Source: Patescibacteria group bacterium (lineage in GTDB: Bacteria; Patescibacteriota; Minisyncoccia; Moranbacterales; UBA2206). Taken from it: a DNA stretch of 64,000 nucleotides. The DNA lies in assembly GCA_030837625.1 (NCBI GenBank), contig JAUPKF010000003.1:1596-65595 (forward strand), read 5' to 3'. The position numbers and the translations under genes are program-made. Below are positions 1-64,000 of the stretch, piece by piece; the first letter of the stretch is position 1; every line of letters begins with the position of its first letter. The notes beneath the pieces are model-generated. The model was not told the origin of the DNA, did no database searches, and saw only the letters and a list, made by a program, of their open reading frames with translations.

Positions 1-271
1 AAATAAAGCCGGCAAAGAATCCGGCTAACTTGCTCCTAAAGAAATCTTTTCCCAAGAAGTACACAACCGTCGCCGACAAGATAGAAAATATGCCCGGAAA
101 AATATGGGCGGCCGTTTCGGAAACTTCCCAAAAGCGGAATGCCAGCGCGGTCAGCCAGATCATAACGGGCGGTTTTTCAAACCACAGACTTCCTTTCCAA
201 TGTAAAGTCAGATACGAATTGTCCGCCAAACTTTCCTTGGCAATTTGACTGTACGTCGCCTCGTCCCCCAT
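1..271 (-). CDS. Glycosyltransferase family 39/83 (ArnT/PMT-like), N-terminal part; the gene runs off the window edge
   Basis: My own translation of the minus strand from the ATG at 271..269 gives MGDEATYSQIAKESLADNSYLTLHWKGSLWFEKPPVMIWLTALAFRFWEV... This contains the N-terminal FEKPPL(M/Y)YWL-type motif characteristic of ArnT/PMT-family glycosyltransferases. It is absent from the ORF track, presumably because it is truncated by the window edge. The track ORF 30..248 (+) is the antisense of this gene. Confidence 0.6.
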   Translation of the reverse strand, partial: MGDEATYSQIAKESLADNSYLTLHWKGSLWFEKPPVMIWLTALAFRFWEVSETAAHIFPGIFSILSATVVYFLGKDFFRSKLAGFFAGFI

Positions 272-329
272 AAAACTGCCGGAACTTTTGTAGAAAATAA
301 TAAAAAGCCCGTATACAACGAGCGCTACA

Positions 330-430
330 CCCCCACACCAATTGCAAGAATAGTATTTAAAAAACAAACGAGATCGCATACGTCCGTATTTCAACCCGTA
401 AACGTTGAGTAATCGAAACAATTGGTGTGG
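330..430. repeat. Long hairpin: 15-bp perfect inverted repeat (CCCCCACACCAATTG / CAATTGGTGTGGGGG) around a ~70-nt loop
   Basis: Exact reverse-complement arms are seen at ~330-344 and ~415-429. The hairpin lies in the intergenic region between the methyltransferase gene and the glycosyltransferase gene, both on the minus strand. Confidence 0.5.
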
Positions 431-465
431 GGGTAAATTCCGGATAAAAAAGCTGGCCTTTTTTA

Positions 466-1023
466 TCATTTGATAAGTTCCAGACCCCAGTGAAAATTAC
501 TTATCTTCAATTCCCGAATGACTGACAGCGAATTCTTTCTGGCGATCTCCGTTATTTCATTTTGAGAAACTTTTTTTGCCGCTTCCGGTCCAAAGGCGGC
601 CTCCTCGTCACTCCATTCTGCGACCAGCACTCTTCCTCCACCTTTGAGCACTCTCTTGACTTCGGCCATTATGGCGGATTTATCGTCATTCATAAAAAGC
701 ATATTGACCAGAATTACCCAGTCGCAACTGGCGGTTTCCAGCCCCGATCCATTCTTTCTTTCTAAATTAACCCTTTTAGTGATAATATTAGTCAATCCCA
801 TAATCTTGGCTTGGCTTTCCACTGATTCCAGTTTTTGCTTCAAAATATCCAAGGCGTAAACTGTTCCCCCTTGCCCTATTTTTTTCGCCAAAGGCAAAGA
901 AAAATATCCAGTGCCGCAACCGAAATCGGCCGCCACGCACCCCAAAGGAATTTCCATCCGCTCGATTATTTCCGAAGGATTGATAAACCTCGCGCCATAA
1001 CTTATTTCATTTTCTTTGGACAT
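466..1023 (-). CDS. Class I SAM-dependent methyltransferase
   Basis: The 185-aa ORF has the methyltransferase motif I ...VAADFGCGTGYFSLPLA... and a Rossmann-like layout. Confidence 0.7.
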   Translation of the reverse strand: MSKENEISYGARFINPSEIIERMEIPLGCVAADFGCGTGYFSLPLAKKIGQGGTVYALDILKQKLESVESQAKIMGLTNIITKRVNLERKNGSGLETASCDWVILVNMLFMNDDKSAIMAEVKRVLKGGGRVLVAEWSDEEAAFGPEAAKKVSQNEITEIARKNSLSVIRELKISNFHWGLELIK

Positions 1024-1118
1024 AAGATATGTTTTTATTTTTCACATTTATTCTACAACAAAACAACCAAACCGACAACGGTTGATAATATTGTAATATT
1101 CTTGTAGATTAGAGAAAT

Positions 1119-1205
1119 GGAAGAGTGGCCGAGTGGTTGAAGGCGCGACTCTCGAAAAGTCGTAAGGCAGAAATGCCTTCGTGAGTTCGAATCTCACCTC
1201 TTCCG
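1119..1205 (+). tRNA. tRNA-Ser (anticodon CGA), with a long variable arm
   Basis: Sequence is GGAAGAGTGGCCGAGTGGTTGAAGGCGCGACTCTCGAAAAGTCGTAAGGCAGAAATGCCTTCGTGAGTTCGAATCTCACCTCTTCCG. The 7-bp acceptor stem is GGAAGAG/CTCTTCC, the anticodon loop is CT-CGA-AA, there is a long extra arm, and the T-loop is GTTCGAATC. Confidence 0.85.
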
Positions 1206-1211
1206 CGATCT

Positions 1212-1880
1212 TTATAAACTAACGTACTTCACTGGCAGGACTTTGCGAAATATGCCGGCGATAAGGATTGAGTCGGATTTATGGATGAAAATCGGCTGAT
1301 GGATCGTGTTGGTTGATTTGGGAAAAAGACCAATAATTTCGTCGCTGACTTTTTTATACCGTTTGATCGTCGCCATCCCGTTGATCACTGCCACCACTAT
1401 TTTGCCTTCCAATTCTTCGCCTTTAGAGTAATCGTACTTTTCAAAAATGGCGTAATCTCCGTCGCTGATGTTTTCTTTGTCCATCGAGTCTCCCAAAGCT
1501 TTCACCGCGAAAAGCTTGGCTGAGTCGGAGCCGCGAAAAAGCGATTTGGAAATTTGCAAAAATCCGTCCACATTGTCTTCGGCGTAAGCCAGAGCTTCCC
1601 CGCAAGATGCCAAGCCGTAAACCGGCACGGAAAAAATATTTTTCAAATTAGCATAATTATCATTCTCCACGATATACAGCTTCCTGTTTTCATCGCGCTT
1701 CACCAAATCTTTTTTCTCCAACGCCTCGATCACTTGCATCACCGACTTCAAGCTGTCGCCGATTCCCCTGGCTTCCATGGCTTTTTGCAATTTGTAGCTG
1801 GTGGGATTTTTTTTATGTTCTTCAACATACTCCCGAAGAAATTCAAGGGTGCTTTGTTGCTTGGCGGTAAGTCTTTGCAT
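1212..1880 (-). CDS. lexA: LexA repressor (winged-HTH plus S24 peptidase domain)
   Basis: The 222-aa ORF has an N-terminal HTH region. The C-terminal S24 domain carries a G-D-S-M active-site Ser motif (…KALGDSMDKE…) and a Lys (…ATIKRYKK…). Confidence 0.85.
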   Translation of the reverse strand: MQRLTAKQQSTLEFLREYVEEHKKNPTSYKLQKAMEARGIGDSLKSVMQVIEALEKKDLVKRDENRKLYIVENDNYANLKNIFSVPVYGLASCGEALAYAEDNVDGFLQISKSLFRGSDSAKLFAVKALGDSMDKENISDGDYAIFEKYDYSKGEELEGKIVVAVINGMATIKRYKKVSDEIIGLFPKSTNTIHQPIFIHKSDSILIAGIFRKVLPVKYVSL

Positions 1881-1885
1881 TTTTT

Positions 1886-1995
1886 TGACCGATACGAATC
1901 TACGAATTTATTCGAATTCACAAATCTACGAATAGCTACGAATAAAAATTCGTAAATTCGCAGATTCGGATGCATTCGTTGATTCGAATCGCGTT
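1886..1995 (-). promoter_or_regulatory. Copy A of the ~110-bp repeated leader element, ending directly at the lexA start
   Basis: The reverse complement of 1886-1995 is about 95% identical to 25288-25397 and 28419-28530. The element is rich in ATTCG/TACGAA units. A TATAAT hexamer lies just upstream on the minus strand at ~2005-2010. Confidence 0.5.
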
Positions 1996-2084
1996 TATCG
2001 ATTATAATGATATCCTAGCACTGCTTCTTCATCACCGCAAGAGATGACTTATCCACAGCCCGCAAAAAAACGGGGAATCCCCGT

Positions 2085-2120
2085 TTTTCTGTTTTATGTT
2101 TCATGTTGCGTGTTTCATGC
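2085..2120. repeat. Hairpin built from tandem CATGAAA/TTTCATG units plus an adjacent GGGGATTCCCC terminator hairpin
   Basis: Sequence is tgttttatgtttcatgttgcgtgtttcatgc. The upstream aaaaacggggaatccccgttttt hairpin acts as an intrinsic terminator in both orientations. Confidence 0.5.
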
Positions 2121-3082
2121 TATTCCCCGCAGCTGCCGCCTTCAGCCGTCGCCGTTTCAACCCCAAGCACGGTAGCGCATTCCTCCGGCGCTTCATTGAA
2201 CGCGTTGCAAATCGCCTGCTTATAGCTCTCCGAATCGCCGTATTTACGCACCGCTTTGGTTGAAGATCCATTGATCATCATCGTCGGCGATCCGGTCGCT
2301 TTGGCGTCACCGGAAGATTTTTCGTCAGCTTGCATAAGTTTCAAGCCTTCAGAGGTTACGCAAGAATTAATTTTTGCGGTATCTATTGAAAGACTCTTCG
2401 CGCCATCCTCCCAACATAACCCGTCGCTGCCGCAGTTGGCATTGACATAGGTCACGAATTCCATCCATTTGTCCTTGCCGTAGTTTTTCATCACGCAAGC
2501 TTCTCTCTCGTTTTGCGCCACTTCTTTTTCGCCGTGTAGTGATTGTATCTTGCCGTCTTTTGTGTTGACAATGTAGCGGAAATTAAAATCGACTTTATTT
2601 TTCAAAAGCTCATACGCCGGCTTCAGAGTATCTTCGGCTTTGTTTCCGTACGGACAAAAGCTCATCACGTACAAATCGACTTGGGGCTTGTCGGATTTGG
2701 GAACATTTTTTTCCGCTTCTTCCTCGGCGGCCTTAGCTTCCACCGCCTTCTTTTCAGTTTCTTCTATATCCATCACGCTGGGAAAAAATTTCTTGCCATC
2801 CTTGGTCATATACGCCGTGATGCTCTGGCCGCTCACATCCAGTTCAAACTTATACAATCCGTTTTCTTCCGTAATATTCTTCACTTCCACCTTTGTCCCT
2901 GGTTGAACCAGGTTTTTGTCGATAAACTCCAAAGCTTTTATTTTGGCTTCTTCCGGTGTCAACTCTTCTGTTTTATCCTTTGAAGCCACATTCAAAAAAC
3001 CTGTCTTTCCCATATCCAGTTTATACCCCGCCATCAGCGCCGCTACAAAAACTATAGCCACGATCAGAAGTATCTTTTTCAT
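2120..3082 (-). CDS. Membrane-anchored thioredoxin-fold (DsbA-like) protein
   Basis: The 320-aa ORF has an N-terminal TM helix. The C-terminal region has a thioredoxin-fold-like segment containing ...YVMSFCPYGNKAED.... The second active-site Cys is not obvious, so the product call is tentative. Confidence 0.45.
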   Translation of the reverse strand: MKKILLIVAIVFVAALMAGYKLDMGKTGFLNVASKDKTEELTPEEAKIKALEFIDKNLVQPGTKVEVKNITEENGLYKFELDVSGQSITAYMTKDGKKFFPSVMDIEETEKKAVEAKAAEEEAEKNVPKSDKPQVDLYVMSFCPYGNKAEDTLKPAYELLKNKVDFNFRYIVNTKDGKIQSLHGEKEVAQNEREACVMKNYGKDKWMEFVTYVNANCGSDGLCWEDGAKSLSIDTAKINSCVTSEGLKLMQADEKSSGDAKATGSPTMMINGSSTKAVRKYGDSESYKQAICNAFNEAPEECATVLGVETATAEGGSCGE

Positions 3083-3087
3083 AATTT

Positions 3088-3180
3088 ATAGAACATGAAA
3101 CATACAACATGAAACATAAACCATAAAAACAGTGATCTTTTTTTATGTTACGTGTTATGTGTTACGCGTTATGTGATTCA
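3088..3180. repeat. Intergenic hairpin region built from CATGAAA and CACGTAA-type tandem units
   Basis: Sequence is aacatgaaacatacaacatgaaacataaacc ... gttacgtgttatgtgttacgcgttatgtg. The arms can pair with G:U wobbles. Confidence 0.5.
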
Positions 3181-3224
3181 GTTACCGTCCAATCATACAC
3201 CAGTATTTATTTTTAGGCAAAAAA

Positions 3225-3266
3225 AGAGGGAGCCTTCGTATGCGCGATGCGTACACGATGCTCCCA
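3225..3266 (-). terminator. Intrinsic terminator for the 3313..3636 gene
   Basis: On the minus strand the sequence reads GGGAGC-aucguguacgcaucgcgcauacgaag-GCUCCC followed by UCUUUUUUU. Confidence 0.55.
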
Positions 3267-3312
3267 TGACTTGGTACATTTCGTATTCACCTTGTTAACT
3301 CCTTTCTGCCCG

Positions 3313-3636
3313 CTATGCGTAGGCTCCCGCTGACCGATGCGAACTGAATCGATCAATTGGGTTTTGGATTAAAAAAACTTCGATCTCGTGGGCAGGCGGT
3401 CGCTCGGGAGAAAGACACATACTCCTATACTTGCAAGTTACTTGGTCGCAATAGCCATTTGACCTGCCAAAGCACGGAAAATTTTTCTCCCGTTCCTGCC
3501 TGGCTCTGTAAATTGGCACTAGTGCCAATACAATATGAACCGGACAAAGGCCATCGGTGAACCCATCTTCAGGATTACCATTACCCCACGTCCTGCCACA
3601 AAAGAAACATCTACTCTTGGGATTCAACCCGTTCAT
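3313..3636 (-). CDS. Small Cys-rich (rubredoxin-/zinc-ribbon-like) protein of unknown function, with atypical composition
   Basis: The 107-aa ORF has a strong SD (ggcAAGGAGGatgccATG). It contains CFFCG...(18 aa)...LCPVH, which resembles a rubredoxin knuckle pair, plus further Cys residues. The protein is R/G/P/C-rich, unlike the K/E/I-rich neighbours. It is followed by its own terminator. Confidence 0.4.
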   Translation of the reverse strand: MNGLNPKSRCFFCGRTWGNGNPEDGFTDGLCPVHIVLALVPIYRARQEREKNFPCFGRSNGYCDQVTCKYRSMCLSPERPPAHEIEVFLIQNPIDRFSSHRSAGAYA

Positions 3637-4045
3637 GGCATCCTCCTTGCCAAAAAAAGTTGAAAGCCTTCCACCAAACTGCTTCGCTTCAAAAGACTAA
3701 AAATAATCTCCTGAAATCAAGCAGTTTGGCTCGCCCCGACGTTATTCTTTGGGGCTTATATGAGGCACAACTTATGCCAGTTTTTCAAAGAGCTATTTTC
3801 TACCCCGAACGCTCTATTATAGCACATTTTGAAGAAAAAAGCAAATAAAAAAGGCCACGCCTAAGTGTGCCTCCGAAATGACAACGTTACTTTTTTCCGC
3901 AAAAAGTATCCCATGCCAGTAAATTAAAATTTATGTTTATTTTAATCCCCGTCGATTACCTGCTATTTGATTCAAAATGTCCTGACTTCCCGTTTCTCTA
4001 TTATATAAAACCAAGAGATACGCGCAAGGAAAGTTATCCACAACC

Positions 4046-4112
4046 ACTTTACGAACTACGAAATAAGCAAAATACGAAACGTTGAAACACCGTTTCGTAT
4101 TTTCGTAGTTCA
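4046..4112. repeat. Perfect hairpin of TACGAA units immediately after the uvrB stop (terminator-like)
   Basis: Sequence is gaactacgaaataagcaaaatacgaaacg-ttgaaacac-cgtttcgtattttcgtagttc, then further tttcgtatttcgtaa. Confidence 0.55.
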
Positions 4113-4113
4113 T

Positions 4114-6201
4114 TTATTTCGTATTTCGTAAAACCTGTAATTTTCTTAACTCCCCAATTTCATCTCTTATAATAGCCGCGCGCTCAAACTGAAGACTGCG
4201 CGCGGCGTCTTTCATTTCTTTTTCTTTTTGCTTGATATATCCACTGATATCTTCCAAAGTTTCCAACTCGGTAAAATCGCGCGAAACTTGCGGGTTGATT
4301 TCGTGGTCGACGATCGATTGGATTTTCTTTTTTATCGTGCGCGGAGTAATTTTATGTTTCCGGTTATATTCCATCTGCAACGCGCGCCGCCTATTTGTCT
4401 CATCAATGGCTCGGCGCATCGAACCGGTTACGGAATCGGCGTAAAGAATGACTTTTCCCCGCACGTTCCGAGCCGCCCGCCCGATAGTTTGAATGAGCGA
4501 TGTTTCGCTGCGCAAAAAACCTTCCTTGTCGGCGTCGAGAATCGCTACCAGTGACACTTCCGGCAAGTCCAAGCCTTCCCGAAGAAGATTTACCCCAACC
4601 AAAACATCAAATTCCCCGCGTCTGAGCTTTTCCAGAATTCTTATCCGGTCCAAAGTATCCACACCGCTATGCAAGTATTCCGCTTTTACTTTCGACTCTT
4701 TGAGAAAATCCGAAAGATCCTCGGCCATTTTTTTGGTCAGAGTTGTAATGAGCACCCGTTCTTTGCGCGCGATTATTTCCTTGATTTCCTCCGTCACGTC
4801 CTTCACCTGTCCTCTGGTCGGCTTTATCTCCAGCTCCGGATCAATCAATCCCGTCGGCCGAATGATTTGTTCTACCACGCCCGGTGGATTTGAATTTGGG
4901 ATTTTGGATTTGGGATTTTGGATTTGGGATTTAAGAACTTCGTAATTACCCGGGGTAGCTGATACAAATATAGCTTTATTTATTTTACGCTCAAACTCAT
5001 CAAATCTTAACGGTCTGTTGTCAAACGCGCTCGGCAAACGAAAACCGTTTTCCACTAAAGAAACTTTCCGCGAATGATCGCCATTGTACATCCCATTGAG
5101 CTGGGGAACCGTCACGTGCGATTCATCGATAACTAAAAGAAAATCCTTGGCGAAATAATCAATGAGAGTATACGGCGCTTCGCCCGGCGCGCGATCAGTA
5201 AGAAAACGAGAATAGTTTTCAATGCCGTTGCAATAGCCGATTTCGCGCATCATCTCAATGTCTTGCCTGGTTCGGCGTCGCAAACGCTCCGCCTCCAAAA
5301 GTTTATTTTGTTTTTTCAAATATTCCACTCTCTCATCCAGTTCTTTTTCGATTTCACCCATCGCGCTTTCCATCACTGGTTCGGGCACCACGAAATGTTT
5401 GGCGGGATAAATGACCGCTTTTTGCAAGTTTCCCAGCTCTTCCCCTGTCAAAAAATCATACTCGACAATCTTACTGATTTTATCTCCTACCATAGATACT
5501 CGCGTTATTACTTCCCGCCCGGGCGTCATAATTTCTAAAGTCGGACCAGTCAGACGGAATTTCCCACGCAAAAGAACATCACTGCGAGCATACTGCATAT
5601 CGATTAATTTTTTCACAATTTCATCCCTGCTCATCCGTAGGGGCGGTTCATGAACCGCCCCTACGCCGTGGCTGACAGCCAATTCCAACGTGATATCCCG
5701 ATAATATTCCGGACTGCCCAAACCGTATATGCAAGAAACCGAGGCGCAAATAATCACGTCTTTTCGCGCCATCAAAGCGGCCGTGGCGGCATGGCGCAAA
5801 CGGTCGATCTCGTCGTTAATCTGCGATTCTTTCTCGATGTAAGTGTCAGTGGAAGCAATGTAGGCTTCCGGCTGATAATAGTCATAGTACGACACGAAAT
5901 ATTCCACGGCGTTTTTTGGAAAAAATGTCCGGAACTCCTGCGCCAATTGCGCCGCCAGGGTCTTGTTGGGCGCGATGACCAACGTCGGTTTTTGCGTTTT
6001 CTCAATAACATTGGCAATCGTAAAAGTCTTCCCCGACCCCGTCACGCCCAAAAGCGTCTGGAATTTTTGATTATTTTCCAAACCCTTCACCAACTGCGAA
6101 ATCGCCCTTGGCTGATCACCTTCGGGTTTGAACTTGGAATTTATTTTAAAAATATTATTTATAGTTTTCCCTGTGTTACGTGTTACGCGACCCTCCTCCA
6201 A
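4114..6201 (-). CDS. uvrB: Excinuclease ABC subunit B (UvrB)
   Basis: The 695-aa ORF has the Walker A motif [11 protein letters not shown], UvrB helicase motifs and a C-terminal UvrB/UvrC interaction region. The true start may lie a few codons downstream of 6201. An in-frame low-complexity insertion is present (see the repeat at 4884-4936). Confidence 0.95.
4884..4936. repeat. In-frame tandem repeat (GGATTTTGGATTTGG)n inside uvrB
   Basis: Sequence is ggtggatttgaatttgggattttggatttgggattttggatttgggatttaag. It encodes ...[17 protein letters not shown]... inside UvrB. Confidence 0.7.
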
Positions 6202-6953
6202 ACCATCCTCGCGTCCGCTTTTTTCATCCGGTGAAGGAGAAAGCCCAGAAGCAAGAAGACCAAAGCGGCGTCGACAATCGCGCCGTAGGGAAAAATCGCC
6301 ATAATATTATACGCGCCGTGGACAAACGACGCAATGGCGAGTCCTTTCAAGATCAATATTTTTTTGCCTGAAGAAGAAAATTTAGCGCGGCCAAGATAGA
6401 GACCGACGATTCCCGCCGCCGTGATATGCAAGAAAGTCGCCAGCACTCCTCGCGCGAAAACGATCGAGAAGAAATCAATTGAGTAAGCGTATTCCTGAAA
6501 AATATCGTAAAAATAAAAAGAGTTTTCCGCGAAAGAAAAACCCAGCGCCGTCGACACCCCGTAAATTATTCCATCCCCAATCTGATTGAAAGCTTCTTTT
6601 TTGTACACCGCCGCCCGGAGACCCAGATATTTCAAGGTTTCCTCGATTGGACCGGCCAAAAACAAGGTAAACAAAAACGCCAGAACAACTTCCGGCGAAT
6701 TGCTCAAAACCTCCGGGGTGCTTTGATAAAAGAGATCGTCTATCCCGCTCAGATTCGGCCAGGCTGCGCCTTCAACCGCGATTTCGATTACTCCGGCTAT
6801 AAGAGAAACGACAATTCCGAAAAGAAAAGTTTTCAGTAAAAGCCTTTTCGGTTCCGGTTCGTCCCGGTCTTTTTCCCGAAAATACCAAAACCAAAACAGA
6901 ACCGGAAAAACCACGACCAGAAGATAAGCAAAAAGGAGAATGGATACTTTCAT
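6183..6953 (-). CDS. PrsW-family intramembrane metalloprotease
   Basis: The 256-aa ORF has multiple TM helices. PrsW motifs are present: ...GPIEETLKY (EExxK), ...TFLHITAAG (FxxxH) and ...VHGAYN (HxxxN). It overlaps the uvrB 5' end by ~19 nt. Confidence 0.7.
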
Positions 6954-7370
6954 TTAGTTCAACGAATTCACGAAAAGATGTCCCATATATCCGACCGCGG
7001 CGTTGTCGCGAAAATTAAGATAGAGCGAAAGGCCAAGCCCGATAACCATAAATATTGCCGACAAAACCATCCCGGCCAGTCCCAAGGTTCGAGCGCCCCT
7101 GTCTTTGGCAATAGCTCCCATAATTATTCCCAAGACTCCGAAAAGGAGCGGAATAAAAACTAAAGAAATTCCGGCGCAAATGACGGAAACTATTCCTTGC
7201 GGGTTTCCGTTGTTATCTCCAGGCGTTTCTACCGGAAGACCTTCAGCGATATAATCCGTTTGGTTGTTTTCCTTTTTCATGTTCTGCAAGCCAAGATTAC
7301 TTACATCCAGTCGCGAAGACTCGTCTTTGTATTCTTCACTCCCCATCCCGTGAGAAAAATTCTCCTCCAT
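6954..7370 (-). CDS. Small membrane protein (DUF4190-like, two TM helices)
   Basis: The 138-aa ORF has C-terminal hydrophobic helices (GIVSVICAGISLVFIPLLFGVLGIIMGAIA...). It abuts the PrsW gene. Confidence 0.4.
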   Translation of the reverse strand: MEENFSHGMGSEEYKDESSRLDVSNLGLQNMKKENNQTDYIAEGLPVETPGDNNGNPQGIVSVICAGISLVFIPLLFGVLGIIMGAIAKDRGARTLGLAGMVLSAIFMVIGLGLSLYLNFRDNAAVGYMGHLFVNSLN

Positions 7371-7467
7371 TTTTTTGTTTTACTTTTTATTTTTACCCTT
7401 TAAAAATACCACAAACACCAAAAGGTCGCAATGGCAAACACCGTGCGTATTTTTATTTTTTACGCCT

Positions 7468-7827
7468 TCACATCTTCTCCAGCTCTTTTTTCATTCGGTC
7501 GTAATCTTCTTTGGTAATCTCGCCTTTGGCGTAACGTTTTTTGAGAATTTCCGTCGCGTCATCTTCCCTCGACCCGCGGTCATCCCGCATAAAATGCTTA
7601 GTGAAATAGATAATCGCGATAATCAGAGCTATCCAAAAAAGCAGGGAAATAATTCCGCCAAAAATTCCCAACCCCCAGCCGCCGCCCCAGCCCATCATTG
7701 GCATTCCCCACCAGCCTTGATTCCCATCTTGATAACCAAAACCCCCGCCCGGGCAAGCCTGGGCGAAACCGACCGGAGCAAGCGCCAGCGACGCAAAAGG
7801 AATTGATTTTATCTTAAAGTTACTCAT
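7468..7827 (-). CDS. Secreted/membrane protein with a Gly/Trp-rich region and a C-terminal SHOCT domain
   Basis: A C-terminal ...ILKKRYAKGEITKEDYDRMKKELEKM segment is the SHOCT motif. A signal-like N-terminus follows the Met at 7827. The track ORF extends to 7902. Confidence 0.55.
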   Translation of the reverse strand: MSNFKIKSIPFASLALAPVGFAQACPGGGFGYQDGNQGWWGMPMMGWGGGWGLGIFGGIISLLFWIALIIAIIYFTKHFMRDDRGSREDDATEILKKRYAKGEITKEDYDRMKKELEKM

Positions 7828-8142
7828 ACAAATGATACAACTTTCCGGCCTTCTTATTCCTTCAGAATTCATACTTCTTTGCTCACCTAAAACGCAAGAC
7901 AAAAAAAATAGACCCGACCAATAATTTCATAAGACTCAACTCATAGAGTTATTGAATTAAAAAACAAGCTAGGCTATAATTAAACTATACTCCGATGAAT
8001 AAGACAAAATCCAAAACCAAAGCTGAAAAGAGGGAAAAGAAAAAGACCAAGATGAAGGTTTCCGGGAAAAGCGTGTTTAAAATCAAGGGCCTAATCGCCA
8101 AAAAGCCGGTTTGACTTTCCCAAAAAGGCGTGATAGCCTATT

Positions 8143-8505
8143 ATGAGTTTTATGAAAATTATTCTTCACATCATCGCTAACGGCTTGGCCATTCTAGCGG
8201 CCGATTATATCGTCCCGGGCTTTTCTTTTAACGGATCCTGGAAAGAACTTTTGCTGGCGGGAGCCGTTTTGGGGATAGCCAATTCTTTGATAAAACCGAT
8301 CCTGACCCTTTTGACTTTCCCGCTGATTTTCTTGACTTTGGGACTTTTCGCCATAATAATCAACATAGCCATGCTTTTCCTGACCGCTCGCCTGGTGCCA
8401 GCGATTTCTATCAGCGGCTTTCTAGCGGGAGTGGGAGCGCTCATCATAATCAGTTTGGTCAACCACCTAATTTTCCACTTTGCCAAAGATGATAAAAAGG
8501 ATTAG
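8143..8505 (+). CDS. DUF360/holin-4-like small membrane protein (YvlD-like)
   Basis: The 120-aa ORF has four predicted TM segments and a sequence pattern typical of the DUF360 family. Confidence 0.55.
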   Translation: MSFMKIILHIIANGLAILAADYIVPGFSFNGSWKELLLAGAVLGIANSLIKPILTLLTFPLIFLTLGLFAIIINIAMLFLTARLVPAISISGFLAGVGALIIISLVNHLIFHFAKDDKKD

Positions 8506-8514
8506 AATAACTCA

Positions 8515-8742
8515 ATGCTAAAGACAATAAACATCATCGAGATAGTCATTGCCGTCGCGCTTACCGTTTCCATCTTGCTGCAAAACCGGGGCGCCGGACT
8601 TTCCGGCACATTTGGCGGAGACTTCGGAGGCTACTACACCAAGAGAGGCTTTGAGAAATTCCTGGCGGCTTTTTCCGTGCTTCTTTCAATTGCATTTATC
8701 GTTTTGGCCATAACCAGCCTTGTCATTGCTAATCGGTCTTAA
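8515..8742 (+). CDS. secG: Preprotein translocase subunit SecG
   Basis: The 75-aa ORF has two TM helices and the SecG signature ...LLQNRGAGLSGTFGG.... Confidence 0.8.
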   Translation: MLKTINIIEIVIAVALTVSILLQNRGAGLSGTFGGDFGGYYTKRGFEKFLAAFSVLLSIAFIVLAITSLVIANRS

Positions 8743-8820
8743 ACATTTAACCCGAACTATATTAGTAACTTCAACGGAAACAGGCGGCTATTTTTAGGAA
8801 ACTGGCCGAAAATAAACCAG

Positions 8821-10467
8821 GTGCTGAATCTTAAGGAAAAGATTCTGTTTTATTTCTTGGTTTCTCTATTGGTTTTTTCCGCTATCAGCTGGGCGCTCGT
8901 TTTCTATTACTCAAAAACCGAAAGCCGCCCCAACTATGGAGGAGAATATATTGAAGGAATAATCGGCCAGCCAATACGCGTCAATCCGATCTTGGCTCAA
9001 TCCAACGACGTGGACGGCGACATTTCCCAGATCATCTACAACAGCCTTTTCAAATATGACAGCCGAGGACAAATTATTCCCGACCTGGCTGAAAGCTACG
9101 AACTGGATGAAGAAAAAACCACCTACACCATTCACTTAAGAAACAACGTTCAGTGGCACGACGGCGAAAAATTCAACGCCGACGATGTCCTCTTCACCGC
9201 TAACTTGATAAGCGACCCGGCCTACAAGTCGCCTCTCCGCTCCAATTGGCAGGGAATAGAAGCGCAAAAAATCGACGACTACACACTGTCCTTTAAAGTG
9301 AGAAATCCTTACGTCGGTTTTCTAAATAACCTGACATTCGGCATTTTGCCTAAACATATCTGGGAAGGAATCCTGCCGGACAACTTCCATTTGTCCGAAC
9401 TCAATCTTGAGCCGATTGGAACGGGACCTTACAAGTACAGTTCCTTTCAAAAAGATTCCAAAGGCAACATACTCTCTTACAAAATGATTTCCAATCCCGC
9501 CTACTTCGAAGGCAAACCCTACATCTCAAAACTCACTTTCAATTTTTACATAGACGAAACTTCTGCCTTGGACGCTTACAACAGAAAGGAAATAATGGGC
9601 ATAAACAGCCTGCCTTCGCAAAAAATTTCCGACATAAAAATCCAAAAAAGCGGAAACGTTCACAAATTCGACCTGCCGAGATATTACGCCGTTTTTTTCA
9701 ACCAAACCAAGAGCGTTCCGATCGCCAGCGACGAAGTCCGCCAGGCGCTGAATCTCGCCACCAACCGCCAAGAGATCATCGAGAAGGTTCTAAACGGTAA
9801 CGGCCAGCCGGCTTTTTCCTCTTTCCTTCCTGGGATGGCCGGCTACTCGGAAGAAATTGAAACAAACAGTTTCAATTTAGATAAGGCCAACGAACTTTTG
9901 GAAACCAATAAATGGGTGAGAGGCGAAGACGGAGTAAGAGTTAAAGACGAAGTTAAATTAGAGATAAACCTTGTCACTACCGATTGGGAAGAACTCGCCC
10001 AAACGGCTGAAATCTTGAAATCGCAATGGGAAAGAGCCGGAGCGCGGATCAATGTCACCCCCTATTCCATTTCCGACATCCAACAAAACTATATTCGCCC
10101 CCGCGAATACGAAGCGTTGCTTTTTGGGCAAGTGCTGGGAGCCGATCCCGACCCGTATTCTTTCTGGCATTCCAACCAAAAAAAAGATCCCGGACTGAAC
10201 TTATCCCTTTTTGGCACCGACGACACCGACAAATTGGTTGAAGAAGGCCGCGTCGAATTTGACGCCGAGAAAAGGGCTGCTTCTTACAAAAAATTCCAAG
10301 AAGAACTCGGCAAGGAAGTTCCGGCTATTTTCATATACAGCCCGGAATACATTTATCCGGTGGCTAAAAAAGTCCAGGGCATCGACATCCAAACGCTCGT
10401 CTCGCCGTCCCGGCGCTTTTCCGATATCAACCACTGGTATATCAAAACCAAGCGAATTTGGAAATAA
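8821..10467 (+). CDS. ABC transporter substrate-binding protein, family 5 (oligopeptide/nickel-type), N-terminally membrane-anchored
   Basis: The 548-aa ORF has SBP_bac_5-like regions (…YTIHLRNNVQWHDGEKFNADDV…). A GTG start is inferred. Confidence 0.75.
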   Translation: MLNLKEKILFYFLVSLLVFSAISWALVFYYSKTESRPNYGGEYIEGIIGQPIRVNPILAQSNDVDGDISQIIYNSLFKYDSRGQIIPDLAESYELDEEKTTYTIHLRNNVQWHDGEKFNADDVLFTANLISDPAYKSPLRSNWQGIEAQKIDDYTLSFKVRNPYVGFLNNLTFGILPKHIWEGILPDNFHLSELNLEPIGTGPYKYSSFQKDSKGNILSYKMISNPAYFEGKPYISKLTFNFYIDETSALDAYNRKEIMGINSLPSQKISDIKIQKSGNVHKFDLPRYYAVFFNQTKSVPIASDEVRQALNLATNRQEIIEKVLNGNGQPAFSSFLPGMAGYSEEIETNSFNLDKANELLETNKWVRGEDGVRVKDEVKLEINLVTTDWEELAQTAEILKSQWERAGARINVTPYSISDIQQNYIRPREYEALLFGQVLGADPDPYSFWHSNQKKDPGLNLSLFGTDDTDKLVEEGRVEFDAEKRAASYKKFQEELGKEVPAIFIYSPEYIYPVAKKVQGIDIQTLVSPSRRFSDINHWYIKTKRIWK

Positions 10468-10470
10468 ATA

Positions 10471-11670
10471 TTATTTTCCCGTTCGCAATTTGAAACTAAT
10501 CACCTTGGCTCTTTCTACTTCCGGCTGATTGAAGGGATCAATATCGCGAAGAAGAGAAGCATAGAAAGCCACGTACTGCCAAAAGACCATACATTCACCA
10601 ACACTGCGTTCGGTGATTTCTTTTGTCCAAATTTCCACGGCTGGAATTTTTTCTTCCTTGGCATGCCCGATAGCGCCACCCATATCATATTTCATTGTAT
10701 CGCCCGCCAAGATTCCGTTAAGGCTTCCTACGGTTCTATCTTTAAATGGAATAGCCGCCAGATTTTTGGGAATTTTTATCGCCATGTCTCCTTTTCTATT
10801 TTCCACCCCCCAAAATAATCCAACGGCATTTTTTACGCCGCCGAAAAACCGCTGATTAGTGTGATGATGGGTTTCCGGAGAATAACCGCCATAGATTGTT
10901 TGCCCCTTCCCGTTTTTCCCGACAGATTCGTGAATAAGCTGGGTTATGAGCGGAAGCATTTCGGAAAGAGCCGTGGAATAGATAGAAGTAAAAATTTCCA
11001 CATAGCCTCGTTGTTCCAGCTCGTAAAGAGCCAGGGCTAACTTTAGCGCGGCATTTTTTTCTAATGGCGCCCGGCTGTTATATTCTTTATACCCATCACA
11101 AGCTCCAGCGTAAATTTCTTCCAAAGGCAACCCCATCAAAGCGGCTGGGAAAAGAGCACAGGCCGTCATGCCGGAAAAACGTCCGCCCACTTCCGGATGT
11201 TCAAAGACCGGCCATTTTTTGATTTCCGCCATTCGCCGAAAAGGATTGGAGTTTTTTCCGGTAACAACTAACACCGGATAATCTTTCATAAGCAAAAGCG
11301 GCTCGACCGCGTTGATGTTATCTCCGGATTTGGAGATGGCCAGCGCCAACGTATCGCGCTTGGAATATTTTTTCCGCAAGCTCCTGATAAGATCCGGCTC
11401 GGCAGAACTCAAAAATGCAAAGTTTACCTTGTTTCGAAACTCAAAAAGCGCGTTGTAAAATGCCCAGGAACTGGTGCGCGAACCGCCATTGCCGATAAGA
11501 ATTATGTTTTTGTATTTTTTATATTTTTTCGCTTCCTTTTCAATGCCGCCCAAATCCGGCTGGGTTTTTTCAAAATCCGGCGCCGGCTGGGTTTTTATTT
11601 TTTCCAACCGGCTTTTATGTTTTTCCGCGTCAAGCTTAAAAGTCAAATAGTCATAGTTCGCTTTCAACAT
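10471..11670 (-). CDS. pgi: Glucose-6-phosphate isomerase (short bifunctional PGI/PMI-type)
   Basis: The 399-aa ORF has SIS-domain motifs ...IILIGNGGSRTSSWAF... and ...LALAISKSGDNINAV.... Confidence 0.8.
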   Translation of the reverse strand: MLKANYDYLTFKLDAEKHKSRLEKIKTQPAPDFEKTQPDLGGIEKEAKKYKKYKNIILIGNGGSRTSSWAFYNALFEFRNKVNFAFLSSAEPDLIRSLRKKYSKRDTLALAISKSGDNINAVEPLLLMKDYPVLVVTGKNSNPFRRMAEIKKWPVFEHPEVGGRFSGMTACALFPAALMGLPLEEIYAGACDGYKEYNSRAPLEKNAALKLALALYELEQRGYVEIFTSIYSTALSEMLPLITQLIHESVGKNGKGQTIYGGYSPETHHHTNQRFFGGVKNAVGLFWGVENRKGDMAIKIPKNLAAIPFKDRTVGSLNGILAGDTMKYDMGGAIGHAKEEKIPAVEIWTKEITERSVGECMVFWQYVAFYASLLRDIDPFNQPEVERAKVISFKLRTGK

Positions 11671-11750
11671 ATTTTTGCGACTTAATGTTTATACCGCTAT
11701 CTTAGCACATAAAAAGATTGGATTCCAAAGACACCCTGCCGCGTCATTTT

Positions 11751-13187
11751 TCAAATTTTCTTCTTCCGCGCCACCCGCCGCCGCATCTTCATATGCCTTT
11801 TTTGCAAAACCTGAAGCAGTTTTGATTCATCCACCCGCTGATGGCGGCGGCCTTTCACTACAAACCGGCCATTGATCATCAGATCCCGCACGATCCGCCC
11901 GCCATGCGTTATCAAGTTACCTAAAAGAGTCATTGGATTTTTTTCGTCAAACGGGATAAAGCCCCGATCTTTCAGTTTCCAAAAAGCCAAGTCCGCTTTC
12001 ATCCCGGGAAGAATCTTCCCGCGATCCGGCATATTGAGCACACGGGCGCCGTTCACTGTCATCATTTTAAAGAGCGTCCCGAATTTGACAGTTCGGGAAT
12101 ACAGATGGGTGATTCTGGTTTGATAAGCTTCTGTTAGAAGATCCAACCGGCTTTTGCTCACCACTCCGTCGGTTCCGAGCGCCACGGAAGATAGTTTTTC
12201 CAAGTCGAAAAATTTCCAAAGCGGAAAAGTTCCGGATTTGTGAATTACGTTAGAAGTCGGGAGATGAACAACGCCGACCTGGTTTTCAATAAGCTTTTCG
12301 ATTTCCTTTTCATTGATATAGATAGCGTGGGAAACTACGGTACGTTCATTAAGAAGCCCATATTTCTCAAGAAGCGCCACTTCCCGCAGACCATGCCTTT
12401 CGACGCATCTTTTGGCAACGCTCTCACTCTCGGCCATATGGCAAGTGAAAAGAAGATTGTATTTCTCGGACAACTTTTTTACTTCGCGAAAAATTTTGTC
12501 ATTCCCCCGATGGACGTAGTGCAACGCCATCGCCAATTGCGATTCCCAATTGTCTTCCTTTTTTTGGATTATTTTCCTAATCAGCTCCGGAGAATTTTGC
12601 GGATGAGTGTTTGAAGCCACGCTCACGGCGTTGATTATGTTATGCTTGGTCGCCCGCGCTGCCGCCTCAATCGGCGCGTAAACGGCATAATGGCTGAGTG
12701 TCGTAGTAACGCCGCTTTTTTGCTGCTCGGTAAGATCGCCAACTGTCGCGAAAGCATAATCCTCATCGGTCATCGCCCGTTCCCACTCCGGCATTGCCGC
12801 GATCGTCTTGTCGATCGATTCCCCTTCGTCCAATGTCATGGCGCTCCGCAGAAGATACATCGGCGGATGGGAATGAGCGTTGATGAACCCCGGAGTAACC
12901 ACGATTCCGCCGCGTTTTCCGGCGTCGTAAACAATATCAAAATTCCGCCCGGTGATTTTTTTAGCAGGAGCAATCTTGACGATAATCCCGTTTTCAACAA
13001 CGATAGAATGGTTTTTACGGCAGACCAGTTTGTTTTTTTCATCGCAGGTAAAAAGAAACGGAATATTGTCAACAAGCGCCGTTTTCCCGCGCGGATTATT
13101 CATCTTAAACCGGCTGTGGCCGTCATCCTCCAAAATATTTTCCGCCCGAATTTCCTTTTTTATTTTTTCGTAAAGTTTTTTATGCAT
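11751..13187 (-). CDS. Amidohydrolase-family deaminase (MtaD/guanine-deaminase-like)
   Basis: The 478-aa ORF has the metal-binding motif ...TPGFINAHSHPPM... (HxH) and a later ...FTCHMAESE... motif. A basic tail is present. Confidence 0.7.
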   Translation of the reverse strand: MHKKLYEKIKKEIRAENILEDDGHSRFKMNNPRGKTALVDNIPFLFTCDEKNKLVCRKNHSIVVENGIIVKIAPAKKITGRNFDIVYDAGKRGGIVVTPGFINAHSHPPMYLLRSAMTLDEGESIDKTIAAMPEWERAMTDEDYAFATVGDLTEQQKSGVTTTLSHYAVYAPIEAAARATKHNIINAVSVASNTHPQNSPELIRKIIQKKEDNWESQLAMALHYVHRGNDKIFREVKKLSEKYNLLFTCHMAESESVAKRCVERHGLREVALLEKYGLLNERTVVSHAIYINEKEIEKLIENQVGVVHLPTSNVIHKSGTFPLWKFFDLEKLSSVALGTDGVVSKSRLDLLTEAYQTRITHLYSRTVKFGTLFKMMTVNGARVLNMPDRGKILPGMKADLAFWKLKDRGFIPFDEKNPMTLLGNLITHGGRIVRDLMINGRFVVKGRRHQRVDESKLLQVLQKRHMKMRRRVARKKKI

Positions 13188-13194
13188 ATCTCTG

Positions 13195-13282
13195 GTTACG
13201 AAATACGAAATTAACGAAATACGAAAGTACGAAAAGGATTGGCACGAAGGTTTCGTATTTCGTTAATTTCGTAGTTCGTAAA
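13195..13282. repeat. Hairpin of TACGAA/TTCGTA tandem units between the amidohydrolase and guaA
   Basis: Sequence is ggttacgaaatacgaaattaacgaaatacgaaagtacgaaaagg...ggtttcgtatttcgttaatttcgtagttcgtaa. Confidence 0.55.
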
Positions 13283-15103
13283 TTACTCCCACTCCACCGT
13301 TCCCGGCGGCTTATTGGTAATGTCATAAAAGACATAACCGATTTCCCCAGTCGCAACTATCTTCCCGACAATTTTATCAAGAACTTTTAAGTCCATCTCA
13401 TAAAAATTAAGCGTCATGGCGTCCCGCGAATTGATCGGGCGAAGAACAATCGACTCCCTTCCCCGCTCATCAACAATCGGAATGAGCACCACGGGAAATT
13501 GCCAGATAGCGCCGTAAATCCCGGCTGATTTGATTATGCCGTTCACAATGCCGTCAATGCGCCGCAACTTATCCACCCGGTCTTTGGAAAGATCTAGGCT
13601 GTTTTCAGAAATACTGAATTCAGGCGCGCCCGCGCCGGGATTTGCCAGCAGCAGCACTCGATTGACGGCCCGCACGCTATTTGTGGCCGCCACCGATATC
13701 TCTGAAAGTTTTTTCCAATCGCGCGCTCCCCAAACCGCCAGCGGATGGGCATACGTCCTGTTGTCCCCTTGAACTCCGACGGATTTTATCGGCAAAACTT
13801 CAAAATTTATATTCGGAAACTTTTTGCTGAATAAATCGGCCGTCAAATTCCTTGCTTCTCTTGTGCCCTCTTTCGGCAACTTGGCGTCCAAACATAAACA
13901 ACGAATCGCCAGTCCCGGACCCGGAAAAGGGTGCCGCTCCACAAGGTCTTTCGGCAGTCCCAAAAGATTGCCGAGCGAGCGCACTTCGTCTTTGTAAAAT
14001 TCTACCAGCGGTTCAACCACCAGCCCCTTCTTGACCATTTCTTGAATCGCGTCCACCCGATTGTGATGGGTTTTGATTTTGTCGGCGTGCTTGGTCGCGC
14101 CGGATTCGATCGTATCCGGGTAAATTGTCCCTTGCCCCAAAAGCCACTCATCCGGATTAAGGCCCAAATCTTCGATAAGTTTGTCTTTCACATCTAAAAA
14201 AGCGGCTCCGATGATTTTTCGTTTCTCCTCCGGCTCGTAAACGTTTTTCAACCTTTGATAAAATATTTTACTGGCGTCAATACTCCTGATATTGTCAAAA
14301 TCGACTTTCTTAAAGCCAGCCTGTATCTCTTCCGATTCTTTGGAGCGCATAAATCCGGTATCGATATAAAGCCCCCAAACCCGGTCTTTGCCTAACGCTT
14401 TCGTCAAAAGAGCAAAGGCGACGTTGGAATCCACGCCGCCGCTGCACAAAATAAAAACTTTTTTTTTGCCCGCTTGCGAGCGAATCTTTTCTTCAAGATC
14501 AGCCAAAAGATTGTCCGCTTTCCAGTTTTTTTCCGCGCCGCAAATATCCAACACGAAGTTGCTCAGCATTTTCACTCCTTCTTCGGTATGGGCCACTTCC
14601 GGATGAAATTGAAAACCGTATATTTTTTTCTTCTCGTCGGCCATGGCCGTTACCGGACAATCAGCGGTGGCGCCGATAATTTGGAAACCTTCCGGCGCTT
14701 TAGCCACCGCGTCACCGTGGCTCATCCATACTTGAGTCTTTCGAGAGACATTTTTGAATATGGCGCTTTCTCCCCGAACCGACAGTTCCGCCCAGCCAAA
14801 TTCCCGCGTCTTCCCGGGCTTCACTTCGCCGCCCAGCATCTGGCCAATAAGCTGATGGCCGTAGCAAAGGCCGAGAATCGGAACACCCATTTCAAAAATA
14901 TTTTGGTCTATTCTAATAGAGTCTTCGTCATAAACCGATTGCGGTCCGCCCGAAAGAATGATACCGATGACATTTTCCTTTTTCAGCTCCGCGGCCGCGG
15001 CGCCGTTGGAATAAATTTTCGCGAGCACGTTTTGCTCGCGAATAGTTCTGGCGATCAGATGGGTATATTGCGAACCAAAATCCAAGATGGCGATATGCTT
15101 CAT
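13283..15103 (-). CDS. guaA: GMP synthase (glutamine-hydrolysing), extended form
   Basis: The 606-aa ORF has an N-terminal class-I GATase (…LGLCYGHQL…) and an ATP-PPase SGGVDS motif (…FILCSGGVDSNVAF…). Confidence 0.95.
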   Translation of the reverse strand: MKHIAILDFGSQYTHLIARTIREQNVLAKIYSNGAAAAELKKENVIGIILSGGPQSVYDEDSIRIDQNIFEMGVPILGLCYGHQLIGQMLGGEVKPGKTREFGWAELSVRGESAIFKNVSRKTQVWMSHGDAVAKAPEGFQIIGATADCPVTAMADEKKKIYGFQFHPEVAHTEEGVKMLSNFVLDICGAEKNWKADNLLADLEEKIRSQAGKKKVFILCSGGVDSNVAFALLTKALGKDRVWGLYIDTGFMRSKESEEIQAGFKKVDFDNIRSIDASKIFYQRLKNVYEPEEKRKIIGAAFLDVKDKLIEDLGLNPDEWLLGQGTIYPDTIESGATKHADKIKTHHNRVDAIQEMVKKGLVVEPLVEFYKDEVRSLGNLLGLPKDLVERHPFPGPGLAIRCLCLDAKLPKEGTREARNLTADLFSKKFPNINFEVLPIKSVGVQGDNRTYAHPLAVWGARDWKKLSEISVAATNSVRAVNRVLLLANPGAGAPEFSISENSLDLSKDRVDKLRRIDGIVNGIIKSAGIYGAIWQFPVVLIPIVDERGRESIVLRPINSRDAMTLNFYEMDLKVLDKIVGKIVATGEIGYVFYDITNKPPGTVEWE

Positions 15104-15238
15104 AATTGAATGGTTAAATTGTTGGATTGCTAAACTGCTAAAAATAAATCGGCCATTTAGCCATTTAACAATTTAACAATTTTCACTGAAGACTTTACTA
15201 ACTCCCAACACTTCGCTAATATGTCTAATATTACTTAA

Positions 15239-16723
<1,485 letters not shown>

Positions 16724-16792
16724 CGTTGTGAACTATCCAACTATTACTTCTTGTAGTATAATCCAAGCATCTTTTATTTTTAAACCTAACTT

Positions 16793-18184
16793 ATGTACAG
16801 CGTCATACTTTGCGGCGGTTCGGGTTCGCGCCTGTGGCCGCTCAGCCGAAGAAACTATCCTAAGCAGTTTCTGAAGCTTTTTAGCGACCGCTCTCTCATT
16901 CAGGAAACCTATCTACGCATGCGCGCCCTTATGCCGGCCGACCATATATTTTTCATTACAAATTATGAGAGTTACTTCAATGTGGTCAATCAAATCAAGG
17001 AACTAGAAAACAGCTCCTTTAGCGAAAGCCGCGTGCTTATCGAACCGGAAAGCAGGAATACCGCCCCAGCCATCACTTTGGCGGTAAAATATTTGGAAGA
17101 AAAAGGCGGCGCAGAGAAGGATGATCCGATTATGTTTTTACCGTCCGACCATTACATTGCCAATCTTGAAGATTATCTGACGGTGGTAAAAAACGCCTAC
17201 CAAAACGTCGGTAGCTATTTGGGAACCATCGGTATCACTCCGACCCGGCCGGACACCGGCTATGGTTACATAAAAAAGGGAGAGGACCGAAAGAAATTCT
17301 TCACCGCCTCCGAATTTAAGGAAAAGCCTGACAAAGAAACCGCTGAAAAATATGTGAAAAGCGGCCAGTATGTTTGGAACAGCGGCAGCTATATTTTTAC
17401 GCCCGAAACTTATTGGAAAGAGCTTTCCCTCCATACTCCTGAAATTCACGAAATCGCCGGCAAAGGATTTGAAAACCTTAAGGAAAACTTTTCTTTCCTG
17501 CCTTCTATCTCAATTGATTACGCCATATCGGAAAAGTCCCAAAACATTGTCATCTTCGAGGGCGATTTCGGTTGGAGCGATATCGGTTCATTTGAAAATT
17601 TGAGCGAAATACAGGGGAAAAATAACTCCACTCGAACGGTTGAAATTGACTCGGAGAATGTTTACGCTCTCTCCGCCGGAAACAAGCTTATCGCCGCGGT
17701 AGGAGTCAAAGATCTGGTTATCGTAGAAAACACCGACAGCATCCTGGTCCACCAAAAGGGTCATGGGCAAGATGTCAAGAAAGTCGTTGATTATTTAAAA
17801 GAGAACAAAATGGCCGAAGTGGAGCACAACATCATCGTCCATCGACCTTGGGGAGAATATGAAATTATGACCAGCGACACCAATTATCAAGTAAAACGAC
17901 TGACTGTTTATCCTCAGGCAAAACTGAGCCTCCAATCTCACCGCCATCGCGCGGAGCACTGGGTAGTCGTAAAAGGCACCGCCACGATAGTTAACGGCGA
18001 CAAGGAAATAGTTCTTAAAGAAAACGAAAGTACCTATATTCCCGTCGGCCATAAGCACCGCCTTGGAAATCAAAGCGACAAAAACTTGGAAATCATCGAA
18101 GTGCAAACCGGAGATTATCTTGGCGAAGACGACATCGTCCGCTATGACGATGTCTACAACCGCGACAAAAACCCCGCTAATTAA
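16793..18184 (+). CDS. manC: Mannose-1-phosphate guanylyltransferase / mannose-6-phosphate isomerase (bifunctional, with a C-terminal cupin)
   Basis: The 463-aa ORF starts with an N-terminal NTP-transferase motif (MYSVILCGGSGSRLWPLS). It has a C-terminal cupin region (…WGEYEIM…HRHRAEHWVVV…). Confidence 0.85.
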   Translation: MYSVILCGGSGSRLWPLSRRNYPKQFLKLFSDRSLIQETYLRMRALMPADHIFFITNYESYFNVVNQIKELENSSFSESRVLIEPESRNTAPAITLAVKYLEEKGGAEKDDPIMFLPSDHYIANLEDYLTVVKNAYQNVGSYLGTIGITPTRPDTGYGYIKKGEDRKKFFTASEFKEKPDKETAEKYVKSGQYVWNSGSYIFTPETYWKELSLHTPEIHEIAGKGFENLKENFSFLPSISIDYAISEKSQNIVIFEGDFGWSDIGSFENLSEIQGKNNSTRTVEIDSENVYALSAGNKLIAAVGVKDLVIVENTDSILVHQKGHGQDVKKVVDYLKENKMAEVEHNIIVHRPWGEYEIMTSDTNYQVKRLTVYPQAKLSLQSHRHRAEHWVVVKGTATIVNGDKEIVLKENESTYIPVGHKHRLGNQSDKNLEIIEVQTGDYLGEDDIVRYDDVYNRDKNPAN

Positions 18185-18259
18185 CGGCATTTATTGCTCT
18201 ATAACGCCAAAACATCTCTCGTTTCACGTTAAGAGTTTTGCGATTTACGCCTGGTGCCC

Positions 18260-18287
18260 TTGACATATCTGTGGAAAAGAGTATAAT
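18260..18287 (+). promoter_or_regulatory. Sigma-70-like promoter (TTGACA-16-TATAAT) heading a ~300-nt leader of rnj
   Basis: The sequence cTTGACAtatctgtggaaaagagTATAATg lies in a 400-bp non-coding gap upstream of RNase J. Confidence 0.5.
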
Positions 18288-18582
18288 GCATAGTAATTCA
18301 AGCAACTTCTTCATTATGCCTCTCTTTTGAAATCTTCTTGCTTTTTAGTCTTATAAAAAATTTGCCTTTGTCTTAACAGGTGTGTTTTTGGGAAATAGAC
18401 CCAACAATTAGAAGTTCGAATCTTCTGGAAGACGCCACTTTTTATTTCAACTTCTTAGAGAGTTTTCTCTAAACTTTTTTCAACTTGAAATAAACGAGTC
18501 TTAATCAAAAAGAGATTTTTCGCCATTAACGAAAATCTTGTAATCAAGAAAGATTGCAAAGAAACAGTCTTTCAAATTATCT

Positions 18583-20337
18583 ATGTTCAAACGAACAAAC
18601 CCTGCTCCGGCGGCAGTCAAAACAATGCCGAAAATCATGGCCGCGCCTCAAACGGCTTACGGCCACACCAGAAACAACTTGCGTGTCATTCCTCTGGGGG
18701 GCCTGGAAGAAGTCGGGCGCAATATGACCATCTTTGAGTATGGCCAAGACATCATTATCGTCGATATGGGTCTGCAATTCCCCGACGAGGATATGCCGGG
18801 AATCGACTACCTCATTCCCGATGTGACGTATCTCAAGGGAAAGGAAAAAAATATCCGCGGAGTGCTGATCACTCACGGACACTACGACCACATCGGCGCC
18901 ATTCCGCATTTAATGGAAAGAATCGGCAATCCGCCGATCTATATGACGGAACTGACCCGCGGCATCGTCATGAAGCGGCAGGAAGACTACAAAGACAAAG
19001 CGCCTCTCAATATTCACACGGTCAAAAAAATCGACCGGGTGCGTTTAGGATCTTTCAGTGTGGAATTCTTCCACGTTAATCATACTATTCCCGACGCGGT
19101 AGGGATGGCGATTTCCACACCGATGGGAACCATCATCCACACGGGAGATTTCAAATTCGACCATTCTCCTGTTTCCGACGCGCCGGCCGACATCGCGAAA
19201 ATCGCCCGCTTAGGCAGCGAGAATGTTTTGGCGCTAATGAGCGACTCGACTGATTCCCGCACTCCGGGTTATTCCCTTTCGGAATCCCGCATCGCCAAAA
19301 CTTTGGATGATATTTTCGAGCGCACGGAAGGACGGCTGATTATCGCCACTTTCGCGGCTTTGATTTCGCGCATCCAATCCGTCGTTATCGCCGCTGAAAA
19401 ACACGGACGAAAATTGGCGGTGGACGGCTATTCGATGAAGACTAACGTGGAAATCGCCAGGACGCTGGGACATTTGCAAGCCAAGAAAGGAACCATTATT
19501 CCCATTTCAAAAGTCAACGAGTACCCAGACGGAAAAGTTGCCATCATCTGCACCGGAGCGCAAGGCGAGTCCAATGCGGTCCTGATGCGGATCGTCAATG
19601 GCGAGCACCGTTTTGTTAAAGTCCATAAAGACGACACTTTCGTGCTTTCTTCTTCGGTTATTCCCGGAAATGAAAGAACCGTGCAAGGCATTATGGACAC
19701 AATTTACCGGAAAGACGCCAAGGTCATCAACTACCATATGATGGACGTCCACGCCGGCGGTCACGCCCGCCAGGAGGATCTCAAAATGATGATCAATCTT
19801 ATCCGGCCGAAATATCTCATTCCGATCCACGGCAACTATTTTATGCTCAAACTCCACGGCGAGCTGGGCGTTTCCGTCGGAATGGATCCCAAAAACATCC
19901 TCATCGGCGAAAACGGCCGCGTCATTGAATTCGACTATCGAGGCAACGGCAAGGTTACTCCGGAAAAAGTGCCGCTTTCCAACGTTATGGTGGACGGCCT
20001 GGGCGTCGGCGACATCGGGCAAGTGGTTCTTCGCGACCGCCAGCTGCTGGCCAAAGACGGAATGTTCGTGATTACGGTTATTATCGATGGTAAGTCCAAG
20101 AAAATTATCGGCAAACCTCAAGTGACCAGTCGCGGCTTCATCTTTGTCAAGGAAAATTTCGATCTGGTTAACGCCACTAAAAAGAAAGTCGAAGAAGTGG
20201 TCGCCCAGAAAACTTCCCCCGACCAAGCCGTCAACTGGGATTACGTCAAAAACAACATCCGCGAAGTCGTCGGCCAGTACCTCTACCAAAAAACCGAACG
20301 TCGGCCAATGGTACTGCCGGTTGTGATTGAAGTATAG
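18583..20337 (+). CDS. rnj: Ribonuclease J (metallo-beta-lactamase/beta-CASP)
   Basis: The 584-aa ORF has ...VLITHGHYDHIGA... (HxHxDH) and beta-CASP motifs. Confidence 0.9.
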   Translation: MFKRTNPAPAAVKTMPKIMAAPQTAYGHTRNNLRVIPLGGLEEVGRNMTIFEYGQDIIIVDMGLQFPDEDMPGIDYLIPDVTYLKGKEKNIRGVLITHGHYDHIGAIPHLMERIGNPPIYMTELTRGIVMKRQEDYKDKAPLNIHTVKKIDRVRLGSFSVEFFHVNHTIPDAVGMAISTPMGTIIHTGDFKFDHSPVSDAPADIAKIARLGSENVLALMSDSTDSRTPGYSLSESRIAKTLDDIFERTEGRLIIATFAALISRIQSVVIAAEKHGRKLAVDGYSMKTNVEIARTLGHLQAKKGTIIPISKVNEYPDGKVAIICTGAQGESNAVLMRIVNGEHRFVKVHKDDTFVLSSSVIPGNERTVQGIMDTIYRKDAKVINYHMMDVHAGGHARQEDLKMMINLIRPKYLIPIHGNYFMLKLHGELGVSVGMDPKNILIGENGRVIEFDYRGNGKVTPEKVPLSNVMVDGLGVGDIGQVVLRDRQLLAKDGMFVITVIIDGKSKKIIGKPQVTSRGFIFVKENFDLVNATKKKVEEVVAQKTSPDQAVNWDYVKNNIREVVGQYLYQKTERRPMVLPVVIEV

Positions 20338-20425
20338 CTTCACGCAGCACGCAACACGCAACAAAATTTCTAAAAAACAACCCTCCAAGCGAGGGTTGTT
20401 TCATGTTTCATGTTTCATGATCTAC
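20338..20425. repeat. Bidirectional terminator region with a CATGAAA-unit hairpin between rnj and the downstream minus-strand ORF
   Basis: Sequence is cttcacgcagcacgcaacacgcaac ... ccctccaagcgagggttgtttcatgtttcatgtttcatg. The GGGTTG/CAACCC stem is followed by a T run. Confidence 0.5.
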
Positions 20426-20808
20426 TCCACCTTCCTAAAAGTAATCTTATACACCGGCTCATAGTCATTGTCGTATTGGTCTTTGACGGACACGGTTTTT
20501 CCTTCCGCCAAATTGCTCATAGCGATGTCAGTCAGCATTTGATTCAATTCCTCCGTTTTGGCTTTGAGTTTTTCTAACTCGTCCCAGCGCGCGCCCAAGC
20601 GCGACTGCGTCAGCGTTTCAATTTGTTTCTTTTTCTCGCGCAGTTCCTTGATCTTGTCCGCCGTTTCCTCATACTCATTGGCGCTCAACAGCGCGTCCTT
20701 GTATTCCCCCCGAATCTCCTTCTGCTCCTTTTTGTTCTCCAAAAGCTCGTTGTACACTTCTTGAATGTCCCGCATACCATATTTCTTAAGAATTAAAAAT
20801 GACCTCAT
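20422..20808 (-). CDS. Hypothetical coiled-coil protein (K/E-rich)
   Basis: The 128-aa ORF has no recognisable domain. Neither candidate start (20808 or 20775) has a clear SD. Confidence 0.35.
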   Translation of the reverse strand: MRSFLILKKYGMRDIQEVYNELLENKKEQKEIRGEYKDALLSANEYEETADKIKELREKKKQIETLTQSRLGARWDELEKLKAKTEELNQMLTDIAMSNLAEGKTVSVKDQYDNDYEPVYKITFRKVE

Positions 20809-20855
20809 CAGATCACAAGGGTAATTTTAACATAACTTTAAAAATTCTCCCATAC

Positions 20856-20884
20856 TTGATACATAATACATCATACATTATACT
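20856..20884 (+). promoter_or_regulatory. Candidate promoter TTGATA-17-TATACT placed 6 nt before the trpS ATG (leaderless-type arrangement)
   Basis: Sequence is cTTGATAcataatacatcatacatTATACTtaaatcATG. Confidence 0.4.
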
Positions 20885-20890
20885 TAAATC

Positions 20891-21883
20891 ATGAATAGAC
20901 AACGCATCTTTTCCGGCATCCAGCCGTCGGGAAACTTACACCTCGGAAATTATCTGGGCGCTATCAAAAATTGGGTCAAGCTCCAAGACGAGTATGATTC
21001 GATTTTTTGCGTGGTCGATCTCCACGCTATCACCGTCCCGCAAAACCCTGAAGAACTTCGCAAAAAAACTTTGGAAGTGGCCAAAATATACCTAGCCGCC
21101 GGAATCGATCCGGAAAAGTGCTCGATTTTCATCCAGTCGCACGTCTCAGAGCATACGGAGTTGATGTGGATTTTAAATACGATCACGAAAATTCCTGAAC
21201 TGAATAAGATGACCCAGTTCAAAGATAAGTCCGTTTCGTCTGATGTATCCAATATCAGTATTGGTGCTGGGCTTCTTAACTACCCCGTCCTCATGGCCGC
21301 TGATATTTTGCTTTACGACACAAATTTGGTGCCCGTCGGCGAAGATCAATTACAGCATATTGAAATTACCCGAACACTAGCGAAAAGATTCAATAAAAGA
21401 TTTGGCGAAACTTTTGTCATTCCAGAGCCGTATATTCAAAAAGAAGGAATGCGAATAATGGGGCTGGACGACCCAACCAAGAAAATGTCCAAATCCGCTA
21501 GCTCGGAATATAATTATATCGCTCTGACCGACGATGAGGAGACCATCCGAAAGAAAATCAAAAAAGCTGTAACCGACAGCGGATCGGAAATTGTTTACTG
21601 CGACGACAAGCCGGCGCTCAAGAATTTGATAAATATTTATTCTTTGCTCTCCGACACGCCGCCTAAAGAAATTGAAAAGAAATATGAAAACAAGGGTTAC
21701 GCTGATTTCAAATCGGATTTAGCCGACGTAGCGGTTTCATTTATGAAACCTTTCCAGAAGAAGATGAAAGAATACGACGACGAAAAAGTTCTCGAAATTC
21801 TCCGCCAAGGCGCCGAGCGCGTTCGGCCATTGGCAAAGAAGAAATTGGAAGAAGTGAAAAAGAAAATAGGGTTTGTGATTTAA
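20891..21883 (+). CDS. trpS: Tryptophanyl-tRNA synthetase
   Basis: The 330-aa ORF has class I HIGH-like (…GNLHLGNYLG…) and KMSKS motifs. Confidence 0.95.
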   Translation: MNRQRIFSGIQPSGNLHLGNYLGAIKNWVKLQDEYDSIFCVVDLHAITVPQNPEELRKKTLEVAKIYLAAGIDPEKCSIFIQSHVSEHTELMWILNTITKIPELNKMTQFKDKSVSSDVSNISIGAGLLNYPVLMAADILLYDTNLVPVGEDQLQHIEITRTLAKRFNKRFGETFVIPEPYIQKEGMRIMGLDDPTKKMSKSASSEYNYIALTDDEETIRKKIKKAVTDSGSEIVYCDDKPALKNLINIYSLLSDTPPKEIEKKYENKGYADFKSDLADVAVSFMKPFQKKMKEYDDEKVLEILRQGAERVRPLAKKKLEEVKKKIGFVI

Positions 21884-21887
21884 GTAA

Positions 21888-21966
21888 GAACGTACCGCGG
21901 AACGTACCTAGGTACGTTCCAAAAATATCCGCGAAAAAGGAGCCTTTCGGCTCCTTTCTTTTTTGA
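21888..21966. terminator. Bidirectional terminator region between trpS (+) and the phosphoglucomutase/phosphomannomutase gene (-), made of two hairpins
   Basis: The sequence GAACGTACC-gcg-GAACGTACC-TAG-GTACGTTCC is a perfect 22-bp palindrome. It is followed by aaaaaGGAGCCtttcGGCTCCtttctttttt. Confidence 0.6.
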
Positions 21967-21973
21967 AATATTT

Positions 21974-23323
21974 TTAGTTTCTTATTATTCCCAGCACCTC
22001 ATCTCTTTTTTCTTCCATCAGTTCTTTCGTCTTGGCTTCCAGATTGAGCCGCAATTTTGGTTCAGTGTTGGACGCCCGGACATTAAACCACCAGTCGGGA
22101 AAATCAATTCGGATTCCATCCAACGTATCCAGCTTGCCGTCGGAATATTTTTCTTTGAGCTTCTCCAAAACCGCATCTTTATCTGCCACGTCGGAATTTA
22201 TTTCCCCGCTGTGAAAATATCTCTTGAGATTAGCCACAAGCTCTGACATTTTTTGTCCGGTTTGATTCATGAGGTTTAGAATTGTAACAGCCGCCAAGGT
22301 CGCCATTTCCGACTTAGAGTTTTCTTCAAAGAAATAGTGTCCGGAAAGTTCTCCGGCAAACACCGCTTGTTCTTCGCGCATTTGTTTTTTGATGAGCGAA
22401 TGTCCCACTCGACAGCGGTTGACTTTCCCTCCGGCCTCCTCAATCACTTCACGAACGGCGTTGGAACTGCGAAGATCCATCAAAACAAGACTGCCGGGAT
22501 ATTTTTTTAAAACTTCTTTAGCTAAAAGCGCGATGACATAATCCATCGGGATAACCTCGCCCTTTTCTGAAACAAAACCAACCCTGTCGGCATCTCCATC
22601 ATAGGAGATCCCCAAATCAGCCTTTTCTTCCAAAACTTTTTTCTGCAAGGCCTCGAGTGTCTCGGTTTTCAGGGGGTTCGCCTCGTGATTAGGGAATCTT
22701 CCGTCAAAATCGTCATACAGATAAACCGCTTCGATATCGGAAGATAGTTTTTGGTAAACATCTTTGTCGACAATCCCCATGCCGTTGGCAAAATCAACCA
22801 CGACTTTCCTGCGCCCCAGGCCGCTTTTGAAAAAACCGGCTATATATCCAATATACTTGTTTTTCAACTCTCCATCCTCTCCCACTGCCCCTTTATCGAT
22901 TCCGTCGGAAAATTCGCCCTTGATGGCCAAGTCACGGATTTCTTCCATCCCGCTTCCCTCTCCGATCGGCACGGCTCCTTTCAAACAAAATTTCATCCCG
23001 TTATATTCTGCCGGATTATGCGAAGCAGTAACCATAACCGCCGCGTCCACATCCAGGTTCCAAGAAGCAAAATAGAGCATCGGGGTCGAACTCAAGCCGA
23101 TTTTCACCACATTTGCCCCCTGGTCGATCATACCTTTTATGACCGCCTCCTCCAGTTTCGGCGAAGACTCCCGCATATCAATCCCCACCGCCACCTTTTT
23201 CGCCTTAGTATAAGTTATCAATGCTCGGCCGATATTATACGCTGTATCGGCATTGATTTCCTCCGGATAAAGTCCCCGAATATCATACGCTTTGAAAATT
23301 CCCGGATTGATTGGCTCTTTCAT
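21974..23323 (-). CDS. Phosphoglucomutase/phosphomannomutase (alpha-D-phosphohexomutase family)
   Basis: The active-site motif is ...TASHNPAEYNGMK.... The probable start is MKEPINPGIFKAYDIRG at 23323, while the track ORF starts at 23362. Confidence 0.85.
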   Translation of the reverse strand: MKEPINPGIFKAYDIRGLYPEEINADTAYNIGRALITYTKAKKVAVGIDMRESSPKLEEAVIKGMIDQGANVVKIGLSSTPMLYFASWNLDVDAAVMVTASHNPAEYNGMKFCLKGAVPIGEGSGMEEIRDLAIKGEFSDGIDKGAVGEDGELKNKYIGYIAGFFKSGLGRRKVVVDFANGMGIVDKDVYQKLSSDIEAVYLYDDFDGRFPNHEANPLKTETLEALQKKVLEEKADLGISYDGDADRVGFVSEKGEVIPMDYVIALLAKEVLKKYPGSLVLMDLRSSNAVREVIEEAGGKVNRCRVGHSLIKKQMREEQAVFAGELSGHYFFEENSKSEMATLAAVTILNLMNQTGQKMSELVANLKRYFHSGEINSDVADKDAVLEKLKEKYSDGKLDTLDGIRIDFPDWWFNVRASNTEPKLRLNLEAKTKELMEEKRDEVLGIIRN

Positions 23324-23479
23324 TTTGTTAAGCTTAATTGTTACGCCCCTATAATACCACAAGTCCCGCCTGTTCTTCCAGCAACTGCGCGCCTGTTGCC
23401 GTCCAACCTAAAACTCGGTTTTAGGTTTTGGCTATAAGCTTGATAGAACATATTTGATTAAACTGTTCCGTTATACTAT

Positions 23480-23525
23480 CATTCGTACATTAGTATATTC
23501 GTATATAATTCGTAATTCGTAAAGA
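23480..23525. repeat. TTCGTA-unit repeat tract upstream of ychF
   Basis: Sequence is cattcgtacattagtatattcgtatataattcgtaattcgtaaagaaatcATG. Confidence 0.45.
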
Positions 23526-23529
23526 AATC

Positions 23530-24576
23530 ATGAAGATAGGCATCGTCGGTCTCCCTAATGTCGGAAAATCCACCCTTTTCAAAGCGTTGACTAGAAATCC
23601 GGTGGATATAAACAACTATCCTTTCTGCACCATCGAACCGAATGTCGGGATTGTTAAGGTTCCGGACACGCGGCTTTCGCAATTGGCGGAAATGTCACAG
23701 TCAAAAAAAATAGTGCCGACGGTCATCGAATTCGTGGATATCGCCGGACTGGTCAAGGGCGCTTCCACTGGCGAAGGACTGGGCAATAAATTTTTGGCCA
23801 ACATCCGCGAAGTGGACGCCATTGCGCAAGTAGTACGAGCATTCGATAATTCCAATATTATCCATGTGCATAATAAAATCGATCCGGAAAGCGATATTGA
23901 AATAATCAATACCGAATTAATTTTAGCCGATTTAGAAACGGTAAAAAAAGCAAAAACCAGACTTGAAAAAGATTTACGCGGAAACAAAAAAGGCGCGGAC
24001 ATACAATTGGCTGTAGTTAACGAAATTCAGAAAATTTTAGAAGAAGGGCGTTTGGCTAACGAATTAAAATTAGATTTGACCGAAGAATATACAGCCCAAA
24101 TTATACGGGAATTATCTCTTCTCACGATGAAACCGTTTTTGTATGTATATAATGTTTCCGATATTAACGAAAAGTTATCAGAAAGCTTGGAAAGCAGAAA
24201 CCACACTAAACTGGATATAAAAATAGAAGAAGAATTGCTTGAGATGACAAAAGAAGAAGCGGCGGAGCTGGAGATAAAATCCAATTTGGACAATTTAATC
24301 CTCAAAGCTTATGAGATTTTGGGATTGATTACGTTCTTAACCACCGGCGTTGACGAGTCCCGCGCTTGGACAATTAAAAAAGGCTGGACCGCGCCTTTGG
24401 CCGGTACAGCCATCCATAACGATTTCAAGGACAAATTCATCCGGGCGGAGGTTGTCCAATGGGGCGAACTTTTGGAAATTGGATCTTGGTCTAAAGCCCG
24501 GGAATTGGGAAAGCTTAGATTGGAGGGAAAGGAATATATGGTACAAGACGGAGATGTTATTGAGTTTAAGATATAG
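23530..24576 (+). CDS. ychF: Ribosome-binding ATPase YchF (Obg-family GTPase)
   Basis: The 348-aa ORF has a G1 motif ([13 protein letters not shown]) and a C-terminal TGS domain. Confidence 0.9.
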
Positions 24577-24806
24577 CGCTCTTGACCAAATCAAAAGGCC
24601 GGTATATACTCAAGTTAATTTGGAAAGTCCGATATTCTCTCGCTCCGTTCCTACGGAGATAAGAGAATAACATCCGTCACCGGGACTTTCTTGGGGACGG
24701 GCTTTATTATTCGCTAAAGCAGAGCGAATGTCAGCTAATAGGAGCGAACTTGCTAATTTGGATTAGCTCTAATTCGCTAAAATTAGCTCGACTTTCGCAA
24801 GTTATT

Positions 24807-25286
24807 ATGAAATACGAACTATTCTACCTGGTTGGCGCTTCCAAGGAAGCAGAGTTGGAAAATATCCGCAAAGAAGTTTCCGCTATTGTCGCTGAAAACG
24901 GCGGCGTTTTTGAGGAAAAAGAAACGCAGGAAAAAAGAAGACTGGCCTACGAAATCAAGCATGAGACCCACGGCATTTATACCGCCCAAAGATTCGAGCT
25001 GGTCGAAGCGGAAAACCTTGCCAAAATAAACCGAAAACTCAATTTGAATGCTGGAGTTCTGCGCTTCCTGATTAGCAAAGCCGACGAACTGCCCGAACTT
25101 AGATCTAAAGAAGAGCGCATCAGCGAAGAGCAGACCAAGGAAGCTCGGACGCAAAAATTCAAGGAGGAGAAAAAAGCCGAACAAAAGAAAGCTGAAGCAG
25201 TGGAAGAAAAGAAAGAAGCGGGAGATAAAAAATCCCAACCACAAGAAGACATCGACAAAAAATTAGAGGAAATACTAAACATTTAA
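24807..25286 (+). CDS. rpsF: 30S ribosomal protein S6 with a K/E-rich C-terminal extension
   Basis: The S6 core begins at MKYELFYLV. The track ORF starts at 24750. The acidic/basic tail is ~70 aa. Confidence 0.85.
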   Translation: MKYELFYLVGASKEAELENIRKEVSAIVAENGGVFEEKETQEKRRLAYEIKHETHGIYTAQRFELVEAENLAKINRKLNLNAGVLRFLISKADELPELRSKEERISEEQTKEARTQKFKEEKKAEQKKAEAVEEKKEAGDKKSQPQEDIDKKLEEILNI

Positions 25287-25287
25287 C

Positions 25288-25397
25288 CGCGATTCGAATC
25301 AACGAATGCATCCGAATCTGCGAATTTACGAATTTTTATTCGTAGCTATTCGCGGATTCGTGAATTCGAATTAATTCGTAGATTCGTATCGGTAAAA
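25288..25397 (+). promoter_or_regulatory. Copy B of the ~110-bp repeated leader element, ending directly at the ssb start
   Basis: Sequence is ccgcgattcgaatcaacgaatgcatccgaatctgcgaatttacgaatttttattcgtagctattcgcggattcgtgaattcgaattaattcgtagattcgtatcggtaaaattATG. Confidence 0.5.
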
Positions 25398-25399
25398 TT

Positions 25400-25882
25400 A
25401 TGAATGTAAACAAAGTTCTCTTGGTCGGGCGGCTGACGCGCGACCCGGAAGTAAGAAATACTTCTTCCGGACAGACTGTCGCATCGATTTCTTTGGCCAC
25501 GGGATACACTTGGAAAGATAAAAACGGCCAGAAACAGGAACGAACGGAATTTCATAACCTGGTTCTCTGGGGACGGCTGGGAGAAATTGCCGGGCAATAC
25601 CTTATCAAAGGCCAGGAAGCTTACTTTGAAGGCCGCTTGCAAACGCAAAAATATACCGACAAAACCGGCGCCGACCGATACAAAACTGAAATTGTGGTTG
25701 AAAATATGCAGCTTGGAGCGAAGCCCCGGAGCGCTTATGACTCCGGCGGAGCTGGCGGATACAACAAGCCTGCTCCTCAACCGCAATCTCCTTCCTCTCA
25801 ACCGGAAGCTCCCGCGGAAGCTCTCCCGACCATCAATTTGGATGAGGAAGAAGAAGTGAAAATCGAAGACGTACCCTTTTAA
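25400..25882 (+). CDS. ssb: Single-stranded DNA-binding protein
   Basis: The 160-aa ORF has an OB fold (…LVGRLTRDPEVR…). A G/P/Q-rich linker leads to an acidic C-terminus ending in DVPF. Confidence 0.9.
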   Translation: MNVNKVLLVGRLTRDPEVRNTSSGQTVASISLATGYTWKDKNGQKQERTEFHNLVLWGRLGEIAGQYLIKGQEAYFEGRLQTQKYTDKTGADRYKTEIVVENMQLGAKPRSAYDSGGAGGYNKPAPQPQSPSSQPEAPAEALPTINLDEEEEVKIEDVPF

Positions 25883-25984
25883 ACATTTACGAACTACGAA
25901 ATTAACGAAATACGAAACAAAATGCTACGCCCTTTTCGTACTTTCGTATTTCGTATTGATTTCGTAATTCGTAAAACGTAAATT
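25883..25984. repeat. Hairpin of TACGAA/TTCGTA units between ssb and rpsR
   Basis: Sequence is acgaactacgaaattaacgaaatacgaaac ... cgtactttcgtatttcgtattgatttcgtaattcgtaaaacgtaa. Confidence 0.55.
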
Positions 25985-26206
25985 ATGAACGAAATTCAAC
26001 AGGAAAAAAAATTATGCCATTTTTGCCAGAACAAAATGGATAAAATCGATTTTAAGGATGCTTATCTCATCCGGCGTTTTATGAACTCCCAAGGTAAGAT
26101 TTATCCTCCGAAAAGGCACGGCACTTGCGCCCGCCATCAAAGAGTTCTCGCTAACGCCATCAAAAAAGCCCGCGTGATGGCCTTGGTGCCGTTCGTCGCT
26201 CGATAA
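25985..26206 (+). CDS. rpsR: 30S ribosomal protein S18
   Basis: The 73-aa ORF has the S18 signature ...IDFKDAYLIRRFMNSQGKI...RHQRVLANAIKKAR.... Confidence 0.9.
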   Translation: MNEIQQEKKLCHFCQNKMDKIDFKDAYLIRRFMNSQGKIYPPKRHGTCARHQRVLANAIKKARVMALVPFVAR

Positions 26207-26209
26207 TTA

Positions 26210-26300
26210 TCCTCACGCAACACACAACACGTAACACGTAACAAAAAAAATTGTTATATAAAATGTTATGTGTTATGTGTTATGTGCTATGTGCTATGTG
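26210..26300. repeat. Hairpin of CACGTAA and GTTATGT units, partner of 27300..27397
   Basis: Sequence is cacgcaacacacaacacgtaacacgtaac-aaaaaaaa-ttgttatataaaatgttatgtgttatgtgttatgtgctatgtg. It is the reverse-complement partner of 27307-27350. Confidence 0.55.
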
Positions 26301-26305
26301 AAATA

Positions 26306-26863
26306 ATGCTAAGCATCTCCGACATAAAAACAGGAAAAAATATACTTTGGAATGAAACGCCTTACGTCGTTCTCTACCACGAGCATTCCAAGACGGGCCG
26401 GGCCGGATCGGTTTTGCGCACTCGCCTCAAGAATCTCTCGACCGGCGCGGTGCTGGAAAAAACTTTCCAAGGAGCTGAATCGGTGGAAGAAGCCGACATT
26501 GCCAAAGCCAAAGCCCAATATATTTACAAAGACGGAGAAGATTACCACTTTATGGACAGCGAATCTTACGAGCAGTTTTATCTTTCTGAGAAAGCTTTGG
26601 GAAATAACGTAAACTATCTAAAAGAAGGAACTGAAATAATCATTCTCACTTTTAACGGCAATCCGATAAATATCGAGCTTCCGATAAAGGTAACACTCCA
26701 GGTAACCGAGGCTCCTCCCGGTATCAAAGGCGATACCGTTTCAACCGGAGGAAAAGTCGTCACTCTTGAGACTGGTCTCAAAGTATCCGCCCCGCTTTTT
26801 GTCAAAACCGGCGATAATATAATTATCAACACCGAAAAAGGCGAATACGTCAGCCGAGCCTAG
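26306..26863 (+). CDS. efp: Elongation factor P
   Basis: The start is MLSISDIKTGKNI at 26306, while the track ORF begins at 26270. The sequence includes ...KTGRAGSVLRTRLKNLSTGA..., with the conserved Lys/Arg loop. Confidence 0.9.
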   Translation: MLSISDIKTGKNILWNETPYVVLYHEHSKTGRAGSVLRTRLKNLSTGAVLEKTFQGAESVEEADIAKAKAQYIYKDGEDYHFMDSESYEQFYLSEKALGNNVNYLKEGTEIIILTFNGNPINIELPIKVTLQVTEAPPGIKGDTVSTGGKVVTLETGLKVSAPLFVKTGDNIIINTEKGEYVSRA

Positions 26864-26865
26864 CT

Positions 26866-27318
26866 ATGACAATTATCGCGATAAATAAACGCTCCAGTTT
26901 CGATTATGAAATCCTGGAAAAATTCGAGGCCGGTTTGGTTCTTTCAGGACAGGAAACAAAATCAATCAAAACCGGACATATCAGCCTCAAGGAAAGCTTC
27001 GTAACAATCAAGGGATCGGAACTGTATTTAACTAACGCGCACATTCCTTTCTACAAACACGCCGGAAACTCCGCCGCGTACGATCCGACCCGCCCGCGGA
27101 AACTGCTCTTGCGAAAAGAAGAGATCAAAAGAATCATCGGAAAGGCTCGCATAGAAGGCTTGACATTGGTGCCGATTAGAGTGTATACTAAAAAACGCTA
27201 TTTAAAGCTAGAATTTGGCATAGCTAAAGGGAAAAAGAAGTTTGACAAACGGCAAGACATCAAGAGAAAAGAAGCTGAAAGAGGGATGAGAAGAATGCTG
27301 AAGTCACATAACACGTAA
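26866..27318 (+). CDS. smpB: SsrA-binding protein SmpB
   Basis: The 150-aa ORF has SmpB core motifs and a basic C-terminal tail. Confidence 0.9.
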   Translation: MTIIAINKRSSFDYEILEKFEAGLVLSGQETKSIKTGHISLKESFVTIKGSELYLTNAHIPFYKHAGNSAAYDPTRPRKLLLRKEEIKRIIGKARIEGLTLVPIRVYTKKRYLKLEFGIAKGKKKFDKRQDIKRKEAERGMRRMLKSHNT

Positions 27319-27397
27319 CACATAGCACATAACATTTTATATAACAAAAAAAATTATTTTTTGTTACGTGTTACGTGTTGTGTGCTACGTGACAAGC
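27300..27397. repeat. Hairpin of CACGTAA/GTTACGTG units after smpB
   Basis: Sequence is cataacacgtaacacatagcacataacattttatataacaaaaaaaattattttttgttacgtgttacgtgttgtgtgctacgtg. Confidence 0.55.
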
Positions 27398-27791
27398 GGG
27401 GATGTTTGGTTTCGACAAGTTGTACGTTTAAAACAGGCAAGCCGAAGATGATAAACCTTCGTAAAATATTTATCAAACGAATAAGTGCAAACTTAATTCA
27501 AAAAGCAAAGGTTGCTTTCGCTAACGCGTTCTCAACCAATTATGCTTACGCCTTGGCTTAATATAAGCTGGCGTCATCGGACCTTCAACTCCCAATAGGA
27601 GACCTCCGGTGTTATACATTGGGATAGCGCTTATTGCATTCTCTTGGCAATATGCGTAAAATTGACATAGGGATAGGTTAAAGTAATTTTTCTTATTTTT
27701 ATCTCTAGCCGATATTATCAAATAAGATAAGCTTGTAGATTGTTTTTGATGAATAATTTTGGACATGGGTTCAATTCCCATCATCTCCACA
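27398..27791 (+). ncRNA. ssrA: tmRNA (ssrA) immediately downstream of smpB
   Basis: The 5' end GGGGAUGUUUGGUUUCGACAAG matches the canonical GGGGnUGnUUnnGGnUUCGAC pattern. An internal tag reading frame ...ANLIQKAKVAFANAFSTNYAYALA ends at UAA (27561). The 3' T-arm GGGTTCAATTCCC plus CATCTCC pairs with the 5' GGGGATG. Confidence 0.8.
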
Positions 27792-27801
27792 AGAGCGAGT
27801 T

Positions 27802-27852
27802 TCCGCCATAGGCGGATCAGCCTATGGCTGACGATTCTCGCCATCTCCACAA
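27802..27852 (+). repeat. 30-nt dual-hairpin module just after the tmRNA 3' end, followed by a second copy of an 11-nt segment of the tmRNA 3' end (direct repeat)
   Basis: The module is TCCGCCataGGCGGA + TCAGCCtatGGCTGA at 27802-27831. CATCTCCACAA occurs at 27782-27792 (within the tmRNA 3' end) and again at 27842-27852. Confidence 0.6.
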
Positions 27853-27872
27853 TAATAATTAACACCAAAATA

Positions 27873-28418
27873 ATTAGAAGATCACCCTACAAAAAACCGT
27901 TTTTCAAAAAAAGGGAACCTCGGACGAGAATCAATGATTATATACGAGCTCCCCAGATTCGAGTTGTCGATGACAGCGGAAACCAACTCGGAATAATGCC
28001 GCCTTCCCAGGCGCTGGCATTGGCCAAGGAAAAAGAGCTTGATTTGGTTGAAATCGCCCCCAATGCCAAGCCGCCCGTTTGCCGGATAATGGATTTCGGG
28101 AAATACCAATACCAGAAATCACGAGAAGAAAGACAAAACCGGGCCAGACAGAAAAAAGTCGACATTAAGGGAATCCGCATCGGCGTAAGAACCGACGATC
28201 ACGATCTGGGATTCAAAAAAGACCAAGCGGAAAAGTTTTTGAAAAAAGGCCACAAACTCAAATTGGAAATCCGCCTCCGAGGAAGGGAAAAAGCCCACCA
28301 GGATCTGGCGCGAAAAAATCTGGTTGAATTCATAAAAACCATAGAAGTGCCAAATAAACTGGAGCAAGAGGTAAAAAGATTTCCCGGAGGATTTAACGCC
28401 ATAATCGCACCGCAATAA
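27873..28418 (+). CDS. infC: Translation initiation factor IF-3, with a non-AUG start
   Basis: The IF-3 N-domain ...RINDYIRAPQIRVVDDSGNQLGIM... and the C-domain are present. The only in-frame ATG (27759) lies inside the tmRNA. The likely start is AUU at 27873 or AUC at 27930, as is typical for infC. Confidence 0.8.
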   Translation: MRRSPYKKPFFKKREPRTRINDYIRAPQIRVVDDSGNQLGIMPPSQALALAKEKELDLVEIAPNAKPPVCRIMDFGKYQYQKSREERQNRARQKKVDIKGIRIGVRTDDHDLGFKKDQAEKFLKKGHKLKLEIRLRGREKAHQDLARKNLVEFIKTIEVPNKLEQEVKRFPGGFNAIIAPQ

Positions 28419-28530
28419 CCGCGATTCGAATCAACGAATGCATCCGAATCTGCGAATTTACGAATTTTACTCTTAGCTATTCGTAGATTCGTGAATTCGA
28501 ATAAATTCGTAGATTCGGATCGGTAAAATT
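28419..28530 (+). promoter_or_regulatory. Copy C of the ~110-bp repeated leader element, ending directly at the rpmI start
   Basis: Copy C is ~95% identical to copy B. It starts right after the infC stop and ends ...cggatcggtaaaattATG. Confidence 0.5.
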
Positions 28531-28728
28531 ATGCCTAAAATTAAAACATTCAAAGCGCTTTCTAAAAAGGTAAAAATTACCAAAAAAAAGAAAGTTATCC
28601 GCAGAAAGACCAAGCAGAACCATTATAATTCCAAAGAAACCGGAGAGCAAGGCAGAAGCAAAAAAAAGGATGTTCGCCTTTTCAAGGCTGACGAGAAAAA
28701 CGTCCTGAAAGCCTTGCCATATAACTAA
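28531..28728 (+). CDS. rpmI: 50S ribosomal protein L35
   Basis: The 65-aa ORF starts MPKIKT..., has a highly basic composition and the L35 pattern. Confidence 0.9.
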   Translation: MPKIKTFKALSKKVKITKKKKVIRRKTKQNHYNSKETGEQGRSKKKDVRLFKADEKNVLKALPYN

Positions 28729-28821
28729 AATCACGTAACACGTAACACGTAACACGTAACAAATCAGTCAAATCTATTTGTTATTTATGTTATGTGATAT
28801 GTGTTATGTGTTATGTGAATC
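28725..28821. repeat. Hairpin of CACGTAA/GTTATGT units between rpmI and rplT
   Basis: Sequence is aatcacgtaacacgtaacacgtaacacgtaac-aaatcagtcaaatctatttgttatttatgttatgtgatatgtgttatgtgttatgtg. Confidence 0.55.
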
Positions 28822-29166
28822 ATGACACGAGTAAAACGCGGGGTTGCCGCTTCAAAACGCAGGAAAAATTTGTTAGAAGACGCCAAAGGATACCGCTGGA
28901 GAAGGAAGTCCACTTTTCGCGCCGCTAAACAAGCGGTGATCAAGGCCGGCAGTTACGCTCTGCGCGACAGGCGCGCCAAGAAAAGAACTATGCGACGACT
29001 CTGGATTACCCGGCTCAATACCGCCCTTAAGGAACTGGGACTGCGCTACAGCCCTTTCATAAAAACAATGGTTGAAAAGAAAATCGAAGTCGACCGCAAG
29101 GTCCTTTCCCAAATGGCCGTTGAAAATCCGAAAGTCTTCGCTAAGCTTATAGAAAGTATAAAGTAG
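28822..29166 (+). CDS. rplT: 50S ribosomal protein L20
   Basis: The 114-aa ORF starts MTRVKRGVAASKRRK... and has the L20 signature. Confidence 0.9.
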   Translation: MTRVKRGVAASKRRKNLLEDAKGYRWRRKSTFRAAKQAVIKAGSYALRDRRAKKRTMRRLWITRLNTALKELGLRYSPFIKTMVEKKIEVDRKVLSQMAVENPKVFAKLIESIK

Positions 29167-29251
29167 CAAGTATCAGGTATAAAGCAAAAAATCCCCTCGG
29201 GGATTTTTTGCTTTATCATTTCTACGCTTTATACTTTCTACTTACTACTTT

Positions 29252-29458
29252 CTACTTTTTCAAAATCATCTCCTTCACCAACCTCCAAAGAGCGTAAAAC
29301 GGCAGCCAAAGCCACAAAGTTTTTCGAAACCACTTATCGATAAAAACGTTAGGATTGGATCCGGAAGAAAATACATCCATCAGCAAGCGCACCCCGAGAA
29401 TTGTTACCGCTAAAATTATTATTAATATCCAATAACCTCCATTCATACAAAAATTCAA
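29252..29458 (-). CDS. Possible small membrane protein (68 aa)
   Basis: It has two hydrophobic helices. Its ATG overlaps the upstream HAD gene stop (ATGA). Confidence 0.3.
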   Translation of the reverse strand: MNFCMNGGYWILIIILAVTILGVRLLMDVFSSGSNPNVFIDKWFRKTLWLWLPFYALWRLVKEMILKK

Positions 29459-30150
29459 TTATTACTTATTTCATAAATAACGTCTTTTTTCTCCACCACT
29501 ATCCGCCAGCCTTTCTCTTCGGCAATATTTTTCAAGTTGAAGTTTGGATTAAAAGCAATCGGATTGTCCACTATTTCCAAAAACTTGGCGTCCGACTCGG
29601 TGTCTCCTATCCCGTACGAATCTTCCAATGTCAAGTTATGTTCCAGAGCATATTGTTTCACAACGTGCCCCTTATGAATGGTCGGTTCAAAAACCGCCTT
29701 GCCGGTATAAACTCCCTCGCTATCCACTTCATAAACTGAACCGAAAACCGCGTTAAACTTGAAATATTTATTATATTCTTCCACAATTTCCGAGGGTGAT
29801 CCGGATACGGCTATAATGTGGTAATTTTCTTTTTTCAGTTTGGCTATCAACTGATTGGCGAATATATAAGTCCGATCTTTGTAGAAGGGCACCACTGTCC
29901 TACTGGCCTCCATAATTTGTTCCCGCCTGCAGCCCTTTAAATTTTCGGCGTAAAGATAAACCAGGGCTTTTCGATATTCTTCGTAAGTCCCCTTATGATC
30001 CAGCCAATTGGAATATAGCTGCGTCAACGTCTTCCTTACGCTTTTGTCAAAAACTCCCATCCAGGCCAATTCGTCAATCAGCTCAAAGGCCAAGTTTTTT
30101 CGAAATATGGTACCGTCAATATCAAAAATGGCTATCTTTTTCTTATTCAT
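29455..30150 (-). CDS. HAD-superfamily hydrolase (subfamily IB, phosphoserine-phosphatase-like)
   Basis: Motif I is IAIFDIDGTIF, followed by a later ...VSGSP... motif and ...GIGDTESD.... Confidence 0.7.
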   Translation of the reverse strand: MNKKKIAIFDIDGTIFRKNLAFELIDELAWMGVFDKSVRKTLTQLYSNWLDHKGTYEEYRKALVYLYAENLKGCRREQIMEASRTVVPFYKDRTYIFANQLIAKLKKENYHIIAVSGSPSEIVEEYNKYFKFNAVFGSVYEVDSEGVYTGKAVFEPTIHKGHVVKQYALEHNLTLEDSYGIGDTESDAKFLEIVDNPIAFNPNFNLKNIAEEKGWRIVVEKKDVIYEISNN

Positions 30151-30153
30151 AAA

Positions 30154-30639
30154 CTATTTTAGTATCTCATACATTGCTATTCCCGCCGCCACGGAGACAT
30201 TTAAGGATTCTTTTTGACCCCGCATTGGAATAGAAATGACGGAGTCGCATTCGCCCAAAACTTCCTCGTCGATACCCGTAACTTCCGTTCCCAAAATCAA
30301 GGCGCAAGGGAAACTAGGTTTGAATTTTCTATAATCGACGCTTGGCATTCCATTCTCCAAGGCGACAATTTGAACTCCGTCCTTTCTTAATCCTAAGATA
30401 AGATCGCCAATATTCTCCACTCTTTCCCAAGAAACCGCCTCCTCCGCGCCCAAGGCGGTTTTCGCCAACATCTTTTGCGCTTGAGCCGGATAAGCGGACT
30501 TCTTTTCATCAAACGGCGCTTGGGTATAACCGGTCAAGTATATTCTATCCACGCCGGCGCCATCAGCCGTCCGAAAAACCGAACCGACATTGTGGGCGCT
30601 CCGAATATTATGCGCGATAATATACAACTTTTTTTTCAT
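30154..30639 (-). CDS. SpoU-family RNA 2'-O-methyltransferase (TrmL/TrmH-like)
   Basis: The 161-aa ORF has SPOUT motifs ...NVGSVFRTADGAG... and ...SLNVSVAAGIAMYE.... Confidence 0.8.
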   Translation of the reverse strand: MKKKLYIIAHNIRSAHNVGSVFRTADGAGVDRIYLTGYTQAPFDEKKSAYPAQAQKMLAKTALGAEEAVSWERVENIGDLILGLRKDGVQIVALENGMPSVDYRKFKPSFPCALILGTEVTGIDEEVLGECDSVISIPMRGQKESLNVSVAAGIAMYEILK

Positions 30640-30697
30640 ACCAAAACAAGATTTACTCTCATTCGTAAAAATTCGGATTCATTCGCGTCTATTCGCA

Positions 30698-30877
30698 TTA
30701 AGCCATTTTTAGTTTGGCGTAAAGACCGTAAATGCCAAGAACTATGGCAATCATCATCCATTGCGTTCCAGCCAGGTTAAAAACATCGCTTCCGAAAACA
30801 GAAACATACCCGGATATCAACGCTGTCGCCACTGAAACCGCGATCAGTCCGTCCGCTATCTTTTTGTTATCCATCAT
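30698..30877 (-). CDS. Small membrane protein (59 aa)
   Basis: The start is MMDNKK with a strong SD (ggaggtggaatATGATG), followed by two TM helices. The track ORF extends to 31018. Confidence 0.45.
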   Translation of the reverse strand: MMDNKKIADGLIAVSVATALISGYVSVFGSDVFNLAGTQWMMIAIVLGIYGLYAKLKMA

Positions 30878-31004
30878 ATTCCACCTCCATTCTGTTTTTG
30901 TGTTTTGATTTACGGTTTCATTATAGCACAAATGCCCCATTAACAACACAGGCACCCCGCCGGGCGCTGTTAAGTCTAATATATGAATATAATACATTAT
31001 TCCT

Positions 31005-32198
31005 TTACTCCACCACAATCATCGCTTTGCGGCCTTGTTCTATATTTTCCGGACTGCCCTGCAAATCATGAATGGCGTCATAGAAAACATTAATATTGTA
31101 TTTGTAGCCTTCCCCCTTTCTCGTGCCCGGATCATTGGTAATCACATTGTTGCCGTCATAACCGGTCAGAACCAAAACATGATAGAGCGGGCCGAGGCCG
31201 CTATAGTTGGGATTGCCCAATTTTCGCCCAGCCGCCGGGATGATAATCGGTTTTCCTTTGGCCAATATTTTTTTCAGATCATCTTTGGAAAAGTCGTAAA
31301 CGACTTTCAAATTATCAATGCCATAGTAATCCTTGGCCAGTTTGACAGTTTCCTTGGCATTGGTATCTTTAAAGTCCCCGTAATTTTTATTTTGAAATTC
31401 AACCAATCCCAAAATTTCTTTTTCCGCCGTATCCTTATCCAAAGGTTTGCCGTCCAAATAATGCTTGAGCATAATCAGCGATGCCTCTTCGCAAGCATCT
31501 TCATGGTAAGCGTCCCAATTGGCAAAGGGCGCTTGCGGGGTAAAAGGAACTTTGATGGATATTTTTTTCGGGAGATCAGTTTCTCTTTCCGGATTTTCTT
31601 CCGGCGCGTTCTTCAATTTCGAAAGACTCTCTTCCGCCTTTTCTTTGGCGTTTTCCAAAAAATTATTCTGCTCGGAACCGGACAAGGAAACATCTTCACT
31701 TTGAGCTTCCTTCTGATTTTCTATTTCCTTCCCATCTTCCGCCATCTGAAAAACTATTCCAAAAACTAAAAAAACCGCCGACAGGAAAAGCGCCGTTTTT
31801 CTTTTCGTCTGGATAAAACCGTAAAACCTCCCAGCCATTATTAGTCCCAAAAAAGCGCCTAGACTGTCAATAGCGACATCGACAAACTTTCCCGCTCTTC
31901 CCGGAACAACGCTCTGATGAATTTCATCGCTAATAGCGTAGGAAATCACAACGAGCAAAGACAGTCCAAACGCCCTTCGATAGCTTTCCACTCCCAGTCC
32001 TTTATGAAAAACGCGAAAAATCAACCAGGCCAAAACGGCATATTCTCCGATATGCGCGGCTTTCCTGATAATAATTTCCCAAGAAAGGCTGGGCGCTCCC
32101 ACTTCCAGGGAAGGAATATTGGAAAAATAAAAAACCAAACCAGCCCACAAAAAAGCCGGCAAAAAATATTTTATAAAAAAGACTATCTTATCTTTCAT
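31005..32198 (-). CDS. Fusion protein: N-terminal VanZ-like membrane domain plus C-terminal papain-like (C39-like/BtrH-type) peptidase domain
   Basis: The N-terminal part has four TM helices with a VanZ-like pattern. The C-terminal region has conserved Cys/His elements (…DACEEASLIMLKHY…YHVLVLTGYDGNNVITNDPG…). Confidence 0.45.
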   Translation of the reverse strand: MKDKIVFFIKYFLPAFLWAGLVFYFSNIPSLEVGAPSLSWEIIIRKAAHIGEYAVLAWLIFRVFHKGLGVESYRRAFGLSLLVVISYAISDEIHQSVVPGRAGKFVDVAIDSLGAFLGLIMAGRFYGFIQTKRKTALFLSAVFLVFGIVFQMAEDGKEIENQKEAQSEDVSLSGSEQNNFLENAKEKAEESLSKLKNAPEENPERETDLPKKISIKVPFTPQAPFANWDAYHEDACEEASLIMLKHYLDGKPLDKDTAEKEILGLVEFQNKNYGDFKDTNAKETVKLAKDYYGIDNLKVVYDFSKDDLKKILAKGKPIIIPAAGRKLGNPNYSGLGPLYHVLVLTGYDGNNVITNDPGTRKGEGYKYNINVFYDAIHDLQGSPENIEQGRKAMIVVE

Positions 32199-32207
32199 AT
32201 CAATTAA

Positions 32208-33371
32208 CTAATATACAACCACCGGCGTTCCGATATCCGACCATTCATAGATAGTTTTGGCCGGGCCGACTCCCAATCTCATACAACCGTGCGAAACCGG
32301 AATGCCTAAGTGGTTGGCGCCTTCCTTGTATCCCCCCGGCCATTCCGGAAGCTCGTGAATGCCAAACTTTCCGCCGGGCACAATCGCCATCCAATAGGGC
32401 ATATACAACCCGTAGGTTTTTGACCAGGCTCTTGGAGTTTTATTGAATATGGCATGCCGCCCCTTGGGAGTATCCATGCCGCGTTTGCCGGAGGAAATCA
32501 GGTAAGCGCCCAGTAACCGGCCGTTTTCAAACGTCGTCATGATTTGGGTGCCCAGATTGACATCGATATATTTCCCATTCTCTATTTGGGGCCGGGTATA
32601 CTTTTTCGCCTGCTCCAGCCTCAAGTCAAAATCTTTTTCCCATTCAACCGGAAGCGGCGGTCTGGTTTCAAAAGAGCTTTCGTAAACTTTCTTAAAACTC
32701 TCGTCGGATTCCTCCCAATATTTGGCAAATACCGAAAGTTTATGATTTGTCCCCTCGCGCATATATTCCTTGGGAAGAAGTTTAAACTGAGTCCGATCTT
32801 CGTTTATTTGATAGGCCAACTCACTCTCCGGATCAAGGGAAAACTTGATATAGAACTTGTCCGCCGACTTGTCAAGTTCCACCGTTATCGGATCTTCCGC
32901 TCCTAAAACCACGTCCTCGGCGCCGTCTGCCGGAGTAACACTCTCGACTTTAGGATAATCCGAAACGGAGAAAACAATTTCTCTGGATAAAGCCTTGGTC
33001 AAAAGCGCGCTTCTCCCTTCGGGAAGAAAAATCTTATATTCGACTCCCGGCTCCCAAAAATTTTCTGGAGCGATGGACAACTTTTTATTGGATTTGTCCC
33101 ACTGAAAACGCACTTTCTCGCCGGGAGATATTTTTATCTCTTTTTCATAATCCACGGGAATCATAGCCGAGGAAAAGTTAATCTCTATCGGATCTCCGGG
33201 AGAAACGTTTTGCGACTTGGCCAGCGAAATCTTGATTTCGAAAATAGCCGAGTAAGCCTCCGCTCCGTAAAAAAAACTGAATATCCCAAAGGCAATTATT
33301 GCCGACACCGATACAAAGCTCCCAAAACTGCTTATATGATGAACTCCAAAATGTTTTCTTACTCTCTCCAT
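32208..33371 (-). CDS. L,D-transpeptidase (YkuD domain), with N-terminal TM and Ig-like repeats
   Basis: The C-terminal catalytic motif is ...HGCMRLGVGPAKTIYEW... (His and Gly-Cys), preceded by ...GIHELPEW.... Confidence 0.75.
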   Translation of the reverse strand: MERVRKHFGVHHISSFGSFVSVSAIIAFGIFSFFYGAEAYSAIFEIKISLAKSQNVSPGDPIEINFSSAMIPVDYEKEIKISPGEKVRFQWDKSNKKLSIAPENFWEPGVEYKIFLPEGRSALLTKALSREIVFSVSDYPKVESVTPADGAEDVVLGAEDPITVELDKSADKFYIKFSLDPESELAYQINEDRTQFKLLPKEYMREGTNHKLSVFAKYWEESDESFKKVYESSFETRPPLPVEWEKDFDLRLEQAKKYTRPQIENGKYIDVNLGTQIMTTFENGRLLGAYLISSGKRGMDTPKGRHAIFNKTPRAWSKTYGLYMPYWMAIVPGGKFGIHELPEWPGGYKEGANHLGIPVSHGCMRLGVGPAKTIYEWSDIGTPVVVY

Positions 33372-33480
33372 TGTTTTTGTTTTAGGGCAGGTTCTTATCT
33401 CATTTACATTTTACCAAATTTATGGCTTATCCGCTAATACAAGAATAAGCGGCAGAAATGTCGCCACAGCCAGTTGCTTA

Positions 33481-34503
33481 TCAAACGGCGCTATTTTCCG
33501 CGAATAGATCCCTGGCCGCGTCCCAAAGCTCCGGGTGGTCTTTTTTTACCTTGAGCCAATACCACCATTCCACTCCCCAGAGATATATTTCCGGAAAACC
33601 GACTTTTCTGGCAAAACTGACATTTTCTTTCAATTTCCCCACGTTCATTGATTTGAATTGTTCTTCCAAGGGTTCGTTAGTGGTGTAGCCGGAAACCCAC
33701 GGCTCGCCCTGAAGTTCAACCACAAAAGCCCGCTCGTTCCCCGTCAGAATTTTGCTGATAAAATATTTCAAATGGAAGAAGCGCGGCCCGATAGGATAAT
33801 CAAAATATCCGATGCCCTCTTTCCAAATCGTCCGATAAAGTGTCGTGCCCAGGATATCTCCCCTTTTGGCCGACCGCGACCAAATGCTGATTTCGCCGCT
33901 GGCCGTGACTATTACTTCCCGGCTTGGATCAAGCTTCTTGACCAGCGCTATTTCCCGATCCAAAAAATTCTTGTCAAACGCCGGACAGATTCCAAAGTTC
34001 AAAAATGGTTCATTTTCTATTTGCCAATATTTGATTTCGGGATTGTTTTTATACTCTTTAACAACAACCTCCATAAAACGCAACAGCTTTTCCTCCTTCT
34101 TTCCCTTATCATCACCAACCCACTCAGGGATAAAACATTCCGGCCAACGAGGAACTTTTTGTCCCACTACCAGAATGATCTCGGCATTTCTCTTTCGCGC
34201 TTCCTTGAGCTGCCAGTCCACGTCCGCAAAATCATATTCGCCCTCTTTCTTTTCCGCCAGATCCCAATAAACCGGAATTCTTATTTTCCTTATGTTCAAA
34301 TCATCCAACATCGCCAGATAAGCTTCCTTCCAGTCCAATCCGATATCCGACGCGTAACGGCTGGAAAACGTCACACCCAACTGAGCATCTTTATTCTCCG
34401 TGGATACAGGAATATTAACATATATCAAAAGCAATATAAAAACCGCCAGGACCGCAAGAACTATCATTCCCGCATATTTTAGAGCTTTTTTGAAATAACT
34501 CAT
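33481..34503 (-). CDS. Membrane-anchored glycoside-hydrolase-like (TIM-barrel, GH5/GH113-like) protein
   Basis: The ...YWQIENEPF... motif (NEP catalytic acid) sits in a TIM-barrel-like context. An N-terminal TM anchor is present. The family call is tentative. Confidence 0.45.
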   Translation of the reverse strand: MSYFKKALKYAGMIVLAVLAVFILLLIYVNIPVSTENKDAQLGVTFSSRYASDIGLDWKEAYLAMLDDLNIRKIRIPVYWDLAEKKEGEYDFADVDWQLKEARKRNAEIILVVGQKVPRWPECFIPEWVGDDKGKKEEKLLRFMEVVVKEYKNNPEIKYWQIENEPFLNFGICPAFDKNFLDREIALVKKLDPSREVIVTASGEISIWSRSAKRGDILGTTLYRTIWKEGIGYFDYPIGPRFFHLKYFISKILTGNERAFVVELQGEPWVSGYTTNEPLEEQFKSMNVGKLKENVSFARKVGFPEIYLWGVEWWYWLKVKKDHPELWDAARDLFAENSAV

Positions 34504-34547
34504 ACGCAGATCATTTAGACTTTAAACCTTAGACCTTAGACTTTGAT

Positions 34548-35471
34548 TTACCTGTACCCCGAAACTAAAACCACCCCAACGGTAATAATAGCAATGGCAG
34601 AAATTTTTTGAACTATATTACCGGCGCCCCGTTTCTCCTGGAAAACCGCTGGCAGCCAAAAAGTGAGAGCCATCCCGAAAACAAAAATAAAAACGTATTC
34701 CAAGGAAACCAAAGCGCCCACAATTGTGACACTTCCAATAGAGGTGGCGTATTCTTTCAATATCGACCCGACTCCGCCCAGACATTTAGTCATAACAAAG
34801 ATAGCTCCCGACTTCTTGTTTTCGCTAGAAGGCTTTTTAAAATTGAAAAGCGAACCAATAATCAGACGCCGCCACCCGGGATTTGCCAAAAGACTCAGAG
34901 CCCCCAGCATCACACCAAAGCGCGTCCAAATGTAAACATTGATAAACTTGTCATTTTCGTAAAAACTCTTGAAAAGGGTAAAAGCAAACGCTAAAAGAAT
35001 TCCCGCCAAAATCGAGGGTAGAAAGCCCTTAAAAAATTTTCGGTCGGCGCCTTTGGAAATGTCCAAAGAGATCCAAAGCCCTCCCAAAATCAACATTGCA
35101 ACGCCGGTAAGTTCCGATACGCCCAAGTTTTCTTCCAAAAAAAATATCGATAGGAAGTACGTCACTACCGGAATAGTCGCTCCCACCACCGGAGTCACCC
35201 GACTGGCTTCGCTTTTTCTGATCGCAAAAAAAAGCGACAAGATTCCGTAAACAAAAACAACCCCCGCCAGAAAACTAACGACGGCTCTTCCCGGAGGAAT
35301 CAAATGAAATCCGAAAGGAAAAAATATGAAAGCAAAAAGGCTCAAGACGCCGGAATAGAAAGCATAAATTGCCGGATGAGACACCCGATTCGAACTCAAA
35401 AGAAACTTATCAAGAATCACTTCCAGCGCTATCAGTAAATAGGCCGCTCCCGCGATAAAAATCCAACTCAT
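34548..35471 (-). CDS. DMT/EamA-like 10-TM transporter
   Basis: The 307-aa polytopic membrane protein has two halves of similar topology. Confidence 0.5.
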   Translation of the reverse strand: MSWIFIAGAAYLLIALEVILDKFLLSSNRVSHPAIYAFYSGVLSLFAFIFFPFGFHLIPPGRAVVSFLAGVVFVYGILSLFFAIRKSEASRVTPVVGATIPVVTYFLSIFFLEENLGVSELTGVAMLILGGLWISLDISKGADRKFFKGFLPSILAGILLAFAFTLFKSFYENDKFINVYIWTRFGVMLGALSLLANPGWRRLIIGSLFNFKKPSSENKKSGAIFVMTKCLGGVGSILKEYATSIGSVTIVGALVSLEYVFIFVFGMALTFWLPAVFQEKRGAGNIVQKISAIAIITVGVVLVSGYR

Positions 35472-35578
35472 CTTTTTGTATTTGTTTCTTACGGATTACT
35501 TTAATATTCTACAACAAATCCAAGCAAAAAAACAGCCCCTCGCCAAAAGAAGCTGCTCTTCAAAAAATATCCAAGTTT

Positions 35579-36295
35579 TTACGAATTCAACTTGTAGAAA
35601 TACGACCCGACGTCGCTGATCCATTTGCGGACTCCGCCGGGATCATGTCCGGCGCAACTGGAACCGCATTTCCACACTACCATCCGCTCGGGCGTATTGA
35701 TTTTTTTGCCGACCAATTCCTCAATCCGGCCACCCACCATCGCCACCGCCTGTTCAGGATTGTCGAAACAAGAATAACCGGAAGCGGTCAGATTGTATCC
35801 ACCTTTGTATCCCCAATAGTTATAACAATCCCGCCCGTTCTTTTTGGGAGAATGTTTGCCCCAATCGCTTTCTTTTTTGGCGATGCCAATCAAAAAGGCT
35901 GCCACGATCTTTTCCTTCTTGGAAATTTCTAAGGTCATTTCCTCAATCGGATAACCGGCAACCAGACCCGCAAGCTTTTCCTCGTTATTATCGATCTGAA
36001 CTATTTCGTTTTTCACTAAAACAAGACCTTCCGAGCTTTTGCAGGCTTTTTCCGAAGGATCGTTAAAATTGACAGAATCCACACCGATTCTCTCCATTGG
36101 ATCGATAACCTCGGAATTTACTTTATCTAAAGAAAAAATGTTTTCCGTATGCGCGTCGCTTTCAAGCACGACAGAAAAAAACAGCCCCGCGCACAGCGCG
36201 AGAATGAAAACTGATAAAACATTGACTTTCTTGATTTTCTTGGGCTTTTTGAAAGAAAGAATCTTTCCAAGCTTTGGAAAATAATCGTCACACAT
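35579..36295 (-). CDS. Membrane-anchored protein sharing a Cys-containing C-terminal domain of unknown function (paralog 1)
   Basis: The C-terminal ~125 aa (GYPIEEMTLEISKKEKIVAAFLIGIAKKESDWGKH...CYNYWGYKGG...VWKCGSSCAGHD...) are about 50% identical to the C-terminus of 36481..37548. Confidence 0.5.
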   Translation of the reverse strand: MCDDYFPKLGKILSFKKPKKIKKVNVLSVFILALCAGLFFSVVLESDAHTENIFSLDKVNSEVIDPMERIGVDSVNFNDPSEKACKSSEGLVLVKNEIVQIDNNEEKLAGLVAGYPIEEMTLEISKKEKIVAAFLIGIAKKESDWGKHSPKKNGRDCYNYWGYKGGYNLTASGYSCFDNPEQAVAMVGGRIEELVGKKINTPERMVVWKCGSSCAGHDPGGVRKWISDVGSYFYKLNS

Positions 36296-36480
36296 TAATT
36301 GAATTTCTCCCCAATCCCGCGTCTCTACTCCTTAAGAGCCTATACGGACCTCCCTATGCGTTTCTTAAATGACCATACCATCCTAGCAAATAGCTACCCT
36401 TTTGTCAAACATGAACAACCAAAAAAGGCTTAAGCAAAGCCTTTTGTATGGATAATCCCTGACGCGAAAATCTGTTTTTT

Positions 36481-37548
36481 TTATTTTAACTCGTTAAAAT
36501 ACCCTTCCACGTCGCTGGCCCACTTCCTGACCGCCTCGGGACTGTCCCAGGAACAATCATATCCGCACTTCCACGCCACTACCATTTCTTCGGGGGTATT
36601 CAGCTTTTCTTCATTTACCAATTGAGCTATCCTTTTGGCAACTGTATCAACGGCATCTTTGGGGCTATTGAAACAAGTATGCCCTCCCGTTCCCATTTTT
36701 TCTCTCTTCCCTCGGTATCCCCAATAATTATAGCAATCTTCCCCGTCAAGAACAGGGACTCGCTCTCCCCAACTGCTTTCTTTTTTGGCAATGGCCACCA
36801 GATATGCCGCCACGGTTCTGTCTTTTTTGGCAATTTCCGCCGCCATTTTTTCGATCGGATAGCCTTTTACCATTTTCTTGATTTCCCTTTCAAAAGATAG
36901 CTTGTCTTCATATTCTTCCCGTTTTTTATCATTCTCTTTTTTCTCCTGAAGCAATTTATCCATATTCCTGCTTCCAGTGCTCCCGCCATCAGCTTTACTG
37001 TCATTTTCCCCCAAAACAATCGCCGCGGAATCTTTTTTATCCAGAACCAGTTCATTTCGAGATTCGAAAATATCCTCCGCCGCGCCCGTTTTAGCTGAAA
37101 CTCCCTGTCCGAGATAGCGGTAGATCATCGTCATCAAAAACATTCCGAATATCACCGAACCAATCAAAGAGACGTTCCAAGCTCTTGCTAGCGATACGCC
37201 TTGGACAGAATCTTGAAAAAGATCCAACCAATAATTTTTTATATCGACGTATCTTCCTCTTATCTCCAAATAGATATCTACTTTGGGCTTCGTGGAGCAT
37301 ACCAGCGCCTTTCCAGTACTTTCTTTCGAAAGGAAAAGGCCGTCAACAAAAACCTTCTGCCGGCCAGCCTCATGTTTGCCCCAATCGTTCGCTGAAAAAA
37401 ACGCGCTTTTCCCTCTCGAAGAAAACAAAAAAGAAGATTGTTTCCTTTTTTTGACGAATTTGAATAAAGGCAGATCAAGTTCAACAGGATAGACTACATC
37501 TTTTTTGGAAATTCCGCCGATGATGTCCTTATTTTCTTTTTGCAACAT
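36481..37548 (-). CDS. Membrane-anchored protein, paralog 2 of 35579..36295, with an additional N-terminal region
   Basis: It shares the C-terminal domain (GYPIEKMAAEIAKKDRTVAAYLVAIAKKESSWGER...CYNYWGYRG...AWKCGYDCSWD...). Confidence 0.5.
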   Translation of the reverse strand: MLQKENKDIIGGISKKDVVYPVELDLPLFKFVKKRKQSSFLFSSRGKSAFFSANDWGKHEAGRQKVFVDGLFLSKESTGKALVCSTKPKVDIYLEIRGRYVDIKNYWLDLFQDSVQGVSLARAWNVSLIGSVIFGMFLMTMIYRYLGQGVSAKTGAAEDIFESRNELVLDKKDSAAIVLGENDSKADGGSTGSRNMDKLLQEKKENDKKREEYEDKLSFEREIKKMVKGYPIEKMAAEIAKKDRTVAAYLVAIAKKESSWGERVPVLDGEDCYNYWGYRGKREKMGTGGHTCFNSPKDAVDTVAKRIAQLVNEEKLNTPEEMVVAWKCGYDCSWDSPEAVRKWASDVEGYFNELK

Positions 37549-37580
37549 CTAATGCTCTTTTACGAAAATTAAGTCTATTT

Positions 37581-38528
37581 TTACTCAGTATACCATTTTT
37601 TTGGAATCCTTAACAGCAACACTGTGCCAAAAATCACCATCGCCAAACTCAAAACTTGTCCCATGGTAAAAACGGAAAAAACAAATCCGATCTGTTCATC
37701 CGGTTCCCTGAAAAATTCCACCGCAAATCTTGCCAGAGCGTACCCGATAAAATATACTCCCAGTAATTTGCCTTCAAAAAATTTTTTGTTGCGCAATGTC
37801 CATAAGATTGCAAACAGAACAACTCCCTCCAAAAAAGCTTCGTATAGTTGAGAAGGATGGCGTAGATATGGAAATACGTCGCCGTTTTCATCCGAGAAAT
37901 ACATCCCCCAAGGTTTTTGGGTAATTCTCCCATACAGTTCTCCATTCAGAAAATTACCAATCCGACCGAAAAAATATCCCGCCGGAATGGCCGGAACAAC
38001 AAAGTCCGCCCACTGCCAAAAATCAATTTTGTATCTTCTTAGGAAAATAATAGAAACTAAAAATACTCCCAGAAGTCCGCCGTGGTAGCTCATCCCATAA
38101 ATGCCAACAAAGTTTCCCGCGCCATCAAATGGAGAAATGATCGCGAACGGGTTATTTATAAAGTATGCCAGGTCATAAAAAATAACATACCCCAACCGCG
38201 CTCCAATAAGAAGACCAAAAAAAGAGTAAACTAGAAAGCTTATTAAGGCATCTTCTTGTGTCTTATTTTGAATTTTGAATTTTGAATTTTGAATTTTATT
38301 TGATATTTGATATTTGGAATTTGGAATTTTATTAAAAATTAGGTAATTAGGTGAATTAGGTGAATTTACATATTCTCCTTTCCTAATTCTATATCTCAAT
38401 AACGCATACACCACCCCGAAACCCACAAGATACATCACCGCATACCAAGAAACGCTAAAAAATCCGACTGAAAAATTCGGATTTAGATGTTCCGGAATAC
38501 GCTGGTAAAAATTCGAGAAGCCACCCAT
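37581..38528 (-). CDS. lgt: Prolipoprotein diacylglyceryl transferase, carrying an in-frame low-complexity insertion
   Basis: Lgt signature motifs ...FFGRIGNFLNGELYGR... and ...GGLLGV... are present. The insertion is NSPNSPNYLIFNKIPNSKYQISNKIQNSKFKIQNKTQ. Confidence 0.85.
   Translation of the reverse strand: MGGFSNFYQRIPEHLNPNFSVGFFSVSWYAVMYLVGFGVVYALLRYRIRKGEYVNSPNSPNYLIFNKIPNSKYQISNKIQNSKFKIQNKTQEDALISFLVYSFFGLLIGARLGYVIFYDLAYFINNPFAIISPFDGAGNFVGIYGMSYHGGLLGVFLVSIIFLRRYKIDFWQWADFVVPAIPAGYFFGRIGNFLNGELYGRITQKPWGMYFSDENGDVFPYLRHPSQLYEAFLEGVVLFAILWTLRNKKFFEGKLLGVYFIGYALARFAVEFFREPDEQIGFVFSVFTMGQVLSLAMVIFGTVLLLRIPKKWYTE
38263..38368. repeat. Tandem simple repeats inside lgt (GAATTTT units, then ATTAGGTGA units)
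   Basis: Sequence is ttttgaattttgaattttgaattttgaattttatttgatatttgatatttggaatttggaattttattaaaaattaggtaattaggtgaattaggtgaatttaca. Confidence 0.7.
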
Positions 38529-38613
38529 GCCCTTATATTATCATTAAATCTTCAACAAAAAAACGCCGCGTGCGTCTTTTGCATAAAACATCTATGAACT
38601 TTTCTGAAAACTT

Positions 38614-38916
38614 TTATTTTTTCTTTTCTTTCTCTTCTTCTTTTTCTTCCTCCTTTAAAAACTTCACCACATAAACACTAACCATTACCACTATGAAAGT
38701 AATGAGAATAGCGTAACTGAATTTGGCCTTGAGGCCGTTTTGCTCAGCCGGAAAGAAATAATCGATAAATGACTTAATAGCATCGTTCCAAGCCAAACCG
38801 GCCACCAATCCGAACGCCGCCACGATATATCCTGCGACTTTGTTCCTTATCTCATGCCTCACACTGGCTACTTCGCTTTTTATTTTGCTTTTTATCGCCA
38901 TTAATATATTATCCAT
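38614..38916 (-). CDS. Small membrane protein with a poly-E/K tail
   Basis: The 100-aa ORF has two TM helices and a C-terminal EEEKEEEKEKKK tail. Confidence 0.4.
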   Translation of the reverse strand: MDNILMAIKSKIKSEVASVRHEIRNKVAGYIVAAFGLVAGLAWNDAIKSFIDYFFPAEQNGLKAKFSYAILITFIVVMVSVYVVKFLKEEEKEEEKEKKK

Positions 38917-38963
38917 ATGATGTAAAATATTTAATTACGTAATCGATTACGTAATTAAAAAGC

Positions 38964-39707
38964 TTACACCGATTGGATGTGCTTGTCAACCAAGATGGCC
39001 GCGGCGCGGGCGTAGATATGATGTTCGCCGAAGCGTCCCAACTCTTCTCTATGTATCTTACCACCAACAGAAATTTCGGCAACTTCGCCATTAGATCCTC
39101 TTTCTATTTCCAAAATTTTCGCTTGGCATTTTTCGCTCTTGCCGTAAAACAAAATTTCTGCTTGGGAAGACTTTGCTACTTCGCCGGAACGGGAATTATC
39201 GCCATTAACCGCCACTAGTCCGCTTCTTTTGGTTCCTTTGGCCAATATTTTATATTCCCCCACCAAGTCATCCATTCCGGAAAAACTTTCGATATACCTT
39301 TGGGTAATACCAGTTATCACGGAAACCTCCGGACTTATAACAGACAGTAGATATTTCATATCGCCTTTCTTGGAAACACCCAACTCCAACACCAAAAACT
39401 TCGGGAAATCAGTTTCAAATAAAGCCGCCAGCGCGCCCTTTATGGCCGGCAACCAATTCCTATATTCATTATATCCGCTGGGAAGATTAAGGATGGCCAA
39501 CGGCAAGCCTATCTCCGTGTTGAAACTCTTCAGATTGGCCCGCGCGTTCGAACCCCTCTTCTCCAAAACTTTTCTAATTTCATCACGCGTAAAAGTCTTG
39601 TTAGCCGACCCGGCCACGGCGATAATAACCGGTTTATGGATCGCTAAAACTAATTTAGTAATATATTTTAGATAATACTGGAGTATTTTTTTGAAGAAAG
39701 GTTTCAT
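38964..39707 (-). CDS. Mur-ligase-family protein, short and degenerate (MurF central-domain-like; the P-loop is GSANKT instead of GTNGKT)
   Basis: The 247-aa ORF has ...VIIAVAGSANKTFTRDEI... and ...EIGLPLAILNL... ~LELGVS... ~VITGITQ... patterns of the Mur ligase central domain. Regions corresponding to the N- and C-terminal domains appear to be missing. Confidence 0.45.
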   Translation of the reverse strand: MKPFFKKILQYYLKYITKLVLAIHKPVIIAVAGSANKTFTRDEIRKVLEKRGSNARANLKSFNTEIGLPLAILNLPSGYNEYRNWLPAIKGALAALFETDFPKFLVLELGVSKKGDMKYLLSVISPEVSVITGITQRYIESFSGMDDLVGEYKILAKGTKRSGLVAVNGDNSRSGEVAKSSQAEILFYGKSEKCQAKILEIERGSNGEVAEISVGGKIHREELGRFGEHHIYARAAAILVDKHIQSV

Positions 39708-39711
39708 AAAT

Positions 39712-39893
39712 TTCTAATTCACCTAATTACCTAATTCACCTAATAAAATTTCAAAGACAAAATAGCAAAATAAAATGTCCAATAATAAATACAAAATTTT
39801 GAATTCGACATTGGGAATTTCATTTGGGTTTTGGTTATTTTAATTTTTAATTTTTATTAGGTGAATTAGATGAATTAGAAATTAGGTGAATTT
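39712..39893. repeat. Intergenic tract made almost entirely of simple repeats (AATTCACCTAAT units and A/T-rich units)
   Basis: Sequence is ttctaattcacctaattacctaattcacctaataaaatttc ... ttaggtgaattagatgaattagaaattaggtgaattt. The last unit supplies the C-terminal KFT codons and the stop of the aminotransferase gene. Confidence 0.65.
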
Positions 39894-41069
39894 AAATAGC
39901 TTCTCTATCCTATCCATCGCCCGATTTATATCCTTCTCGCTCCTGCCGAAACTAAACCGTACATGTCCTTCGCCGTTCGGTCCGAACGCCACGCCGGGCA
40001 CTACCGCCACTTGCGCCTTTTCCAAAAGATACAGCGCGAATCCCCAAGACAAGCTATCCGGGCAATCGTAACTGTCAAATTTCATATTGTCCTTAATTAT
40101 CTTTGGAAAAACATAATACGAGCTGGTCGGTTTGACATAGCTGAAAATATTTTTTAACTTATCCAGCCGGGCGCAAATCAAATCGCGCCTTTTCAAATAT
40201 TGCCTGTTAAAATATGCGACGTCTTTATCCGCCATTTCCAGCGCCCCCATCGCGGCATATTGGGAAATGACCGGCGCGCAAGTGACCAGCGAGTCATGGA
40301 CCTTGAGTATTTCCTTAACAACGCTTTCGTCGCTGTGAAGATATCCGATCCGCCAGCCAGTCATAGCGTATGATTTGGAGAAGCTAAATAGTCTTATCAC
40401 GCGTTTTCGAAGCTCAGGCAATTCCGCCAGACTGAATATCCGCCTGTCTTCTTCCAGCAAGAAATCTTTATATACTTCGTCGGAAATCAAATACAAATTA
40501 TGTTTTTCCGCCAGCTTCGCGAGTTCCAACAGTTGTTCCTTTGAATAAACTGTGCCGGTGGGATTATTTGGATTGCAATAAAATATCGCTTTGGTTTTCG
40601 GCGTGATGGCCGCTTCATATTTTTCCAATTCCAACGTCCAGCCCTTTTCTTCATTAAGAGAAACAAAAACCGGCACGCATCCGGCCAAAGTTATCACTTC
40701 CCGATAAGATGTGTAAGTTGGTTCGGGAATGATAATTTCGTCGCCGGGATTGGTGATCGCCAAGATTGTCGCCGTTATTCCTTCAATCGATCCGGCCGTA
40801 ACCAAGATTTCTTTCTCGAAATCATAAAACATATTCTCCTCTGCTAACTTCACTTCAATCAATTCTCGCAATTCCGGCAAACCCGGCGAAAGTGAATATT
40901 TCGCCACCACCCCGTCGCGAAGCGCCAGCTCCACCCGGCGTTTGATGCACTCCGGCGTGTCAAAACTCGGCACGCCCTGCGCCAAGGAAATAACATCCGG
41001 AAATTTCGACGCCCGGAGTTCCATCTGCTTAATGACGGAAAGTTTTAAGTTTTTAGTGCGTTCAAACAT
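39882..41069 (-). CDS. PLP-dependent aminotransferase class I/II (AspAT/LL-DAP-aminotransferase-like)
   Basis: The 395-aa ORF has a Lys-bearing motif ...SFSKSYAMTGWRIGY.... Confidence 0.85.
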   Translation of the reverse strand: MFERTKNLKLSVIKQMELRASKFPDVISLAQGVPSFDTPECIKRRVELALRDGVVAKYSLSPGLPELRELIEVKLAEENMFYDFEKEILVTAGSIEGITATILAITNPGDEIIIPEPTYTSYREVITLAGCVPVFVSLNEEKGWTLELEKYEAAITPKTKAIFYCNPNNPTGTVYSKEQLLELAKLAEKHNLYLISDEVYKDFLLEEDRRIFSLAELPELRKRVIRLFSFSKSYAMTGWRIGYLHSDESVVKEILKVHDSLVTCAPVISQYAAMGALEMADKDVAYFNRQYLKRRDLICARLDKLKNIFSYVKPTSSYYVFPKIIKDNMKFDSYDCPDSLSWGFALYLLEKAQVAVVPGVAFGPNGEGHVRFSFGRSEKDINRAMDRIEKLFKFT

Positions 41070-41099
41070 AAACTGAATTACTAAACTGTTTACTGGATA

Positions 41100-42149
41100 T
41101 CATTTTATCCTTTTTCTTGCTCCGTTTATCAATTTATCCAAAAAATCCGGAAATTCCATTCCGGCCGTTTTGGCTGCCTGGGGCGCGAGACTGGTGGCAG
41201 TCATGCCGGGAATAGTGTTGATTTCAAGAAAATATAATTTGCTGTCAGCTTCGCTCCAGATGAAATCCGCCCGCGCCAAATCGCGGCAACCGACAGCTTT
41301 GAAAATTTTTACGGCGTAGCTTTGGATTTTTTTTCGCACATCGTCCAGAATTTGCGCCGGACAAACTTCTTCCGACCCGCCAGCCTCGTATTTGGCTCGA
41401 TAATCAAACCAACCGGAAACTTTGGGAATGATTTCAATCACCGGCAAGGCTTTGGGAGATTTTGTTCCCATTATCGCCACTGTAAACTCCCGGCCTTTTA
41501 TAAACTGTTCTAACAACACTTCATCGCCATACTCCAAAGCTTTTTCAATTCCTTTCTCCAATTCTTCTTTGGAATTCGCCAAGCTCGTTCCCACAGACGA
41601 ACCAAGCTCAAGCGGCTTGACAACGATTGGCAAATTAATTTTGGCGATGATCTTTTCAGTCTTGTATTTTTTATTTTTGGAAACCACAACGTCTTTGGCG
41701 ATTTTCAGTCCTGCCGCTTTGGCGACAATTTTGGTTTTTCTTTTATTCATAGCCAATGCGCTGGCCAGCACTCCGGAAAAAACATACGGGATTCCCAGCA
41801 TCTCCAGCATTCCCTGCAGTTTTCCGTCTTCCACATACGACCCGTGCACAATCGGCAAAGCCAAGTCTATTGCCGGCAATTTTTCTGAAAAAATGTCCCG
41901 CCTGTTTTCTTCAAACCCATCTCTTTCCACAGCCACTCCGCCTTCCTGACCCGCTTTAGCTAAATTGTTTTCCAAATATTTTTTACCTTCCTCCCCGACA
42001 AGCCACTGGCCGGTCTTCGTAATCGCGATCGGAATAATTTCATACTTATCTTTGTTGAGCGCGTTCATCACCTGATTCGCCGACCGCAATGACACTTCGT
42101 GTTCCCCCGACTGTCCGCCAAAAATAACCGCCAGTTTCAATTTTGCCAT
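41100..42149 (-). CDS. ddl: D-alanine--D-alanine ligase
   Basis: The 349-aa ORF has an ATP-grasp fold. The N-terminus reads ...LAVIFGGQSGEHEVSL... and the C-terminus ...LEINTIPGMT.... Confidence 0.9.
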   Translation of the reverse strand: MAKLKLAVIFGGQSGEHEVSLRSANQVMNALNKDKYEIIPIAITKTGQWLVGEEGKKYLENNLAKAGQEGGVAVERDGFEENRRDIFSEKLPAIDLALPIVHGSYVEDGKLQGMLEMLGIPYVFSGVLASALAMNKRKTKIVAKAAGLKIAKDVVVSKNKKYKTEKIIAKINLPIVVKPLELGSSVGTSLANSKEELEKGIEKALEYGDEVLLEQFIKGREFTVAIMGTKSPKALPVIEIIPKVSGWFDYRAKYEAGGSEEVCPAQILDDVRKKIQSYAVKIFKAVGCRDLARADFIWSEADSKLYFLEINTIPGMTATSLAPQAAKTAGMEFPDFLDKLINGARKRIK

Positions 42150-42279
42150 ATATTTTGTTTAAATAATTTAAGCAGCACTCAATTATCCACAAATAACGCT
42201 AAAGTAGGAATAACGACCGAGGCAACTCAATAAACTGCGTAAGGCGAAATCCTCTGGAGATCTAAACTTGGGATTCAAA

Positions 42280-44655
42280 TCAACGAACGACTAATCCTAC
42301 AGGAAGGGCGGGAGGATTAATGTCGCCTCCCAAAACCACGATACTCGATTCATTGCCATAACGGTCAACAGAAGTAATGCCGTAATAACCATCGCCATTG
42401 GGATCAGCCAGCCAATCCAGATAAGTGGCAGTTCCCGCTGGCGGAGAAGCGATCCGCTGGGTTTGAGTGGCGGTCGGGTTGCCGGAAGTGGAATAGTAGA
42501 TATTGTAATGGCGAACTTTGCTGTCATTAGGCTCATTCCAGCTAAGACGATAATGCCCGGCTGTGGGTTGCGAAACGTAGTTGAAACTATTTGGCAAATT
42601 TGGATCATTGGTCCAGAAGTTTTTTTGTCCTTTCCCCGCTACAACCTGGCTATCCACACTTGCTCCATTGATTGTTACCTGAAGAATTTCCGACAGTTCG
42701 TCCGATTCCAATCCCGAATGTTCTTCGGAAGTAAGGGCGTAGTAAAAAGTGCCGTTGCCGGGGTTGTCAGTAAAAGATATTTTGTTATTTGCATTTACTT
42801 TCAGTCCGTTGGCTATCGGGTGGAGCATCAGCATATCCGGATCTTCGGCGTAAGTGTGGGAGTATTGGGCATCAGTCATCCCGATTTCCTGCCAGCCGGA
42901 ACTCTGACTGGTCGATCTCCAGATATGATATTTTTTTATTTCTCTGGCGTAGAGCGTTTCGCCCAGTTCATTGCCGCTCTCATCGAGTAGCGGCCAGCCT
43001 AAGGCGTCTTTAGCCGGATTGTCATTAGCATACGGCCAATCCCGCTCGGTATATTTCGGCGGCAGCCAGGAAATTTCGACACCGCTGTCATATTGAGCGG
43101 AAAGATCGGTCGGCGGATAAGGATAAGTTACTACGCTCCAAAATATGTCGGTTTTGTTGGCGGAAGGATTCAAAAATTCGCTATGCCAGGCGACCTTCGT
43201 TCCATCCGGGGATTGCCCCGGCCGAGTCAAACTGTTATATGATGTCCCTCCATTATAGCGAGTGTGCGTATAACAAACACTAATCCGTGAAGAAGCATCC
43301 TTATATTTAGCAGCATAAATTCTGTCGTCCAAATAGCTTCCGGTCAGATCTAAACCCCAAGGGGAGGAAGAAGTTACCCAATCGGTAAATCCATGCCAAT
43401 CATGATGCTGTGATCCTCCTCCAAAAGAAGGGACTGAATACTGATGATTCTGAATATCCCAAACTCCCGCTCCAACTCTATCGCGGTAGCTATATGACCC
43501 AGAACCTGGCAAATTACTGGCTCCATTGGAAAATAGCGCAAATCTTCCCCAACGATCTGGAACAAAATGCGACCAATAACTCGTCCTGAGTGGTGTATAA
43601 GGATCATCTTGAACAAAAGGACTGACTGCGTTTCCAGAAACCGTTATGTCCCCATGATTTTCCGGCCAAGCCTCGCCGAAATTATACGGCGGCTGATCTG
43701 AGGGATCTTCCGAATCCCCTGAATATAACGGACCTCCATCCGGGGCACTGCCTAAAGTTTTTAAGCGCCACCAAGTAGCTGTTCCAGTCGGCATGGCAAA
43801 GTACCAACTGCCGTCACCAGAATAATAGGCATCATGATAACGAAGAAGCGGATTAATTGTATTGCCATAATTACCCAAATATCTTTCCTCTGGATAGCCA
43901 TCCGCCAAGTTTAATTCTGCCCGATTTTCCGGATAAATTTTTGCTGGATACATTTTAGGAGGCGTCGTTTCTCCCGTCCATTGCAACCCGATAATTTTCC
44001 GGCCGTCAGAAGATATAAACTTGTTTAAATTTATTCCCGAAACCGGGAAAGAAAAAAGATCTGAACAATTTATGCTGTTATCCAAAACCTGGCATTTATA
44101 AAGTTTTTTGTCATCCGGCCTTTCCGCCCAGGGAAAAAGATGTGTCTCCCCAACTTCATAATAGACATCTGAAATCTGAGGAGACCAGCGCGGGAAATTC
44201 GGACCCAAACGACGAACCGAGCCTATCGCCGGCCTTAAATTTTTTCCATCCGTATCATTCATCATCCAAATGTACCAACTTTCTTCTCCCTGATAGGCCG
44301 ATGTTGGTCGAGCGTAGGAAGTAAATCCTAATCGCTTTCCATCAGCACTCCATGGTCCTTCACCGATATCACTATAGAAAGTATTACTATAATCTTTGCT
44401 ATCGCTCATTTTCCAGACTTCGTGTCCAGTTTGAATATCATGATACATCAACGTCTCGGGTTGCCAAATATAATGGTTGCCGATGTCTTCCAATTCGCTG
44501 GCGGGAAAACTGTTAGTCAGCCTTCTTGATTTCCGGTTAAACATCTCATCCAGATTTTCTTCCGCACCATAACACTGTCCCACAAAGAAATATGATAACA
44601 CAAAACATGCAAAAAAAAATTTTATTTTATTAAATTTTAACAAATAGTTGACCAC
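42280..44655 (-). CDS. Large secreted protein: signal peptide, TolB-like beta-propeller repeats and C-terminal FN3-like domain(s)
   Basis: The 791-aa ORF has an N-terminal signal peptide and repeated DG(K/R)xxxG blades (…DGKRLGF…, …DGRKIIG…, …DGTKVAW…). The C-terminus (…YRLSWNEPNDSKVRHYNIYYS…) is FN3-like and W/Y/G/P-rich. The coding sequence has higher GC than its neighbours. Confidence 0.45.
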   Translation of the reverse strand: MVNYLLKFNKIKFFFACFVLSYFFVGQCYGAEENLDEMFNRKSRRLTNSFPASELEDIGNHYIWQPETLMYHDIQTGHEVWKMSDSKDYSNTFYSDIGEGPWSADGKRLGFTSYARPTSAYQGEESWYIWMMNDTDGKNLRPAIGSVRRLGPNFPRWSPQISDVYYEVGETHLFPWAERPDDKKLYKCQVLDNSINCSDLFSFPVSGINLNKFISSDGRKIIGLQWTGETTPPKMYPAKIYPENRAELNLADGYPEERYLGNYGNTINPLLRYHDAYYSGDGSWYFAMPTGTATWWRLKTLGSAPDGGPLYSGDSEDPSDQPPYNFGEAWPENHGDITVSGNAVSPFVQDDPYTPLRTSYWSHFVPDRWGRFALFSNGASNLPGSGSYSYRDRVGAGVWDIQNHQYSVPSFGGGSQHHDWHGFTDWVTSSSPWGLDLTGSYLDDRIYAAKYKDASSRISVCYTHTRYNGGTSYNSLTRPGQSPDGTKVAWHSEFLNPSANKTDIFWSVVTYPYPPTDLSAQYDSGVEISWLPPKYTERDWPYANDNPAKDALGWPLLDESGNELGETLYAREIKKYHIWRSTSQSSGWQEIGMTDAQYSHTYAEDPDMLMLHPIANGLKVNANNKISFTDNPGNGTFYYALTSEEHSGLESDELSEILQVTINGASVDSQVVAGKGQKNFWTNDPNLPNSFNYVSQPTAGHYRLSWNEPNDSKVRHYNIYYSTSGNPTATQTQRIASPPAGTATYLDWLADPNGDGYYGITSVDRYGNESSIVVLGGDINPPALPVGLVVR

Positions 44656-44892
44656 CGAATTGATAATTAGATAATTAGGCAGAAATTTAACTAAAATATA
44701 AAATAATAAAACTCTTCCATAAATTCACATTTCCGTGATTGTGGCGATATTTCCTTATAGCACTAGCTGGCTATCACAGATTAGCAGTAAAATGATGCGA
44801 AAGATTGATAAAGCTTTTGCCCTAAATTTTAAACACCTACCTATGACTATTGAATGAATGTAAACTCTTTATACCCCAATTTTACCCCTTCC

Positions 44893-44937
44893 CTCAAAAA
44901 AAATCCACCCTGTTTTCGCAAGGCGGATTTTCGCGCT
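44893..44937 (-). terminator. Intrinsic terminator after the 44961..45839 gene
   Basis: On the minus strand the sequence reads aauccgccuugcgaaaacaggguggauuuuuuuu. Confidence 0.5.
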
Positions 44938-44960
44938 TTTCTGCAATTTTCCGTGTTTGT

Positions 44961-45839
44961 TTAATTCGTGCTTGGCGCCGCGGGAGGAGTATCGTCTTCA
45001 CCAAAAGCGTTTTTCAGCTCAACTCGAGCTTTTTCAGCTTCTGTCTTAAAATCATTCATCGCTTTCTCAAAAGACTGCTTTCGTATTTGAATCAAAGACT
45101 GGACTTCTACCTGTATTTTTTCCATCGCCTGCCTTTCGCTAACAAACCCGTCCCGCGCCGCTTTGAGACTAGCATGCAAAGATGCTCGAATGGCTTTAGC
45201 ATCGGATCCGGCACTACAGCTGTTTTGAGCACTGGAAAAAGCGGAGGACTTAGCGGATTGAAAAGATTCTACCGCGCCGTCCACATCTGATTTTCTTTTC
45301 TCAATAGCCGCTTTCACTCCCTCCCGGAAATCAGAAATGACCTGATCCATCGCGTCTCGGCGAGTTTCAACGGCATTCCGCATCGCTTTTTCGAAATCGG
45401 CTGCCGCTTTTTTCTGTTCTTCCGTCTGGGCGCGTTCTTCCAATTTTTCGAAATGCTCTTCCAAGTTGGAATCCCTTTGGGAACGCCGTTTGGCCAGCTT
45501 CGCGTCCCGCTCACTCTGCTTTTCTTCCCAATTTCCCGCCCGCAGTTCCATTCTTTCCTGAAACCGGTTTTTGCATTCATCGACTTTTTGGCCAAATTTT
45601 TCCGCCAACCCCGAAAGTTTCTCGCAAAATTTCTCCGCCATAGCTTCCTTTCTCGCTTCTGCGTTATCCTGTTGTTTATCTTTTCTATCTTCCGACAGCG
45701 CCTTTCTTTTAGCGCCGGTATTTACGGGAATACTATCATCCACCGCGTCCTGGGCAAGAGCGATGCCAAAAATCGCCAAGCTAAAAATTGCCATCCCAAG
45801 CACGGATAAGATAGTTTTTCTAAAATTCTTCGGCATCAT
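44961..45839 (-). CDS. Secreted alpha-helical/coiled-coil protein (K/E/A-rich)
   Basis: A signal peptide begins at MMPKNFRKTILSVLGMAIFSLAIFGIALAQDA. The track ORF extends to 45935. No recognisable domain. Confidence 0.4.
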   Translation of the reverse strand: MMPKNFRKTILSVLGMAIFSLAIFGIALAQDAVDDSIPVNTGAKRKALSEDRKDKQQDNAEARKEAMAEKFCEKLSGLAEKFGQKVDECKNRFQERMELRAGNWEEKQSERDAKLAKRRSQRDSNLEEHFEKLEERAQTEEQKKAAADFEKAMRNAVETRRDAMDQVISDFREGVKAAIEKRKSDVDGAVESFQSAKSSAFSSAQNSCSAGSDAKAIRASLHASLKAARDGFVSERQAMEKIQVEVQSLIQIRKQSFEKAMNDFKTEAEKARVELKNAFGEDDTPPAAPSTN

Positions 45840-46152
45840 ATATTTGGCCAAAATCGTCCAATTCCTCGCTATCGTCAATAGCTGCCTCAGCGTCGTCAGC
45901 TTCTTGCTCCACCAATTCTTCTTCGGAAGCCGCATCAGTCATGACAGCTTCGACCATGTCTTTTGTTTTTCCAGTCGGCTCGGGGAGATTTAACGCATCT
46001 GAACTTTCATCCCTAGGCTGACTTTTAATCAATGTACCGCTGTCGCCCGGCGCTACTGCCATCTGGGAACCACCTAAAAAAGAATAAACCAGGGCGAAAA
46101 TACCCGCCAGAACAATGATAAACACCGCCGTTATTTTTATATTCTTCAGCAT
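45820..46152 (-). CDS. Small membrane-anchored acidic protein
   Basis: The 110-aa ORF has an N-terminal TM helix and a D/E-rich tail. It overlaps the downstream gene start by ~20 nt. Confidence 0.35.
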   Translation of the reverse strand: MLKNIKITAVFIIVLAGIFALVYSFLGGSQMAVAPGDSGTLIKSQPRDESSDALNLPEPTGKTKDMVEAVMTDAASEEELVEQEADDAEAAIDDSEELDDFGQIYDAEEF

Positions 46153-46306
46153 AGAATTGTGATTTTGATTTTATTATTTATTAATGCCCGAGAGCTCGAC
46201 CCAACCCCCAGAAAGTTTGTAAAGTTGCAAGTTTATCAAGTTATAAAGCAAACTAGCTTTACAACTTTGCAACTTTACAACTTTATAAACTTTATAACTT
46301 TATAAA
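46153..46306. repeat. Hairpin built from AACTTT/AAAGTT tandem units
   Basis: Sequence is gaaagtttgtaaagttgcaagtttatcaagttataaag-caaactagc-tttacaactttgcaactttacaactttataaactttataactttataaac. Confidence 0.55.
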
Positions 46307-46846
46307 CTATTCTATACAACAATCTATCGCCTTTTTCACTAACTCCCCTAATTTTCCCATGAATCCCTTCTTTTCATTGTCGTGTTTATTCACTGCTCCG
46401 ATGTCGATTTTTTTCACGTCATTCGTCCCGATAACTTTCATATTGATTCCCCAAAACAAAGAATACAAATCGTAGGCTTTTTGGAAAAGCTCGCGCGCTT
46501 CTTCTTTTTTGCCCATCCCTTGCTGTTTAGTTCCGACTTCCATAAGCCGCATAGACGCCGCCAGTAGGTGTTTGGAAATGCACCAAACTTCGCCTTCATA
46601 TTCCTTGATTATCTTGCGAAGCAGATCTCCCCGCATCTTGCGGACTTCCTGCAAAAGATCGTAATATTCCGGCTTGCCGGTCTTGGCGCCAGTAAAAAAG
46701 AAATGCTCTTCAATACTAACAAGATTCATAATGGCAATGGACAAGTCCTGGTCGGACGACAAATCCATTTTATCCTGCTTTTTCATTTCATCGACTTTCT
46801 CGATAAGCTGGTTTAGGTTTTGGATTGGGTTATTATTTGTTTCCAT
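46307..46846 (-). CDS. Hypothetical cytoplasmic protein (179 aa)
   Basis: The ORF is long and clean with native-like K/E-rich composition. No recognisable motifs. Confidence 0.4.
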   Translation of the reverse strand: METNNNPIQNLNQLIEKVDEMKKQDKMDLSSDQDLSIAIMNLVSIEEHFFFTGAKTGKPEYYDLLQEVRKMRGDLLRKIIKEYEGEVWCISKHLLAASMRLMEVGTKQQGMGKKEEARELFQKAYDLYSLFWGINMKVIGTNDVKKIDIGAVNKHDNEKKGFMGKLGELVKKAIDCCIE

Positions 46847-46854
46847 AAATATAT

Positions 46855-46941
46855 TCCTTACGAATTACGAATTGGTACGAATGTAACGAAGTACGAATCC
46901 TTTTTTCGTACATTCGTAAATGTTCGTAATTCGTAAGGATT
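46855..46941. repeat. Hairpin of TACGAA/TTCGTA units
   Basis: Sequence is ccttacgaattacgaattggtacgaatgtaacgaagtacgaatcc-ttttttcg-tacattcgtaaatgttcgtaattcgtaagg. Confidence 0.55.
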
Positions 46942-47490
46942 TCAGCATGTTAACCAGTAGAATACACTGCTCAGTATTCCAAGGACTATCACCGGCACGA
47001 CAACTTTTTGGAATGGGAAATACACTTTGCCTCCGTTTTTCTTTTTCAAAAAATCATTAAGATAAACAGCCGTCAAAAAAAGCGCGCTGCCAAAAATAAT
47101 TCCCAGCAGCAGCTTGTCAACTCCCCAGATCTTATTGAAAGGATGTCCAATAAGCCCTTGCCAATAAAGCGGAATAATGATCACCGCGTAATATGCCGCC
47201 GTCAGCGATATCTTCCGTCCTTTAAATTTGATATTATTACTTTCCAGCCACGCCACAGTCCAAGCTATCATTGACACAATCAAACCGCCGATCCAAATTC
47301 CGCTAATCGTATCGTCGATGCCGAAATATTGCGCCAGCCCCACGCACGCTCCCACCGCCACCGTGCAAACCGGACAAACCGCTTGGGCGGGAAAAGAAGA
47401 AAGAAGAAAGAAGAGAGAAGAAAGAAGAAAGAATCCGTATTTTGTTATCTTTGAAAATTTGAGCATCTTAATTTGAATCTTTAGTATCAC
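46942..47490 (-). CDS. Polytopic membrane protein with a CxxC pair (CPVCTVAVGAC)
   Basis: The 182-aa ORF has five or so TM helices. The (CTT)n-rich tract at ~47395-47440 codes the N-terminal hydrophobic stretch. Confidence 0.4.
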   Translation of the reverse strand: MILKIQIKMLKFSKITKYGFFLLSSLFFLLSSFPAQAVCPVCTVAVGACVGLAQYFGIDDTISGIWIGGLIVSMIAWTVAWLESNNIKFKGRKISLTAAYYAVIIIPLYWQGLIGHPFNKIWGVDKLLLGIIFGSALFLTAVYLNDFLKKKNGGKVYFPFQKVVVPVIVLGILSSVFYWLTC

Positions 47491-47505
47491 ACTGCCGCAA
47501 CTAAA

Positions 47506-47913
47506 TTATTTTTTGAGTTGCCCATCGAAATATGAAACAATGTCTTTGTCTCCAATATAACACCCATCTTCCGTCCAAAGAAGCGGGACGCCCAGTTTTT
47601 TTTCGTCCAGCCCGCAAGCCCGGGCTTTTTCCAGCATGAAATTGGCGTTAGGTTTGTTGTGATACACTTCTTTTTGGGAAAATTCAATCTTTTCCGAAAC
47701 GTTGTTTTTCCTGAAATATTCTTCCACTATTTTGCAATGGGGGCATTCCTGCCCATAGAAGAAAATTATCTTCGAATCGTCCTGGACGGTTTCAACTGAC
47801 TCGCCCTCCACTTGACTACTCTGGATACTGTTGCTCCAAAAACTATACCCGGCCGCAACCGCGGCCACCGCTAGAACAACAAAAAATAACGCGTATTTTT
47901 TCCTATTGGACAT
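47506..47913 (-). CDS. Membrane-anchored thioredoxin/glutaredoxin-fold protein (CPHC active site)
   Basis: An N-terminal TM helix is followed by ...FFYGQECPHCKIVEEYF.... The redox motif is DsbA/glutaredoxin-like. Confidence 0.6.
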   Translation of the reverse strand: MSNRKKYALFFVVLAVAAVAAGYSFWSNSIQSSQVEGESVETVQDDSKIIFFYGQECPHCKIVEEYFRKNNVSEKIEFSQKEVYHNKPNANFMLEKARACGLDEKKLGVPLLWTEDGCYIGDKDIVSYFDGQLKK

Positions 47914-48024
47914 TTTTTTGATCTATCGCTTAATTATAAAGATGGCACTATCAATAATAACACAAATCTCCAAACAAAAAAACAACCCCGCTCTCGCAGG
48001 GCTGTTTTAAGATGATTCACGTAC

Positions 48025-48357
48025 TTAGAATCGGTCTCTTCGTCCGCCAAATCCGCCTCGGTCATTTCCGCGTCCGCCTCCGAACCCACCGGTTCTCTTA
48101 GGACGGTCTTCCATCGGTCGGGCTTCGTTTACGGTCAGAGATCTTCCTTCATACTCTTTTCCGTTAAACATTTCGATAGCCTTTTGAGCGTCGTCGTCGT
48201 TAGCCATCTCGACAAATCCAAATCCTTTGGATCGTCCTGACATTTTGTCATTGATGATAACAGCAGACTGAACAGCTCCGGCTTGTGAAAAATACTCATT
48301 AAGAGCATCTTCCGTCACATTGTAGGACAAGTTGCCTACGTACAGCTTTTGTGCCAT
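48025..48357 (-). CDS. RRM-type RNA-binding protein with a C-terminal RGG/Gly-rich tail
   Basis: RNP-2 is LYVGNLSY and RNP-1 is KGFGFVEM. The tail is GGFGGGRGNDRGGFGGRR. The 5' UTR is long. Confidence 0.85.
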   Translation of the reverse strand: MAQKLYVGNLSYNVTEDALNEYFSQAGAVQSAVIINDKMSGRSKGFGFVEMANDDDAQKAIEMFNGKEYEGRSLTVNEARPMEDRPKRTGGFGGGRGNDRGGFGGRRDRF

Positions 48358-48673
48358 TTTTTTGCCTTATATGCTTTAATTACCCTTGCAAGGCGACCTC
48401 TCTCATATCGCTTGGTCCTTACACTCAACTTGAAAGTGATATAAGGCGAAACTAACGAGAAGACTTACAATTGCTGTAAGTATACACTTTTTCGCCTAAA
48501 AGTCAAGTTTTCGCGTAAACCACCCCCTCTTGCCAAAACCGAAGTATTTGCTATAATCAATTTGTTTTGTATACTGTAAATAGTCCTTGCGGGCTATTTA
48601 AAAATCTCAAAATATATTAGATGGCTGCTGTTTCAACAATTTAGCCATTTGGCAATTTTACAATTTAATTTAT

Positions 48674-48767
48674 TCCGCGGTAGCTTCAGCCGTAGGCTGA
48701 TCAGCCTTTGGCTGACAATGGTAGAGCAGTTTCCGCCGTAGGCGGACCAGCCTATGGCTGGGACTGT
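48674..48767 (+). pseudogene. Decayed partial copy of tRNA-Asn (5' part through the anticodon), interrupted by two 30-nt dual-hairpin insertions
   Basis: The decayed copy reads TCCGCGGTAGCT[TCAGCCGTAGGCTGATCAGCCTTTGGCTGA]CAATGGTAGAGCAGTT[TCCGCCGTAGGCGGACCAGCCTATGGCTGG]GACTGT. The intact gene at 49034 reads TCCGCGGTAGCTCAATGGTAGAGCAGTTGACTGTTAATC.... The 5' flank tattCCGCGG is identical in both. Confidence 0.7.
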
Positions 48768-48783
48768 ACATTAAAATAAAAGG

Positions 48784-49029
48784 ATGTTTATCGTTTATAT
48801 TTTACGCAGTTTAAAAAATAAAAAAAAATACACTGGTCAAACTTCAAAAGACGTTTTCAAAAGGTTATCAGAACACAATAGAAATTGCAATAAATGGACA
48901 AAAGAAAATGGTCCATTTAAGCTGATTCATTTTGAAGAATATCCATCAAGGACAGAGGCTATAAAAAGAGAACGTTTTTTGAAGTCTGGTCAAGGCAGAA
49001 AATGGCTGGATGAAAATATTAAAAACTAA
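48784..49029 (+). CDS. GIY-YIG nuclease-family small protein (YhbQ/COG2827-like)
   Basis: The 81-aa ORF reads MFIVYILRSLKNKKKYTGQTSKDVFKRLSEHNR..., with GIY...YTG and R..EHN motifs. It sits between the partial and the intact tRNA-Asn. Confidence 0.75.
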   Translation: MFIVYILRSLKNKKKYTGQTSKDVFKRLSEHNRNCNKWTKENGPFKLIHFEEYPSRTEAIKRERFLKSGQGRKWLDENIKN

Positions 49030-49033
49030 ATAT

Positions 49034-49105
49034 TCCGCGGTAGCTCAATGGTAGAGCAGTTGACTGTTAATCAATTGGTTGCAGGTTCGAGTCCTGCCCG
49101 CGGAG
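49034..49105 (+). tRNA. tRNA-Asn (anticodon GUU)
   Basis: Sequence is TCCGCGGTAGCTCAATGGTAGAGCAGTTGACTGTTAATCAATTGGTTGCAGGTTCGAGTCCTGCCCGCGGAG. The acceptor stem is TCCGCGG/CCGCGGA, the anticodon loop is CT-GTT-AA and the T-loop is GGTTCGAGTCC. Confidence 0.9.
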
Positions 49106-49333
49106 CACAGTATGACAAAGAGCGGCGAAAATGTCGCTTTTTGTTTTGTTTCAAAAATGACAAAAAATGTCATCTTTGACACTGGAAATCGCAAAAGCTA
49201 CAATTAAAACAAGTTGGTTTACATTTGACTTTCCAATATAAGCTAAATGAATATGTTTGTTGATATTGAAAACATAAACATATCGCTGTGATGCAGTAAA
49301 ATTCAGGAATTAATTCAGTAATAAAAAATTAAA

Positions 49334-49801
49334 ATGAAAAAAATATACAACCTCATCATTTCGCTTCTTATCCCGCAGTTGGCGGGAGGAATCGGGAGCG
49401 TCTTTACGGTCGGTTCGGTGAAAGATTGGTATCCAGTGCTGGTGAAGCCGGCGCTTAATCCGCCGAGCTGGGTATTTGGTTCGGTTTGGACAACGCTGTT
49501 TCTCTTGATGGGTTACGCGCTTTATCTTGTCTGGACGGACGAGAGCGGGAAAAGCAAGGGCCGAGCCTATTGGTTTTTTGGGATTCAAATGGTTTTGAAC
49601 GCGCTTTGGTCGATCATCTTTTTCGGCCTCCATTCCCCCGGCGGCGCGCTTTTGGAGATGGTTTTTCTTTGGCTGGCCATTCTTGCCACCATCATCGCCT
49701 TCGCCAAAATTTCCAAACCGGCCGCCTGGCTGCTCGTTCCGTACATTCTTTGGGTCAGTTTCGCCGGGTATCTCAACTGGTCGATTTGGATGTTGAACTA
49801 A
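49334..49801 (+). CDS. tspO: TspO/MBR-family tryptophan-rich sensory protein
   Basis: The 155-aa ORF has five TM helices with the W-rich TspO pattern (…PPSWVFGSVWTTLF…ALWSIIFFG…). Confidence 0.85.
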   Translation: MKKIYNLIISLLIPQLAGGIGSVFTVGSVKDWYPVLVKPALNPPSWVFGSVWTTLFLLMGYALYLVWTDESGKSKGRAYWFFGIQMVLNALWSIIFFGLHSPGGALLEMVFLWLAILATIIAFAKISKPAAWLLVPYILWVSFAGYLNWSIWMLN

Positions 49802-49933
49802 TACATAAAAGTCACTGAAGCTTCGGCGGACACGGTAAGTCCTCGCGGCGTTCGGAGCCTAAATAAAAAACGTGTCTTGGCACGTTTTTTGGTTTTTCTT
49901 TGTAGTATTTTCATAAACCTTAACCAAAAACTT

Positions 49934-50341
49934 ATGAAAAAATACAATCCCGCGGTTCATTTCGAAATGCCTTACGCGGACGGCGAAAGGCTTTCCAACT
50001 TCTACCGGCAGGCTTTCGGCTGGGAGATGAAAAAGTTGGGAGAAGATATGGGTCATTATATCCTGGCCGGGACGACCGAGACCGACGAGAAACAAATGGT
50101 CAAAAAGCCCGGAACCATAAACGGCGGTTTCTTCCCCGAAAATTCCTCGCCGGAAGCCAAATATCCTTCCATTGTTATTGCCGTCGAAGACATCAATGAA
50201 GCTATGGAAAAAGTCAAAGAGGCCGGCGGCAAAGTTCTTGGCGATCCGATGGAAATTCCCAACGTCGGCCGGTACGTGTCCTTTATCGACACAGAGGGAA
50301 ACCGCGTCAGTTTGCTGGAAACCGGCAAGATGTACGCGTGA
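49934..50341 (+). CDS. VOC-family (glyoxalase/bleomycin-resistance fold) protein
   Basis: The start is MKKYNPAVHFEMPYADGERLSNFYRQAFGW, while the track ORF starts at 49877. A beta-alpha-beta-beta-beta VOC pattern is present. Confidence 0.65.
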   Translation: MKKYNPAVHFEMPYADGERLSNFYRQAFGWEMKKLGEDMGHYILAGTTETDEKQMVKKPGTINGGFFPENSSPEAKYPSIVIAVEDINEAMEKVKEAGGKVLGDPMEIPNVGRYVSFIDTEGNRVSLLETGKMYA

Positions 50342-50396
50342 TGATATCAAGAAGCCTTGCCTCGAGACGGCTGGCTTTTGTTGTTCGAAGAAAATA

Positions 50397-50825
50397 TTAT
50401 TTCTGCATCAAGCTCAAGGTAACAGTCTGACTGGATCCGGTTATTTGAGAAACGGTCATTTGGACGTATTTATCCCCCTTTTCATATTGGGTGGCGTAAC
50501 TGGTTTCGGTAGGAGTATTGACGGCTGGCATTGTCCAGCCAATTTTTTTCATTTCGTCGTCATAATAAGCGGCGATGGTTTTGACGTCTTTAGCGCTTTC
50601 CAGCCGCAAAAGAACTCCCTCTTTCAGTGTCGGCCCATTAGTTATGATCTGAACCAAAGAAGCGTCTTTATACTGGGGCAAATTTTCTTTTTGATAAAGC
50701 TCCGGATAGCTAACGCCCTCTTTTTTTGCCGCCGCCTCTCCCCCGCTTCTTGTTTGAGTTTTTTCCCCGCAACCGGCCAAAAGCAAGAGCGCCGGCAGGA
50801 TGAAAATCCAAGCGTACTTTTTCAT
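50397..50825 (-). CDS. Lipoprotein (lipobox LLAGC)
   Basis: The N-terminus is MKKYAWIFILPALLLLAGCGEK. No recognisable domain. Confidence 0.5.
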   Translation of the reverse strand: MKKYAWIFILPALLLLAGCGEKTQTRSGGEAAAKKEGVSYPELYQKENLPQYKDASLVQIITNGPTLKEGVLLRLESAKDVKTIAAYYDDEMKKIGWTMPAVNTPTETSYATQYEKGDKYVQMTVSQITGSSQTVTLSLMQK

Positions 50826-50926
50826 TTTTTGTTTTTATTTAATTAATTACAGTTTTATAATATCACACAAAAGAACTGGGGGATATAGAATGCCATACAA
50901 TGCCGGACGAGTTGCGCGCGTTTTTT

Positions 50927-51799
50927 TTATTGATGCGTGACAACCGCCTCATAGATAATTACCTCGCCGTAATTATTATCATTGCAAAGATCAGCCGCTT
51001 CTTCCGTTTCGCAGTTTGATTGGGTGTAAACTCCAGCTTTGAAATAGGCTTCTTTCACCTCTTTTTCCAAAATATAGACCGGCGCGGCTCCTCCGTTATA
51101 GTAGACGGAAATTTCCCCGTCTTTAGCGATAAATTTTATGGTGAACCTTTTCCCCAGAGTGTAATTTTCGTCAAGCGTAGCAAGATTGGCGCGGCTCCGA
51201 GCCACAAAAAGTTTTTTATCTTCCAGCCGGATGACGATAAGATCATCGTCGTCCCCGTGAATTTGCCCGGCCACCACGTCCGGTTTGTTTTGAGGAACAG
51301 CCGTGATGGCTTGGTCAAGAAAAAGCGTATGCGTCCCACTGGTGGACGGCCAAACGGCCTCCTCTTTTCCGCCATCCGCCATTTCCCGCAGCTCTGTCCG
51401 GGGATAATCCGAATTGGCGGTTGTCGGGGCGTTAACCGGCGCCCGAAATACAACCCCTTTCTTGTCGGAAGATAAATTGAACCAGGGAGGCATTTCGAAA
51501 GTTGCCAATTCCGGTTGAAAAATATCCTTCGGAGCTTCTGAATCATTGGCAACCGTAATTGGAAGCGTCAGTTTCCAATTACTCAGGTTAAGGATTTGAG
51601 CGGGAAAAACCGCTCCATTAAGACGAGCTGGCGACGACTGAGGAGAAGGAACCAATGGAAAGAGCGGCTTTGAGCTGTTTTCATTTTTTGAGGAATACAG
51701 AAAAACGGCCGTTCCCAGAAAAAACAGAAGAATTATTGCTCCCGCCGCGTATCGTTTTTTGTTGAAAGTATCAATTGCCATAAAAGTTGAAATCTCCAT
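50927..51799 (-). CDS. Polysaccharide lyase family 7 (alginate-lyase-type) domain protein, N-terminally membrane-anchored
   Basis: All three PL7 signature blocks are present: ...DYPRTELREMADG..., ...VAGQIHGDDD... and ...AYFKAGVYTQS.... Confidence 0.75.
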   Translation of the reverse strand: MEISTFMAIDTFNKKRYAAGAIILLFFLGTAVFLYSSKNENSSKPLFPLVPSPQSSPARLNGAVFPAQILNLSNWKLTLPITVANDSEAPKDIFQPELATFEMPPWFNLSSDKKGVVFRAPVNAPTTANSDYPRTELREMADGGKEEAVWPSTSGTHTLFLDQAITAVPQNKPDVVAGQIHGDDDDLIVIRLEDKKLFVARSRANLATLDENYTLGKRFTIKFIAKDGEISVYYNGGAAPVYILEKEVKEAYFKAGVYTQSNCETEEAADLCNDNNYGEVIIYEAVVTHQ

Positions 51800-51975
51800 T
51801 GCAAGTTACTACAATTATGCCTCCGGATGTTTGCAAAAAGACAGCCGCCGTCGATTTGACAAAAACCGGTAACAAGCCTATAATGTAAAGGAAGTCCAAT
51901 AAGCATGCAGCAGAAGACTCGTCGAACTTTTTTTTGCAGGCCCTAATGGCACTCAATTAACTATTTACCAAAACT

Positions 51976-52182
51976 ATGGAACAAGGAACAATCAAAAAGT
52001 TGGTTTCCGACCGTGGATTCGGATTCATCTCTCGCGAGGGAAATGACAAGGATCTTTTCTTTCATTCGAAAGAACTCCAGGGCGTAACCTTCGAAGATCT
52101 GAGAGAAGGCGACAAAGTCCAGTTCGAAGTTGCTGACGGTCCGAAAGGTCCTAGCGCTGTGAACGTATCAAAAGTTGCCTAA
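51976..52182 (+). CDS. Cold-shock protein (CspA family)
   Basis: The 68-aa ORF has RNP-1 (…RGFGFI…) and RNP-2-like (…FFH…) motifs. Confidence 0.9.
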   Translation: MEQGTIKKLVSDRGFGFISREGNDKDLFFHSKELQGVTFEDLREGDKVQFEVADGPKGPSAVNVSKVA

Positions 52183-52232
52183 ATACTTTTCAAGTATTTC
52201 ACAAAAACCACCCCGCCAAAATGGGGTGGTTT

Positions 52233-53345
52233 TTAATAATCTTTGAGTCCCACTTCTCTCAAATCCTTTTTCGCCTTATTAATAAACCTCCCAAACTGCC
52301 GGGCGTTGTTTCTTTTTTCGAAACTACTGGCTTCGTTGTGCCGGGCTTCTTTTGCGAGAGATATGTAGTTGGCATATTTCTCCGCGTCGAGCGCGCCGGA
52401 CTTTGTGGCAGCGAGCACCGCGCAACCAGGCTCGTGCGTATGCGTGCAATCTTCAAACTTGCATTCCTTGGCAAACGCCGCAATCTCGTGAAAAACATCG
52501 CCGACACCGGAAAGCGTATCGATCAGTCCTACTTCCCGCACGCCCGGATTGTCAATGACGATCCCGCCGCCGTCTAAAAAATACATTTCGCGCCTCGTAG
52601 TGACATGCCTTCCTCTGTCAGCATATTCGCTAATGTCGCCTGTTTTAATAATTTCATTGCCGAGTAAAATATTAATAAGCGAAGATTTCCCGACGCCGGA
52701 CGATCCCAAAAAACAATATGTCTTGCCCTTGGCTATATTTTTTTTGAGTTCATCTAATCCTTCTTCAGTCTTGGTACTTGTCGCGAAAATCAAAACATCG
52801 CCAAGCCTGGTTCTTATTTCCGCCAATTTCAAATCCAATTCATCTTTGGCCAAAAGATCGACTTTATTGAGAATAACCGCCGGCTCGATGCCGCCGTCTC
52901 TGGCTATGGCAAAATATCTTTCAAACCGATTGAGATTAAAATCCCGGCCGACTGACTGGACAATAAAGGCGGTGTCAATATTGGCGGCTATCATCTGCGT
53001 GTCATTTTTTTCGCCTTGCCTGTCCTTGTCACCGGTCTTTCTTTTCATCACCGTCTTTCTCGGCAAAACTCCGCGGAGCGCCGCTTGCCCATCTCCGCTC
53101 TCCTCGATTGCCACCCAATCACCGACCGCCGGATAATCTTCTCTTGATCGGGCGTTGAATCTAATTTTTCCGGTAATCTTGGCCAGATATTCCCCGTCGA
53201 TGTTTTTTACCCGATAAGCGCCCTTGGTTTCCGAAGTGACTCTCGCTACGGCAAAATCGCCGAACTCTAATTTTTTTCGATTCGTTTCAAAAAAATCATT
53301 ATACCCCAGATCTTCCAGCGTCAATTTTTCAGCCTCTTTTTCCAT
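52233..53345 (-). CDS. rsgA: Ribosome small-subunit-dependent GTPase A (RsgA/YjeQ)
   Basis: It has an OB domain, a circularly permuted GTPase (…NKVDLL… before ...GSSGVGKSSLIN...) and a C-terminal zinc knuckle (…CKFEDCTHTHEPGCAV…). Confidence 0.85.
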   Translation of the reverse strand: MEKEAEKLTLEDLGYNDFFETNRKKLEFGDFAVARVTSETKGAYRVKNIDGEYLAKITGKIRFNARSREDYPAVGDWVAIEESGDGQAALRGVLPRKTVMKRKTGDKDRQGEKNDTQMIAANIDTAFIVQSVGRDFNLNRFERYFAIARDGGIEPAVILNKVDLLAKDELDLKLAEIRTRLGDVLIFATSTKTEEGLDELKKNIAKGKTYCFLGSSGVGKSSLINILLGNEIIKTGDISEYADRGRHVTTRREMYFLDGGGIVIDNPGVREVGLIDTLSGVGDVFHEIAAFAKECKFEDCTHTHEPGCAVLAATKSGALDAEKYANYISLAKEARHNEASSFEKRNNARQFGRFINKAKKDLREVGLKDY

Positions 53346-53500
53346 TTACATAATATTTAACAGTGTTAGTAAAACTTCCAGCTCTTCTATACTTTACCTC
53401 TCGCCGTAGCAAAAAACAAGTTTGAGATATAATTTTTCGGTGGAAAAATATAATTTTTTGTGATAGACTTTGGGGATAAACGAGATAAGACGAAGCAAAT

Positions 53501-54451
53501 ATGTTAAAAATCATCGCTGACTGGATTACCTATTCAATTTTCAATATTGCGCCGCAAACGCTTTTGGCCGAAGCGGTCAATTTTTTTATCTATGACATAA
53601 TCAAGATTTTTCTGCTGCTGGCAGTAATAATTTTCATTATTTCCCTTATTCGATCGTATCTTCCACCGGAAAAAATCAGAATCATCCTTTCAAGCGAGAA
53701 AAGGTATTTTGGCAATGTGCTCGCTTCGCTTCTTGGAATAATCACGCCATTTTGCACCTGCTCGGCTATTCCGTTATTTCTAGGTTTTTTGGAAGCCGGC
53801 ATGCCACTCGGAACAACTTTTTCTTTTCTGGTCGCCTCTCCTATGATCAATGAAGTGGCTTTGGTTTTGCTTTTGGGAATGTTCGGTTGGAAAATCGCCT
53901 TTCTGTATATTGTCAGCGGACTGGTAATCTCAATTCTTTCAGGAATTTTTATCAGTAAACTAAAAGTAGAAAATTTGGTGGCAGACTTTGTTTATAAAAG
54001 TAAGTTCAACGGACAACTGCAAATGCCCGAAATAACTTGGAAGCAAAGAATCAATTACGCTAAAAACTATACAACTGGGATTATTAAGAAAGTTTGGATA
54101 TATATCATTATCGGTGTCGGGGTTGGCGCGTGGATCCATGGTTATGTCCCGACTGATTTTCTGGCGCAATATGCAGGGGCGGACAAATGGTACGCCGTAC
54201 CCCTGGCGGTCCTAATCGGCATCCCGCTTTACTCCAACGCGGCCGGCGTCATTCCTTTGGTCAGCGCACTTACGGAAAAGGGTGTCGCTTTGGGAACAAC
54301 TTTGGCTTTCATGATGGCGGTTACCGGACTGTCTCTTCCAGAGTTTATGATTCTCAAAAAAGTAATAAAAGTGAAGTTGATTGTTATCTTTGCCGGCATC
54401 GTGGGACTGGGAATTTTGTTTACCGGCTATTTATTTAATCTTGTTTTATAA
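53501..54451 (+). CDS. COG0701-type two-repeat permease
   Basis: The 316-aa polytopic ORF has ...ITPFCTCSAIPLFLGFLEAGMPLGTTFSFLVASP... in the first repeat and ...AVPLAVLIGIPLYSNAAGVIPLVSALTEKGVALGTTLAFMMAVT... in the second. Confidence 0.7.
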   Translation: MLKIIADWITYSIFNIAPQTLLAEAVNFFIYDIIKIFLLLAVIIFIISLIRSYLPPEKIRIILSSEKRYFGNVLASLLGIITPFCTCSAIPLFLGFLEAGMPLGTTFSFLVASPMINEVALVLLLGMFGWKIAFLYIVSGLVISILSGIFISKLKVENLVADFVYKSKFNGQLQMPEITWKQRINYAKNYTTGIIKKVWIYIIIGVGVGAWIHGYVPTDFLAQYAGADKWYAVPLAVLIGIPLYSNAAGVIPLVSALTEKGVALGTTLAFMMAVTGLSLPEFMILKKVIKVKLIVIFAGIVGLGILFTGYLFNLVL

Positions 54452-54497
54452 CTTAAAAAAAACACGCCTGCCGGCGCGTTTTTTCTGATTTTTTATT

Positions 54498-55697
54498 TTA
54501 CACAAACGTCAAAGCTGTTCCTCTTTGGTCGGCGCGGCCGGTGCGGCCGATACGGTGGATATAGTCTTCGTAAGTATTAGGAAGATCAAAGTTGATAACA
54601 TGACTGACGTTGGGAATGTCCAAACCTCTGGCCGCCACGTCGGTCGCCACCAGAATCTCGACTATGTTTTCCTTGAACATCTTGAGCGCCCTTTGCCGCT
54701 TGGCATGAGGCTTGTCGCCGTGGATGGCTTCCGCTTTAAAACCTCTTAAATGCAAGTTTTTAGTAAGTCTGTCCGCGCCGTGTTTGGTGCGGGTGAAGAC
54801 CAACACTTTTTCGAACTCGGTTTTGATGAGCAAATCGTGCAAAACTTCAACTTTGTCCTTGCCGATCGAAACGCGCACAATATCCTGCTCCACCTGCCTG
54901 GATGTTTCCCCTGTTTTGATGGAAATCTTTTCCGGATCGGTCAAAAATTTTCGGACCAAGTTTTCTATCTCTGTTGAAAAAGTAGCGGAAAAAAGCAACG
55001 TCTGTCTTTTCGGGGCAACCAGCGACAAAAGCAGTTTCACGTCAGGCAAAAACCCCATATCCAGCATCCGGTCTGCTTCATCCAAAACGACGTTGTTGAA
55101 ACGCGAGAGATCAAGAACTTTCCGATCGATAAGATCTTTGAGCCTTCCGGGCGTACCAACGACAACATTATGCCGCAAGCGAAGCTCGCTAATCTGGCGG
55201 CCGATATTGGCGCCGCCGACAACAACAACGGAAAATAAGCGCAATCCCCGGACCAGCGCGACAAACTCTTCTTGTATTTGAATCGCCAGCTCTCGCGTCG
55301 GCACGACAATAAGCGCCTTTTCCTGCGGGTTGGTTAGAATTTTTTGGATAAGCGGAACGAGAAAGGCCGCCGTCTTTCCGGTTCCAGTATTGGCCAGCCC
55401 GATCACGTCGCGTCCGGCTAAAACTTCCGGAATAGCCGCGTCCTGGATAGGCGTAGGCGTAACATACCCCCGGCGTTCAATCGCAGCTTTCAAAGAAGGA
55501 TGGATCTTCAACTCGCTGAAGGAATAGCGGGGCGCGAAAACCTCCGCCGCTGAAGGCAGTTGGGCTTTGTTTATGAAGCGATTAATGTTGATTCTTTCTC
55601 CGGCGTTTCCGCGCGGTACCTGCCGGGAAAAACCGCGGCCGGAATTTCTGCGTCCACTATTCGCGCGCGGACGCTGCGCGTTGTTTCGTTTATACAT
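54498..55697 (-). CDS. DEAD-box ATP-dependent RNA helicase with an R/G-rich N-terminus
   Basis: It has a Q motif, Walker A (ANTGTGKT), DEAD (VLDEADRMLDMGF), SAT and HRIGRTGR motifs. Confidence 0.9.
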   Translation of the reverse strand: MYKRNNAQRPRANSGRRNSGRGFSRQVPRGNAGERININRFINKAQLPSAAEVFAPRYSFSELKIHPSLKAAIERRGYVTPTPIQDAAIPEVLAGRDVIGLANTGTGKTAAFLVPLIQKILTNPQEKALIVVPTRELAIQIQEEFVALVRGLRLFSVVVVGGANIGRQISELRLRHNVVVGTPGRLKDLIDRKVLDLSRFNNVVLDEADRMLDMGFLPDVKLLLSLVAPKRQTLLFSATFSTEIENLVRKFLTDPEKISIKTGETSRQVEQDIVRVSIGKDKVEVLHDLLIKTEFEKVLVFTRTKHGADRLTKNLHLRGFKAEAIHGDKPHAKRQRALKMFKENIVEILVATDVAARGLDIPNVSHVINFDLPNTYEDYIHRIGRTGRADQRGTALTFV

Positions 55698-55925
55698 CGA
55701 GTATTAAACATAAAAAATTAGATGTTTTATGTTTAGATACCCGCAGTCAAACGAACCAGAAGTATTAACATAAAAAGCCAGTATATCACCTCTTTTCCTG
55801 TTTGTCAAGCCGACCGCCCATAATTCATACCGGACGGGTTGGCAAAAGCGTGGCCCACGCCGGGATAAATATGGCTTTAATAAAGATTTCCGCAATAATC
55901 CACCCCTTTATGCTGTAATAAAAGC

Positions 55926-56345
55926 ATGATTGAGAAAATAAAGAAAACTGAAGCTGAGTGGGAACGGATTCTCGCGCCGGAACAATACAGAGTTATGCGC
56001 CAGCGCGGAACGGAATCGCCGTTTTCCTGCGTTTGGGGCAAGCACGAAAATGGAACGTACTTTTGCGCCGCCTGCGATTTGCCTCTCTTCAGCGCCGACG
56101 CTAAGTTTGAATCCGGCACCGGCTGGCCCAGCTATTTTGAACCCCTCAGAAATGATCACATTGAAGAGCGCGAGGATAATTCATTCGGAATGAATCGCAC
56201 GGAAGTGGTTTGCGCTCGCTGCAGCTCGCACTTGGGACATGTTTTCAACGACCCGCCTCGACTCGGCGAGGCGGGCGGTCCGCCTCCATCCGACAAACGC
56301 TACTGCATAAATTCCGTGGCGGTGGTTTTCAAACTGAACCAATAA
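55926..56345 (+). CDS. msrB: Peptide-methionine (R)-S-oxide reductase MsrB
   Basis: The zinc-binding CxxC pairs are ...CAACDLPLF... and ...CARCSSHLGHVF.... The catalytic Cys motif is ...RYCINS.... Confidence 0.9.
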   Translation: MIEKIKKTEAEWERILAPEQYRVMRQRGTESPFSCVWGKHENGTYFCAACDLPLFSADAKFESGTGWPSYFEPLRNDHIEEREDNSFGMNRTEVVCARCSSHLGHVFNDPPRLGEAGGPPPSDKRYCINSVAVVFKLNQ

Positions 56346-56386
56346 TTTTTTGAAATTTAAGCTGTAACAAAATAAGAAACACACAT

Positions 56387-57112
56387 ATGGATATCCAAAA
56401 GCCAAAAACAAAAAAAATTACCCAAATCTTTTTGCCAATTTTTATCCTTGCCGCCGTTTCCACCCTCGCCTATTCCATCCCAAGCGCCTGTTCGCAAACA
56501 GCCGAACTAAATAAGCCAGCAGGGCAACAATCAACTCTTTCAACCATCGTTAATTATTCCGATGATTTAAAAAATATATTTCAGGAGAAAAATTCCGGCG
56601 CGATATGCGAGATCGGAAGCGCTGACGCGAAAGTCGCCGGGGTTTCCGCCGGGGTTTCCACGGAAAACGAAAATTCCGCAAACACCGGCCTCCAGTCATC
56701 GACTGTCGGCATAGATTCTAACGCAACTGCCACCGAAGAAGAAACGTTGCCGGAAAAAGTTTCCGCTCCGGTTGAAAAAGCGCCTGCCGCTGAAAGTAAA
56801 TCTGATTCGAAAAACATTACATTGGAAAAGCCCAAGCCCGAACCTAAAGCGGCGGTTGTTTCCAAGCCTAAGAGCAGTCCGACATCTATCGGAAAACCCG
56901 GACGAATACTAGCGAATACAAAAACCGCAAACGGTAAAAAGGTTTGCGCCAGAAAGAATGATCGTCCTCGCAAGAGCGAAAAAAATCCTCCTGGTCAGAT
57001 AGACGCCGAGTGCTGCCTGGATCCGGATGAAATTCCCAACTCCAATTGCCATTACCCTGCGGAAAAGTACGGCGAACTCATTCAAAGATATCTAGCCGGA
57101 ACAAAAAAATAG
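56387..57112 (+). CDS. Secreted protein of unknown function (signal peptide, A/S/K/P-rich middle, Cys-containing C-terminus)
   Basis: The 241-aa ORF has an N-terminal signal-like helix and a low-complexity central part. The C-terminus is ...ECCLDPDEIPNSNCHYP.... Confidence 0.4.
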   Translation: MDIQKPKTKKITQIFLPIFILAAVSTLAYSIPSACSQTAELNKPAGQQSTLSTIVNYSDDLKNIFQEKNSGAICEIGSADAKVAGVSAGVSTENENSANTGLQSSTVGIDSNATATEEETLPEKVSAPVEKAPAAESKSDSKNITLEKPKPEPKAAVVSKPKSSPTSIGKPGRILANTKTANGKKVCARKNDRPRKSEKNPPGQIDAECCLDPDEIPNSNCHYPAEKYGELIQRYLAGTKK

Positions 57113-57190
57113 GTTATTCGCTTCGCGAACCGGCACTACGAATGCCGGACATACGAATTATTTATGAATGAATATTTGCCCAAGAACAGC

Positions 57191-57544
57191 ATGATTAAGA
57201 TCAAACAGGCGCGTGAAAAACCGACAAAGGGCGACGGCGCCAGGATTCTGGTTGACCGAGTCTGGCCGAGAGGCCTTCCAAAAGAGGAAGCGGCGGTTGA
57301 TTTGTGGTTGAAAGAAATCGCGCCGAGCTTGCGCCTGCGCAAGTGGTTCTCGCACGATCCCAAAAAGTGGACCGGCTTTAGGGAAAAATATTTCGAAGAA
57401 CTGGCACTAAGAAGCAAGGACATCGAAAAGATTCTGAGAAAAGAAAAGAAGAACCGAACGGTAACCCTTGTTTACGGCGCTAACGAGAAACGTTTCAATC
57501 AAGCGGCGGCGCTCAAGGAATTTTTGGAGGAAAAGACTAAATAA
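57191..57544 (+). CDS. DUF488-family protein
   Basis: The sequence MIKIKQAREKP...RILVDRVWPRGL...LWLKEIAPS..LRKWFSHDP.KW..F matches the DUF488 pattern. The track ORF starts at 57164. Confidence 0.6.
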   Translation: MIKIKQAREKPTKGDGARILVDRVWPRGLPKEEAAVDLWLKEIAPSLRLRKWFSHDPKKWTGFREKYFEELALRSKDIEKILRKEKKNRTVTLVYGANEKRFNQAAALKEFLEEKTK

Positions 57545-57616
57545 TCTTTACTTCCTTTCAACAAAAAAGAGTTCTTCTCGAGCTCTTTTTTTCTGATGCT
57601 AGAAAACCGAACCAAG

Positions 57617-58048
57617 TCAAAATATTTCCTTCCCCAACATCAGCTTTTCCAAACTCCATTTGCCGCTTCCGTATCGGGTAATGGCCAAAAAACTCGCGAA
57701 AAATAGGAGCGCCAACTCTCCGCCGTTAAGAAACGGGTTAACTCCGTTGGGAAAATGGACGGTAAGGTAAGCAACGAGCATCTCAACAGTCGCGATAGCC
57801 GCGAAGAATCTGGTGAAAATTCCCGCCGCTACCAATATGCCGGCAAAAGTTTCAATTATCCCCGCCAAGCCGACCATTCCCAAGAGTGGAGGCGTTCCCC
57901 CCAGCCCGTCTATTCCGCCGAAAGCGCCCAGAACCTTTTGAATTCCGTGCAAGAAAAAGACTCCTCCGACAATTATCCGGAAGAGCGGATAAAAAGAATT
58001 CCCCGCCAAATTGTTCAGATATTTTCCGATTTTTCCTTCTGTTTCCAT
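57617..58048 (-). CDS. DoxX-family membrane protein
   Basis: The 143-aa ORF has four TM helices with a DoxX-like N-terminus ...LFRIIVGGVFFLHGIQK.... Confidence 0.65.
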   Translation of the reverse strand: METEGKIGKYLNNLAGNSFYPLFRIIVGGVFFLHGIQKVLGAFGGIDGLGGTPPLLGMVGLAGIIETFAGILVAAGIFTRFFAAIATVEMLVAYLTVHFPNGVNPFLNGGELALLFFASFLAITRYGSGKWSLEKLMLGKEIF

Positions 58049-58098
58049 AATATTTTCACCTAAGAATTAATTCAATATTTATTACAAACGATAAACCT

Positions 58099-58518
58099 TT
58101 AATCTTCCCGCCCGATTTTCCAGATCGTGATTTGCACGAATGTCGCTGTGCCGGCCATAGCCATAATCAAAAGAAAATACCAAAACAACGGATGCGCGAA
58201 ATACAAAAAGAAAGTTACCAGCGCCATCCACACTCCCGTGCACCAAGGACAGTCAATCAGATGCCACAAAGTTCTCCCCGGTCCGCTTTCAAATTTCGCC
58301 AGATAATCCCGAACAAAATCCGTCACCATATCATACGTGAAAAGACGAATCAATCGGTACGTCGCCAAGATCAAAATCACAAAATCAAAAACGGGAATGT
58401 TCTTTGTCAATTTCCCCTGCGAATTCAAAAAAACTATCGCTAAAGCGACAAGTAGGATATACAACGACGAAGAAAACATATGCCAAAAATGCTGGTCGGA
58501 CTTGCTGGAATTTTCCAT
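58099..58518 (-). CDS. Membrane protein with a CPWC motif (DUF1360-like)
   Basis: The 139-aa ORF has four TM helices and a ...LIDCPWCTGVW... motif. Confidence 0.4.
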   Translation of the reverse strand: MENSSKSDQHFWHMFSSSLYILLVALAIVFLNSQGKLTKNIPVFDFVILILATYRLIRLFTYDMVTDFVRDYLAKFESGPGRTLWHLIDCPWCTGVWMALVTFFLYFAHPLFWYFLLIMAMAGTATFVQITIWKIGRED

Positions 58519-58641
58519 AGGTTTTGTTTTATCTGTTTATTCCATACCTACTACAAACCGCAAAGCCTTATATTTCCCGGAAACAAAAAGAGGCGAAGTC
58601 CGATGATTCGAACTCCGCCCTTTGGCCAGAAAAAACTGACC

Positions 58642-58845
58642 CTAATATTCCATCCTCATAACGCCCACGTTCAACTGAGCTTCCTCAAGCGCCTCTTTAA
58701 TATCACAGTTCAACCCTTCCGGAACATTGTCCAGAACGATTTTTTTGTGTCCGAAATGTATAAAACACTCAGGCGCAACTTTGTGAAGCGCGGAACGAAC
58801 CAACGCCTCGCTATAGCCGTCAGGCATAGAAATTACAATCGACAT
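58642..58845 (-). CDS. Small protein A of the small-ORF cluster (67 aa)
   Basis: Strong SD (gcggAAAGGAGGatg). It overlaps ORF B by 13 nt. Confidence 0.45.
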   Translation of the reverse strand: MSIVISMPDGYSEALVRSALHKVAPECFIHFGHKKIVLDNVPEGLNCDIKEALEEAQLNVGVMRMEY

Positions 58846-59057
58846 TCATCCTCCTTTCCGCTAAGAATATTAGCCACACATTCCCTCATTTCCAAGGACA
58901 TTGAAACTTTTTCCCGTGCTGTAACGAGAACAGCTGACATTATTTCTCTCTCCAGAGAAGATCCAGACGCCCAAGCGTCCCTAATCCCGCTAGGATTCTC
59001 GGCCTTTACACAGTTGGTCAACCTTACCACATTACGAGAATTAAGATCGTACAACAT
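58833..59057 (-). CDS. Small protein B of the cluster (74 aa)
   Basis: Strong SD (caaatAAGGAGGtggcATG). Confidence 0.45.
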   Translation of the reverse strand: MLYDLNSRNVVRLTNCVKAENPSGIRDAWASGSSLEREIMSAVLVTAREKVSMSLEMRECVANILSGKEDECRL

Positions 59058-59073
59058 GCCACCTCCTTATTTG

Positions 59074-59256
59074 TTAGTTGCCCTTTCTTCTTATCGACAT
59101 TCTGCCCGATACTCGATTGGATTTTCCGACCCTGAATCCAACCGGACTTTTCTTTGGAGGAATATTGAAAACAACCTCCAATAACTCAACCGCTTCTCCA
59201 TTGCGTTCAACGAAGATTATTTCCCTGCCTGATTCTGTTTGTCTCATTTTTGTCAC
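59074..59256 (-). CDS. Small protein C of the cluster (60 aa, basic C-terminus)
   Basis: An SD AAAGGAGG lies upstream. The start may be a GTG slightly upstream of the track ATG. Confidence 0.35.
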   Translation of the reverse strand: MTKMRQTESGREIIFVERNGEAVELLEVVFNIPPKKSPVGFRVGKSNRVSGRMSIRRKGN

Positions 59257-59514
59257 CGCACTTCCTCCTTTTTAAAGAACTGCCATTGCTATTGCCAAAA
59301 AATAACAACTAAAAAGCCGGCCCAGATGGCCGACTTTGGTTTTTTGAAAATTCTACTGAATCTTACGCTTTTATTTCCACGAAACCAAAACCGGCCTTCC
59401 GGATAAACCAGGAGAAGAAATAAAAGAAGCTATAGAGGTTTTGGCTCGCTGAAATTTTCATACTAAAAGTCTATCATCCTGAAAAAATCTGTCAAGCTGG
59501 CATAAAAAATATCG

Positions 59515-59540
59515 GGCGATCGCGTGGCGATCGCCCTAGT
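59515..59540 (-). terminator. Perfect GC-rich palindrome GGGCGATCGC-gtg-GCGATCGCCC, a terminator after small ORF D
   Basis: The hairpin is followed on the minus strand by gauauuuuuuaug. Confidence 0.5.
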
Positions 59541-59547
59541 GAACTGA

Positions 59548-59718
59548 TCAATTGCCGATTTCGTCCGGACGAAATTCGCCCGAAACAACGCCAGCCGTAG
59601 CCCCGAAAGAGCTTCCTTTGGCTTCTTCCTTTGAAACCTTTTTCTCATCGGGTGTTGCGACAACAGCCTTGCAGGGCTCCCCATACTTGTAGCTTTTCGC
59701 CTCTTCTTGCCTCATCAT
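59548..59718 (-). CDS. Small protein D of the cluster (56 aa), not in the ORF track
   Basis: My own translation gives MMRQEEAKSYKYGEPCKAVVATPDEKKVSKEEAKGSSFGATAGVVSGEFRPDEIGN, with an SD AAAAGGA upstream. The track ORF 59463..59684 is in a different frame and lacks an SD. Confidence 0.4.
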   Translation of the reverse strand: MMRQEEAKSYKYGEPCKAVVATPDEKKVSKEEAKGSSFGATAGVVSGEFRPDEIGN

Positions 59719-59730
59719 CTCATCCTTTTC

Positions 59731-59916
59731 TTATCGCGTTGCTTCAACTCTGTTGCCCTCCCCTCGACAAACAGGGATGTTAAGAACTTTCTCTCTCAAT
59801 GTTCTGCACGCCTTAGTGTTTGATTTAAGGGTGCACCTAGGATTCTGCTTGCGACAACCCCATATACAATCAAGGTCATTCGCCCAATTCGTTGCCTTTT
59901 TATGAGCGTCCATCAT
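59731..59916 (-). CDS. Small Cys-rich protein E of the cluster (61 aa)
   Basis: SD ggagAAAAGGAGAatgatg. It has six Cys residues (…DCIWGCRKQNPRC…KAC…VC…). Confidence 0.45.
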   Translation of the reverse strand: MMDAHKKATNWANDLDCIWGCRKQNPRCTLKSNTKACRTLREKVLNIPVCRGEGNRVEATR

Positions 59917-60208
59917 AATTCTCCTTTTCTCCGCGTCTTTGCGCGACGTTAAAGAACTTCAAAAAGAACTACTTCCTAAAAAAACAAAATCCCGCCTGAG
60001 TTGGGCGAGTGGTTCGGCTTTGATTTTGAGAAACTTCCTATCCTCCAATCAAAACGCAAACACCCGCGCGAGACGGGATATTATTGTTCTGATTATTGTT
60101 TCGAACGTTTCTCATAATTTGAGTTTACTCCAAAAGTATTTTTTGTCAAATCCGCCCATAAAAAAGAGGCGGCCACGTGGGACCGCCTGCAAAGCAGGAA
60201 GTGGGTAG

Positions 60209-60439
60209 CTAGGTAATCAACTCCACCGCCGCCTTTCCATCTTCCCTTGGTGAATGCATCATCCCCCGTGGACAGTAATATTTAACAACTTGCCCAAGAC
60301 GGACAAACTCCTCCATTTTTTCTCCACATTCAGGACAAACATGGTCATCTTGTCGAATACTTTCGCACAAATCACCCAAGATTCCCCAGGCGCCTTCGTA
60401 TAGTTCCGCAGGATTCAAGTCATCTTCTGGAAAGTACAT
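60209..60439 (-). CDS. Small zinc-ribbon protein F (76 aa)
   Basis: SD aaAGGAGGtttttctATG. The sequence has CPEC...(17 aa)...YCPRG. Confidence 0.5.
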   Translation of the reverse strand: MYFPEDDLNPAELYEGAWGILGDLCESIRQDDHVCPECGEKMEEFVRLGQVVKYYCPRGMMHSPREDGKAAVELIT

Positions 60440-60662
60440 AGAAAAACCTCCTTTTGAAAAATTTGTTTTACGTTGAAAACAAAACAGCCACCCCGTTGGT
60501 GGTTGTTACAATGAGCTATTTTTCTACACTATTTTACGAAACTCTAAAGACAACCACCGGGTGTTGGGTAAGCAACAACAACAATAGATTGTCTAATCGG
60601 TTTCGCATAGGGAAAGTTTATCATAAAAAATAAAAAATTGTCAAACATACAATTTGAGGGCA

Positions 60663-60694
60663 GGGACGCGGAAAGGATCTTCCGCGTCCCTGTT
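60663..60694. terminator. Perfect palindrome CAGGGACGCGGAAAGGATCTTCCGCGTCCCTG (bidirectional terminator-like)
   Basis: A 14-bp stem lies immediately downstream of small ORF G on the minus strand. It is followed on the plus strand by tttgtcattt. Confidence 0.5.
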
Positions 60695-60696
60695 TG

Positions 60697-60852
60697 TCAT
60701 TTCACAACGTTACTCTTGTCTTCTTTTTCTTCATCCTCCTCTATTTTTCTTTTTTGAGAGTTCTCAAAAATCTCATCCATCTTCCTCTCCGCAAGCGCGC
60801 GAAGAGTCAATGAAGGAGTAACGCCAAAAAAACTCATCAGCTCTTTCTCCAT
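60697..60852 (-). CDS. Small protein G (51 aa), not in the ORF track
   Basis: My own translation gives MEKELMSFFGVTPSLTLRALAERKMDEIFENSQKRKIEEDEEKEDKSNVVK, with an SD AAAGGAGAAAAGGA. It starts 12 nt after the stop of H. Confidence 0.4.
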   Translation of the reverse strand: MEKELMSFFGVTPSLTLRALAERKMDEIFENSQKRKIEEDEEKEDKSNVVK

Positions 60853-60864
60853 TCCTTTTCTCCT

Positions 60865-61017
60865 TTACCCGCACCACAGATAGCGCGGGTCTCTGTCTGG
60901 TCCCGGACACTCGAGATCGGGTTTCTCTTCTTCCTCAACCCAATCTCCATAAATCTTTTCAATCGCTCCAGCCGACAGCTCGACCCGAAGCTTTTTCACT
61001 TTCTTCTCTTCGGCCAT
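60865..61017 (-). CDS. Small protein H (50 aa), not in the ORF track
   Basis: My own translation gives MAEEKKVKKLRVELSAGAIEKIYGDWVEEEEKPDLECPGPDRDPRYLWCG, with an SD gaAAGGAGGgcgggctATG. Confidence 0.4.
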   Translation of the reverse strand: MAEEKKVKKLRVELSAGAIEKIYGDWVEEEEKPDLECPGPDRDPRYLWCG

Positions 61018-61290
61018 AGCCCGCCCTCCTTTCGTATTTTTAAGAACTATTCGCTCTTATTCGCTATCATTCGCTCTGCTTTCGCGAATAAAAAACCGAC
61101 GGGGTTCCGTCGAGTTCATTTTGCTTTCAACTTTTGAAACCAAAATCAACCCGACGTCCGTCGGATAATAATGTCCATAATAATGTTATTTGACCTCATA
61201 TTCATTACAATTTTGAGATTCGTATCGAAAAAATAATAATTTTTATTGGACGAGGAGCTTCTGACGAAACATGAAACCCCCCGAGGTCTT

Positions 61291-61518
61291 CTACGGTAAC
61301 CTGATTCTTCTCTCCAGCCGCCCCTCGAAATTGGGAATCACCTGGTTTTGCAACTGATACATCCTGCTCTCAACTTTGACCTTTTCGGCGGGAGCAAGCA
61401 GCAGACTCTTAAGTCTGTGTTCGAGAATCTTTACTTCATTTTGCGAAGCCGTTATCACACTCCGCAAGTGGTTGACGTCCTTGTGTTTCTTTCTTTTCGC
61501 CTGATATTCACTTCCCAT
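61291..61518 (-). CDS. Small basic protein I (75 aa)
   Basis: SD cGGAGGAGGagttATG. It is followed on the minus strand by a terminator hairpin (CGACGGaaccCCGTCG plus a U run, at ~61095-61120). Confidence 0.45.
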   Translation of the reverse strand: MGSEYQAKRKKHKDVNHLRSVITASQNEVKILEHRLKSLLLAPAEKVKVESRMYQLQNQVIPNFEGRLERRIRLP

Positions 61519-61597
61519 AACTCCTCCTCCGTAAAAGTATGAAAAGCGAGGGGAAAGCGAAGAATCCGCTTTCCCCGCAAAAAGAGTGCGTACGAGA

Positions 61598-61831
61598 TTA
61601 GATGTCTCTCGCCATTATCGGTTCTCGCGGACCAATATGGCGAATGTAACCAGGTTTGAGAGGTGGCATTTTCAAAAGCGGCGGAAGCTTCGTTTCGCTC
61701 ACAAGTTGGGCTTCCTGCTTTTCCTGTTTCTTCTTTTTTTGCTCGTTAAGTGCTAACTCAACGAGACTTTCCGCCAGCCCCTCTTTGTGGCCGGCACCAA
61801 ACATGCCGACTTCAAAATCCATCGGTACCAT
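61598..61831 (-). CDS. Small protein J (77 aa)
   Basis: SD aagAAGGAGGttttATG. The C-terminus has a ...KLPPLLKMPPLKPGYIRHIGPREP... segment. Confidence 0.45.
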   Translation of the reverse strand: MVPMDFEVGMFGAGHKEGLAESLVELALNEQKKKKQEKQEAQLVSETKLPPLLKMPPLKPGYIRHIGPREPIMARDI

Positions 61832-61974
61832 AAAACCTCCTTCTTTAAAAGTTGGATTGTTTTAGGTGTGACATCAGCCCTTGGCTAGATTTTCAGCCCC
61901 TTTTGGGAGAGCCGTAAATCCTGGAAAGATTTCTTAAATCCTCCCAATAGACGGTAACCGTCGCCAGGAATCTG

Positions 61975-62017
61975 CATGCCGGACGATAAATAACTTTTAC
62001 TTACCCTCCGGCATGCG
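61975..62017. repeat. 10-bp perfect inverted repeat GCATGCCGGA ... TCCGGCATGC with a 23-nt loop
   Basis: It lies in the intergenic region upstream of the small-ORF cluster, on the minus strand. A degenerate AGCCcttGGCT hairpin at ~61873-61886 resembles half of the 30-nt dual-hairpin module. Confidence 0.4.
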
Positions 62018-62255
62018 GATTTTCGAGATGCCAATCAACTTTTTCTCAAAGAACTACTTTTTACAAAAACAAAACCCAGTTTTTGCTGGGGTAATTTTTT
62101 TCTATTTCTTTTGCCAAACCCCAGCGAAAAATTATCGTCCAAAGACGACGGACAATACCTTGATGGTAATGTAATTTTTCACCGAGTTTTTCATGGCTGT
62201 AGGATAGCAGAATATCCAAAATCTGTCAAATGCTCCTTGTGGATAACCGGGATCA

Positions 62256-62335
62256 TGAAACATAAAGCACACAGCATGAAGCAAAAAAACACGCCTACTA
62301 AGACTCTCTATGTTACGTGTTACGTGTTACGTGTC
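62256..62335. repeat. CATGAAA plus GTTACGTG unit hairpin region downstream of rpoD
   Basis: Sequence is catgaaacataaagcacacagcatgaagcaaaaaaacacgcctactaagactctctatgttacgtgttacgtgttacgtgtc. Confidence 0.5.
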
Positions 62336-63700
62336 TTAATAGTCCCGCAGTTTCTTGATCCCCTTATGATCCCGAATCTTTTCAAGCGCTTTGGCTTCTA
62401 TCTGGCGGATGCGTTCCCGCGTTACGCCAAACTCCTGCCCGACTTCTTCCAGCGTATGCGTCACGCCGTCTTCCAAACCAAAACGTATTTTCAAAATCTT
62501 TTGTTCGCGCGGAGTCAGTTCTTTCAAGATTTCCGTTACATGATCTTTGAGCATTTTGCGGCTGGCAATCTGATTGGGCATCACCGTTTCCGTGTCCTCA
62601 ATAAAATCACCCAAAACACTATCATCATCGTCCGATCCCACGGAAGTTTCCAGGGACACTGTTTCCTGGGAAATTTTTTGGATGTGACGGATTTTTTCCA
62701 CTTCCAGCCCCATTTCCACGGCAATTTCTTCTGGCAGAGGTTCGCGTCCCAAATCCTGAACCAGTCTTCTCGTCACCTGAATATATTTATTAATCGTCTC
62801 CACCATATGCACCGGGATACGGATTGTCCGAGACTGGTCGGCTAGCGCCCGCGTTACCGCCTGGCGAATCCACCAAGTGGCGTAAGTGGAAAACTTATAG
62901 CCCTTCCGATAGTCGAATTTTTCCACCGCCCGGAAAAGCCCAATATTCCCTTCCTGGATAAGATCAAGCAAAGACAAATTGTGCGAGCGGCCGACATATT
63001 TTTTGGCGATGGAAACCACCAGCCGCAGGTTAGCTTCGGTCAATTTTTGCTTGGCTGCCAAGTCTCCCTTTTCAATCCGCTTAGCCAAAGAAACTTCCTC
63101 TTCGGTTTTCAAAAGATCCACTCTCCCTATTTCTCTGAGATACATTTGCACCAAATCCGAAGAGGCCTCTTCCGGAACCGCCAAAGCCGCCGGCTCCTTC
63201 TTTTTCTTGCTGTTTTTTTCCGTTTCCAAATCTTCCGAAATTTTATCAGTTTCCATCTTGATCATTTCATCCGAACTAACCACACGGATACTGGCTTTTT
63301 CCAACCGATCATACAGTTCTTCCAGTACTTCGATTTCTTTCTCCGCATCCGGAACGGCGTGCAAAATCTCGTCTTCCGTGACAAAGCCCCTTTGGCGAGC
63401 GCGATAAATCAGATCCTCCACGAGATCTTTTTTCTTTTCCGCCGCCTTTTCCGCCGTCATTTTTTTTGTTTCCTTGCTCGTTTTGCCAGAGGCCTTCACT
63501 CTCGCCTTCTTCTTGGAATTTTTGAAATTGTTTTTCGCTTTTTTCGCCTTATTCAAAAGCGCCCTGGCTTTCCCGGACTTTTTTACCGCCTTCCGAACCG
63601 CGCTTTGCGCCGGCGTTTTTTTCTTAATATTTTTTTTGCTGGAAAGAGCGGCTTTCTTTTTCTTGTTTTTTCTAGTTGCCATATTTGAAACGGACTGCAA
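62336..63700 (-). CDS. rpoD: RNA polymerase primary sigma factor (sigma-70/RpoD) with a K/A-rich N-terminus
   Basis: Region 2 has ...[38 protein letters not shown].... Regions 3/4 have ...[27 protein letters not shown].... Confidence 0.95.
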
Positions 63701-63727
63701 AACTCCCCTTTTTTAGTCAAAGGAGGC

Positions 63728-64000
63728 TTACTGCCCTAAGTTGAATATTTCGTCGGATATCTTTTTAAATTCGCTTCTCAAGAAACCAACCGCCTTTAGG
63801 TCTTTTTTTTCTTCCGCCATTTTCAAATCGGTTGTAATCTTCAGAAGCTTTTCTCTTTTCATTTCTATTTCTATTCCCTTAACAATCTGCTCCAGTTCCA
63901 AAAGAGGATTTTCCACGAAAACCTCCTCCAAGCTGTTATTTAAATCAAGCCGGTATTTCTTTTCGAAATACAATTTTTCCGCCCGCGTTTTATCTTCTTC
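63728..64000 (-). CDS. 3' end of an upstream gene running off the window edge (position suggests a dnaG-like gene, not verifiable)
   Basis: The open frame continues to the window edge. The C-terminal 81 aa are K/E-rich with no motif. The dnaG idea rests only on the common dnaG-rpoD arrangement. Confidence 0.25.
   Translation of the reverse strand, partial: EEDKTRAEKLYFEKKYRLDLNNSLEEVFVENPLLELEQIVKGIEIEMKREKLLKITTDLKMAEEKKDLKAVGFLRSEFKKISDEIFNLGQ

What the first reader, a model, noticed from the sequence alone, without database searches (positions are those of the whole stretch)
58600..61860. Island of about 10 co-oriented small ORFs (49-77 aa), each with a strong Shine-Dalgarno, in terminator-bounded mini-operons
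Between a membrane-protein gene and rpoD lies a 3.2-kb stretch with no ORF longer than 77 aa. Within it, at least ten small ORFs on the minus strand (labelled A-J in the features) each have a canonical AAGGAGG-type SD at correct spacing. Several overlap or abut (A/B overlap by 13 nt; G starts 12 nt after H). Perfect GC-rich palindromic terminators separate groups (GGGCGATCGC-gtg-GCGATCGCCC at 59515-59540, CAGGGACGCGGAAAGGATCTTCCGCGTCCCTG at 60663-60694, and CGACGGaaccCCGTCG plus a U run at ~61095-61120). Three members are Cys-rich or zinc-ribbon-like (E, F, H) and others are basic or acidic. Composition is GC-richer and R/G/P-richer than the surrounding housekeeping genes. No integrase, tRNA or repeat boundary is visible. 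The architecture resembles a phage early region, an accessory small-protein cassette, or a toxin/antitoxin or anti-defence gene set. The function is unknown and potentially novel.
Basis: partly seen in the sequence, partly recalled or inferred. Interest (0 to 1): 0.68.

Follow-up and report, generated by a model that had tools for sequence, protein, structure and literature searches.

The report
Amino-acid-sensing attenuator bank driving micro-protein genes
The ten small genes are real, but this is not a foreign island: it looks like a row of five amino-acid-sensing "leader peptide" switches downstream of rpoD in an uncultured CPR bacterium, each appearing to control one to three tiny proteins of unknown function.

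Summary
Ten co-oriented minus-strand ORFs of 50-77 aa each carry an AGGAGG-type Shine-Dalgarno (SD), and hairpin/U-tract terminators separate them. About 50 long genes in this Patescibacteria contig have no SD, so these ORFs form a distinct class.

The "island" reading is mostly wrong:
- GC equals the window (0.443 vs 0.444) and codon usage is host-like.
- There is no integrase, tRNA or boundary repeat.
- The rpoD-[small ORFs]-DUF1360 slot recurs in at least four related genomes.
- C, B and A are orthologous with dN/dS 0.12-0.21.

Four mini-operons are preceded by TTGACA-N16-18-TAnnCT-N6-ATG, a leaderless 20-32-codon ORF, three of them with a codon run (LLLLLL, NNNQNNN, FFYFFSWF). A fifth (IIMDIII) has no clear promoter. 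Each is followed by alternative hairpins and an intrinsic terminator just before the SD.

These leaders are better conserved between species than the ORFs they precede. In a close relative, J, I, H, G and F are replaced by non-homologous SD-led ORFs. Folding with a masked ribosome footprint frees the terminator's 3' arm only when the A-site sits on the run codons, in five species.

Best reading: a tandem bank of ribosome-mediated attenuators (Ile, Leu, Asn, aromatic, possibly Val/Ile) gating exchangeable micro-protein cassettes. Effector function is unknown. All evidence is computational.

The parts
62192..62229 (-). Module 1 promoter: TTGACA-17-TATCCT, then 6 nt, then the ATG of leader ORF 1
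   Evidence: The same geometry occurs in relative L084.
62132..62194 (-). Leader ORF 1 (MKNSVKNYITIKVLSVVFGR, rich in Val/Ile). This is the weakest of the five leader assignments.
   Evidence: The peptide is identical in L084. The anti-termination window falls at codons 6-9, not on a clean run.
62065..62157 (-). Module 1 hairpins: T1 (62157-62127, overlapping the leader stop codon) and terminator T2 (62090-62065, with U tract)
61869..62033 (-). Conserved multi-stem RNA-like element of about 165 nt (a closing helix plus 5 hairpins) directly upstream of the SD of J. Class unknown.
   Evidence: 52 predicted pairs, about 90% identity with L084. No Rfam match. The candidate ORF inside it is not conserved in L084.
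61598..61842 (-). SD (AAGGAGG) plus ORF J (77 aa). Orphan.
   Evidence: codon score 0.30; no homologue among 1.84e9 representatives
61550..61576 (-). Terminator-like hairpin between J and I
61291..61530 (-). SD (GGAGGAGGAG) plus ORF I (75 aa, basic, predicted helical). Orphan.
61146..61199 (-). Leader ORF 2 (MRSNNIIMDIIIRRTSG, Ile run). An upstream in-frame ATG lies at 61205. The promoter is unclear.
   Evidence: L084 has MKEISTQKSNNIIIDIIIRRMSG.
61090..61166 (-). Module 2 alternative hairpins built from four CGACGG/CCGUCG segments, ending in terminator 61112-61096 plus U6
   Evidence: (z -5.2). The block is 86.5% identical to L084.
60865..61032 (-). SD plus ORF H (50 aa, conserved C-terminal motif PDLECPGPDRDP.YLWCG)
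   Evidence: Homologue P0016 lies on a phage-like contig next to a GH25+M23 lysin.
60697..60866 (-). SD plus ORF G (51 aa, acidic C-terminus). Orphan.
   Evidence: (0.36)
60661..60692 (-). Perfect GC-rich hairpin after G, without a U tract. A related hairpin sits at the same position in L084.
60606..60644 (-). Module 3 promoter: TTGACA-18-TAAACT, 6 nt, ATG
60534..60608 (-). Leader ORF 3 (MRNRLDNLLLLLLTQHPVVVFRVS, Leu run)
   Evidence: The frame and stop are kept in L084 and L093, with synonymous Leu changes and an in-frame 3-nt indel.
60476..60558 (-). Module 3 switch: GGTGGTTGT (60558-60550) can pair with ACAACCACC, which is the 5' arm of terminator 60506-60476
60209..60454 (-). SD plus ORF F (76 aa, zinc-ribbon CPEC...CPRG)
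   Evidence: Zn_ribbon_6, E=1.6e-4, below the cutoff; 47% homologue behind the same leader in L093
60160..60188 (-). Terminator after F. Homologous terminators follow the positional equivalents in L084 and L093.
60113..60149 (-). Module 4 promoter: TTGACA-16-TAAACT, 6 nt, ATG
60038..60115 (-). Leader ORF 4 (MRNVRNNNQNNNIPSRAGVCVLIGG, Asn run)
   Evidence: The L098 homologue is MSRMRNIQNIKQNNVAPSFAGDCVLIRI.
59978..60077 (-). Module 4 alternative hairpins and terminator (60009-59991 plus U tract)
   Evidence: z -4.5; 3 pairs changed on both sides between 2 species
59731..59928 (-). SD plus ORF E (61 aa, Cys-rich motif DC[IL]WGC..N..C)
   Evidence: homologue behind the module 4 leader in L098/L100, z 7.7. 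The codon score is ambiguous.
59548..59729 (-). Weak SD (AAGGA) plus ORF D (56 aa). Orphan.
   Evidence: (0.31)
59504..59536 (-). Terminator after D (10-bp stem plus U tract)
59459..59495 (-). Module 5 promoter: TTGACA-16-TAGACT, 6 nt, ATG
59363..59461 (-). Leader ORF 5 (MKISASQNLYSFFYFFSWFIRKAGFGFVEIKA, aromatic run)
   Evidence: The aromatic run is kept in 4 species, including the distant L108 (RFYFYFTWF). dS is 0.06 here against 0.4-1.4 in neighbouring genes.
59311..59396 (-). Module 5 switch: the 15-bp anti-terminator (59396-59382 with 59342-59328) competes with terminator 59337-59311
   Evidence: (98% of cells paired across 4 species)
58642..59273 (-). Conserved operon C (60 aa, basic tail), B (74 aa, four-helix bundle), A (67 aa, ferredoxin-like), each with an AGGAGG SD
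   Evidence: (dN/dS 0.12, 0.20, 0.21)
58585..58620 (-). Terminator closing the C-B-A operon, upstream of the DUF1360 gene

Best explanation
The 3.7 kb between rpoD and the DUF1360 gene (about 62229-58585, minus strand) is a chromosomal, lineage-conserved regulatory slot. It holds five tandem transcription units of one design.

Design of each unit:
- A sigma-70-type promoter lies 6 nt upstream of an ATG, so the transcript should start at or next to the start codon (leaderless).
- That ATG opens a 17-32-codon leader ORF. In four of the five it carries a run of one kind of codon: Ile (module 2), Leu (3), Asn (4) and Phe/Tyr/Trp (5). Module 1 is a Val/Ile-rich mix.
- The leader RNA can fold into mutually exclusive hairpins (1:2, 2:3, 3:4). 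The last is an intrinsic terminator, immediately upstream of the Shine-Dalgarno of one to three small ORFs.

Proposed mechanism, which is classical ribosome-mediated attenuation:
- When the cognate charged tRNA is plentiful, the ribosome runs through the leader ORF, the terminator forms and transcription stops.
- When it is scarce, the ribosome stalls on the run and masks segment 1. Segment 2 then pairs with segment 3, the terminator cannot form, and RNA polymerase reads into the SD-led micro-protein genes.
- A strong SD is needed there because these cistrons sit behind a structured leader, in a genome whose other genes start from A/U-rich, SD-less leaders.

Shown by sequence and comparison:
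- the architecture;
- conservation of the leader frame and of the codon runs;
- purifying selection on C, B and A;
- syntenic conservation;
- replacement of the other cassettes between species.

Inferred: the transcription start sites, stalling, read-through, and everything about what the micro-proteins do.

My best guess is that they are small binding or regulatory effectors made under shortage of a specific amino acid, in an organism that (from general knowledge of CPR bacteria) must import its amino acids.
For: (1) Promoter geometry. The four best promoter matches on the minus strand of 58000-62500 (10/12 each) are exactly the four leader promoters, each 6 nt from an ATG. The same geometry occurs in L084, L098, L093 and L108.

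(2) Rarity of the pattern. 'Strong promoter + 4-9 nt + ATG + 8-40-codon ORF with at least 5 of 8 identical residues' occurs 3 times in this 3.7 kb. It occurs 4 times in 1.33 Mb of control loci.

(3) Leader ORFs behave as coding sequence.
- Frame and stop are conserved.
- Changes inside the runs are synonymous (CTA/CTC, TTG/CTA, TTC/TTT, ATT/ATC).
- L093 has an in-frame 3-nt indel.
- The aromatic run is kept in distant L108 while flanking residues change.

(4) Nucleotide conservation. Leaders are 83-97% identical between species whose neighbouring genes have dS 0.4-1.4. The module 5 and module 4 leaders align at 72-79% in L098, where the neighbouring DUF1360 and DoxX proteins are 55-56% identical and B and A are 46-47%.

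(5) Structure. All leaders fold more stably than shuffles, with z from -2.6 to -5.2. Each ends in a hairpin plus U tract. The 15-bp module 5 anti-terminator is 98% paired across 4 species.

(6) Ribosome-mask folding. Masking a ribosome footprint codon by codon lowers the pairing of the terminator's 3' arm most, and often only partly, when the A-site is on the run codons.
- Module 3: L10-11, to 0.00-0.07.
- Module 4: N12, or N13-14 in L098, to 0.39 and 0.01.
- Module 5: Y14-F15, to 0.17-0.33. In L098 it reaches 0.01 and in L108 0.23.
- Module 2: D/I positions, to 0.39-0.45.
- Elsewhere in modules 2-5 pairing is usually 0.6-1.0, but module 3 in the window sits at 0.12-0.35 over codons 1-10 and 0.22 at the stop.
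This held in up to five species.

(7) No competing promoter. There is no promoter-like site between any leader terminator and the following SD.

(8) The downstream ORFs are genuine.
- dN/dS for C, B and A is 0.12-0.21, with third-position bias.
- F, H, E and C have protein homologues elsewhere.
- Codon scores are host-like.
- AlphaFold models are confident for A (pLDDT 90.5) and B (87.3).

(9) Precedent. Leaderless short ORFs with codon runs act as amino-acid-responsive attenuators in mycobacteria (bioRxiv 10.1101/834739).
Against: - Nothing here is experimental.
- Only 2-4 species are available per module. Covariation is weak: there are no both-sided compensatory changes in the module 5 anti-terminator, and three in module 4 from just two sequences.
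- The regulated genes are not biosynthetic, tRNA-synthetase or transporter genes, which is what classical attenuators control.
- Leader 1 has no clean run, and its anti-termination window is off the Val/Ile codons.
- Module 2 lacks a convincing promoter.
- The Asn run is degenerate in L098.
- In equilibrium folding some 'ribosome at stop' or 'no ribosome' states do not give a clear terminator.
- Leaders being more conserved than their cargo is unusual for a cis-regulator. It would also fit stand-alone small RNAs.
- The 16S anti-SD of this organism could not be checked.
Confidence: 0.6

Rival explanations
1. The conserved leaders are stand-alone small RNAs, or tiny-peptide genes, each with its own promoter and terminator. 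The SD-led ORFs downstream are unrelated genes expressed by leak-through or from undetected promoters. The codon runs are a by-product of low-complexity sequence.
For: - The leaders have complete promoter-to-terminator units and very high nucleotide conservation.
- The cargo ORFs are swapped while the leaders stay.
- A further conserved structured element without an ORF sits at 62033-61869.
Against: - Frame, stop codon and run residues are conserved, with synonymous changes and an in-frame indel.
- Anti-termination windows coincide with the runs in every module and species.
- Only 30-75 nt without promoter signals separate each terminator from the next SD.
- The leader-cargo pairings M3-F, M4-E and M5-C...A recur in other genomes, M3-F even in a different genomic context.
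Confidence: 0.15
2. The leader ORFs do sense amino acids by stalling, but the output is mainly translational, by unmasking the downstream ribosome-binding site as in the mycobacterial Cys system, rather than transcription termination.
For: - The mycobacterial precedent works this way.
- The downstream genes have unusually strong SDs in an otherwise SD-less genome.
Against: - Every leader ends in a GC hairpin followed by a U tract, the signature of an intrinsic terminator.
- The SDs lie 30-75 nt beyond the hairpins and are not obviously sequestered in the predicted folds.
Confidence: 0.1
3. One reading: this is a horizontally acquired islet, such as a prophage early-region remnant, an anti-defence set or a toxin/antitoxin set, inserted between rpoD and the membrane-protein gene.
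For: - ORF content from J to D differs between close relatives, and J, I, G and D are orphans among 1.84e9 representative proteins.
- The H homologue lies among tiny overlapping ORFs next to a GH25+M23 lysin on a phage-like contig.
- The nearest GTDB relative, L001, has entirely different genes after rpoD.
Against: - GC and codon usage match the host.
- There is no integrase, tRNA or flanking repeat.
- There are no PHROG, PADLOC or Pfam hits and no IMG/VR matches to H or to four leaders.
- C-B-A and the leader scaffold are syntenic and under purifying selection in several species.
Confidence: 0.08
4. Most of the small ORFs are not genes. The AGGAGG motifs and open frames are chance or RNA-level features of a long non-coding region.
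For: - Four ORFs (J, I, G, D) have no homologue anywhere.
- E has an ambiguous codon score.
- The J, I, H, G and F segments have no detectable DNA or protein counterpart in the close relative L084.
Against: - 9 of 10 ORFs fit the in-frame host codon model, against 3.6% of shadow ORFs. The orphans score 0.28-0.36, above the 95th percentile of shadows at 0.23.
- SD-to-start spacing is canonical in all ten.
- Six of the ten have conserved protein homologues.
- The relatives carry different but equally SD-led ORFs in the same slots.
Confidence: 0.04

Closest known systems
Classical leader-peptide transcription attenuators of enterobacterial amino-acid operons (trpL, leuL, pheL, ilvL, hisL, thrL). 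This comparison rests on established textbook knowledge.
   Same: - A short leader ORF carries a run of codons for one amino acid.
- Overlapping 1:2, 2:3 and 3:4 hairpins follow.
- An intrinsic terminator with a U tract lies just before the first structural gene.
- The predicted anti-termination occurs only when the ribosome sits on the run.
   Different: - The leader ORFs appear leaderless, with no SD.
- Five attenuators of different specificity (including Asn, which to my knowledge is unusual) are arrayed head-to-tail in one locus.
- The controlled genes are 50-77-aa proteins of unknown function, not biosynthetic enzymes.
- The host is a CPR/Patescibacteria lineage, expected to lack amino-acid biosynthesis.
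- The cargo is exchanged between species while the leader stays.
Polycysteine leaderless short-ORF attenuators of mycobacteria (Canestrari et al., bioRxiv 10.1101/834739)
   Same: - A leaderless short ORF is the first cistron of an operon.
- It carries a codon run for one amino acid.
- Ribosome stalling is proposed to remodel the downstream RNA structure.
- Several loci share the design.
   Different: - The mycobacterial system is translational (RBS unmasking), is specific for Cys and controls cysteine-metabolism genes at dispersed loci.
- Here there are U-tract terminators, four or five different amino acids, a tandem arrangement and unknown micro-protein cargo.
T-box riboswitches (a functional analogue that senses tRNA charging in Gram-positive bacteria)
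   Same: A 5' leader with terminator/anti-terminator alternatives would report the aminoacylation status of a specific tRNA.
   Different: There is no T-box sequence or structure, and no Rfam match at any threshold. Sensing here would be through translation of a leader ORF.
Phage early-gene or moron clusters and small genomic islets
   Same: There are strings of tiny, SD-led, often orphan ORFs with overlapping stops and starts. Content varies between strains. One member (H) has a relative in a phage-like lysis-gene context.
   Different: There are no mobility genes, attachment sites or compositional shift. The position is a conserved chromosomal slot. Half of the content is vertically conserved.

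Membership tests
Ribosome-mediated (leader-peptide) transcription attenuator | A short ORF in the 5' leader carries consecutive codons for the sensed amino acid | tested here: met
   The runs are LLLLLL, NNNQNNN, IIMDIII and FFYFFSWF. They are conserved in relatives with synonymous changes. The pattern is rare in 1.33 Mb of controls. Leader 1 is only weakly enriched.
Ribosome-mediated (leader-peptide) transcription attenuator | An intrinsic terminator (GC hairpin plus U tract) lies between the leader ORF and the first regulated gene | tested here: met
   All five modules have one.
Ribosome-mediated (leader-peptide) transcription attenuator | A mutually exclusive anti-terminator forms when the ribosome stalls on the run, and not otherwise | tested here: met
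   This was tested in silico only. Footprint-masked partition-function folding places the minimum of terminator-arm pairing on the run codons in modules 2-5 in up to five species. The module 5 anti-terminator is 98% paired across 4 species. The kinetics were not modelled.
Ribosome-mediated (leader-peptide) transcription attenuator | The regulated genes make, charge or import the sensed amino acid | tested here: not met
   The downstream genes are 50-77-aa proteins with no Pfam, NCBIfam or PDB relatives.
Ribosome-mediated (leader-peptide) transcription attenuator | Read-through increases on starvation for the cognate amino acid | not testable with these tools
   This needs a reporter or transcriptome experiment.
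Leaderless short-ORF attenuators (mycobacterial Cys 'ribulon' type) | The transcript starts at the AUG of the sensory short ORF | tested here: inconclusive
   The -10 hexamer ends exactly 6 nt before the ATG in modules 1, 3, 4 and 5 and in their homologues. No transcription-start data are available.
Leaderless short-ORF attenuators (mycobacterial Cys 'ribulon' type) | Stalling unmasks a sequestered RBS of the downstream gene | tested here: not met
   In the predicted folds the SDs lie outside the hairpins, and the hairpins carry U tracts instead.
Genomic island or prophage remnant | Integrase or recombinase, tRNA or repeat boundaries | tested here: not met
   No such ORF is present. The nearest tRNA is at 49034. 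No boundary repeats were seen by eye in the sequence; the repeat finder was not run.
Genomic island or prophage remnant | Composition or codon usage deviates from the host | tested here: not met
   GC is 0.443 against 0.444. Codon usage is host-like.
Genomic island or prophage remnant | The block is absent from the same site in related genomes | tested here: inconclusive
   C-B-A and the leaders are present in the same slot in L084, L098 and L108. The J, I, H, G, F and D cassettes are absent or replaced. The slot is absent in L001.
Toxin-antitoxin, anti-phage defence or anti-defence gene sets | Similarity to known toxin, antitoxin or defence families | tested here: not met
   PADLOC, Pfam, NCBIfam and PHROGs gave no significant hit.
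Known riboswitch or RNA leader families (Rfam 15) | A covariance-model match | tested here: not met
   There were no hits at gathering thresholds. The best sub-threshold hit was the ylbH leader at 23.8 bits against a cutoff of 50, and it falls inside ORFs H and G.

The most novel reading that the evidence does not exclude
CPR bacteria of this clade carry, next to their primary sigma-factor gene, a multiplexed 'charged-tRNA sensor array'. In it, separate Ile, Leu, Asn and aromatic attenuators each license a slot for interchangeable micro-protein cassettes. The conserved leader and terminator act as fixed expression and recombination anchors. The cassettes are exchanged with phages or other genomes (H being one trace of that). 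They act as starvation- or infection-triggered effectors, for example shutting down growth or modulating the interaction with the host cell. That would be a previously undescribed regulatory or defence-like system in obligate symbionts, which are not expected to need amino-acid attenuators at all.
Probability: 0.2. Interest if true: 0.85.

Novelty: new variant of a known kind. Interest (0 to 1): 0.7.

Why it matters
- Regulation in CPR/Patescibacteria is largely unknown, and I found no paper describing leader-peptide attenuation in this group.
- If the reading is right, organisms presumed to import all their amino acids still monitor the charging of individual tRNAs, and they route that signal to tiny proteins rather than to biosynthetic genes.
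- The reading gives testable handles, in the form of specific starvation conditions, for ten 'hypothetical' micro-proteins.
- It explains why strong SDs appear only here in an otherwise SD-less genome.
- It shows that annotation pipelines miss the short leader ORFs that organise the locus. Only one of the five was ever called as a gene, and then only in a relative.
- The conserved leader with swapped cargo is also a rare, clear example of modular cassette replacement inside fixed expression slots.

Tried and rejected
Searches that added nothing:
- The word-indexed protein search with five ORFs concatenated found nothing, not even the query's own proteins, so it is uninformative.
- The rpoD scan of GTDB representatives returned mostly distant phyla. 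Only L001 was close, and it lacks the slot.
- The protein alignment of B+A was too divergent for locus scanning.
- Leader peptide 5 was too short for a protein search.
- The metagenome scan with the module 5 terminator motif returned only the relatives already in hand.
- IMG/VR scans for H and for four leader motifs were negative.
- Logan contigs carrying the locus are 100% identical to the window, so no population variation was available.
- Pfam, NCBIfam, PHROGs and PADLOC were negative.
- Rfam was negative at gathering and at E<=10.
- AlphaFold plus Foldseek for A gave a generic ferredoxin-like fold (best E 9e-3). For B it gave a helical bundle (best E about 1). Neither assigns a function.
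- PDB sequence searches for F, C, I and J found nothing.

Ideas dropped:
- The host uses mostly leaderless mRNAs. Only 5 of 44 long genes have a -10 box at that distance.
- The positional ORFs in L084 are diverged orthologues of J, I, H, G and F. No similarity exceeds shuffled controls; only E pairs with the L098 ORF.
- The cargo proteins avoid the sensed amino acid. By inspection they do not: F has 6 Leu and E has 6 Asn.
- The 234-aa plus-strand ORF is a gene. It has a shadow-like codon score and is split in L084.

Full report
**What the window is.**
The small ORFs are deposited as hypothetical proteins QG620_278-285 of a 'Patescibacteria group bacterium' MAG. The flanking genes (dnaG, rpoD, DUF1360, DoxX, DUF488, msrB-like and others) are ordinary chromosomal genes. 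The closest species representative in GTDB is a Moraniibacteriota MAG with 85% rpoD identity.

**Checking the observation.**
- All ten minus-strand ORFs are present: J 61831-61598, I, H, G, F, E, D, C, B and A 58845-58642.
- Each has an AGGAG/GGAGG core 3-9 nt from its start codon; D has the weaker AAGGA.
- Terminator-like sites are five-fold enriched, 21 against 4.3 +/- 2.6.

None of about 50 long genes in the 64-kb window has an SD; their upstream regions are A/U-rich and G-poor. The combination 'SD + start + plausible ORF' occurs ten times in the island and only about twice elsewhere, at 3647 and 30888. The same split is seen in two related genomes.

Some details fail:
- The region is not GC-richer, at 0.443 against 0.444.
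- A 234-aa ORF exists on the opposite strand, but it behaves as a shadow ORF.

**Are the ORFs genes?**
A codon model trained on the window's long genes ranks the annotated frame first for 9 of 10 ORFs, against 3.6% of shadow ORFs. The four orphans score 0.28-0.36, above the 95th percentile of shadows at 0.23.

An exhaustive HMMER scan of 1.84 billion representative proteins gave these results:
- F, H, B, A and C have non-self homologues.
- J, I, G and D have none.
- E has none in that scan, but a motif-level homologue turned up later.

Against the orthologous locus in GCA_001784815.1 (L084), dN/dS is 0.12 for C, 0.20 for B and 0.21 for A, with third-position bias. That is comparable to the neighbouring DoxX gene at 0.26.

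AlphaFold models are confident. A is a ferredoxin-like beta-alpha-beta-beta-alpha-beta fold (pLDDT 90.5) and B is a four-helix bundle (pLDDT 87.3). Neither has a significant structural neighbour. No Pfam, NCBIfam, PHROG, PADLOC or PDB sequence match assigns a function. F has only a sub-threshold zinc-ribbon signal.

**Is it an island?**
Mostly not. The order dnaG-rpoD-[small ORFs]-DUF1360-DoxX recurs in L084, L098 and its duplicates, an unsequenced JGI contig, and the more distant L108 from GCA_041665805.1.
- B-A, or C...A, lies immediately upstream of DUF1360 or of the copper-resistance genes in these genomes.
- There is no integrase, tRNA or boundary repeat.
- Composition and codon usage match the host.

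The interval is nevertheless a turnover hotspot. In blastn against L084, where core genes are about 80% identical, only these parts align:
- the non-coding stretch after rpoD (62248-61829);
- two non-coding blocks (61193-61057 at 86.5% and 60627-60471 at 83%);
- everything from 59536 onward.

The J/I, H/G and F segments are replaced in L084 by different SD-led ORFs of 63, 55, 50 and 54 aa that show no similarity above shuffled controls. E and D are absent from L084. E and its leader are present in L098. The M3-F pair occurs in a different genomic context in L093. H has 66-78% identical relatives on a contig that looks phage-derived, with holin-like small membrane ORFs, a zinc-ribbon ORF and a GH25+M23 lysin. 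IMG/VR has no match.

**What the conserved non-coding blocks are.**
Four of the five mini-operons are preceded by the same construction; module 2 has the same leader but no recognisable promoter. It consists of a near-consensus promoter (TTGACA, 16-18 nt, TAnnCT), exactly 6 nt, then an ATG opening a short ORF. Alternative hairpins follow, and then a hairpin plus U tract 30-75 nt before the SD.

The short ORFs are:
- leader 1, MKNSVKNYITIKVLSVVFGR;
- leader 2, MRSNNIIMDIIIRRTSG;
- leader 3, MRNRLDNLLLLLLTQHPVVVFRVS;
- leader 4, MRNVRNNNQNNNIPSRAGVCVLIGG;
- leader 5, MKISASQNLYSFFYFFSWFIRKAGFGFVEIKA.

The four strongest promoter matches on this strand in 4.5 kb are exactly those of modules 1, 3, 4 and 5. 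A strict scan for this pattern finds nothing comparable elsewhere in the window or in the relatives outside this interval. With the added requirement of at least 5 of 8 identical residues, it finds 4 hits in 1.33 Mb of control loci against 3 in these 3.7 kb.

The reading frames are conserved across species, with synonymous changes inside the runs:
- Leu: CTA/CTC and TTG/CTA.
- Phe: TTC/TTT.
- Ile: ATT/ATC.
- L093 has an in-frame 3-nt deletion and keeps the same stop position.
- In the distant L108 the aromatic run survives (RFYFYFTWF) while GFGF becomes GLGL.

Leader 5 differs from its L084 orthologue at only 3 of 96 nt (dS 0.06), where neighbouring genes have dS 0.4-1.4. This indicates constraint at the nucleotide level as well.

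**Does the RNA behave like an attenuator?**
All five leaders fold more stably than dinucleotide shuffles, with z from -2.6 to -5.2. Complementarities typical of 1:2, 2:3 and 3:4 schemes are visible:
- Module 3: GGTGGTTGT against ACAACCACC, the 5' arm of the terminator.
- Module 5: GGCCGGTTTTGGTTT against AAACCAAAGTCGGCC.
- Module 2: four CGACGG/CCGTCG segments.

I masked a 29-nt ribosome footprint at every codon and computed the pairing probability of the terminator's 3' arm. In modules 2-5 the probability is usually 0.6-1.0 without a ribosome or with it elsewhere, although module 3 in the window sits at 0.12-0.35 over codons 1-10. It reaches its minimum within a 2-4-codon window at the end of the run:
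- Module 3: L10-11, to 0.00-0.07 in three species.
- Module 4: N12 to 0.39 in the window, and N13-14 to 0.01 in L098.
- Module 5: Y14-F15 to 0.17-0.33, to 0.01 in L098 and to 0.23 in L108.
- Module 2: D/I positions to 0.39-0.45.

Treating the four modules as independent, the chance that all minima fall inside the runs is about 0.008 (my arithmetic).

The 15-bp module 5 anti-terminator is 98% paired over four species, with three one-sided changes that preserve pairing and no double compensatory change. The two-species module 4 alignment shows three double changes. Module 1 is weaker: it has no clean run and its window is at codons 6-9. Module 2 has no clear promoter.

**Interpretation.**
The best-supported model is a tandem bank of ribosome-mediated transcription attenuators. 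They are specific for Ile, Leu, Asn and aromatic residues, perhaps with a branched-chain mix in module 1. Each gates one to three SD-translated micro-proteins.

The strong SDs make sense because these cistrons follow structured leaders, in a genome that otherwise initiates on unstructured A/U-rich leaders.

The nearest precedents are the classical enterobacterial attenuators (textbook knowledge) and the leaderless polycysteine short-ORF attenuators of mycobacteria, which act translationally (10.1101/834739).

What differs here:
- the tandem, multi-amino-acid array;
- the CPR host;
- the unknown micro-protein cargo in place of biosynthetic genes;
- conservation of the switches while their cargo is replaced.

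I found no paper combining leader-peptide attenuation with CPR. The function of the cargo remains unknown. Small size, zinc-ribbon, basic-tail and compact-fold features suggest binding or regulatory roles, but that is inference only.

**Rivals.**
- Stand-alone sRNAs with unrelated downstream genes (0.15).
- Translational rather than transcriptional output (0.10).
- Non-genes (0.04).

The evidence for and against each is given in the structured fields.

**Verdict.**
The interpretation as an island is largely refuted, although cassette turnover in J-D and the phage link of H keep an 'accessory' element alive. The locus is better described as a new variant of leader-peptide attenuation. All of this rests on sequence analysis of five species and needs transcript mapping and reporter tests.

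Noticed in passing
whole window (for example the upstream regions of about 50 long genes): The long housekeeping genes have no Shine-Dalgarno at all. Their upstream 20 nt are A/U-rich and G-poor, and only 5 of 44 have a -10 box at leaderless distance. Related genomes L084 and L097 show the same pattern.
   Followed up: partly
window 62033-61869 (-): A multi-stem RNA-like element of about 165 nt (a closing helix plus five hairpins) lies between the module 1 terminator and the SD of ORF J. It is about 90% identical in L084, has no conserved ORF and has no Rfam match. It could be an unknown riboswitch or sRNA.
   Followed up: partly
window 62055-62048, 59970-59963, 59958-59951, 59281-59274 (-); also L084, L096, L098, L108: The octamer AGTTCTTT recurs between the attenuator terminators and the SDs, and also in the relatives. 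There are 12 copies in the window against 3.7 expected. Its role is unknown; it could be a processing or binding site.
   Followed up: partly
window 4049-4131, 13167-13281, 23498-23522, 25887-25974, 46858-46936; also 62333-62311: The heptamer TTCGTAW (53 copies against 22 expected) forms tandem and inverted arrays in intergenic regions. A similar ACACGTA x3 array follows the rpoD stop codon. L084 has TACGAAT arrays at the equivalent place.
   Followed up: partly
window 3636-3313 (-), with leader from about 3826: This is another SD-led ORF, Cys-rich and 107 aa, with an ambiguous codon score. It sits behind a TGcTATAAT promoter and a leader of about 170 nt without an obvious leader peptide.
   Followed up: partly
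window 30874-30698 (-): An SD-led 59-aa small membrane protein gene sits behind a TGcTATAAT promoter. It has a good codon score of 0.38.
   Followed up: partly
L094 1-3604 (JGI Ga0272380_10051328): The contig carrying the H homologue has a phage-lysis-cassette look: a 127-aa C-terminal-TM protein, a 62-aa membrane protein, several overlapping tiny ORFs, a 66-aa double zinc-ribbon ORF and a GH25+M23 lysin. It may be a CPR phage or a host-attack module.
   Followed up: partly
L084 7042-7397 (-): In the close relative, the slot between modules 2 and 3 also holds antisense small membrane-protein ORFs (60 and 82 aa) that are absent from the window.
   Followed up: no
window 55771-55733 (-): A 12-codon ORF (MLILLVRLTAGI) lies 8 nt after a perfect TTGACA-17-TATACT promoter, just upstream of the DEAD-box helicase gene. 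It is the only other hit of the promoter-plus-short-ORF scan that has a consensus -35 TTGACA hexamer.
   Followed up: no
L093 about 800-1205: Downstream of the M3-F module in this metagenome contig is a tRNA-like sequence that appears to be interrupted by a long insertion, possibly an intron. This was not analysed.
   Followed up: no
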